40,222 bases of DNA from a virus. Its lineage: Duplodnaviria; Heunggongvirae; Uroviricota; Caudoviricetes. This document shows, piece by piece, positions 1 to 40,222 of the stretch (within the stretch, counting starts at the first letter, position 1; each line of letters starts with the position of its first letter). The notes under the pieces were generated by a model. The model had not been told where the DNA came from. It did no database searches and saw only the letters and a list, made by a program, of their open reading frames with translations. The stretch lies in the IMG/VR virus record IMGVR_UViG_2778261638_000008. One strand, written 5' to 3'. The translations under genes were made by a program, and so were the position numbers.

Positions 1-480
1 ATTTGTATCAAAAATAGTTACGGCAGGATGATTAAAACAGATAGAGTGTTTAGGTTTAAGTAAATGTAGTGTTTGCAATCTGGTTATCGCTGTGTTATCA
101 AAATTTGAGAAGTCAACAACAAGATCTACATTCAGTTTTTTTATCTTTGCTTTTAGTTCGTTAAATTTATTTTTCTCGTAAGAAATAAAGGCATCCACGC
201 CAACAATATCAGTAAAGAGGAATGATACTCTTGGAGGTGCTATCACATATACCACCATACCGGATTCTTGAAGTTGTTTAATAAACCCTGAGGTAACGAT
301 GCCGTCACCAATGGCCTGCATGTGCATGAAAATGCACACTGTTTTATAACTATCCGGCTGTAATGATGTTTTCCTTCTGTATCGCATTTTTAGAAATGCC
401 AGTCTGGCCTTCGTCTTTATCTTTTTTGTTTTAATATTTCGCTGTCTGTTAAGCTGTTTTAATGATGAAATAACATTCAT
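1..480 (-). CDS. Partial CDS (N-terminal 160 codons, continues past window start): glycosyltransferase-like, resembles N-terminal region of GT9 heptosyltransferases
   Basis: Open frame on minus strand from ATG at 480-478 to window edge; not in ORF track because it has no stop inside the window. Motif VCIFMHMQAIGDGIVTSGFIKQL resembles the GT9 N-terminal Rossmann-like motif. Visibly AT-rich versus the adjacent tail genes. Confidence 0.4.
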   Translation of the reverse strand, partial: MNVISSLKQLNRQRNIKTKKIKTKARLAFLKMRYRRKTSLQPDSYKTVCIFMHMQAIGDGIVTSGFIKQLQESGMVVYVIAPPRVSFLFTDIVGVDAFISYEKNKFNELKAKIKKLNVDLVVDFSNFDNTAITRLQTLHLLKPKHSICFNHPAVTIFDTN

Positions 481-574
481 AATGGTACCCTGAAATTCCA
501 AATCACACATGTCATCCGAAATGAGCAGGGTACTATACAAAAAACTGGACTACAATGGTTTGAAATGAAAGCCT

Positions 575-1174
575 TTATGCTTGTTTACTCCTTGATTCCA
601 CTGGGGAAGCTGGCCACTCAATATCCGGTGCTCTTGATGTATCAACACGGTTCAGCAGCACTCGATACTTCTTCCATGCCACCAGTAACGATGTTTCTTC
701 CTCTGTTGCAATATTCAAATCTACGGCATCTTGAAGTGGCGAAATATGCTCACTGGCTACCTGCATGAGGCTGTTTTTTGTTTCTTCCGCCTCCCGGATC
801 CGGAACAGTTTTTCTGCTTCCGTATCCTTCACCCAGGCTGTGCCGTTCCACTTCTGAAACTCCCCTTCCGGCGATAACCAGGTAACATTTTCCGGTAACG
901 GACCGAGTTCAGAAATAAATAACGCGTCCCCTGATGCCACGTCATAAACTGTTTTACCCCGATGGTCTTCAACAAGATGCCACGATGCCTCATCACTGTT
1001 GAAAATAGCCACGAAGCCAGCTGGAATATCTGGCGGAGCAATATCAGTACTATTTGCAGGTAGACCTGTATGAGGTGGAATGTATGCATCACCTTCACCA
1101 ATAAATTCATTGGTTCCGACCAGCAGATTATAAATTTTTATGGTTCGTGGTTGTTCACTCATTCTGAATGCCAT
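575..1174 (-). CDS. Phage tail fibre assembly protein (Tfa-like chaperone)
   Basis: 199 aa immediately downstream of the tail fibre gene with overlapping stop/start; composition and position typical of Tfa chaperones. Confidence 0.7.
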
Positions 1175-2220
1175 TATGCAAGCCTCACAATATAGTTAAA
1201 TGCGATGTTTTTTACGGTGTTTTCCGCGTTGCCATAAGCGGCAATGGTAATGGTGTGTGTGTGCGAACCAATAGCGAGCGTATGTGTATGCGCACCTATT
1301 GCTACTGTGTGAGTATGAGCTCCTGCGCGTAATACGCGATTACTTGCTGTCTTGCTTGTGTTAGTTGCATGCATTCCACCACCGGTACCGGGAGTTTCTG
1401 CGTATGCTGAAGTATTGTTGTAAGCAAAGTTGTGTGTATGTACCCCGGTGTTATTCGTGGATTTAGTGCCGTAATCAAACGACGATGTGGTTTTCGTCCC
1501 CAAATCCGTACTGGATGCGCTGGCGCTGTGGGTGTGCGATTTAATGCCGTCCTGTTCCTGAGACAATACGGCCCGACCACTGGCAGGTTTGCCCTTAATC
1601 GTCCAGCCACGCATATCAGGGATCACGCCTGACGGATAAGCGGCTGCAAGTTTCGGGTATGCAGATTTGTCAAAAGTCTGCCCCTGCATAATGGCATAGC
1701 CAGACGGAACGGTATCTGATGGCCAAGGGACTGGAGCACCGACAGGAAAAGTTGAATTATCTTCCAGACCAAGATATTTAATAACTTCTGTAACAGAGTT
1801 TTTTGCCAAAATATCTCGCCCAACCTGTGTCAGGTCAGTCAAATTAGCAGTATCTTGATTGGTAAAATACGGTAATTTGTTTGCGGATGTTGAAAGACTG
1901 GCAAGTGCAGTAAGTGTGGCATCAATTGCCTGATAATTTTTATCTAATGCAGAAGATATTTTAGTGACAAATCCAGTCAGGTCCCCATCATCATGTACAT
2001 CAAGTCCGCTTTTATCTGCTGTATATTGTGCTATCGCTGCCGCAATAAAGCTGGCCTGCCGAATAACCTTATTGACTTGCGCACTGGATGCTTTCCCTGC
2101 TGTAAATCCAGATAAAAGCGCAGGCAACGCTTCCCATTCCTCCTGCGACATAACATTGGCATTTTTACCCGTTGCAAACGCTTTAAAGTCATTTTTCGCC
2201 ATCAGAGTAATACTCCCCAT
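1174..2220 (-). CDS. Phage tail fibre protein
   Basis: 348 aa; C-terminal repeated G(A/S)HTHT motifs typical of enterobacterial side tail fibre tips; followed by Tfa gene. Confidence 0.75.
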
Positions 2221-2882
2221 GCTCCTACATCAAAACCACTGATGAATTCGTTATCCATATCAAAACCAAAAAATTTTGAGCCTTCCGATGGGGTTTCCAC
2301 CGAAGGTGTTTCAATGCCACCCGCCCATACCCCGGCGGCTTTTACTGTGAGATACCCCTGTTTAATTGCAGCAATTAACTCACGCGATACATCTGAAATA
2401 TCAGTATCAGGAAAGACCCAGACCGATATCGTCATGTCCTGGTTATCGACTATCTGCATTCGCAGCCCGGATCCTGCTGTTGCAGCGTCAAGAATTGCCG
2501 GAAGCGAATCATTCCGTCCATCCCAGTTATTAATCGCAATCTTCGCTTTAAGAATGACACGATAAGTTTCATCGCTGAGGTACATGTATCCGGAATCAGG
2601 ATCGTATGGTCCCTGCCATACCCCCTGATCATATCCAAGCCCGTCGGTATCCCAGCTGAAATAGACACCTGAGATAGGCTGGCTGACAACACGGCTGCGT
2701 CCGATCCACAATCCAAGAATGTCAAGTTGCACACCAACCGCAGAGTCAATATCAAATGCAGTAATCAGCCCTCTGGTGGCAGCCGCAACATCAATAAGTG
2801 GCCGGGTCATCAGATCAACATGCGCAAGAAATTTAGGTTTGGTGGCGTGGTAGTTCGTGATTAGTTCGGTGTATTTGCTCAT
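2202..2882 (-). CDS. Phage tail/baseplate protein (gpI / YmfQ-like)
   Basis: 226 aa between baseplate J-like gene and tail fibre gene; position-based call. Confidence 0.45.
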
Positions 2883-4078
2883 AACTCCACCGTTATAACG
2901 ATATTTTCCGGGGTACAGGACGCAGATTCGTTGTATCTGATATCAATGTTTGATGACGACAAAGCCCCCGGGGATTTCCCAATCGTCAGTTCCTGAATAT
3001 CGTAATAGCGTACATTCCCGCCACTCACCACGCCAAGATTCGCCGGTGAGTAAATGCGACTTAAAAGGACCGAATCACCAATCATCAGACTATTGATATA
3101 GTCGGAAATAGCCTGCTGGATCTGCTGCCCTATCTGTGAGGTATAACCCGTAAAAACTTTTAATTTAATCCGGGCATAAACAGGCACATCACTGGAACGC
3201 GAGAATTTGATTACATGGGGATTGCCGTATTTATCCGGAACCGTAACGGATGTTGTACCGTGAGTGGCTGTCCCCTGGCCTTTATTTCCTCTGATAGCCT
3301 GAGCAATATCCGTCACATCACCGCCATCCACAATTACAGCAACAGAGTGTGGCGGTAACCCGTTACCGTCCTCCGAACCAGTATCGTTTTCATAGAGTTT
3401 GTGGCGGGTTACACCGGTAACATTATAAACAGCACCATCCAGTGCTTCAAATGGGGTTATTGATGGCAACGCAACACTTTGCGACTGGCGGATACGTAAC
3501 TCCGCATCAGTTTCTGCTGGAGTGCCTACAGTAGCTGCAGCAGGATTGGTTACCGAAACCCAGCCACGGGTTGGCGTATTAATTTCAGTGATAGTTCCAG
3601 CCAGCGCCGCCACTGCACCACTGACGGAACATTTTGCGGTCACCATCACTGTACCATCCACGCCGACCACCACTGAAGCAGGCAAACGCCATATCACATT
3701 ATTACTGTCTTTCACGCTGCCATTAATGATGGTTGTTCCGGCAGTTCCTGTAAGAAGCAAATCAACCGTAGAATTCGTCGCGCCTTTACGTGAAATACCA
3801 TTTATTTTCACGTTACTGGTCAGTGCAGCCCCATAGCCGGTTGCCGGTGAAAAACAGTTGTAGACAGTTATCGCCATATTATTGGCATCATGAATCGCCA
3901 GCGCCATCAGAGCCACCATCTGGCCGTCTTTGCTGTCCGGTTCCAGATAAGCGTCACTGCCGTAAATCTGCTGGAAATAGCTTGCCAGGGTATCGAGTAT
4001 CGTCTGGTAATCAGGCGCGCTGATCCCCTCAGCGGTTACCGTTGCCGATAAGCCGAGTGTATCCAAATTGAGGGCCAT
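2879..4078 (-). CDS. Baseplate J-like protein
   Basis: 399 aa; size and position (between gpW-like and gpI-like genes) match baseplate wedge J family. Confidence 0.6.
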   Translation of the reverse strand: MALNLDTLGLSATVTAEGISAPDYQTILDTLASYFQQIYGSDAYLEPDSKDGQMVALMALAIHDANNMAITVYNCFSPATGYGAALTSNVKINGISRKGATNSTVDLLLTGTAGTTIINGSVKDSNNVIWRLPASVVVGVDGTVMVTAKCSVSGAVAALAGTITEINTPTRGWVSVTNPAAATVGTPAETDAELRIRQSQSVALPSITPFEALDGAVYNVTGVTRHKLYENDTGSEDGNGLPPHSVAVIVDGGDVTDIAQAIRGNKGQGTATHGTTSVTVPDKYGNPHVIKFSRSSDVPVYARIKLKVFTGYTSQIGQQIQQAISDYINSLMIGDSVLLSRIYSPANLGVVSGGNVRYYDIQELTIGKSPGALSSSNIDIRYNESASCTPENIVITVEL

Positions 4079-4432
4079 TTATGCCTCGCTGGTTACTGTC
4101 GTTGTTCCGTAGATAGTGTCGATCTCAGCGAAGAACTGGACGCGGCGCGTCGTCGTGTTCACTGTCGTATTGAAAGAGAGGATTGATTTAACGCCCCGCG
4201 TTTCGAGGATGCGCTTACGGATCGCCAGGTTGTAGGTTTCCTGCTTCTGCTTACCGAGTACGGACTGGATCCACGGAGTCCCCTCGGTGGTGTCGAGAAA
4301 CCATTGCCCATACCACAATTCGAATCGCGTTTTTACCGCCTGCGCCACGGCCTCCGGTGAGTTAATCAGCCAGGTGTCATCACCGCTGCCAAAGGTGTAA
4401 TCGCCATCGGCGTCTTCACGTCTGTATCGCAT
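4079..4432 (-). CDS. Baseplate protein (gpW / gp25-like)
   Basis: 117 aa; overlapping start/stop with flanking baseplate genes. Confidence 0.45.
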   Translation of the reverse strand: MRYRREDADGDYTFGSGDDTWLINSPEAVAQAVKTRFELWYGQWFLDTTEGTPWIQSVLGKQKQETYNLAIRKRILETRGVKSILSFNTTVNTTTRRVQFFAEIDTIYGTTTVTSEA

Positions 4433-5184
4433 CAGTTTACTCCGTCGGTATTGCCTCCACCGCGCTGAACACCACCATGAGTGTGTGTATCATCGATTGG
4501 CTTGCCGTTAGCCTTCACGCTCCCCAAAAACTCAACAGCCCCAGTGATTTTTGAAGCCACACCAGAAACCACAGACCCCACCATGCCCCCCATCCAGGTT
4601 AACAGGCCATGAATGGTTACTTTCTCAGAAAAATCAGCCAGAGGGGCAACCACATCAAGACCACCCGGAGCGACAATTTTAATTTTCTGAGTGGAAGGGT
4701 TGAGCTCAAAGAACGTACTTCCGTCGTCGCTACGGAGCTGCGCGGCCCCCGTGCTTATTCCGCTGATTTTCTGCGTCTGCGACTGTGGCCCTACGATACA
4801 GAATGCATCTGATAAATCATGCACCCGGTCGTCGACAGGCTCCTGCACTCCGCCGTTCTGCCACCAGAAATCGATGCAGCGATCGGCGAAAATTACCAGA
4901 CATTCATCACCAGTTTTAACCGGGAACGTTAGCGTGCAGCCTCCGCCGCGCGGAAATACCACCGGCACATCCACCAGCAGCGGGTAATTTTTGGTAATGC
5001 GGTTCCCGTCGTTATCAGTTTCAACCGAACGGACAGCAGGCTGCACAACCGCCGTAACCGCGTCAGGGTCGAATGACTGGACGATGCCAGGCAAAGCAAC
5101 ACGGATCTGGTTCTTTGTTGTGTCCCGCTCTGATTTGAATGTTTCGGCAAGGTCGCCGCTGCGGGTCTGGTCAGATACTGCCAT
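4432..5184 (-). CDS. Baseplate central spike / hub protein (gpV / Gp138-N-like)
   Basis: 250 aa, glycine-rich C terminus; good SD (GGAG) before ATG at 5184; position in baseplate block. Confidence 0.55.
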   Translation of the reverse strand: MAVSDQTRSGDLAETFKSERDTTKNQIRVALPGIVQSFDPDAVTAVVQPAVRSVETDNDGNRITKNYPLLVDVPVVFPRGGGCTLTFPVKTGDECLVIFADRCIDFWWQNGGVQEPVDDRVHDLSDAFCIVGPQSQTQKISGISTGAAQLRSDDGSTFFELNPSTQKIKIVAPGGLDVVAPLADFSEKVTIHGLLTWMGGMVGSVVSGVASKITGAVEFLGSVKANGKPIDDTHTHGGVQRGGGNTDGVN

Positions 5185-5202
5185 TTAGTAGGCTCCAGAA
5201 AG

Positions 5203-5226
5203 CAAAAAACCCGCCGGGTGGCGGGT
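5203..5226 (-). terminator. Rho-independent terminator ending the inserted 5245-6395 cassette
   Basis: On minus strand: 7-bp perfect GC-rich stem (ACCCGCC/GGCGGGU) with 4-nt loop followed by UUUUUU; lies between stop of 126-aa gene (5245) and start of spike gene (5184). Confidence 0.75.
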
Positions 5227-5244
5227 CTGTAAATAAACTTTTTG

Positions 5245-5625
5245 CTAAGCTACTTGGGATTTCATTTCTGCTATTTTGTCCAACATCTTGTTCACCACTG
5301 CAATAGATGAACTTGCTTCAGTTTGCAAAATAGTCTCTGTTAGATCGTAGTCCGCGCGCTTACGCTTCATTTTTTGCTGTTTGAGAACTGCCCCCAACTG
5401 GATAAGAGACATTAACTCATAAGGTTCATCCTTCCGCCTTGCATCCGAAATAAGATATTGAACAACTCCATCATGTGTTGTCGGCGGGCAACACGTCAAA
5501 AGGCCACATGTTTCATGGTAGAACGCATAGTATGCCCGTGAAATAGCACTTCTGAAACCAGACTCAATACCAGTGTCTAAACATGCACGGGATGCGCCAA
5601 TGAACTCTTTTCCTTGGATACTCAT
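5245..5625 (-). CDS. Hypothetical 126-aa protein with HEPN-like motifs (second gene of inserted cassette)
   Basis: ATG overlaps stop of upstream gene (ATGA). AT-rich. Segments RAYYAFYHE, TTHDGVVQYL and RKRADYD resemble the helix 1, conserved His and C-terminal R-x-x-x-Y signatures of HEPN domains (from memory, unverified). Confidence 0.6.
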   Translation of the reverse strand: MSIQGKEFIGASRACLDTGIESGFRSAISRAYYAFYHETCGLLTCCPPTTHDGVVQYLISDARRKDEPYELMSLIQLGAVLKQQKMKRKRADYDLTETILQTEASSSIAVVNKMLDKIAEMKSQVA

Positions 5626-6395
5626 ATCGTGAAGTGAATCTCCTGCCGATTACGCCCGCGGAACCAGGCCGTCACATTCTTTCCAGCGAAGATCTCATTC
5701 ATTGCAATTTCAGTAGCAACGTCAATATCCATATCGGAAAGCATATCGGCATCCTCACATAAAACATCACAAACTATGCCAGCATCCCCATCCGGGCTTG
5801 TGACATAGTCATGAGAAATAGCTAAAACACCATAATTCTTAGCGACATTAGTAATTGTTCTGGAAAGAAGATTTATCTCATTCGTGCTTAAATCAGTCAC
5901 ACTTATGAATGTATCTAATGCCCGTTTTTTTTCCATGATATCTGACTCCATGCTTTCTCGCTCGCTCTCACTTCCGATCATAGACAGAGCTTTTCGAGCA
6001 AAAAAGAGTGATAGTTCACCATCGCCGTCAGCATAGGCTGCATTCCTTGCTCGTATGCACAAAGCAAGGCTGGTAATTTCCCGAGCTAACCTCACAGCCT
6101 CTTCTCGGTACAATTCATACTGTCCAGTATGACTGAGGTAAGAAAGATAATTTCTAGCTACTGTTTCGTCACGGTATGCAACTGCCTCCTGAAAAAAACC
6201 GACAGCTTCAACATGTTGATGCGCAGCTCCATAAGCCAGAGCCAACACCATCAACTTAACTGGCTCATCAGGGATTTTGCCTGCTTCAGAGACAACTCGC
6301 TTTAGCGTAAAAGCATCCAGTTGCTGCCCTTCATCAATACGTGAAGTAAGCATCTCAAGCGTTTCATTCAGTTTGCTATACAGTGCAAGTGACAT
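5622..6395 (-). CDS. Hypothetical 257-aa protein (first gene of inserted cassette), acidic C-terminal half
   Basis: SD GGAGG 7 nt upstream of ATG at 6395; AT-rich; translationally coupled to the downstream 126-aa gene; no recognisable catalytic motif. Confidence 0.65.
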   Translation of the reverse strand: MSLALYSKLNETLEMLTSRIDEGQQLDAFTLKRVVSEAGKIPDEPVKLMVLALAYGAAHQHVEAVGFFQEAVAYRDETVARNYLSYLSHTGQYELYREEAVRLAREITSLALCIRARNAAYADGDGELSLFFARKALSMIGSESERESMESDIMEKKRALDTFISVTDLSTNEINLLSRTITNVAKNYGVLAISHDYVTSPDGDAGIVCDVLCEDADMLSDMDIDVATEIAMNEIFAGKNVTAWFRGRNRQEIHFTI

Positions 6396-6536
6396 TAATC
6401 ATCCTCCATAACGGAGGAATTTATCATCGGAAGGCATCATCAACAACCTGTTGTTTTATTCATTAATCCATATTCTAGACTAATGCTTTGCTCTTTTCTA
6501 AGGAGAGAAAGGAGAACTGGTTAAAATTTCTTACTC

Positions 6537-6878
6537 TCACCCAGCCACTTTTTTACAAGGGAAAGACCCGATGATTTTCGGCGCGTCCATGCTGTTCTGC
6601 AGCAGCTGGACGTTCAGGAAACGCTTTTCGGTACCAGGGCGACGAATGTATTCAAAGCCGTAGTTGTTACCGTCTTTGGCAGGCATAAGCCCCATGTCTA
6701 CTTTCAAACCATTGGTACCCAGCTCGGTGATTTTTTGAGAGGTAACTCTTTCACCGTTGATTGTCGATAACTCGCCCTGGTTTGCAACCATAGTGTAGCC
6801 ACCGCATTTAACCGTAAAGCCATCCGCCCACGCGCTGCACGCAGAAAAGACAGCTAACAGAAAAATAATACCCCTCAT
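6537..6878 (-). CDS. Small secreted/periplasmic protein (113 aa) with Sec-type signal peptide
   Basis: N terminus MRGIIFLLAVFSACSAWA = basic n-region, hydrophobic core, AWA cleavage motif; sits directly after baseplate hub gene. Confidence 0.55.
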   Translation of the reverse strand: MRGIIFLLAVFSACSAWADGFTVKCGGYTMVANQGELSTINGERVTSQKITELGTNGLKVDMGLMPAKDGNNYGFEYIRRPGTEKRFLNVQLLQNSMDAPKIIGSFPCKKVAG

Positions 6879-6881
6879 TGC

Positions 6882-7943
6882 TCATCCCCTTTGCTGCGCT
6901 GAGGACGAAAGTAAATCCGCCGCACCACGCGCTTCGCACATCATATCCATGTACCACGCCTGGCCCCTTGTGTCGCCAGTGTACATAATCCCGCGCACAA
7001 TATAAACGCCATCCGTTGCGATGCTGGCAGGCTGCGCCGTGGTGCCGCTGAGCGTGATATTTCCGTCCGTGTTCTGGTCGGTGATCTGCCCACCGGCCAT
7101 CGCGATATCGTTGCTCGACAGTGCGGTGCGATATACGGAAGCCTGATCAAGCTGAATGAGCCCGTTAACCCGGATGTTCGGATTAATCAGCGCGCGGACG
7201 TTTACGCCGTTACCGATAGTCTGCTGCGGCATGCCAATAAGCCCGGTAGCGCTGTTGAGCACAATCGCTTCGTGAACATATTCGTTATTCGCCACCATCT
7301 GGCGCTGACCGTCCACGAATTGCCATGTTGCGCCACATTGCCCGGCTACGTTATCCATAAGATGCCGCGTCATGCCAAAGAGTACCCGCCCCCGGGGGAA
7401 TACAGTAGCAGGCATTTCAGGCGTCAGACCTTCAGTCGCGCCTTTGGCCTCGAAGTCTTTCATCAGCGCGCGATTCACGTCTGCGACCGTATAACCGGCC
7501 GCCAGCGTCTGCGAAGTTATGCTGGTGGCAAAAGCCAGATCCGTATCGGCTGCCTGAATCAGAACGTAAGAATCAATGGGGCTGTCTTTTCCTGTTACCG
7601 AGTAACGAATTTCGCCGCTGAAAATCATCCCATAGTTGCGGCCATCACCCTGGCCCACATCCGCCGCGTCGACTTCCCGCACGGTCCCGACGTCGCTGGC
7701 CGATACCTCCGGCGCGATACCGTCGTAACCCGCAATCAGACGCACTTTCAAAAACTCCTGCCCGGTGATTCGGTTCACAGTATCTGCCGAGAGGTTATAA
7801 ATTTTGATAGTCCCTATCCGGGACGCACTGCTGATGTTGAACCAGTCGATCGTAAAGGTGACTTTAAAATCACTTAGCTCAATTCCCTGACCGTTCCCGT
7901 CCACAAGCTGCAGCTCGAAATGTCTCATCCAGTTCTGTGACAT
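6882..7943 (-). CDS. Phage baseplate hub / tail protein
   Basis: 353 aa, in tail block downstream of tape measure; position-based. Confidence 0.5.
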   Translation of the reverse strand: MSQNWMRHFELQLVDGNGQGIELSDFKVTFTIDWFNISSASRIGTIKIYNLSADTVNRITGQEFLKVRLIAGYDGIAPEVSASDVGTVREVDAADVGQGDGRNYGMIFSGEIRYSVTGKDSPIDSYVLIQAADTDLAFATSITSQTLAAGYTVADVNRALMKDFEAKGATEGLTPEMPATVFPRGRVLFGMTRHLMDNVAGQCGATWQFVDGQRQMVANNEYVHEAIVLNSATGLIGMPQQTIGNGVNVRALINPNIRVNGLIQLDQASVYRTALSSNDIAMAGGQITDQNTDGNITLSGTTAQPASIATDGVYIVRGIMYTGDTRGQAWYMDMMCEARGAADLLSSSAQQRG

Positions 7944-7945
7944 GC

Positions 7946-8248
7946 TTACTCCGTTGATACCAGTAAATGACTGCGACCGCCCAGGTCAGTTTTCGTGGGA
8001 TAATCCTGTGTGTTGTCATCGCAGACCACCAACAGCTTAAAACCAAGCCCCATACAGGCGTACTGCGCCAGCAGATCAGCGCCAGTGACGAGAGGAATAC
8101 CGGAGATTACCGGCTCTCCTCTGTCGTTCTGCAGGTCCATAATCCAGTAAGGATCTCGCCATATGATGCTAATCCGCCAGGTGGCACCACCCAGGACGAT
8201 GCTGAACTGCTGGTTGTCCGCTGTCAGCGGAATTTCCTGAATTGTCAT
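7946..8248 (-). CDS. Phage tail protein (hypothetical)
   Basis: 100 aa with tight spacing in tail block. Confidence 0.45.
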   Translation of the reverse strand: MTIQEIPLTADNQQFSIVLGGATWRISIIWRDPYWIMDLQNDRGEPVISGIPLVTGADLLAQYACMGLGFKLLVVCDDNTQDYPTKTDLGGRSHLLVSTE

Positions 8249-8835
8249 TAGCCGCCCCCCAGTAACGACGCCACGTTACCCGTGATGCTTTTCAGCAGTG
8301 AAGTATCTGGAGGCTTTGTGGTTTTGTTGCCGCTGTTCTGTACCGCCGACGTGCTGGCCCCTTCCTTCATGTTGGTTTTATCCGCGACGGTAATCTGCTG
8401 TGTCCGGGAGATAAGGACCGCCCTCAGGGAGATGACGGCAGACAGGACGTTTTCGGTTGTCTTGTCCGTCGTCACTTCCAGCGCCCGGATCAACATGTTG
8501 CTGTACAGCCGTTTACCGGTTACCACATCGAAGGGGATACGGCTTTCCTGCAGATCCAGTAGCTCCTGATACGTCTGCTGAGGACTCAGGCCGAGCAGGC
8601 TGGTAGCCGTCAGGTTACTGGCAAAATCCAGCAATACGCCGCCACCGGCGAAACCAACCTCCATCACCACTTCTGACGGTTTTTTATAGGCATGATCAGC
8701 GACAGCGGCCCCGACCTCTACCGGATGCTCTGTTATTTCAAGCATATCTGTATGCTTCTCTGAAATAACAACACTGGGAACAATCATTCCTATTTTTCTG
8801 CTCTGCTGATGAAAAAGTGTAGAGAGAATATCCAC
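8248..8835 (-). CDS. Phage tail protein (hypothetical)
   Basis: 195 aa; start overlaps tape-measure stop. Confidence 0.45.
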   Translation of the reverse strand: MDILSTLFHQQSRKIGMIVPSVVISEKHTDMLEITEHPVEVGAAVADHAYKKPSEVVMEVGFAGGGVLLDFASNLTATSLLGLSPQQTYQELLDLQESRIPFDVVTGKRLYSNMLIRALEVTTDKTTENVLSAVISLRAVLISRTQQITVADKTNMKEGASTSAVQNSGNKTTKPPDTSLLKSITGNVASLLGGG

Positions 8836-10844
8836 TAACCCACCCTCACCTGATTACTTCGCATGACCTGAGCATTTGCAGACTGTTGCCGACGTGCAAC
8901 CTCATTACCGACAGCGTGCGGATCTCCGCCACCGTAAATGTGGTAGGTATTTTGCTGGTTAACCTCTGTCATTTTGCCACTAATTCCCGCCACGGCAGCC
9001 TTATTAATCAGCTCTCGGGAATAGATATTTCTTCCATTTTCATGCTGGATAATGCTGCTCATCAATGCTGACATGGTTTTCGGATCGCTCATATTCAGGG
9101 CAGCCCGGGGATCCACTCCCAGTCGTTGCGATACAGCCCTGATATACGCAGTTGTGTTGTTATTATCAGAGGCAGGTGCCCAGGTAGAGATAATTTTTTC
9201 CACACTGTTTATTCCTCGCCCGGCGTACAACATTAACTGACGAGCAAGAGCCCGTAATCCATCAAAGGCAGTTTCAAATCTGGCAAATCGCCCGCCCGGG
9301 TGTTCAAGAGAAGCCCCCGCTTGACCAGCAAAATTAAGGTTTCCCGGATTGTTATTCCGCTCTCCTCGTTTCGTAGCCTGTGCATGTTGTTCCGGCTCAT
9401 CATCACCAAACCAGCCGCGTACCGTCCGGCCCACACTGCGGGGATCGAATCCCCAGTGCTCTTTAATCCAGTCGGCAGTACTGTTAACGCTGTCTGTAAC
9501 CATCGGCATCGCTGACGGATTTTCGCTGCCCTGATTAAGTATCTGTTTGCCGATGCTGACGGCATCAGCCCAGCGTCCATCTTTGATAGCGTTGAGCAGG
9601 TCGGCGATCATGTTCAGCATTTTGCTGAATTCGCCCATCTGGTCGATGAAGTTGCTGAAATCCCACTTCAGGGACCATGATTTGGGGTCAATATTGAGTA
9701 GTTTCGCCAGCGCTTTCGCCAGATCGTTAACGGTCGTTTTAAGGTCACGAACCATCTTCAACGCGGCATCGACCTCCGGTTTCCACTTGCCCCAGTCAAT
9801 CAGGCTGTCGCCGCCTTCCTTCCAGGTCTGATAGTCCTCCCACAGGAGGGCAATCCCCGCCGCCAGCGCGGTAATGAGGCCAACCGGCGACATCCAGAAC
9901 GTACTGTTCAGAATGCGCAGCGCAATCGTCAGTGCGCCAAACAGCGAGATCAACTCCCGCGTTTGCTTATCCAGCGATTGCCACCAGGTGATGAGGCCTG
10001 ATGTCCCCTCAATCAGTCTGAAGAACAACCGCCCGATAATATCCCCGAGCGCCAGAATGCCTTTTATGGCTTTCGTCAGGGTCTGCTCGATACGAGGGAA
10101 GTTGTCCAGGATATGGCGGCGCAGGGTGTCCAGCGAACCTGCAAGCCCACCCGCAAGATTAGAGCCGATTTTGTCACGGGCCATGCCTGCCATCGCGCTA
10201 AACTCACGCAGGGAGGTCATAAATTTGTTGGAGCTTCTGGCCGCCTCGTCAGCATTGAAGCCGATAGCTTTCGCCATTGCGCTGTACTGCCCGGAGAAGC
10301 CACCCACACCCCGGCGCATCGCCATAAGGGTATTTTCGTCAATGCCCAGCATCTGCGCATACTGGTTAGCCCGGTAATACGGCATGCTGCTGAGTTTCTG
10401 TCCAACGCCCGTAAAGATAGCGGCCATGTCACGCATGTTACCGCTGGCATCACGGGTCTGTACGCCCAGGCGATTCAGAAATCCCTCCGCCCCGGGATTA
10501 TTACGAATAAACCGGGAGAGGTTTTCCAGAGAAGATCGCGCAGCGTCCACGCTGCCGCCAACCTGCGAAACCGCATAGCCAATAGACTGAATTCCCTGGA
10601 CTGTCGCGCCGGTGCGCTGTGACGCCCAGTAAAGATTATCCAGGCCGGAGGCGATCTTAGCCGTGAAGGCCACCACGGACAGCGCAGCTCCTTCAACGGC
10701 CAGCCCCATTTTGATGACATTTGCAGTTGTACCGGCGAGGACAGAACCGAACTTTTTCGCTCCTGCATCATCCACACTGAAGCCAAGCGAGACGAGGAAA
10801 TCTTTAATAGTTTCAGCGTTCATTATCCTCTCTCCATTTCTCAA
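8835..10844 (-). CDS. Tail tape measure protein
   Basis: 669 aa, long alpha-helical/Gly-Ala rich protein immediately after chaperone genes; true start may be the second ATG at 10823 (SD GGAGAGAGG upstream). Confidence 0.75.
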   Translation of the reverse strand: MRNGERIMNAETIKDFLVSLGFSVDDAGAKKFGSVLAGTTANVIKMGLAVEGAALSVVAFTAKIASGLDNLYWASQRTGATVQGIQSIGYAVSQVGGSVDAARSSLENLSRFIRNNPGAEGFLNRLGVQTRDASGNMRDMAAIFTGVGQKLSSMPYYRANQYAQMLGIDENTLMAMRRGVGGFSGQYSAMAKAIGFNADEAARSSNKFMTSLREFSAMAGMARDKIGSNLAGGLAGSLDTLRRHILDNFPRIEQTLTKAIKGILALGDIIGRLFFRLIEGTSGLITWWQSLDKQTRELISLFGALTIALRILNSTFWMSPVGLITALAAGIALLWEDYQTWKEGGDSLIDWGKWKPEVDAALKMVRDLKTTVNDLAKALAKLLNIDPKSWSLKWDFSNFIDQMGEFSKMLNMIADLLNAIKDGRWADAVSIGKQILNQGSENPSAMPMVTDSVNSTADWIKEHWGFDPRSVGRTVRGWFGDDEPEQHAQATKRGERNNNPGNLNFAGQAGASLEHPGGRFARFETAFDGLRALARQLMLYAGRGINSVEKIISTWAPASDNNNTTAYIRAVSQRLGVDPRAALNMSDPKTMSALMSSIIQHENGRNIYSRELINKAAVAGISGKMTEVNQQNTYHIYGGGDPHAVGNEVARRQQSANAQVMRSNQVRVG

Positions 10845-11000
10845 TGCGCCGCTGGTTATCCGCTTTTACCGCCAGATGGTCATTCAAGAGAGCAATGTCA
10901 TACAAATCGACAGAGCCATCTTTAAGTGCTGTATAGGGAATTAACCCGGCGTCAACCGGATTGAGAAGGTAGGACAGCCCGTCCGGCAGGCTGTTAAACG

Positions 11001-11453
11001 TCAGCCCTGTTGCAGGCTCTGCGTCGTGCTGGTAAGGGGTGTAGGCAAAAAATTTCCCAGCGAATCAGCGACCACCCGCGCCACCAGCTGCAGCATGACC
11101 AGCAAGTCAATATCATCAAACATCAGTTCGCCCTGGGTAAATACCGGCACCCATCCGTCCATATGACGCCGCGATACCACCGCAAGACAGGGATGAATAA
11201 TCGCATCGGTGTCATCTTCGGTCAGGGAAGACAGTTCCTCAGCGATACGCGGGAGCATGGTTTCAAACACCGGTTTTAACTGTTCGAATTTCACGGTGTC
11301 GATTTTGCCGTCAGCTGGCAAACGGGAGCGAATGCTCCCGAAATCTGACATCATTCCTGCCAGCACCGGCAGAAGTTTGCGGGTCACTTTCAGCTGGTCA
11401 AAAACGCTGAGTTTTGCCGTGCGATATTTCACGCCTTTAATTTCGAATTCCAT
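11001..11453 (-). CDS. Tail assembly chaperone (gpG-like), with -1 frameshift extension
   Basis: 150 aa between tail tube and tape measure; contains slippery heptamer G GGA AAT near its 3-prime end and an open -1 frame continuing to about 10812. Confidence 0.6.
   Translation of the reverse strand: MEFEIKGVKYRTAKLSVFDQLKVTRKLLPVLAGMMSDFGSIRSRLPADGKIDTVKFEQLKPVFETMLPRIAEELSSLTEDDTDAIIHPCLAVVSRRHMDGWVPVFTQGELMFDDIDLLVMLQLVARVVADSLGNFLPTPLTSTTQSLQQG
11052..11058 (-). other. Putative programmed -1 ribosomal frameshift slippery site (GGGAAAT) in tail chaperone gene
   Basis: Minus-strand heptamer G GGA AAT in zero frame; the -1 frame stays open for about 80 codons, ending with TGA overlapping the tape-measure start. 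Confidence 0.55.
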
Positions 11454-11456
11454 GTA

Positions 11457-11897
11457 TTAAAACTCCCCGAGAACCTGGTCAATCTTGCCGCAGTCAAACA
11501 CCCACGGCATCGTATTACCGGTTTTAGCGTTGGCGTTATCCGGTTGTTTCTGGAACGCAACACTGCGTGCCGTGATGATGTCGCCGCTGACCTTGTTGCG
11601 GATCACGATAACGTTATTCCCCCATGTGGCAGAAGACTGGCTCTGTGCGTTATACGCCAGCGACAATTTTTTATTTGTCGGTGATGTCTTCAGAAGGTTA
11701 ACGGTAATTGTCCCGCTTTTATCTGCATGGAGACTGTGCATCACTTCGCCATCAGAACCGATGGTCATGGTGTTTTTAGGACCGCCCATCGCAACCACAA
11801 TCCCCTCTTCAGAACTTGCCGAACCGTACCCGAGGTCAATCGAACCGGTCGGCCCGGTCAGCGTCGCAGTGACATCCATAAAAGAATAGGTAGGCAT
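11457..11897 (-). CDS. Tail tube protein
   Basis: 146 aa directly downstream of sheath-like gene. Confidence 0.55.
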   Translation of the reverse strand: MPTYSFMDVTATLTGPTGSIDLGYGSASSEEGIVVAMGGPKNTMTIGSDGEVMHSLHADKSGTITVNLLKTSPTNKKLSLAYNAQSQSSATWGNNVIVIRNKVSGDIITARSVAFQKQPDNANAKTGNTMPWVFDCGKIDQVLGEF

Positions 11898-11907
11898 TCA
11901 CTTCCCC

Positions 11908-13053
11908 TTAGCGAACAACGTTAATCTGTACGTCAGCGTAATGAACCGCGCCTGCAAGTTTTATTGCAGCCTGAATCACCGGAGCCTTACGGGCTTCACG
12001 TTCTGATTGTGCCTGTTCATCCAGCGGCTGGGCGTATACGTAATAACCTTTGGGCAGCGTGTCACCTGATGACAACTGACCAAGGTCGCCCCCGTTCCAT
12101 ACGCCCGGAGCAATCAGTCCATTCTGAACGGCCTGATCCAGTGATTTTTCAACATTTGATAACAGTCGGGTAATACCGGCTTCAGTCTGGGGAACTTTCG
12201 TGGTGCTGGTATAAAGCAGGTTATAGAGGTTGGTCTGCACATAATTCTGTAACCAGTCCAGGCCGTGGCGTTCATCAAAGAAATCGCCGTTAGCCATCAC
12301 TCCCTGCTGGAGGATAGCCGTATCATTCTGGTAGTACACGAATACATTGCAGTTTTTTGCATCAAGTGCCGATGCCTGGCTGACTGTCAGTGTTTCATAC
12401 CCGACACCCGGCTCCTGCTTAAACTTGAGCGTAATCGCGGTATTACTGCCATTGAAATTAACCGTGAATGCCCGGCCAAATGCAGATAACGCAGCGTATT
12501 TATTACCCGATGAATACTGAATAAAACTGCGTGAATATCCGGCGGTTTTCAGTTTTGATGCCAAATCATCGCTGGATGCAGTCTGCAGGCATTTATCATC
12601 GCTTGTCGTAATCGCCAGAATACGGCTTACAGAAGAGGATTCGATCGCCGCAGCCACTTTCAGCCAGTCTGCATCCGGAATATCTTCATCGTCTGCAATC
12701 CCCAGCCCATACCATGAAGTATAATCGAGCATGGCATTCACAGCCTGCTCCAGCGTCTCAGGCGTGGCCTGTTCGCTGTCTCCCTTCGTTTTCACCCAAC
12801 GACCAACAAAAACCTCCTGAGGTTTCGGTGATTGAGAGAAAAACACCTGCGCAGCCTTATATTCTGGTGATTCCACGCCAAAATCTTTTCCAATATCTTC
12901 CGCGGCAGAATAACGGCGAATGCGCTCACTTACCGGAATGATTGTGGACGGGCCGAGAATGAGTAATGCACCAAAATTTCGCCCTGATGCTGCACGCGGC
13001 GACATGATCACATCAACATTAACAACGTTTGATACAGGCAAGCCCTGTGCCAT
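11908..13053 (-). CDS. Tail sheath protein
   Basis: 381 aa, precedes tube gene; implies contractile tail. Confidence 0.55.
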
Positions 13054-13056
13054 AGC

Positions 13057-13665
13057 TTAATCTCCGAAAAAGATGACTGGTGCTTCCACCAGCGATTTAA
13101 TACCGTACTCGCGCACAACCTTCCGGCGCAGACGCACCGTCATATCGTAGCGGCGGACCCATTGCTGATTAATAAGTTCAGGGAAGGGAGTCAGACCTGT
13201 GTAATCGCCAAGAGACAGCCCCAGCGCATTCAGTGCTGCATTGTTCTGCGATACAGATATACCGTCACGAAACCGGGACGCATACACCATCCCCGCCGGT
13301 CCATAAAACGAAGCCATACACTCAATCGTTTCATGCCGCCAGAGCTGAGAGCCATCATCGGTCTGTCTGGTGAATGCCGGGCTGTCATCACCTGACCATC
13401 CGATAACCCCAAACGCACACCAGTTCGTTTCAGCCGGTAGCAGTGGCGGCTGCTCTTTCTGCCAGCGCGGACGAACCATCCCGGCAGACAGACCGGAAAC
13501 GTTACGCATCCACTGGCTTAACAGCCTGTCGAGCGCTTCGTCATAATCCGGATCGCCACTGGTTGGTATCAGCCATCCGCGCTCTGTGCTGGTGTTATTG
13601 CTCAACCGGAATTCCCCCATCAAACGGCAGCAACTCACAATGCGCCTGAACGAATCCGGCACCAT
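13057..13665 (-). CDS. Phage neck / head-tail joining protein (hypothetical)
   Basis: 202 aa between capsid and sheath genes; start uncertain (overlaps next ORF). Confidence 0.4.
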   Translation of the reverse strand: MVPDSFRRIVSCCRLMGEFRLSNNTSTERGWLIPTSGDPDYDEALDRLLSQWMRNVSGLSAGMVRPRWQKEQPPLLPAETNWCAFGVIGWSGDDSPAFTRQTDDGSQLWRHETIECMASFYGPAGMVYASRFRDGISVSQNNAALNALGLSLGDYTGLTPFPELINQQWVRRYDMTVRLRRKVVREYGIKSLVEAPVIFFGD

Positions 13666-13984
13666 AAGCTGTATACGGGTCGACGAAGGTCACACGGTAA
13701 TCACGGCCCTGATACGTCACGATATCAGCATCACGGCCAGTCTGTCCCTGCGTCAGTCGCTCAGTCGTCACAATCAGAATTGCACCACTGATTACCTGCC
13801 CGGCCTGCATACGACGGTTTTCCAGAGAGCGATCAACAGTAACGACTCCGGCAAACTGCTTTTTAACTTCGCTGTCGCTGCCGATCCCATCCTCATCCAC
13901 CGTTTGCACACGCCGTGTTACCCACAAATTGAAATCGCAAAAATCGGGGTCAAAAAGCACATCTGTTACATCAAGAGTCGGCAT
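13595..13984 (-). CDS. Phage neck / head completion protein (hypothetical)
   Basis: 129 aa; position-based. Confidence 0.4.
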   Translation of the reverse strand: MPTLDVTDVLFDPDFCDFNLWVTRRVQTVDEDGIGSDSEVKKQFAGVVTVDRSLENRRMQAGQVISGAILIVTTERLTQGQTGRDADIVTYQGRDYRVTFVDPYTAYGAGFVQAHCELLPFDGGIPVEQ

Positions 13985-14525
13985 CTTTATCCCTCACAAC
14001 ATGGGTAATAGCTCTGCGATATTGCCCGGTATCAATTAATGGTTTCGCCAGATCGGTTCCGGGAGATTCGCCAGCAGCACGCCGGGCAAGTTCCAGTGTT
14101 GCCCCCTTGCGCCCCCGACGAGCCCGGGCTTCAACAGTGCTGTCAGCAAGCGGCGTAAAGCCGGTAATAGTCATGTAACGCCTGACGCCATTAGCGGCCA
14201 GCGTTCCGGCACGGTTAAGTGCGCGTTCTGCTCCCGCAGCATTACCATCAAGAGCAGCCTGCGCCGCGGTTTTGAGCTGCGGCACCGTCTGCTCTTCTGC
14301 CGATTTAACGCCGGGGACCAGGTGAGGTCGTGGCGGGATGTTCTGCTCTGGTGAGCCGTATTCGTTGAGGTAACCGATGCCCGCATTACCAAACGGAACA
14401 TCATCCCGCTCGCTGTCTTCCGAAGGGATGCCGACCAGCACATCTTTTTTGGTTAACGACCTGAGCGCATCCAGAATGACCTTAGCGTTATCCACCCTCG
14501 TTGTTACACCGCTTTTGAAACTCAT
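13971..14525 (-). CDS. Phage head-tail connector protein (hypothetical)
   Basis: 184 aa; position-based. Confidence 0.4.
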
Positions 14526-15013
14526 AGCTGGCGACCGCCTGCACCGAACATCGTGATCAACTGATAAAATTCAGCGCCATATCGGGTGTTATTCCAGAAG
14601 CCTGCATCAGGATTCAGCGTCGCGCTGGTGTCATAACTGACACTTACCTTGTCAACGGACTTTGAGGACTGAACACCATTGGTTGAGCCGCCAGGACCAC
14701 CAGCCAGCATCGCCCTGCTGTCAGCCGCCCAGAGCGTCATGTAGTGCGCAACGAACAATCCGGCAAAGTACGGAAACAACTTTTTGCCGGTGACATTTTC
14801 GCTCAGCAGTTCATCGGCCAGATTCAGACGGAACCCGATTTGGGCGTCGGGATATTTTGCCGGGTCAGCAAACTGCGGGAAGTCGCGGCGAAAATCACTT
14901 ACCGCTGGCAGACTTTGATTCTTTGGCATCTTTAGCCCCATTACCGCCAGTCCGGGCGGCAGTAATCTGCACCTGCAGGCTGTCGTTCTGCTCCTGCAGT
15001 TTGAGCAATGCAT
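14522..15013 (-). CDS. Phage head-tail adaptor protein (hypothetical)
   Basis: 163 aa; position-based. Confidence 0.4.
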
Positions 15014-15263
15014 CTTTCAGATCGGCAATCAGCTTATCTTTATCAGCAATCTGCGCTTGCAGGCCGTCGACAATGGGTTGCAGATCATCGGTGTCGCTAA
15101 TCACGCTTTCGGAAATCTCAGAGTGCGCCTGGGTGAACCAGTGCGACGCGACCTCTTCCGGTACGTTATGTCGTCCCCGGCCAAACTCCTGTTTTGACTG
15201 ATCGCCGAGCGTCAGCGTAAACGGGGTGTGAACATGGATGGTAACCAGTTTTTCTTTCGCCAT
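14895..15263 (-). CDS. Hypothetical phage structural protein (about 122 aa)
   Basis: Track ORF 14895-15494 overlaps the capsid gene; internal start MAKEKL at 15263 with SD AGGAAA is more plausible; coiled-coil C terminus. Confidence 0.4.
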
Positions 15264-15277
15264 TTCAGTTTCCTTCA

Positions 15278-15293
15278 GGCCCCTTTCGGGGCC
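15278..15293 (-). terminator. Stem-loop (GGCCCC-UUUC-GGGGCC) downstream of major capsid gene; possible attenuator
   Basis: Perfect 6-bp GC inverted repeat with 4-nt loop between capsid stop (15304) and next start (15263); no U-tract, so likely a partial terminator or stability element. Confidence 0.4.
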
Positions 15294-15303
15294 ATTCTGG
15301 TTA

Positions 15304-16245
15304 TCAGATACCGTCCACATAGGACAGAGTTTCTTTATACACTGGCTCGACTGCACCCAGCTTGCCGTAGTAAGTGACGATCTGATACAGACCGCGATAC
15401 TGCACCGGCACGCTCTGAAGCGGAACCAGCGGGTAACGGACGTATTTTTTATCGTTGGTGTACGCAACCATGCGATCCTTATTCCCCACACCACGGCCTT
15501 TCAGCCATTTAACCGCGCGGATATTCAGCGGAACACCGTTCTGGTGATAGCTGATGGTGTTGGTCTGAAGGTACGTCAACAGGGACTGGTTACCCGCAGA
15601 TGAAACGATGATGCTGGACAACAGAGCAAACTGCTCAGGCGGGATCAGCAAATCACGCGGAACCACAGAGTAACCAGAAGCGGCCCACGCATCAGACAGC
15701 ACCTGGTTAATGCTTGCACGGATTTCGTCCGGTGTTGAGGTTGCCCACGTTTTGGCAGCGTTGTTGACAGGCACGCCGTCCAGGGTAACAAGGCCTTTCA
15801 GGTTTAATGCGGAATCGCCAACATATACCTGTTCATCGTTATCCATCTGCCATTTCAGTTGCATCCCGTCATACTTCTGCGTATCAATCGGGCGGCCGAC
15901 CTGCTGAGCAGCCTGCAATTCTATGACCGTCCAGCCAAGTTCCATCCCCCACAGGTTCAGCGGGTTACCGGATTTGCCGGTATCCACGTTCACGCCAGCA
16001 ATAGCGGTTGAGTCTTTGCCTACCCAGTTTTTGCCATTCGGATTTGCACCAGTACCCGCAGCGGCGAAGCTGGTATTCGTCCAGCTGGAAATGTCATCTG
16101 CGATAGAGACATCTTCACGCAACTGAATATCGCGGGTCCAGGTGTACCCCACCAGTGGCAGGTGCAGCGTCTGGTCGAGTCGCTCCAGCTCCCCGATGAG
16201 AAAGGCACCAGAGCTGTCAACAGTTGCCTGATCAAAAGTAATCAT
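15304..16245 (-). CDS. Major capsid protein
   Basis: 313 aa, follows scaffold/protease and decoration-like genes; followed by a GC hairpin. Confidence 0.6.
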   Translation of the reverse strand: MITFDQATVDSSGAFLIGELERLDQTLHLPLVGYTWTRDIQLREDVSIADDISSWTNTSFAAAGTGANPNGKNWVGKDSTAIAGVNVDTGKSGNPLNLWGMELGWTVIELQAAQQVGRPIDTQKYDGMQLKWQMDNDEQVYVGDSALNLKGLVTLDGVPVNNAAKTWATSTPDEIRASINQVLSDAWAASGYSVVPRDLLIPPEQFALLSSIIVSSAGNQSLLTYLQTNTISYHQNGVPLNIRAVKWLKGRGVGNKDRMVAYTNDKKYVRYPLVPLQSVPVQYRGLYQIVTYYGKLGAVEPVYKETLSYVDGI

Positions 16246-16256
16246 TCGTCTGTTCC

Positions 16257-16763
16257 TTAAATCTTCCAGGAAATTTCTGCATTGCCGTCAACATCACCGG
16301 CACCTGTGAATTCAGCGTTGGTCAGCACCACGTTTTTGCCACTGACTGACGTGGACATGAATCCACCCAGCGGCACTTTGATGGATTCATCAGTGGAGAC
16401 GACAACGTATACCGGGTCGCCTTTTTTGATGGTGCTGGCATCAAAATCAGAACCGAGATTAACGGTCACGTAGCCACGCTTCATGGCGTCGCCCGGGAAG
16501 TTCTTGCCAGTCCCCACCTGGCGAACTATGTCCGGCTGCGAAGTGGTCGGATAAGGGCGCACGTAGATCCCCTTCACCTTGTCTGCGGTATCACCATCTG
16601 CCAGCGGCACGAAAAAACCGTCATCATCGTATTTACCAGCCAGGCCATAGGCAGCGAAGGCGTTATCGGATTTAAGGACCACCGGTTCGACGGTTAAGTC
16701 CTGCGGGCGAGAGATAGCCCCGGCAATGCCAACAGGCATCCGGTACAGAAATACATTATTCAT
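16257..16763 (-). CDS. Phage head structural protein (decoration / DUF2190-like)
   Basis: 168 aa between scaffold-like and capsid genes. Confidence 0.4.
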   Translation of the reverse strand: MNNVFLYRMPVGIAGAISRPQDLTVEPVVLKSDNAFAAYGLAGKYDDDGFFVPLADGDTADKVKGIYVRPYPTTSQPDIVRQVGTGKNFPGDAMKRGYVTVNLGSDFDASTIKKGDPVYVVVSTDESIKVPLGGFMSTSVSGKNVVLTNAEFTGAGDVDGNAEISWKI

Positions 16764-16766
16764 TTT

Positions 16767-17987
16767 TTACCCTTTACGGTTTGCCCAGAATTCAGCGTTT
16801 TGTTTGTTCAGGGAAGCGATACTGGTCATGCCCATGTTTGGGCGCTGTGCATCGCCGGTGGTGGCGCGGGTGTTTCGCCCTTTGGCAATCTCAGACACGG
16901 CATTAAACGCCATGTCGACCGATTGTTTCGGCAATTTGCGGATATCCGCATCACCGACGATCTGGCGAACCAGCGTTTTATCTGCGGAAGCCAGAACCTC
17001 GCGTTTGAACGCGGTCGGTTTCATCTTACGGCTCAGATCGATACCCGGAACGATAACTTCGGCACGCCAGGCTGAGTCACCAGTAATAGTGGTTTCCTCT
17101 TCATCGTCCTCGCCGTCACCGGTCGGATTATCGTCAGGCTTATTATCGTTATCGCCCGTGGCATTTCCTTCCAGCTTAGCCAGCAGGGCTTTCAGTAATG
17201 TTTTGAGGTCATCATCACTGTCGCCGGTTGGACCTCCCCCCATCTCTGGTGCTTTGTCCGGTAGTGGTTGCTGCGGGGACAGGTTGATGTTGAGATTAAC
17301 GCCCTGCGGCAAATCCCCCTCATCTCCTGTAACCGATGCGGGAGCCGACTCCACCAGTTCGTTCATGGTGTCGGCATCTCCTGTCTTGATGGCTGCACGC
17401 ATGCGGTTCCACCAGTTTTTCTTTTGATTTGCCATTGTGTCTCTGTCTCCAATTGCACAACGATTTCCGGCTCTGCCTTTGGGGACAAGAGCCACATGGT
17501 TTCCGGTAATATCGACCTGCTCGGCTTTACCTGACTCGGTCTGCTCGTACTCCGCGTCATAGCCGCACGACACTTCACGCAGGCCATCTTCGATAAGCTG
17601 AATGGCTTTTTCGTCTTTGACGATAAGGTCAGCCAGCATCAAATCAGACTGCTCACCCGTCCCGCGCCGGACATTCTGGAGGTGCCCGACAGCAAGCTCT
17701 TTCCAGTTCTCGGGATTTACCAGCCGCACATTCCCGTTTTCATCTTCAGGATGCAGGATCGTGATGCTCATCCCTTCGAATGAGGCAAGCGTGGCCGGAT
17801 GGAATACCTGCTCAGGAGAACGCGTGACGACTATTTCACCGAACTTATCGGGTTTCAGTTTTGGCAGGTCATCAGCACCATAGAGCTGCTTACCTGTTCG
17901 TCCTATCGGCACGTCTTTGCACAGCAACGAGCCGTCAGCCAGCTGATAGCGGGTTTCACCCAGCCGGGTATTGAAAAAATATTTCAT
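16767..17987 (-). CDS. Prohead protease/scaffold-like protein (DUF2213-like)
   Basis: 406 aa with low-complexity acidic Gly/Asp-rich central linker and helical C terminus; upstream of capsid gene. Confidence 0.5.
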   Translation of the reverse strand: MKYFFNTRLGETRYQLADGSLLCKDVPIGRTGKQLYGADDLPKLKPDKFGEIVVTRSPEQVFHPATLASFEGMSITILHPEDENGNVRLVNPENWKELAVGHLQNVRRGTGEQSDLMLADLIVKDEKAIQLIEDGLREVSCGYDAEYEQTESGKAEQVDITGNHVALVPKGRAGNRCAIGDRDTMANQKKNWWNRMRAAIKTGDADTMNELVESAPASVTGDEGDLPQGVNLNINLSPQQPLPDKAPEMGGGPTGDSDDDLKTLLKALLAKLEGNATGDNDNKPDDNPTGDGEDDEEETTITGDSAWRAEVIVPGIDLSRKMKPTAFKREVLASADKTLVRQIVGDADIRKLPKQSVDMAFNAVSEIAKGRNTRATTGDAQRPNMGMTSIASLNKQNAEFWANRKG

Positions 17988-18001
17988 GTGTTACCTGCGA
18001 T

Positions 18002-18775
18002 TCAGGCGGGATAATAATGGGAGGTGGGAAAAACGATTTCTTTATAACAGCGACAATTCGGGAGCTCGCCAGCGTGACCGGTCATGCCATCAAGCGTTGG
18101 AGGTTTGCCCCATTCGACAAATTTACCTTCCATTTCCCGATGAGAATGCCTGACGTCACCATCTTCGGCTGTACGCCAGATATAACCATTCGAACCAATT
18201 GCCAGCGCACGCGCCTGATCCAGCGCGCCGGTTGCACGTCCAAGTTCAGTACGGGCAATCAGGTCAGCTCTGGACTTTGCTATATCACCCGATGCTGCAA
18301 TTTCTTTAGCAAAATGTTCTGCTCTCCCACCGGTCACAACAGCTTCTGTCGCCCGATTCTGGATGTCGTACACCCTGTCAGCCGCCTCGAGGGGTAGCGA
18401 TTTGATGTACTTAACCTGTTCAGCAACGATGGATTTCATCACCTGGCCTGGAGGGGCACTGTTTACCAGATTGCGTAGCTCACGGCTGATGGTTTTGCTG
18501 TGTTTACTCCACTGCTCATCATTCTTGCGCACAATGTCGGCGGTAAAGTTTTCCGCGACCTTTGTCGCCCAAGGGGTGATGATTTCACTGTAGCGTTCCA
18601 GCGCCTCAATAATTTCCGTGATACTGTCATTTGAACCATCGTAGTGACCATTTACGATGTCCCCGACCGCCCTCGCTATCCTGCGTAGGCTGGTTCGATA
18701 CCGGATTTCCGCCTGACGGCTCCTGCGGTTCGTCATCAGGTTCGCCGATGCCGGGCGGCGCTTCATCTTCGGCAT
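18002..18775 (-). CDS. Head morphogenesis protein (Mu F / SPP1 gp7-like)
   Basis: 257 aa directly downstream of portal; track start overlaps the portal gene by about 150 nt, so true start is probably internal. Confidence 0.6.
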   Translation of the reverse strand: MPKMKRRPASANLMTNRRSRQAEIRYRTSLRRIARAVGDIVNGHYDGSNDSITEIIEALERYSEIITPWATKVAENFTADIVRKNDEQWSKHSKTISRELRNLVNSAPPGQVMKSIVAEQVKYIKSLPLEAADRVYDIQNRATEAVVTGGRAEHFAKEIAASGDIAKSRADLIARTELGRATGALDQARALAIGSNGYIWRTAEDGDVRHSHREMEGKFVEWGKPPTLDGMTGHAGELPNCRCYKEIVFPTSHYYPA

Positions 18776-20093
18776 TCTCGATGTCCTCGTCGGTAATGGA
18801 TGCCCCGATGCCGGTTACGTCAGAATTTTCTCGCAAATCAGTCATAGCGGCTTTCAGTGTCATCAGACCATCACCCAGCGCCGTACTGATTGCGTTGGTG
18901 GTGTTTAACGCCACCGTTGAGCGATCGACATCAGACATTTGCCAGAGCGGGTTAAACTCAAACGTGAAATCATCCGGGAGCGGCTTGCCAAGTTCCGAAC
19001 GATGCATGATGTCCAGTATCCGCCGCACCGGAAGACGTAAACGCCTCTCCTGCAACGAGCTTACCCGGTCGTAATAGTTGGCAAGGTCTGCATCGCCGGT
19101 AGAAAATCCCTTCGGGGACTGTCCGAACAACCGCACCAGTGGGATACCAACAGCGCCACTAATCTGTTCTGCAAACTGTGAAAGGATGTCATCCAGACCA
19201 CTGAAGCTGTACTGATGGGTTTCAAACTTATCCCGCGAGTCCATGAGAGTCATGCCTTCATTGCTCTGGAACTGTCGAATCAGGTCAATATTCTTCAGCA
19301 ACGCTTCATACGCAGGACCACCAAGTGCGATAAGCTCGCGTAGCTTCTCCACGCTGTAGGTGCGCAGATGCGCCTTGTAGACCAGTTGCGCCGCACCGAC
19401 AGTAGCGCTGTCGAACGCGGTAAGACGATCCCAGATACGCTCTACAACCGACATTCCCCATTCGTTCTCGGTCATCTTCTGCTGGAATGGCAGCGTGACG
19501 CCATCAAAGCGAATCAGGCGACTGTGATGAATGCGCCAGGCAGGAATTCCCGTTGCTGTGGTCACCACATCGTAAAACTCAGGTTTACCCAGGTCCGGCC
19601 CCATATCTTTAATGCGGCGGGTCAGTACCGGGTCAATCATCCAGCGGTCGAGCGGGAGAATCCCCTTAAACTTGCCCTTACCGATGGTTTCGGGTCGCAG
19701 CGGGGTCATTGGTGCCTGCCCCTCAATCATGATGAAACCCACCGCGCCACCGTAGAGACGCGACCATTTCAGCACGTCATTCAGCGCATCCCAGATTTGC
19801 AACTCATCCAGTTGTGATTCGAGAATGCCACGATCTTTTGCATCAATTTCCGAAGTGATGCGAATGCCTTTGCGGGTCATATCATCCGGGATAGCATCGA
19901 CTGCTTCGCCGATGATCCAGGATGAACGATAGGACCATTCCACCAGCATGCGGTTACGACTGGTGAAATTAGCCCGGTAGGTAGATGCTGAGTGCTGGTT
20001 AGGTGTCTGCATCCCTACGCGGGCAATAAAATTCTCATAACCATCAGCTGTGGCCTGCGCAGTTCGCCGCAGGGCTTGTTTGTTTCGTGCCAT
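18627..20093 (-). CDS. Portal protein
   Basis: 488 aa immediately after large terminase, with stop/start overlap. Confidence 0.7.
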   Translation of the reverse strand: MARNKQALRRTAQATADGYENFIARVGMQTPNQHSASTYRANFTSRNRMLVEWSYRSSWIIGEAVDAIPDDMTRKGIRITSEIDAKDRGILESQLDELQIWDALNDVLKWSRLYGGAVGFIMIEGQAPMTPLRPETIGKGKFKGILPLDRWMIDPVLTRRIKDMGPDLGKPEFYDVVTTATGIPAWRIHHSRLIRFDGVTLPFQQKMTENEWGMSVVERIWDRLTAFDSATVGAAQLVYKAHLRTYSVEKLRELIALGGPAYEALLKNIDLIRQFQSNEGMTLMDSRDKFETHQYSFSGLDDILSQFAEQISGAVGIPLVRLFGQSPKGFSTGDADLANYYDRVSSLQERRLRLPVRRILDIMHRSELGKPLPDDFTFEFNPLWQMSDVDRSTVALNTTNAISTALGDGLMTLKAAMTDLRENSDVTGIGASITDEDIENAEDEAPPGIGEPDDEPQEPSGGNPVSNQPTQDSEGGRGHRKWSLRWFK

Positions 20094-21715
20094 CAGGCCT
20101 GTCTCCCTAGCAGCTCCCAGATGTTCAGGGCTGAATTCATTGGGGCATAGTTGATCATCACCGAGTCGGCAAGGTTTGGCGACCGGGTCCCATCAGGCTG
20201 TTTATCAATAACGATTTTTCCCACACTATTAATGGAATAGGTCGGCTGCGAAAGCTCGATGATGAGTTTATCTTTGAGTGCCATGCTACTGCTGATTGAG
20301 ATGATCTCGTCCGGGTTGTAAGCCATACCTTCAACCACGGCGCGCCAGGTATTCTGAAAAAGTTTACGTAACCGCCACCAGCTCTGGGCTTTGGCGTTAG
20401 CGAAGAAGTCCTTGTTCAGACGTGCGGCTTGCCCGTTGTCCCCGCGAACAGCTTCATCATCCGGCTCAAATACCGCGCCACTACCTCGAAACGGTGTGGC
20501 AAGTATTGACGGTCGACGCGCAGCGTTACGCAGTTCGTTGATAGCGCGTGCATCGCCGCGAACGCCAGCACCCAGCCCGTCCTCGTCAAAGCGAAACTCT
20601 TCGAGGTTGTCCTGTTCGCAAAAGCCGAAAACCTTCTCGACGGACTGATAAATGTCGCTGCCCACACCGGACCATTCCCGCACATTTTCCAGGAGGAAGC
20701 CATGACGGGTGGAAAAGGCATTTTTGTCCCTGCCTTCGTCGGCGACATCCATCGCGCCAAGTCGTTTGCCTGTTGGCTGGATACCCAGTTTGATATGCGC
20801 ATCAACTGCAGCCTGTACCCATTCGGATGGAATCAGGACGCCTTCCGCTGATGCGCTGTAGTTCAGATCAAGTTCCTGTGCCACCACCACCGGATTATCG
20901 ATTTTCTCGCATTCCCTGCGATACCACTCTTCATCCTTGCGAGGATCATCCCGCCAGTGGAATGTGAATACCGGTATCTTCCCGCCATGACGCTTCTGAG
21001 CGAACGGGTTAGCCATGCCGTTAACTGAACTCATGTCGATACGGCAACGCGTCGTTTGTGACAACGCCGCATCAATCAGCAGAGGACGCTGAAGGAATGC
21101 AGCCTCATCAACCAGATAAAGCGTGGTACGGTCACCACGACCAATATTATCGCCAGCCTCGCCTTTGATAACGGCACCAGTTTCAGGAAACTCAACACGC
21201 ATATATGGCGCGTGCTTCTTCTCGCTCCACGAACCGCGAAACTCTACAGGTAGCGTTTCCACGAACTTGCGCGCCTTCCAGAACAATGCTTTCGGGTCAC
21301 CGGTGCTGTCGACGTATTCCTCTTTACGGGAGCCGAAACCGATAACCATTTCTTTGTTGAAGAGACAAAGCGAGCAGGCCAGTCCGATCGCGGTCCAACT
21401 GAGCCCCATTTCACGGGATTTTTCGGTAATACCATTCTCCCGATTGCTCCAGCGTTCCATAATCCAGTGGATCCACTCCTCCTGCTTAGGGAAGAGTAAA
21501 AACGGAATGGTCACCGGCAGGCCATAATCAATATTACGCGGGTCCGTTGTCATGCCCCAGTCGATGATGAACTGAGCCGGATTGGTTCGGTAAAACTGCT
21601 TCAATACGGGCAATATTTCAGGATTCTGGCGAATGCGCTGTAGGCGTTCCATCCGCCATTCAAAAACCATCTGGTAATCAGGATGTTTAAAATCGAAGGG
21701 GAATGGTAACGGCAT
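20093..21715 (-). CDS. Terminase large subunit
   Basis: 540 aa; Walker-B-like LYLVDEAAF and C-terminal nuclease-like region; follows small terminase gene. Confidence 0.8.
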
Positions 21716-21717
21716 AC

Positions 21718-22290
21718 TTAGCCCATCATTTTTCTATACGCCTCTGCAGCCTGCTCCGGCGTTAAGTTGGTAATTTCTGTTCTGACGGGTCCTCCATCAG
21801 CGCCAGTCACTTCATTTTTGACGTTGTCTTTAAACGCCTGAACAGAAACATGACGCCCAAGCAACTCAAGGTTTTTAACCTTATCAGGCCACTTAATCTT
21901 TTTAAGGATCCCGACCATTTCTCTGTCATCTCCTCGCCCCTCAAACATTTCAGCGAGGTTAAATCCACTCAGGTACCGACGCCACGATTCCGACCACGCA
22001 GACAGAGGCTTAATACTTAAATCGTCCTCCAGGATGTCAGCCACATCGAGCCTGTCGATCTCAACCAGTCGCATCAGCACATAATTCGCATCAATGCCCA
22101 GTTGATCAATACGCTCCTGCTTTAGCTCATTAATACGGGCGCGTATCTCAGGTTTACCGTATAGTTCAGCCCCCGTAACATGTGCTCGCCTGGAGACGTA
22201 GCCTGCGCGAATAGCTGCTTGTGTAGCATTCAGATCGACAAGAAACTCGCGACAAAACACCTCGTGTTTTGCTTTCAGCTTCTTAGTCAT
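21718..22290 (-). CDS. Terminase small subunit
   Basis: 190 aa; N-terminal HTH-like segment ([11 protein letters not shown]) typical of small terminase; precedes TerL. Confidence 0.7.
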
Positions 22291-22351
22291 TTTATTTTCC
22301 TGTTATCAGGTCATTATCGAAGCCCCTCCTAGAAGAGCTTCTGTAATGCTA

Positions 22352-22876
22352 TTACCGGGACTGTTCTATTTGTCGGACACCAGCCAACTGGTTATTCGCC
22401 TTCTCGATGGCTGCCAACAGTGGGTTAATCCACAGAACAGCCTGGCAATATGTCAACGTTCTGGTGGTAGTGGCACGATCACCGGCTGAGTCAATGTCCC
22501 CGGAATCGGCGTGCAATGCGCTGGCGCGTAAACGGTTCGCGTAGTTGAGCAACCCGACAGCAATATCAACAGGAACAGGAAAATCACAGTTCTTTTCACG
22601 GAGCAGAACCTCACGGTATTTGATGACTGTCTTCTCGTGACCGATGTCGACCAGAGAATTTAATCGGCTTGCGTTTTCTGCTATCTGGTTAAAACGATTG
22701 AAGTTTAATGCCTGATTAGCTATCACTTCCCCTTGATATTCAGCTTCACCTTCCGCTTTATCAGCCCGCAACTTTTCTGCCTGATACTTGCTGTGGTAAT
22801 GGTTTGCAGACCAGACGAGCGCCCCAAAGGCAGAGAAGAAAAATGCCGCGATGACAATCTTATAAGTCAGCTTCAT
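22352..22876 (-). CDS. Putative i-spanin (Rz-like)
   Basis: 174 aa, N-terminal transmembrane helix then helical periplasmic domain; start overlaps endolysin stop. Confidence 0.5.
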   Translation of the reverse strand: MKLTYKIVIAAFFFSAFGALVWSANHYHSKYQAEKLRADKAEGEAEYQGEVIANQALNFNRFNQIAENASRLNSLVDIGHEKTVIKYREVLLREKNCDFPVPVDIAVGLLNYANRLRASALHADSGDIDSAGDRATTTRTLTYCQAVLWINPLLAAIEKANNQLAGVRQIEQSR

Positions 22877-23336
22877 TTACCACCCCACCAGCATCTTTAA
22901 ACCTGGAAATCAGGTCACCGATTTTATGTTCATACTGACCGTAACCTGCACCAGGTAACGACGCCCAGATATTGCTGCAACGGTCGATTGCCTGACGAAT
23001 ATCGCCACGGTCAATCATCGGTAAAGCGCCACGCTCTTTAATCTGCTGCAGCGCCACAGCGTCCTGACTTTCTGGCGAAAAATCTTTCAGGCCAAGCTGC
23101 TTGCGGTAGGCATCCCACCAACGGGAAAGAAGCTGGTAACGTCCGGCGGCTGTTGATTTGAGTTTAGAGTTTAGCGTGACAAGTTTGCGAGGGTGATCGG
23201 AGTAATCAGTGAACAACTCACCTCCGACGATAACGTCATAACCGTGATTACGTGTCGGTTGTCGCCCGTTATCCGTTCCTTCTGACCATGCCACCATATC
23301 CAGGAAAGCTTTACGTTGGGAATTTAGTGTCTGCAT
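22860..23336 (-). CDS. R: Endolysin, lambda R-like lytic transglycosylase
   Basis: 158 aa; near-identical over long stretches to remembered lambda R (NSQRKAFLDMVAWSEGTDNGRQPTRNHGYDVIVGGELFTDYSDHPRKLV...). Confidence 0.9.
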   Translation of the reverse strand: MQTLNSQRKAFLDMVAWSEGTDNGRQPTRNHGYDVIVGGELFTDYSDHPRKLVTLNSKLKSTAAGRYQLLSRWWDAYRKQLGLKDFSPESQDAVALQQIKERGALPMIDRGDIRQAIDRCSNIWASLPGAGYGQYEHKIGDLISRFKDAGGVVNEADL

Positions 23337-23339
23337 GAA

Positions 23340-23699
23340 TTACTCCTTAGAGCCACCAAACTTGTTACCGATTACTCGCATTGCAGCCCCACGAATAGCA
23401 TCGACACCGATCAGCCCAACACCACCACCAATGGCAACAGAAAGCGATTTAGGCCATCCAACATACTCAAGAGCGGATGCAAAGGTCAGCGTCAGAGCAC
23501 CACAGAGCAAAATCTCAAGCGTTTTTCGTTTCCAGCCGCCGCCACCGCCAAAATAGGCAATGCGCAAGCCAGACATAACAATTGACATAACCACTGCGCC
23601 CAACGGCGTATCTCCACGCCACCAACTTTGTAAGAGTTCCAGTAAGTCAGGCCCGGAATGAGGAGCATTGTGCATTTTCATACTTCCCACCTCCGCCAT
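23340..23699 (-). CDS. Putative holin
   Basis: 119 aa with multiple hydrophobic helices and charged C terminus, immediately upstream of endolysin. Confidence 0.6.
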   Translation of the reverse strand: MAEVGSMKMHNAPHSGPDLLELLQSWWRGDTPLGAVVMSIVMSGLRIAYFGGGGGWKRKTLEILLCGALTLTFASALEYVGWPKSLSVAIGGGVGLIGVDAIRGAAMRVIGNKFGGSKE

Positions 23700-23782
23700 T
23701 ACGGGGTGTTGTTGAAAGGCGGGCCCTGCGTATACGCCCGTAGGATTGGGTTATGAGCCGTCCTTCGGTGGGCCCTGAATAC

Positions 23783-23805
23783 AAAAAAAGTTCGCCATAG
23801 CGAAC
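23783..23805 (-). terminator. Rho-independent terminator (candidate tR-prime-like late terminator)
   Basis: Minus strand: GUUCGC-UAUG-GCGAAC hairpin followed by U7, about 80 nt upstream of holin start. Confidence 0.7.
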
Positions 23806-24035
23806 CTTGTTAAATTTGTTAAAAAAGGAGGTTATTTAACATAATGTATGTTATAGGAACCACACGATCACCGCTCGCAATAGATTTGCGATGAAAGGCC
23901 TATTTAATCAACTTAAGTGGTCCAGAATGACGAAATTCGAGTGAATAAAAGGTGCATAAAAAAGGGCAAAAACTGCATAGCGTTTTTTCGCGACGAAAAC
24001 CCTGTTTTATTAACTTTTACTGAGAATAGAGCATT

Positions 24036-24059
24036 AAAAAAGGCCCCCTTGCGGGAGCC
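24036..24059 (-). terminator. Rho-independent terminator downstream of the Q operon
   Basis: Minus strand: 7-bp stem (GGCUCCC/GGGGGCC with one G-U) closing a GCAA tetraloop, followed by U6. Confidence 0.7.
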
Positions 24060-24126
24060 TCTTCGTGATGAACTGTTTTCAACAGATATCAGGCTAATCG
24101 GCTTTTTGGAATTCCACAACTATTTT

Positions 24127-24441
24127 TTATCTTACCTTGATGCCTGATGCCGTCAGATGTTTACGACAGTCCTGAATACCTTCGTTATAACCCGCATCGT
24201 AGAAGCTATCCGGCTTTGCCTTCAGCGCAGGAAGCGTAACGCTGGTAGCTCTTCGTTCGGCCAGAACACCTGCCTGAAAGAGTGTCCACATCAACTGAAC
24301 TGCTGAATCACAGTAAGTAACATCTTCACTGTACAATTCTCGTTCAATCCTGATGCCAAGTTGAGCCTTCATTGAAGGCGCCAATATTACCTTTGACCTG
24401 CAACGACAGGTCTGGGTACCTCTGTTCCATGAAGCTTTCAA
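24127..24441 (-). CDS. Hypothetical protein downstream of Q
   Basis: Track ORF 104 aa; an internal start (MKAQLGIRIE..., about 81 aa) is more plausible. Confidence 0.4.
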   Translation of the reverse strand: MKASWNRGTQTCRCRSKVILAPSMKAQLGIRIERELYSEDVTYCDSAVQLMWTLFQAGVLAERRATSVTLPALKAKPDSFYDAGYNEGIQDCRKHLTASGIKVR

Positions 24442-24500
24442 ATCTGTTGCGAACGCTGATCAGAGCCATCTGGTTCCCTTACGTGATTGATTGCTGGATA

Positions 24501-24923
24501 TTATGCCGCCGAGCAGCTCCTACGCAAAGTCCTGATAGCCTGAGGCTTTGACTGAACCGACTGATCCATTTCGAGCACCACATCCAGCATGGCTAAGCAA
24601 CCGTCAATAAATCCCTCTGCCGCCTGAAGCCTCTTCAGAACGTGGGTGTGAGATACGCCGAGCTTCTCACCCATCGCCCGCACGGGCATGGCCTGGACGT
24701 AATGCCACTCAAGGAGCGTGCACAGATACGGATCTTTTTTCTTCAGGCAGCTCATAGCGGAGTTGATGATAAGACCGTCATTGTCACTGCATTTCAGCCT
24801 TCCAGACTGCGTTGCGGGTAGCAGATTCTTAAACCCGGCTGCAACAGGAGGAAAGTAGACGCTACCACCTTCACTCGCTGCCCAGCCCCCCCAGCGCTCT
24901 AAAACCTGTTGAATATTACGCAT
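24501..24923 (-). CDS. Q: Late gene antiterminator Q (phage 82/21 Q family)
   Basis: 140 aa; N-terminal VLERWGGWAA and central Cys-containing region match remembered Q/QuuD-family proteins; positioned upstream of lysis cassette. Confidence 0.75.
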   Translation of the reverse strand: MRNIQQVLERWGGWAASEGGSVYFPPVAAGFKNLLPATQSGRLKCSDNDGLIINSAMSCLKKKDPYLCTLLEWHYVQAMPVRAMGEKLGVSHTHVLKRLQAAEGFIDGCLAMLDVVLEMDQSVQSKPQAIRTLRRSCSAA

Positions 24924-25051
24924 AGCTCTGACCTCTACGTTTTGCTACGAAAAAATTTTCTGAGAACTACGTCTGTTTATCCGTGGGTGTGGATAACGCA
25001 GTTCCGATTCACATATTGCATGTATCAACATGCAAAAAGTTGCTAATGCGG

Positions 25052-25243
25052 AGTGGAACCACCTGCCCCCACCTGGAACCACCTTTTCCTAACCTTTCCC
25101 TCAATCGACTTATATATATATATGGGGTTTCTAGTAGAAAGGCGGTTCCAGTGGTTCCAGTGGTTCCGCCCCGCTTGCCACAAGGTCTGCAAGGTGGAAC
25201 CACCTTCTCTTTTAGGTGGTTCCGCGTGGTTCCAGCGGTTCCC
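25052..25243. repeat. Iteron-type replication origin: at least 9 copies of GGTTCCA/TGGAACC in both orientations flanking an (AT)n tract
   Basis: Repeats at about 25052-25063, 25073-25084, 25141-25169 (three tandem GTGGTTCCA), 25194-25205 and 25214-25243, with alternating TATATATATAT at about 25111-25123; immediately downstream of primase-helicase gene. Confidence 0.75.
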
Positions 25244-27398
25244 AAACCTTGCATTTTTTCCCCCCAATTCGCCTTTGGACACGCTTATACCCGCAATTTT
25301 GCAAAACATTACTAATTCGCATTTCTTCGCGTTTTCCGATGCGGTCAGGATTTAGCCCAATCGCATCACGCAAAACATCACTTGCGCGTAAAAATTTGCA
25401 ATTTCGCGGAAGTTCATTAGTCATCAGGTCTGGCGTGTCGAGCCATTTCTCTACCGTTTCAAGCCAAGCATCCTTGATGGTGTACTGTTCATGGACACTC
25501 GCTGCCAGTTGTTCAGCCTCACGGAACTGGATACCCCCCAGACGCTGAAACACCTCACGAGCCTCAGCCCAAAGTAAAAGGAGATCTCTTTTTATCGCTT
25601 TCACGTCGACTTTCGACACTTCCACGGGGAGCCAGCGACGGTTACCAGTCTTGTCCGCAAGGAATTCGTCCTCATTGGTGGTACCAACGAACACCAGGCG
25701 ACGAGGAAACTGGGTGGCGAACTCCCGGTATTTCGGGATCCAGTTTTCGTGAGTACGCGTCACAAACGCTTTGATTGACTCCAGCTCTTTGGTATTAAGT
25801 CCGCGCAGTTCACCAATCTCTGCCACCAGCCGACCACGCATTTTTCGAGCGAGATCATCGTCTTTTTCGGCAAAAGAGATTTCAGTAAAAAACGCAGGAT
25901 CAGGGCTCAGAGCCTCCACTCCGGAAGACTTACCGCAGCCCTGCGGACCAACGAGGATAGGCACCATATCCGCTTTGATGCCTGGCTCCAGTACTCGCCC
26001 CGCCAACGCGGTCCACATGTACATAGACACCGCACGGGTATAAGGCGTGTCGGCTGTACCGAAGTGCGTATGGTAGAAACATTCGATGCGCGGCACGCCA
26101 TCCCACTCCAGTCCGTTCAGCCAGGTGATCGCTGAATCGAATGGTTGTTCATCGGCTGCAAGTAACACCACATCGCGAATAAGTTCACGACCAACAGGTT
26201 TAAATCCCCGCTTTTCCATCGTGATGCGCAGGCGCGCATAATCCGCATCGGTGAATGCCTGCCATTGTCCGGATCCTGCAGGGGCAAACATGATTTCGTC
26301 GCGGAACTGGTCAAAGCGAATATCGATGTCCACAAAATCAGGGCGTACTACTGCTTTGGCTGCGTTGCTGATGGTTGCCTCGATACGCCCCCATTTATCA
26401 CGCTCGAAAGCAGGCAGCGGTAAAGGTTCCGCCACTTCGGTGCTGGTCAGATCTTCGAAATCGTCGTTGCGGATCCCGATGGCATTAAGGAAATCTCCGT
26501 CATCACGATGCGCACAACTGGCATGCAGGCATTTAAAATGCCCCTGCTCAAAGCCCGCGGTTCCCGCAGGAAAATAAACTGTGCTTGTTGGATCGCCCCC
26601 GCTACTGTGGCCGTCTTCAAACGGACAGCGGATATATCGTTCACCATTTGCGCCATCCAGCAGCGTCCAGCCATTGGCATCAAGATATTCAGCTGTATCA
26701 TCCGTCGCGCCGGGCGTGAATGCTGAACGGTCGCGCATCTTCGTGTTGCCCGCTTCGGTGGTTACCGACACAGGGAGTTGTTCAGCCAGGCGCTGCCACA
26801 GCGTTTCAAGCTGCTCACCTGTAATAGCCGGAGGTTCATCCGGCAAACCACCGTCCCATTCAATACGCGCGCCGCTGCTGTGCGTACCACAGGCAACGAA
26901 CTGCTGCCCGTTCGCCAGCAACTCGATAATGCCCATATCCCCCGCCAGGCGATGGATACGCTTACGGAAATCACCATCAACGGCCAGCAGATACAGACAC
27001 TTATTACTGTTTGCTCGCCAGCGTCGCGGCGGCAACTCACCCAGAAGTTGCACAAGCGTTTTGCGAATATCTGCCTGAATGTCTTCATCTTCGCTATCAC
27101 AGTCCAGCGCCAGCCAGCCATGGCCTGTACGCACGCAGATGCCATAATCCGGTTCATTCGACCAGCAGGCAAAATCATGCTCAGTAACAACATGCCCGGT
27201 CCATTGAGCAATACCGGTGACCTGGCGGTCCCGGTTATAGCGACTCGGCGTCTTACCCAACGCTTTCAGTTTACTATCAGGGGATATGGTCGCACTGGGG
27301 TTACATACAACTGGGAGAAGATGAGCAGTCCGCCCCAATACCAGGTCGAAATGAAACCACTCATCAGGCGTAGCTCCCCATGGTTTGCTATCGGACAT
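25212..27398 (-). CDS. Replication protein: N-terminal PrimPol-like primase fused to D5/P4-type helicase
   Basis: 728 aa; Walker A VGPQGCGKSS; N-terminal acidic catalytic-like motif LALDCDSEDED and IELLANGQQFVACGTHSSG resemble PrimPol domain. Confidence 0.8.
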   Translation of the reverse strand: MSDSKPWGATPDEWFHFDLVLGRTAHLLPVVCNPSATISPDSKLKALGKTPSRYNRDRQVTGIAQWTGHVVTEHDFACWSNEPDYGICVRTGHGWLALDCDSEDEDIQADIRKTLVQLLGELPPRRWRANSNKCLYLLAVDGDFRKRIHRLAGDMGIIELLANGQQFVACGTHSSGARIEWDGGLPDEPPAITGEQLETLWQRLAEQLPVSVTTEAGNTKMRDRSAFTPGATDDTAEYLDANGWTLLDGANGERYIRCPFEDGHSSGGDPTSTVYFPAGTAGFEQGHFKCLHASCAHRDDGDFLNAIGIRNDDFEDLTSTEVAEPLPLPAFERDKWGRIEATISNAAKAVVRPDFVDIDIRFDQFRDEIMFAPAGSGQWQAFTDADYARLRITMEKRGFKPVGRELIRDVVLLAADEQPFDSAITWLNGLEWDGVPRIECFYHTHFGTADTPYTRAVSMYMWTALAGRVLEPGIKADMVPILVGPQGCGKSSGVEALSPDPAFFTEISFAEKDDDLARKMRGRLVAEIGELRGLNTKELESIKAFVTRTHENWIPKYREFATQFPRRLVFVGTTNEDEFLADKTGNRRWLPVEVSKVDVKAIKRDLLLLWAEAREVFQRLGGIQFREAEQLAASVHEQYTIKDAWLETVEKWLDTPDLMTNELPRNCKFLRASDVLRDAIGLNPDRIGKREEMRISNVLQNCGYKRVQRRIGGKKCKVWEPLEPRGTT

Positions 27399-27401
27399 GG
27401 G

Positions 27402-27602
27402 TTAAGCCTTTTGTCTAGCTGTCACTTTCTGAAAAAGTTTTTCTATCGCACGTACTGTAGAAAAGCGAGGGTCAGAATGAACCCCGGTAAGAAGCCGACT
27501 AATAGAAGACTGCTTCACGCCTGCAATTTCGGCAATTTGGTTTTGGGTATACCCTGAATCAATCAAGCTTTTGACCATCTCTTGTGGTGTTAGTCCGGAC
27601 AT
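27402..27602 (-). CDS. cro: Cro-like HTH regulator
   Basis: 66 aa; HTH segment YTQNQIAEIAGVKQSSISRLL; divergent from CI across a 141-bp operator region. Confidence 0.65.
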   Translation of the reverse strand: MSGLTPQEMVKSLIDSGYTQNQIAEIAGVKQSSISRLLTGVHSDPRFSTVRAIEKLFQKVTARQKA

Positions 27603-27743
27603 ATTTAAGTCTCCACTTTCGTCTATAGCGCAAATTTATACGAAAACGGATTGCTAAGCAATACAGCAATTCTATGTCATCCTAGATTAAAATATCCGAT
27701 AACGCATAATCACCGTCCCTGTATACAACATGGATGAATCCAA
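27603..27743. promoter_or_regulatory. Immunity switch region (divergent promoters and operators between cro and cI)
   Basis: 141-bp AT-rich intergenic region between divergent HTH regulators; contains palindrome ATTGCT-A-AGCAAT (about 27650-27662) and a CGCATAAT motif repeated near the pL-like promoter. Confidence 0.6.
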
Positions 27744-28418
27744 ATGATTGATACTACCGATATCCTTTCTCAAAACATCAAGTACCTGATGGACAAAGCC
27801 AAGATAAGCTCGATAACTGAGCTGGCACGTCGGTTACAGCTGAACCAACCAACGCTACACAGGCTGGTATCAGGAGAGGTGAAAGATCCGAAATACGCAA
27901 CGTTAAAGCAGATCGCCGACTACTTCCACGTGTCACCAATAGACTTGGCAGAAAGGAGCCTTCAAGAAATGGAGAAAGAGGACGCGACAGGTATAAAAAC
28001 GTATATTTCTCTTAGGTTTAATAAAGTACCTGTTTTGGGAAACACTCAGCTAGGCGTTGGAGGACTTTGGAGCGACACCCAATATTCAGTAGGTAGCAGT
28101 GATGGTTTCATATACTGGCCGACAAAGGATGAAGATGCATACGCCCTGAAATGTGTTGGTGATTCAATGATGCCTAGAATCAAAGAGGGGGAGTTCGTAA
28201 TCGTCGAACCCAACCACGACTACACTCCTGGTGATGAAGTACTTGTGGTTACCCGGGACGGTGAGGTCATGGTTAAAACCTTCTTGTTCGAACGCGATGG
28301 CCTGTTCCATCTAATGTCTGTAAATGAAGATCATCCACCAGTCAGAGTACCACGCGAAAACATTGAAAAAATCCATTACGTGGCGGGGATCGCCAAATCC
28401 GCGCTACGTATGTACTAA
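27744..28418 (+). CDS. cI: CI-like repressor (N-terminal HTH, C-terminal S24 LexA-like autopeptidase)
   Basis: 224 aa; HTH near N terminus; C-terminal GDSMMPRIKEGEFVIVEP ... VVTRDGEVMVKTF contains the Ser/Lys dyad context of S24 peptidases. Confidence 0.85.
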   Translation: MIDTTDILSQNIKYLMDKAKISSITELARRLQLNQPTLHRLVSGEVKDPKYATLKQIADYFHVSPIDLAERSLQEMEKEDATGIKTYISLRFNKVPVLGNTQLGVGGLWSDTQYSVGSSDGFIYWPTKDEDAYALKCVGDSMMPRIKEGEFVIVEPNHDYTPGDEVLVVTRDGEVMVKTFLFERDGLFHLMSVNEDHPPVRVPRENIEKIHYVAGIAKSALRMY

Positions 28419-28451
28419 CCTTTACAGTCTGATAACTTACTTCTGATCAAA

Positions 28452-28481
28452 CCGCTCTCCACAAGGGCGGTTTTCTTATTT
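28452..28481 (+). terminator. Rho-independent terminator after cI
   Basis: CCGCUC-UCCACAA-GGGCGG hairpin (one G-U pair) followed by UUUUCUUAUUU, 34 nt after cI stop. Confidence 0.7.
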
Positions 28482-28502
28482 GCAAAATAATTCATTTTCG
28501 AA

Positions 28503-28531
28503 TTGACAAAAAATCCTATAACGCATATAAA
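28503..28531 (+). promoter_or_regulatory. Strong sigma70-type promoter (TTGACA-17 bp-TATAAA), pL-like early-left promoter
   Basis: Consensus -35 TTGACA, 17-bp spacer, -10 TATAAA; followed by palindrome CGCAT-AATTA-ATGCG (28541-28555) as likely operator. Confidence 0.65.
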
Positions 28532-28567
28532 TACGATATCGCATAATTAATGCGTTTTTTAATACTA

Positions 28568-28580
28568 GCTCTTTAACAAA
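28568..28580 (+). promoter_or_regulatory. boxA-like antitermination element (GCTCTTTAACAA)
   Basis: 12-nt exact match to remembered rrn boxA core (TGCTCTTTAACAA) about 30 nt downstream of predicted start site of the pL-like promoter. Confidence 0.55.
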
Positions 28581-28724
28581 CTGAACCGCGTGACAGGTAA
28601 GCCGCAGTACTCCTGGCAAAACGAAATAGCACCCGATGGGATCGAGGTAAGCGCCGAGTCCGTATGCGTACGGTAAGCGTAGAGGACAACACCGCGACAA
28701 ACTGATAAGTCACGCAAGTTGAAA

Positions 28725-28755
28725 CGCCCCGACGATGGGGCGCTTAGTTCCTTTT
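28725..28755 (+). terminator. Hairpin plus U-rich tract in early-left leader (tL-like)
   Basis: CGCCCC-GACGAU-GGGGCG perfect hairpin followed by CUUAGUUCCUUUU. Confidence 0.45.

Positions 28756-40222: not shown

Follow-up and report, generated by a model that had tools for sequence, protein, structure and literature searches.

A WaaU-like family 9 glycosyltransferase gene as prophage cargo beside tail fibre genes in Escherichia coli: a candidate for modification of the lipopolysaccharide core

The left end of the IMG/VR virus record IMGVR_UViG_2778261638_000008 (Caudoviricetes; 40,222 nucleotides, hereafter the window) cuts through an AT-rich reading frame located just beyond the tail genes, and raises the question of whether this frame is cargo of a prophage or part of the host chromosome, and what its product could do for a lysogen. 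A sequence-only reading had described a minus-strand frame with 160 visible codons, strongly AT-rich, lying about 90 bp past the last tail gene in a position typical for cargo, and resembling glycosyltransferases of family 9 (GT9). The descriptive part of this reading was borne out. Translation of the minus strand (positions 1–480) confirmed the ATG at 478–480, preceded by an in-frame stop 18 codons upstream and followed by 160 codons with no stop down to base 1; the GC content is 0.346 in positions 1–500 versus about 0.45–0.57 across the tail genes, and the spacer on the other side of the start codon measures 94 bp (481–574). Beyond the spacer, on the same strand, lie a gene for a 199-aa tail fibre assembly protein (575–1174; Pfam PF02413, Caudo_TAP, E 2.4e-44) and a 348-aa tail fibre gene in which Pfam recognises a Collar domain and a fibre repeat (1174–2220). 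Neither a consensus sigma-70 promoter nor an intrinsic terminator was detected in the spacer, in a scan that returned fewer sites overall than shuffled controls did; therefore, read-through from the tail operon into the glycosyltransferase gene is possible.

The 160-residue fragment alone gave no match in a profile search against Pfam and NCBIfam, so that its GT9 likeness is not verifiable by profile search from the window only. Extension to the left, which the earlier reading had suggested, was achieved with public E. coli sequences. Three contigs were found by exact look-up of the window's fibre assembly protein; an exact look-up of its tail fibre protein gave no match, nor did an exact 60-mer scan of species-representative genomes. 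The E. coli contig L004 is 100.0% identical to window positions 1–11174 (11,174 bases) and continues further left, the part of the gene seen in the window corresponding to L004:10695–11174. In this contig the full gene comprises 1,179 bp and 392 codons, with a GC content of 0.339 (0.34 when rounded) versus 0.505 in the adjoining 10 kb, and the window holds the N-terminal, acceptor-binding half of the enzyme. The contig L006 (NMKE01000023.1, 66.6 kb) is also identical to the window and stops midway through the glycosyltransferase gene, one base past the window start. The start of the window is thus probably a cut at a contig end. Assemblies frequently break at insertion sequences or repeats, and in the source genome the gene may be interrupted or present as a second copy.

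The left boundary of the prophage had been predicted to lie outside the window and to be recognisable by a direct repeat shared with a right junction at 39754–39961. A shared repeat did reveal attL, although not one located at those positions. Base-by-base comparison with the empty site placed an 18-bp core, AATTGTGATATGTGTGAA, at 39992–40009 inside yfhL (attR), and the same core is found at the left junction (L004:12456–12473), 1,281–1,298 bp left of the window start. The left boundary is thus indeed about 1.3 kb outside the window, while the stretch 39754–39961 is phage DNA and the right junction proposed earlier was off by about 30–250 bp. The glycosyltransferase gene lies 582 bp inside the attL core, between attL and the tail genes. 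The right attachment site is adjoined by the integrase gene (467 aa; 38350–39753, minus strand; Pfam PF00589), and the host gene yfhL, which encodes a 4Fe-4S ferredoxin according to the annotation of the empty site in strain K-12, occupies 39962–40222 on the plus strand. In E. coli genomes without the prophage, yfhH is joined directly to yfhL. Phage DNA supplies the first 10 codons of yfhL in place of those for MALLITKKCI (window 39962–40009; L004:12456–12530) together with the DNA upstream, so that an intact ferredoxin gene is rebuilt with a phage-derived start and promoter region. The phage itself is a myovirus whose relatives include vB_EcoM-606R2, Salmonella SEN34 and Yersinia YP3.

The full-length protein is a family 9 glycosyltransferase with a GT-B fold. 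This label is not new, since the RefSeq protein WP_001100987.1, with 98% identity, is already annotated as 'glycosyltransferase family 9 protein'. On this full-length relative, Pfam PF01075 scored 26.9 bits, above the gathering cut-off of 22, and the NCBIfam models for RfaQ and heptosyltransferase I gave weak scores with the full-length protein. An AlphaFold model, made from the sequence P0001, which is 96% identical to the one derived from L004, has a mean pLDDT of 90.3 and a pTM of 0.86; in it, a long helix at the N terminus precedes two Rossmann-like domains, and the tail is disordered from residue 368 onwards. A Foldseek search of the PDB with this model listed GT9 enzymes first, 3TOV and then WaaC and WaaF (E 3e-13 to 2e-10, TM 0.58–0.72), and the protein heptosyltransferase TibC with an E of 6e-6 and a TM of 0.47. 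The assignment to GT9 made from the fragment is thus upheld by the whole protein, and the possibility that it has no glycosyltransferase fold is contradicted by the model. A sequence search of PDB chains yielded only a match to hnRNP-L, which was dismissed as chance. The sole match in PHROGs was the unannotated family phrog_36326, and no PADLOC defence-system model matched at E values up to 1.

Within GT9, profile comparison identifies WaaU (RfaK), the outer-core heptosyltransferase IV of E. coli, as the closest characterised relative. An hhalign comparison of the family profile with K-12 WaaU gave a probability of 99.5% and an E of 4e-22, and the 307 aligned columns take in the basic helix at the N terminus; the probabilities for the other K-12 enzymes of the family were 90.8% (WaaQ), 77.6% (WaaC) and 18.8% (WaaF). 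The prophage enzyme shares with WaaU the GT-B fold, the basic helix preceding the strand that carries the 'GD' pair and a DTAxVH motif; however, the two are only about 21% identical, and WaaU is encoded in the waa core cluster, while the gene studied here is prophage cargo adjoining fibre genes.

The residues expected of an active heptosyltransferase are largely conserved. Essential residues of these enzymes include the catalytic Asp, D13 in HepI (PMC5713226), and in an alignment of 33 family members the pair G58-D59 is invariant and aligns with the GD of WaaC, WaaF, WaaQ and WaaU, D59 (window 304–306) occupying the column of HepI D13. A second criterion, the signature D(T/S)(G/A)XXH, represented by D261...H266 in HepI (PMC3559599), is fitted by D291-T-A-I-V-H296, encoded in the part of the gene outside the window, with D291 and H296 invariant. 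Given the conservation of D59 and of the DTAIVH motif, the enzyme looks catalytically competent. The HepI K192 column is occupied by an invariant Arg, R227; this lysine is not universal (PMC3559599), and its replacement means that the donor need not be ADP-heptose. The first 45 residues are very basic (LKxLNRxRNIKTKKIK...YRKK) and conserved across the alignment, which indicates that the ATG at window position 480 is the true start; the fragment present in the window thus spans both the conserved basic N-terminal helix (residues 3–33) and the catalytic G58-D59 (window 304–309). Two shorter versions of the protein were ruled out on this basis: a start at Met-52, implied by phrog_36326, whose profile begins at residue 52, is at odds with the conservation of the first 45 residues, which are found in WaaU as well, and the same applies to the shortened start in the RefSeq annotation of strain ECZP248 (339 aa).

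The genomic contexts of homologues support a surface glycan as the target, since several of them reside in chromosomal LPS-core loci. In Serratia marcescens the core operon has the order rfaQ-rfaG-rfaP-waaB-waaO-rfaJ-[member]-waaA-coaD, the family member being the last gene of the waaQ operon, a position equivalent to that of waaU. In Gilliamella species the member adjoins WaaO/J-like and RfaQ-like genes, in Orbus it is found between two sulfatase-family genes, a WaaH-like GT2 and another GT9, and in Citrobacter sp. JGM124 and Schmidhempelia a WaaH-like GT2 adjoins it; one metagenomic member is located at the edge of an O-antigen-type cluster. Other members belong to phages. In Providencia stuartii, P. 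alcalifaciens and Providencia sp., E217-like prophages end with the gene, which comes after a fibre or fibre assembly gene; in P. alcalifaciens a hexapeptide acyltransferase gene converges on it. A P. rettgeri prophage with a Mu-type baseplate ends in the same way, and there a WaaH-like GT2 gene converges on the family member. P. rettgeri also has an orphan copy beside a yfhL homologue, adjoined by a truncated acyltransferase gene and without any phage. Across E. coli and Providencia, members are found directly behind fibre or assembly genes in myoviruses of three tail types, namely P2-like, SEN34/E217-like and Mu-like. The Mu-type copy stands apart from the E217-type copies on a neighbour-joining tree, which is rough and has no bootstrap values; this suggests that the gene was captured by phages at least twice.

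The way in which the gene reached the window's phage can be traced in some detail. It belongs to a cassette of 2,833 bp that shares 96% identity with P2-like prophages integrated at the flk locus (blastn, L004 9435–12266 against L001 13740–10916); window positions 1–1740 on the minus strand are the part of the cassette within the window, including the 3' part of the tail fibre gene (1174–1740), and the remaining 1,092 bp lie to the left. The cassette encodes the fibre tip, the assembly protein and the glycosyltransferase, and also includes a dead 290-bp remnant of the 3' end of P2 gene U. The P2-like prophages have H and G (fibre assembly) followed by the glycosyltransferase gene and then by gene U in convergent orientation; the termination of the cassette in a dead U fragment shows that the transfer went from a P2-like phage to the window's phage. 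A remnant of an invertible fibre segment was considered as the source of the fragment annotated as 'phage tail protein' downstream and ruled out, as this fragment is the 3' end of P2 gene U. The convergent junction of U and the glycosyltransferase gene of P2-like prophages is preserved in the remnant beside the window's gene. In the P2-like carriers L001 (4363–11205), L002 and L008, the genes FI-FII-E-E'-T-U are located on the strand opposite to H-G and D, which we take to be an inversion relative to the P2 map; gene D in these prophages is annotated as 266 aa, yet a frame of 413 codons is open.

Sister prophages at yfhH/yfhL share the tail genes and a 170-bp arm adjoining attL, and the slot between them is filled with a hexapeptide acyltransferase gene, a fragment of a helix-turn-helix gene and a gene for a 215-residue protein without an assigned function; the acyltransferase, annotated as serine acetyltransferase, and the 215-aa protein occupy L003:6362–7943, L019:3328–4815 and L020:3332–4819. 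In a relative integrated elsewhere, the slot holds an invertible fibre segment with pinE. These alternative contents identify the slot after the fibre assembly gene as a variable cargo slot, in line with the earlier view of the position as one typical for cargo. In Providencia, the acyltransferase that accompanies the glycosyltransferase homologue shares 40% identity (E 4e-45) with that of the sister prophages, which hints at an ancestral two-enzyme module for decorating glycans. In a sister prophage of E. coli E62, a gene for a macro-domain protein is inserted between the tail fibre and fibre assembly genes (L019:5407–6309).

The gene is present, always on the chromosome, in 49 of 5,426 complete E. 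coli genomes, and 48 of these copies have the full length. The glycosyltransferase frame is whole even where IS903B or IS66 disrupts the yfhL prophage, as in strains L6-21 and FDAARGOS_943, and in L6-21 it is so beside a fibre assembly gene interrupted by a stop codon. Strain ECZP248 has the same junction, and its copy, annotated as 339 aa, aligns one base short. Pairwise dN/dS values between two E. coli lineages range from 0.16 to 0.43, calculated from small counts, and 10 of the 19 amino-acid differences between E. coli lineages fall in the disordered C-terminal tail. These values point to purifying selection on the gene instead of decay. A database search recovered 34 clusters, one of which is an E. 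coli cluster with 536 member sequences, the others representing several Providencia species, Orbus and metagenomic sequences at 40–58% identity; a profile search of 1.84 billion representatives yielded 118 clusters at E <= 1e-30 and 757 at E <= 1e-10. The gene is absent from deposited phage genomes, where only two Campylobacter phages gave matches, at 23% identity, and viral structure libraries contained only distant GT9-like proteins of uncultured phages.

Family 9 enzymes are peripheral proteins that act at the cytoplasmic face of the membrane and extend the core on lipid A before its export, and WaaU, itself barely studied, adds heptose to an outer-core hexose (PMC5713226). The likeness to WaaU suggests that the prophage enzyme most likely attaches a sugar to the core of its host. 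We consider it rather probable that the prophage carries, as cargo, a cytoplasmic, membrane-associated enzyme of the WaaU branch of GT9 that adds a core sugar and alters the outer core of the lysogen. The enzyme would most likely transfer one sugar, probably heptose from the ADP-heptose of the host, during core assembly on lipid A at the cytoplasmic side of the inner membrane, and the outer-core structure displayed by the lysogen would change as a result. The probable benefit would be to hide a receptor in the core from superinfecting phages or from re-adsorbing progeny, or else to alter a surface antigen. There is precedent in E. coli for the loss of phage adsorption through transferred LPS genes (PMC9519451). 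The data, all of them computational and comparative but consistent, are best explained by modification of the LPS core that serves lysogenic conversion or receptor masking, with donor, acceptor, expression and phenotype all inferred; the step from an LPS-core glycosyltransferase to lysogenic conversion or exclusion is itself an inference, and expression might occur late, in lysogeny, or both.

The alternatives to this reading differ in what they change. One of them leaves the family assignment untouched and denies the gene any role in the host: it would be an inert passenger that came along when the fibre tip and assembly gene were swapped with a P2-like phage. Such co-transfer of non-functional DNA did happen, as the dead 290-bp piece of gene U in the cassette demonstrates, and the missing promoter consensus upstream of the gene, as well as its rarity among complete E. 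coli genomes, would also suit a passenger. However, a passenger would hardly be expected to stay intact in nearly all carriers, including prophages degraded by insertion sequences, to show dN/dS values below 0.45, or to recur behind fibre genes in a different genus, in phage lineages that are unrelated, and we regard this explanation as improbable. About equally improbable, in our judgement, is a different surface glycan as the target (O-antigen, enterobacterial common antigen or capsule), or a donor other than heptose. The homologue at the edge of the O-antigen-type cluster and the pairing in Providencia with a hexapeptide acyltransferase or GT2, typical partners in the decoration of polysaccharides, would favour another glycan, and the Arg in the place of HepI K192 would favour another donor; on the other hand, the closest characterised relative is an outer-core enzyme, the Serratia homologue takes the last position of the waaQ core operon, and the heptosyltransferase signature is intact.

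Less probable still is a protein heptosyltransferase of the TibC/AAH kind, which would glycosylate the tail fibre of the phage or an adhesin of the host. Its appeal lies in the arrangement of the genes, with the glycosyltransferase directly downstream of the fibre and chaperone genes, on the same strand and with no terminator between them, and in the appearance of TibC among the fold matches. Yet that match is far worse than those to WaaC, WaaF and 3TOV, the 33-sequence alignment has no invariant Cys that could form the iron-finger, and the chromosomal homologues are located in LPS loci rather than beside autotransporters. The explanation with which the locus was first to be confronted, a host chromosomal gene outside the prophage, could draw on an AT-rich composition unlike that of the phage and on the phage-free orphan copy of P. 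rettgeri at the equivalent yfhL locus, but it is refuted by the mapping of the attachment sites: the gene is inside the att-bounded prophage, between attL and the tail genes, empty sites join yfhH directly to yfhL, and 5,377 of the 5,426 complete genomes lack the gene. We consider it to be practically out of the question.

Modification of the LPS by prophages is textbook knowledge for the O-antigen, and the core-modifying enzyme proposed here can be set against such known systems. Like gtrABC of P22 and Shigella phages and Oac of Sf6 and D3, the gene is temperate-phage cargo near a prophage end; however, gtrABC and Oac are membrane proteins that modify the O-antigen on the periplasmic side, while the prophage enzyme is a soluble GT-B protein predicted to modify the core from the cytoplasmic face. 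No GtrA/B/C or acyltransferase-3 genes were found between the fibre assembly gene and attL, where only the GT9 gene and the gene U remnant are located. Another point of comparison is T5 Llp, a receptor blocker encoded beside the receptor-binding gene. The linkage of a receptor-recognition gene to a receptor-masking gene is also seen with Cor of phi80 and N15 (PMC11436027), but Cor and Llp are small proteins that bind FhuA, while the prophage enzyme would act enzymatically on a glycolipid. The same review reports the proposal that the LPS alteration in gtrABC/Oac seroconversion blocks adsorption, and mentions no example of conversion at the level of the core (PMC11436027).

In P2 itself, the position after gene G is the non-essential fun(Z) slot with variable cargo, and the glycosyltransferase gene immediately after G in P2-like prophages corresponds to it, with the differences that the content is another one and that the FI-U operon is inverted in these prophages. 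The papers on P2 hotspots consulted here make no mention of glycosyltransferases, and we found no description in the literature of the subfamily, of a prophage-borne family 9 enzyme of the LPS core, or of its linkage to a fibre-tip cassette.

The occurrence of the gene beside fibre genes in several tail types allows a further, more tentative proposal, namely that the fibre tip, its chaperone and the WaaU-like enzyme travel as one mobile cassette among unrelated temperate myoviruses, and that the enzyme, by capping the outer core of the LPS with a sugar, masks the receptor recognised by the same fibre. It is possible but doubtful, and import together with the fibre tip is also compatible with pure hitch-hiking. 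If it holds, it would represent lysogenic conversion at the level of the core and in the cytoplasm, distinct from that of the O-antigen by gtr or Oac. The physical linkage of a fibre tip to a glycan gene also offers a simple rule by which more receptor-masking genes could be found in prophages. If the function of the enzyme itself is as we propose, about 1% of E. coli genomes, as well as several Providencia species, carry a switch of core structure delivered by phages. Many coliphages bind the LPS core, and such a switch could have a bearing on phage host range, phage-therapy cocktails, core typing schemes, and recognition by serum or antibodies.

Several other loci of the window deserve mention. 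Between the spike gene and the upstream baseplate genes, positions 5245–6395 on the minus strand hold two overlapping frames of 126 and 257 aa with a GC content of about 0.43, which matched only the unannotated families phrog_5176 and phrog_17809, and no Pfam or PADLOC model. Sister prophages have pairs of 243 and 142 or 243 and 140 aa at the same spot, or a single DUF4282 protein, which makes this region another variable slot, within the tail module. A stretch of the 126-aa protein, RAYYAFYH, resembles the Rx6H motif of HEPN type. Two AT-rich frames on the minus strand, at 32554–33084 and 36102–36722 (local GC of 0.37 and 0.36), run opposite to the surrounding replication genes; one of them has no family match, the other belongs to DUF6338, and both look like further cargo genes. 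The adjoining gene for a SNF2-type helicase (36744–38156) matches the DpdE and ZorD defence models by its helicase domain only.

Follow-up and report, generated by a model that had tools for sequence, protein, structure and literature searches.

An exchangeable two-gene HEPN cassette between the hub and spike genes of a temperate phage

Why are two genes of low G+C content, with predicted products of 257 aa and 126 aa, located between the baseplate hub and spike genes of a phage with a contractile-tail module, and what might they do there? The window, which is the whole stretch of 40,222 nucleotides analyzed here (IMG/VR virus record IMGVR_UViG_2778261638_000008), is overall a near-complete temperate phage with genes for an integrase, a CI-like repressor, a primase-polymerase with a VapE-like domain, a family A DNA polymerase, an SNF2 helicase, and the contractile-tail module. 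The original prediction, made from the letters of the sequence, had described the two genes as a defense or toxin-antitoxin (TA) module with a HEPN-like small protein. HEPN nucleases are recurrent effectors in bacterial immunity and in TA systems. The features of the locus are compiled in Table 1.

Table 1. Features of the cassette and of its neighborhood in the window
Feature	Position	Strand	Remarks
Exchangeable cargo block of the hub-spike slot	5227..6538	-	Limits from blastn homology edges and G+C content
Gene for 257-aa acidic partner	5622..6395	-	Putative restrainer and/or sensor
Gene for 126-aa HEPN-fold protein	5245..5625	-	AF0298-like HEPN-T subtype; putative RNase effector or toxin
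Candidate cassette promoter	6418..6462	-	Conserved A-rich upstream stretch 6462-6451; -35-like TTGTTG 6446-6441; extended -10 TGATAAATT 6426-6418
SD hairpin CCUCC-GUUAU-GGAGG	6403..6417	-	Shine-Dalgarno sequence of the 257-aa gene (6407-6403) forms the 3' arm
Intrinsic terminator AGACCCGCC-ACCC-GGCGGGTTT plus T-run	5197..5228	-	Stem 5228-5207; just upstream of the spike RBS
Baseplate hub gene	7943-6882		Upstream of the cassette; phrog_196, weak PF22759
Small secreted-protein gene	6878-6537		Upstream of the cassette
Spike gene	5184-4432		Downstream of the cassette; PF18352 and Apex motif
117-aa gene			Downstream of the cassette; counterparts in related loci named Sheath_initiator
Baseplate J gene			Downstream of the cassette

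The hub-spike slot and its cargo

The block had been estimated to contain about one-third G+C. Its G+C content is indeed low, 42.5-42.9% compared to 54-55% in the spike and hub genes, and ranks in the lowest 1.8% of windows of the same size (1.3 kb), but a value near one-third is true of the 141-nt spacer upstream of the cassette alone (34.8%). In blastn comparisons with relatives that contain another cargo or a divergent gene pair, the homology ends at position 5226 and restarts at 6539-6549. The coordinates first assigned to the block, 5201-6536, therefore describe almost exactly the variable block.

Contractile-tail modules had been expected to be uninterrupted at this site. This expectation had to be given up, since the position between hub and spike is a variable cargo slot across the whole lineage. 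Relatives whose hub and spike genes are 90-96% identical hold unrelated genes at the same place, namely, a single 266-aa ORF in YP3, a 170-aa ORF in vB_EcoM-689R2, and ORFs of 138 aa and 77 aa in SEN34; searches of the slot cargos of YP3, 689R2, and SEN34 against Pfam and PADLOC matched no family. The proposed check of synteny revealed that the HEPN pair is either present between hub and spike of the relatives or replaced there by other genes. The cassette is an inserted, exchangeable accessory unit, a moron, as had been proposed, and not a component of the baseplate, being swapped for unrelated cargo in close relatives.

The moron concept reportedly goes back to Juhala and Hendrix. Like known morons, the cassette is an extra transcription unit of atypical G+C content between conserved late genes, which is present in some relatives and absent from others, and it comes with a terminator and a conserved motif of a candidate promoter. 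A known example of a moron in a tail operon is HK97 gp15, a single membrane protein for superinfection exclusion, whereas the cargo is here a two-gene HEPN module.

It is highly improbable that both proteins are conserved components of baseplate or tail assembly in this lineage. The location between the hub and spike genes and the many related prophages with the pair in the slot would fit such a structural role, but it disagrees with the unrelated genes between 90-96% identical hub and spike genes, with the presence of the same pair beside CI, between lysis and terminase genes, and in Mu-like and lambda-like phages, with the occurrence of the cassette in 2 of 5,426 complete E. coli genomes, and with a fold that is that of HEPN and not a structural one. 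The baseplate reading was dropped on account of the exchanged cargo and of these other sites.

The pair was found at no fewer than seven sites in different prophages of enterobacteria and Aeromonas. These are the hub-spike slot of SEN34-like myoviruses (window and close relatives), the site between the tape measure and the DNA-circulation protein in an Aeromonas Mu-like tail (L016), between Mor and endolysin in a Mu-like prophage (L048), before gpM in a lambda-like tail (L047), between Rz1/LysC and terminase (L036/37), beside tail-fiber assembly genes in Xenorhabdus (L013), and directly downstream of a CI-like repressor (HTH plus S24) on the same strand (L039-45). The site just behind CI is a classical place for exclusion genes expressed in the lysogen. 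All contexts of the cassette are prophages and 0 are classical defense islands, so that there is no guilt by association with known defense genes. In L017 and L004 (E. coli PK8241), the cassette is 99-100% identical while the adjoining hub is only 47% identical, and in L038, the hub is 96% identical while the partner protein is only 42% identical. These discordant identities of cassette and flanks indicate separate histories and, therefore, mobility.

The two ORFs (5622-6395 and 5245-5625) overlap by ATGA at 5622-5625 on the minus strand, which agrees with the predicted translational coupling. Of 17 diverse cassettes, 12 share the ATGA overlap of the window, and 2 others have a TAATG overlap (1 nt). 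Down to 26-32% identity of the large protein, the HEPN gene is directly downstream of a homolog of the 257-aa gene in every locus long enough to be judged (about 40 loci, many of them redundant), and the two genes are an obligate unit. Purifying selection was found for both (ω of 0.08 and 0.11, compared with L019); judged by their sequences, both genes are functional. The pairwise identities of the two proteins correlate with r = 0.965 (153 pairs), which is compatible with formation of a complex but equally expected from linkage alone. The large protein is less conserved than the HEPN protein in 99% of the pairs, with a mean identity of 35% versus 49%.

Expression signals

A candidate promoter had been proposed on the minus strand upstream of the 257-aa gene. 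Its elements and their spacing are present, but the TTGTTG motif, a spacer of 17 nt, and TAAATT (6423-6418) agree with the sigma-70 consensus at only 7 of 12 positions, and the promoter scanner did not report the candidate site at 6418-6446. Promoter-like sites in this region are no more frequent than in shuffled sequences. In an alignment of eight cassettes, which includes L032 from another context, CAGGTTGT and TG-TA--TT are invariant and at a fixed spacing. Such invariant, spaced blocks have the pattern of an extended -10 promoter, so that the site may be nevertheless a promoter despite its poor match to the consensus. The divergent clade of the cassettes contains TTGACG-17/18-CACAAT/TAGAAT instead.

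The strong Shine-Dalgarno (SD) sequence assigned to the first gene was found as GGAGG, 7 nt before the ATG of the 257-aa gene. A hairpin had been suggested to sequester this sequence. The hairpin is present in the window, with -10.9 kcal/mol over 41 nt and z = -2.8, but it is not conserved in the relatives compared: L019 and L032 lack it, and in L028, L030, and L031 it folds no more stably than shuffled sequences. As a conserved regulator, the hairpin was dropped on these grounds. Its 5' arm immediately follows the -10 element and would therefore be missing from RNA that is initiated at the promoter of the cassette itself, so that the hairpin may form only in read-through transcripts coming from upstream.

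The terminator that had been attributed to the cassette as its own is real and strong. It was matched by the scanner and folds with -18.4 kcal/mol and z = -4.3, and no shuffle folds equally well. It is not specific to this cargo, however, because the identical hairpin, together with the spike RBS, follows the unrelated cargo in 689R2 and SEN34, which makes the terminator the fixed right-hand border of the slot in this lineage. In nearly all other contexts, the pair also ends in an analogous terminator, with compensatory changes in the arms.

The HEPN protein and its partner

The AF2 model of the 126-aa protein is a helical bundle (pLDDT 92) with the four-helix up-and-down topology of the HEPN fold. 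The HEPN family profile reached the solved structures 9xbd (“HEPN domain-containing protein”) with E = 1.4e-7 and 2hsb with E = 1.7e-3, as well as proteins annotated as PF05168/UPF0332 with E values of 5e-24 to 1e-4, and the fold matches of the protein include the HEPN toxins of the HEPN-MNT and RnlA/LsoA systems. As a single sequence, it had no match in Pfam at E ≤ 1 and did not reach the PF05168 threshold. The 126-aa protein is a true HEPN-fold protein, and the three motifs that had been called HEPN-like are conserved motifs of a real HEPN subfamily according to profile, structure, and alignments.

The canonical R-x4-6-H motif at the end of helix 3 is missing, and R88-K-R-A-D-Y93 is located there instead. 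The Tyr at the canonical His position is invariant in a 38-sequence alignment plus 11 divergent sequences, and PDB 9xbc differs from 9xbd by a Y-to-F exchange at the residue that aligns with Y93. Over the 11 highly divergent members, E21, R25, R30, Y32, Y33, H37, H51, E67, R88, D92, and Y93 are invariant; R88 and H51 thus remain in all of them, and H51 (in THDG) aligns to THRG of AF0298. Mutation of candidate R and H residues had been recommended. The conserved R88 stood up to the alignments, but the canonical pairing did not, since Y93 replaces the His. Because the canonical motif is absent, the candidate residues are R88 with H51 and H37, in an AF0298-like manner.

AF0298-like HEPN-T proteins have lost the motif His and kept the Arg, and a conserved His between helices 2 and 3 is their proposed alternative active site (Anantharaman et al. 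2013, PMC3710099). The 126-aa protein agrees with this subtype: the Arg is kept, the motif His is lost, and a second His is in the insert between helices 2 and 3. It may be an RNase-type effector or toxin, with R88 and the alternative H51 (and H37 and Y93) in place of the classical site. To our knowledge, no activity has been demonstrated for HEPNs of the AF0298/UPF0332 type without the classical catalytic histidine. Catalysis by AF0298-like HEPNs is a published prediction (PMC3710099).

The cassette protein shares the HEPN subtype of AF0298-like HEPN-T (UPF0332/PF05168; PDB 2hsb and 9xbd/9xbc) but falls below the Pfam reporting threshold and is only 16% identical to 2hsb. AF0298-like proteins stand alone or adjoin a small nucleotidyltransferase, whereas the cassette HEPN is paired with a 257-aa TPR/α-β protein and carried by enterobacterial prophages. 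The neighbors of the nearest HEPN outgroups are small unannotated genes, which are uninformative as partners.

In the model of the 257-aa protein (pLDDT 92), a TPR-like helical array (about residues 1-137) is followed by a long helix (143-167) and a C-terminal α-β-β-α-β domain (171-248). The protein is acidic with 41 D+E versus 25 K+R residues, above all in the C-terminal domain. Neither Pfam nor fold searches revealed a DNA-binding domain (HTH/RHH/AbrB). A nucleotidyltransferase, which is the classical partner in HEPN-MNT systems, was excluded by the structure model and the fold search. A profile search of 1.84 billion representatives yielded about 90-100 full-length relatives of the partner with 245-290 aa and no fusions, and the other matches were generic TPR proteins. 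The solo 266-aa protein of YP3 aligns over the full length with the 257-aa protein at about 25% identity and has no HEPN neighbor. Because of this distant relative, the partner family may also work alone.

Scans of both proteins with Pfam, NCBIfam, and PADLOC gave no family, and the only PHROG families matched by them are of unknown function. In PADLOC-DB v2.0.0, the window proteins had no match at E ≤ 1, and divergent members of the cassette gave only marginal matches (E of 0.003-0.009). The 257-aa protein is new, outside the families of Pfam, NCBIfam, and PADLOC, and the module deserves the term “undescribed” used in the original prediction, being absent from these three resources and publicly annotated as “hypothetical” only. 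New here is an AF0298-like HEPN locked to a new partner, unannotated in public records. No RefSeq accession of the cassette was in the searched parts of the supplements for the DefensePredictor validated set. The validated E. coli system DS-28 of DefensePredictor, composed of a 163-aa HEPN and a 252-aa protein and hence superficially like the cassette, proved to be unrelated (BLASTP E of 0.94, hhalign probability of 0.2%).

Possible functions of the pair

By analogy to known systems, the cassette may be a lysogen-expressed, TA-like module for abortive infection or superinfection defense, a reading that we put forward tentatively. It is based on a HEPN effector together with an upstream, co-translated, faster-evolving acidic partner, which is the logic of HEPN-MNT, RnlAB/LsoAB, and Tha/Ith. 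The accessory operon would move between temperate phages by recombination and would be transcribed in the lysogen from its own extended -10 promoter or, in some phages, from the CI operon, with the terminator insulating the unit. The HEPN protein would act as an RNase-type effector or toxin via R88 and H51 (and H37 and Y93), and the co-translated partner would bind and restrain it like an antitoxin and perhaps serve also as a sensor that frees it. The benefit would be TA-like abortive infection or superinfection defense of the lysogen. We infer all four steps, RNase activity, neutralization by the partner, lysogenic expression, and the defense phenotype.

Features that speak against this reading are the missing canonical R-x4-6-H motif, the lack of a PADLOC match, the absence of the cassette's accessions from the searched DefensePredictor supplements, the poor promoter consensus, the lack of a defense-island context, and the solo relative of the partner in YP3. 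With double the length of the putative toxin and no domain for DNA binding, the partner would also be an uncommon kind of type II antitoxin.

Alternatively, the pair may be a plain addiction TA system, in which the HEPN toxin and a labile 257-aa antitoxin stabilize the prophage or the cassette by postsegregational killing, with no dedicated anti-phage role. As in type II TA systems, the genes are adjacent and translationally coupled, with the putative neutralizer upstream, and the strict co-inheritance, the faster evolution of the acidic partner, the selfish mobility across many phage positions, and the HEPN toxins established in HEPN-MNT and RnlA/LsoA, both of which were fold matches, would also be in line with addiction. 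The autoregulatory DNA-binding domain of type II antitoxins is absent from the partner, however, and the partner, a large protein with a well-folded model (pLDDT 92), does not resemble a small, partly disordered antitoxin. The site behind CI and the exclusive prophage contexts suit a cargo that benefits the lysogen equally well. Plain addiction is an improbable explanation.

The TA-like defense module that we tentatively prefer differs from each of the systems that share its logic in the partner, the HEPN subtype, and the gene sizes. In HEPN-MNT (HepT-MntA, type VII), a minimal nucleotidyltransferase AMPylates its HEPN partner at a Tyr, and the cassette partner is no such enzyme. In RnlA-RnlB and LsoA-LsoB, a large multidomain toxin is encoded upstream of a small antitoxin, and the cassette contains the reverse, a minimal HEPN and a large upstream partner. 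Tha of Staphylococcus aureus prophages is a HEPN defense protein encoded in the cI operon, with Ith as a separate inhibitor, and phage Φ7206 carries a solo Ith as an evasion factor (PMC11087260). The cassette may be compared to Tha/Ith by analogy: a prophage HEPN and a separate protein, cassettes L039-L045 behind CI as is tha, and an orphan partner in some phages. Tha is a single protein of 301 aa with a canonical RNSIMH HEPN and an uncharacterized N-terminal region, whereas the cassette HEPN has 126 aa, and Ith is small and encoded antisense, whereas the cassette partner has 257 aa and is encoded upstream. The likeness is one of logic, with no sequence relation expected.

The pair may also benefit the phage instead of the lysogen. 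In this case, the HEPN protein would be an adaptor that binds RNA or protein without catalysis, with the TPR protein as a scaffold, and the two would act during infection or induction, either in counter-defense directed at HEPN or TA systems of the host or as a posttranscriptional regulator of late genes. This is rather unlikely. In its favor, the protein lacks the classical catalytic His, catalysis is not the mode of action of some HEPN domains (Anantharaman et al., PMC3710099), the pair is mostly inserted in late or structural operons from which read-through would express it in lytic growth, and the solo relative of the partner in YP3 recalls the solo Ith of phage Φ7206. On the other hand, the polar residues E21, R25, R30, H37, H51, E67, R88, D92, and Y93 remain invariant over a wide divergence like those of an active site, and the candidate promoter, the terminator, and the placement in the CI operon argue for expression in the lysogen. 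If the HEPN protein is non-catalytic, the cassette would be a new phage-borne regulatory or counter-defense pair.

A further-reaching version of the preferred defense reading is likewise doubtful. The cassettes would be mobile prophage immunity cassettes of an unrecognized family, in which a fast-evolving TPR sensor/antitoxin controls a minimal, non-canonical HEPN RNase with the AF0298-like R/H site, the preference for tail modules would be functional, and orphan partners such as that of YP3 would be evasion factors. A superinfecting phage may, for instance, provide the trigger with one of its tail or baseplate proteins. The SD hairpin, present on late read-through transcripts but not on those that start at the cassette's own promoter, would prevent autoimmunity at induction. 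If true, this would provide the first functional handle on the large, uncharacterized clade of AF0298-like HEPNs.

An anti-phage or addiction module, if the cassette is one, would represent a new two-component architecture with a TPR/α-β protein replacing the nucleotidyltransferase and would make the alternative active site of HEPNs accessible to study in E. coli as a tractable model. It would also mark the junction of hub and spike genes in SEN34-like myoviruses as a cargo hotspot worth mining.

The cassette DNA had no match in GenBank phages, even at distant sensitivity. At the protein level, one Klebsiella prophage was found among them, with a split HEPN gene. A scan of genome contigs with peptide patterns returned a single locus because the patterns are narrow. 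The most distant paired member, L052, contains an overlapping upstream gene for 267 aa that is invisible to the family HMM.

Borders of the hub-spike slot

The slot between the baseplate hub side and the spike gene, which contains the cassette of the 257-aa partner and the HEPN-fold protein and holds alternative cargos in relatives, ends at a terminator in front of the spike gene. This spike-proximal terminator was kept whatever the cargo, and was found at the same site in the compared loci L002, L003, L005 and L038, the last being a relative with a 96% identical hub. A terminator directly before the spike RBS and independent of the cargo means that the spike gene and the distal baseplate genes presumably depend on antitermination or read-through for their expression. 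The conserved hairpin may also be a recombination anchor for cargo exchange.

Compared with the E. coli PK8241-type prophage (loci L017/L004), the window was 92% identical without a break from 3500 to 6612, and identity fell to about 66% past approximately 6612, inside the 3' end of the gene for the small secreted protein (phrog_3443). This indicates a recombination breakpoint that lies close to the cassette but outside it. In nearly all relatives, the phrog_3443 gene was located between hub and cargo slot; the products were 29% to 96% identical, often discordant with the hub. The alternative cargo gene of the relative phage 689R2 overlaps the phrog_3443 gene, which may be an older, second accessory gene or encode a periplasm-directed factor.

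Features at the hub-spike slot and in the second low-G+C patch
Feature	Position	Strand	Remarks
Solo gene for a 266-aa protein distantly related to the 257-aa partner	Yersinia phage YP3 (L001), 2413-3213		Same hub-spike slot
Strong intrinsic terminator	Window, 5197-5228	-	Directly precedes the RBS of the spike gene
113-aa protein gene	Window, 6537-6878	-	phrog_3443 (function unknown); N-terminal signal-peptide-like sequence MRGIIFLLAVFSACSAWADG
206-aa DUF6338 protein gene	Window, 36102-36722	-	Opposite strand; apparent transmembrane helices

Solo, decayed and distant relatives of the cassette

The YP3 protein aligned with the 257-aa partner over the full length at about 25% identity, in a slot without a HEPN gene and with a different terminator hairpin. 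By analogy, this solo protein could be an orphan neutraliser or an evasion factor; it may be compared to Ith, of which a solo copy is described in Staphylococcus aureus phage Φ7206.

Two further copies were decayed or mis-called. In Klebsiella phage ST405-OXA48phi1.3 (L051, 3280-4396), the annotation splits the HEPN gene into two fragments, and in L055 (3097-4014) the large gene was called as 106 aa only, while one reading frame fits the family profile over nearly its whole length.

Among the paired HEPN members, the most distant one (L052, 206-1382; profile E 4.7e-10) is still overlapped by an upstream 267-aa gene, which the HMM of the 257-aa family did not detect. The gene next door encodes OsmC, and phage genes were not visible on this short contig. 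The pairing of HEPN and upstream gene may thus reach past recognisable homology and also occur outside prophages.

The solved structures closest in sequence are PDB 9xbd and 9xbc. At the position that corresponds to the invariant Y93 of the HEPN protein, 9xbc has F in place of the Y of 9xbd, which suggests that the depositors regard this tyrosine as functionally critical.

A second low-G+C patch

The phage has one other patch of lowest G+C (35400-37260, 40-42%), which is probably another moron, that is, an accessory transcription unit inserted among phage genes. Its DUF6338 gene, the product of which had no match in PADLOC, is wedged between the genes for a family A DNA polymerase and an SNF2 helicase.

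Follow-up and report, generated by a model that had tools for sequence, protein, structure and literature searches.

A probable iteron-type replication origin beside the gene for a PrimPol-VapE initiator in a temperate Escherichia coli prophage, and the covariation of its iterons with a predicted wing of that protein

Replication origins built on repeated initiator-binding sites are known from several kinds of replicon. In the iteron plasmids of the Rep_3 type (pSC101, F, R6K, RK2 and P1), the sites for the initiator lie beside an AT-rich unwinding element with a DnaA box nearby; they are direct repeats of 17-22 bp, and the Rep protein, composed of two winged helices and devoid of helicase and primase domains, relies on the host DnaA, DnaB and DnaC. 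The iterons of ori-lambda are about 19 bp long and form part of the O gene itself; the O protein reads them with its N-terminal domain and recruits the host DnaB through P. This origin sits in the early right operon, where it is crossed by transcription, and among the lambdoid phages the O protein and its iterons coevolve as specificity types that are exchanged between related phages. In the satellite phage P4, the iterons are short octamers (TGTTCACC) in both orientations, which are distributed over two separate cis sites, ori and crr, placed kilobases apart, and the alpha protein has a DnaG/TOPRIM-type primase and a D5/SF3 helicase. P4 alpha combines in one polypeptide the primase, the helicase and a C-terminal winged-helix domain that binds the origin (PMC2777425). 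The Rep proteins of the SaPIs are self-loading helicase-initiators, whose C-terminal winged helix binds penta- or hexanucleotide iterons; 6-12 such iterons are found immediately downstream of rep, and the origin has an AT-rich centre with at least two iterons on each side pointing in opposite directions (PMC9371898). The design recurs in the PICIs of gram-negative bacteria, where the rep-ori segment of EcCICFT073 drives the replication of a plasmid, and the authors of that study regarded it as unique to PICIs (PMC6092414). Our literature search found no paper on the origin of the prophage family considered below.

The DNA analyzed here is a stretch of 40,222 nucleotides (hereafter the window), which corresponds to a complete, integrated, temperate prophage of E. 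coli of about 40 kb with head, tail, lysis, Q and CI/Cro genes. Across the window and its RefSeq relatives, the virion genes include those for terminase, portal, head, tail and baseplate proteins, accompanied by genes for lysis, Q, CI/Cro and an integrase. Matches to the stretch 24900-25400 are present in 141 of 5,426 complete E. coli genomes, all of them chromosomal. The minus strand codes, in this order, for a Cro-like HTH protein (27402-27602), a 728-residue protein with PrimPol and VapE domains (25212-27398) and, after a gap of 288 bp, the antiterminator Q (24501-24923; Pfam PF06530), whose gene lies directly 3' of that for the 728-residue protein and is followed by the lysis, terminase, head and tail genes; a CI/LexA-like repressor gene (27744-28418) is divergent from this series. 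The leftward operon encodes a DUF2800 nuclease, an Enc34-type single-strand-binding protein, a family-A DNA polymerase, a SNF2 helicase and the integrase, and since a polymerase, a single-strand-binding protein and a nuclease are among these products, the phage supplies most of its own replication machinery. In the gap before Q, and running into the end of the preceding gene, is an array of short repeats that we regard, with good confidence, as the prophage's origin of vegetative replication, with the 728-residue protein as its dedicated self-loading initiator. The design of this origin is a known one; what this locus adds is a sharply bounded cassette that joins a protein wing to the iterons, and a correspondence between the two across related phages.

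The 728-residue protein is matched by the Pfam families VapE-like (PF05272, E 2.3e-60) and Prim-Pol (PF09250, E 1.1e-09), with no further Pfam family at E <= 0.001 except for a sub-threshold DUF5906, and by PHROG 256 (DNA helicase) and PHROG 1156 (DNA primase). Its helicase domain (residues 394-656) is homologous to SaPI5 PriRep5 (phmmer, 7pds_A, E 1.1e-33); this structure was the sole return of a sequence search of the PDB, which detected no similarity in the C-terminal domain. For that region, an AlphaFold2 model of residues 568-728, built on a shallow alignment of 19 sequences (mean pLDDT 73), predicts a winged-helix domain at about residues 644-721 (25236-25469, minus strand). It displays an H-b-H-H-b-b topology, mostly at a pLDDT of 83-91 and at 73 in the last block, and comprises a helix at residues 672-680, a predicted recognition helix at 689-701 (KREEMRISNVLQN; 25296-25334, minus strand) and the two wing strands beta2 (704-711) and beta3 (714-721), which are encoded within 25236-25289 on the same strand. 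The top matches of this model in a Foldseek search of the PDB are mostly winged-helix domains, all of them weak (E >= 0.03), and neither P4 alpha (1KA8) nor the C-terminal domain of PriRep5 is among the 50 best matches listed. In two related loci (L019 and L068), the protein differs after ...WEPLEP and is extended (e.g., PKREGGSTLQAL), such that the stop codon lies about 34 bp nearer to the TA tract described below while the wing is intact, which shows that the post-wing tail is dispensable or free to vary. In one E. coli strain (NZ_CP148570.1), the replicase gene is annotated as frameshifted (a pseudogene) next to an intact iteron array, and the prophage is possibly replication-defective.

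The array stands out against the rest of the window. Nine of the 23 matches to GGTTCC in the 40,222 bp fall between 25055 and 25242, where 0.074 would be expected from the rate outside (Poisson P = 1.7e-16); it surpasses every other 6-mer of the window in clustering, and in 300 Markov-1 simulations the number of copies per 200 bp did not exceed three. Neither motif nor clustering searches found a second iteron cluster elsewhere in the window. The original prediction, made from the letters alone, had described at least nine GGTTCCA/TGGAACC iterons in direct and inverted orientation; the nine cores are there, with the full 7-mer confined to six of them. A better consensus is the 9-mer GYGGTTCCR, which has eight exact copies and one with a single mismatch in the array and two exact copies in the remainder of the window. 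A tenth, degenerate site (TGCCCCCAC, 25064-25072) lies in register between two good ones, and the nine good sites and the degenerate one, in both orientations and with a repeat unit of 9-10 bp, span -28 to +162 relative to the stop codon of the initiator gene. They fall into three groups. The outer array consists of reverse sites at 25054-25062, 25064-25072 (the degenerate one) and 25074-25082, with a period of 10 bp, and points away from the gene-proximal sites. The inner array is formed by GCGGTTCCA, GTGGTTCCA and GTGGTTCCG, arranged head-to-tail on the plus strand at 25142-25168 (starts at 25142, 25151 and 25160) with a period of 9 bp. The third, gene-proximal group has one reverse site (25195-25203) and three forward ones (25216-25224, 25226-25234 and 25235-25243), and the latter overlap the end of the initiator gene, namely its final ten codons and the region of its stop codon. 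That the array reaches into the 3' codons of this gene had been predicted, and stands: the segment 25215-25244 encodes the terminal residues WEPLEPRGTT, and hence the last three iterons are coding. Equally borne out was the suspicion that the overlapping ORFs listed in 24983-25355 are spurious. Four such ORFs exist, none of which has a PHROG match or an annotated CDS in RefSeq in seven related prophages, and their frames are disrupted by one-base indels between variants; the iteron array explains them, which is of use for annotation.

Between the outer and inner arrays is a spacer of 59 bp (25083-25141; 34% GC), which we propose as the site of melting and which holds TATATATATATAT at 25111-25123. 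By nearest-neighbour energy, no other stretch of 15 bp in the window is less stable than this TA run (rank 1 of 40,207). The original prediction had called it a typical DNA-unwinding element, for which, at 13-15 bp, the tract is short, most characterised unwinding elements being longer. Three reverse sites on one side and three forward sites on the other flank the AT-rich spacer, and this opposed layout is kept in nine of nine aligned iteron classes. In the nine-class alignment, a central block of about 55 bp (ACTAAGAACCCCATATATATATATAAGTCG..GGGAAAGGTTA) is conserved, and each class has its own core in the positionally homologous sites. Most related loci possess a TA run, which four of the scanned loci lack; in most of the 99 loci of the wider sample introduced below it is a (TA)4-8 run about 85-165 bp downstream of the stop codon.

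The only consensus DnaA box (TTATCCACA) in the 40-kb window lies on the minus strand at 24988-24996, 58 bp beyond the outermost iteron and inside a TTATCC-N8-GGATAA hairpin (24977-24996). Because about 1.2 such boxes are expected per window, its proximity to the array is only mildly unusual (roughly 1%), and it does not belong to the conserved origin core, as lineages with another downstream segment lack that stretch in the alignments; at this distance, the box leaves room for an involvement of the host initiator. Nearer to the array, at 25016-25035, is a perfect 8-bp palindrome, TTGCATGT-ATCA-ACATGCAA, at the outer edge of the variable cassette described below; other iteron classes have a similar imperfect palindrome around TTGCA...TGCAA, and it could be a protein binding site or an RNA hairpin. 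A candidate for the origin elsewhere in the window, the AT-rich DNA at about 32940-33000, was rejected: it is devoid of repeats, is contained in a low-GC reverse-strand ORF, and the gene content at this place differs in the prophage of strain M-17 (L110). The ORF (32554-33084, minus strand, 176 aa) has no Pfam match, is placed between the genes for the single-strand-binding protein and the DNA polymerase, and it is there that the window's DNA is least stable at lengths of 20-50 bp. At its position the M-17 prophage has genes for a Nmad5-family protein and a hypothetical protein, and since other genes take its place there, the region looks like an insertion hot spot for morons and not like an origin.

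The place of the array between the replicase gene and Q, all on one strand, also bears on the question of whether its main role lies in replication. No sigma-70-like promoter was predicted on either strand of 24400-25500, nor a terminator-like site on the gene strand; the sole terminator-like match in this region is an iteron palindrome on the antisense strand, and neither a promoter nor a terminator reading found support. An Rfam scan of 24300-25700 found no known RNA element, its only return being a sub-threshold chance match to c4-a1b1 inside the Q gene (E 0.24; a score of 17 bits, where the gathering score is 46.7). As neither a promoter nor a gene-strand terminator is predicted in the interval from the replicase gene to Q, early transcripts probably run through the array. 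Such an arrangement, together with the three to four sites on the 3' end of the gene itself, would suit iterons that are bound by the replicase for mainly regulatory ends, as a roadblock or operator that times the late genes or as a means of autoregulation, with the true origin elsewhere; the covariation of wing and iterons presented below would be compatible with this, too. We consider it unlikely, as the locus, with opposed arrays on either side of a conserved TA element of minimal stability, has the design that is proven for the origins of the homologous SaPI/PICI initiators, the array persists in lineages whose downstream sequence differs from the Q-proximal segment, and the window has no other iteron cluster to offer in its stead. 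Alongside the origin function that we favor, there may be a regulatory side-effect: it is possible that the initiator bound at the iterons also modulates Q expression as a secondary role.

A comparison of E. coli variants of this prophage delimits the part of the locus that changes. Seven variants align end to end, with near-identical flanks and a divergent block of about 280 bp at 25011-25292 that contains the wing codons and all the iterons, which we term the origin-specificity cassette. Within the cassette, the repeats keep their positions and orientations across the seven, the central TA element is likewise retained, and the core differs in every copy between variants, being GTGGTTCCA in the window (class A), GTTGGTACA in four loci (class B) and GTGGTAACA in two (class C), with two, three or four copies in the inner array. 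Compared with the M-17 prophage, the window is 68% identical in the cassette as against 97.6% outside it over 12.3 kb; in the regulatory and replication stretch of this alignment the cassette is the only sharply divergent block, the other divergent patch (15100-15350) being in a structural gene. The whole proteins of the three classes are 95-97% identical over 728 residues, with the differences concentrated in the last ~25. These alignments indicate that the cassette moves as a block between prophages that are otherwise nearly identical. A larger replacement is seen with respect to the isolated phages vB_EcoM-689R2, -611R5 and -606R2 (ON470582.1, ON470588.1 and ON470579.1), which are 96% identical to the window over 71% of 16000-40222, and whose replicase matches that of the window only in residues 1-407, at 52% identity; here the helicase/origin module has been swapped as a unit.

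To place these variants in a broader context we added 80 loci from IMG/VR and 22 from species-representative genomes, the latter from Trabulsiella, Pluralibacter, Pectobacterium, Xenorhabdus, Photorhabdus, Gilliamella, Orbaceae and the Burkholderiales; 99 related loci were usable. For each locus, the end of the gene was located and the dominant repeat was sought in the next ~300 bp by scripts. In nearly all 99, the stop codon is directly followed by a single short motif that occurs 5-12 times, in both orientations, and this site layout persists from Escherichia to Photorhabdus, Gilliamella and the Burkholderiales. Across the loci the core switches in all copies together, and at least 11 cores were recovered: GGTTCC, TGGTAC, GGTAAC, GGTTAC, GGATAC, GGGACA, GTTGTC, GTGGTC, GGTGGC, GGTGAC and a GTGTAG-type core. 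In class A, whose backgrounds diverge to as little as 71% protein identity, the iteron columns are 77-96% identical, compared to 32-82% for the rest. In seven of seven aligned class-A loci, those from distant backgrounds included, the middle outer site reads GGTGGGGGC in place of GGTGGTTCC, which suggests a conserved weak or non-binding spacer site. All that speaks for a functionless array, arisen by chance or from a slippage-derived tandem repeat, is that short repeats are generally frequent in intergenic DNA. This reading is effectively refuted by the clustering statistics (P of the order of 1e-16) and by the cross-genus alignments, in which the position, orientation and copies of the sites are conserved while the spacers diverge, and all copies change together.

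The switch of the core is matched by a change in the protein. Among the 23 motifs found in the beta3 strand, 22 occur with one core each. KK[CSR]K[VLI]W (KKCKVW in the window) goes with GGTTCC, K[MV][TV]RIF with TGGTAC, KLMKVW with GGTAAC, and both KVQRVW and KVSKVW with GGTTAC; likewise, KQQR[VI]F is found with GGTTGTC, KQIRVW with GGTGGTC and KKMRIF with TGGGAC. Only KVLKVW departs from this, as its arrays are a mixture of GGATAC and GGTTAC. It was seen in three loci, in one of which (L036, the others being L032 and L048) the gene-proximal sites are GGTTAC, the inner array GGATAC and the outer array mixed; such arrays may represent an intermediate stage of evolution in which the specificity for one position of the iteron is relaxed. 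The strand beta2 does not track the core, as a single beta2 motif, KRVQRRV, is found with six different cores, and beta3 is hence the better correlate. In permutation tests, the beta3 key x1x2 gave a purity of 0.92 (p 0.007), and the key made of x1 and the last two residues a purity of 0.875, which was reached by 0 of 5000 permutations; only such reduced keys are meaningful, the whole-motif keys (the last five residues of beta3 and the beta2 7-mer) being uninformative (p = 1). The E. coli variants have one and the same predicted recognition helix, which is slightly variable in more distant loci; being near-constant, it does not track the iteron class, and the class-specific residues sit in the wing. 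Nor is the variation of the wing a by-product of the repeats, as the wing codons, which lie upstream of the coding iterons, do not overlap them. Taken together, the covariation supports a role for the wing of the predicted C-terminal winged helix in iteron recognition.

It is also conceivable that the repeats are read by some other protein, such as the terminase small subunit (with the repeats as a packaging site), a partition protein, a recombinase or a repressor, and that the covariation merely reflects adjacency. The linkage of wing codons and iterons could give co-inheritance without function, and because the two lie within 100 bp of each other, linkage-driven co-inheritance is not fully separable from functional coupling. 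Yet the candidates for such a reader fare poorly. Cro (WP_000170998.1) and Q (WP_001244506.1) are identical between classes A and B, and TerS (WP_000162796.1) between classes A and C, which is evidence against any of these as the reader of iterons that differ between the classes; neither the scanned ORFs nor the complete M-17 prophage, as annotated in RefSeq, showed any partition gene, and the integrase gene is 13 kb away. Besides, within the regulatory and replication stretch, sharp divergence from the M-17 prophage is confined to the cassette, and KK[CSR]K[VLI]W stays paired with GGTTCC in backgrounds of 71 to 100% identity, in Escherichia, Trabulsiella and Photorhabdus, so that one wing motif keeps one core across genera even at a background identity of 71%. 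A reader other than the 728-residue protein is therefore, in our view, very improbable.

The original prediction of an iteron-type origin served by the adjacent PrimPol-helicase is thus supported in silico by the anatomy of the locus, the homology to SaPI5 PriRep5 and the covariation across the 99 loci. For its operation we infer the following course. The C-terminal winged helix of the initiator would bind the 9-bp iterons GYGGTTCCR, with the conserved recognition helix reading the constant part of the site and the beta3 wing strand reading the central bases that vary between phage lineages. Initiator hexamers assembled on the opposed arrays would bring the helicase rings together, upon which the TA tract would melt and the VapE-type helicase would load itself. 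The PrimPol domain would then lay primers, to be extended by the family-A DNA polymerase of the phage in conjunction with its Enc34-type single-strand-binding protein. The iteron group over the 3' end of the gene is probably an auxiliary loading or regulatory site.

When the cassette and the covariation are considered jointly, a more specific proposal presents itself, which we advance tentatively and rate just short of an even chance: the cassette would be a naturally swappable specificity block, in which six beta3 residues, and not the recognition helix, set the 9-bp iteron that is used. If this were true, these phages would have built, on a protein scaffold that hardly changes, at least 11 initiator/origin pairs that are orthogonal to one another, amounting to a compact, readable protein-DNA recognition code and a source of orthogonal replicons, and the KVLKVW loci with their mixed GGATAC/GGTTAC arrays would be promiscuous intermediates. 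The diversification of the classes could then have come from conflict among co-resident prophages, satellites and origin decoys, by way of titration or the cross-firing of origins. Quite apart from this, a probable origin and its initiator have been located for a lineage with matches in 141 of 5,426 E. coli genomes and relatives in several other genera, and the natural series of wing/iteron pairs offers a testable hypothesis on the base specificity of the wing of a winged helix, as well as a possible toolkit of orthogonal origins. A PICI-like replicon in a full prophage would also bear on the descent of satellite replicons.

With respect to the known replicons, the prophage locus resembles the Rep_3 plasmids in having repeated sites next to an AT-rich element with a DnaA box nearby, and departs from them in that its initiator has no Rep_3 domain in Pfam and its unit is of 9-10 bp and present in both orientations. 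It shares with lambda the coevolving types of initiator and iteron and, probably, an origin that is crossed by transcription. However, its 9-bp iterons are placed at and beyond the 3' end of the gene, their apparent reader is a C-terminal wing, with the variable residues in the last ~25 of 728, and the initiator brings its own helicase and primase in place of the host DnaB that is recruited by lambda O. P4 alpha is a functional analogue, and ori and crr resemble the main origin and the auxiliary iteron group of the prophage, whose protein has Prim-Pol and VapE domains instead, with no TOPRIM/DnaG or D5/SF3 family in Pfam at E <= 0.001.

The SaPI/PICI elements come closest, although they are satellites without virion genes of their own and the prophage is a complete temperate one of about 40 kb. 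Their repeat unit is of 5-6 bp as opposed to 9 bp, their C-terminal domains have no detected sequence similarity to that of the prophage protein, and the prophage differs further in the short AT-rich centre, a (TA)6-7 run in the 59-bp spacer, and in the additional 1+3 group of iterons that overlaps the end of the gene. The common thread is nevertheless plain: here, as in SaPI5 (PriRep5, PDB 7PDS) and EcCICFT073, a primase is fused to a VapE-type self-loading helicase, the origin follows immediately 3' of the gene with opposed short iterons around an AT-rich centre, and the specificity of the iterons varies from one element to the next.
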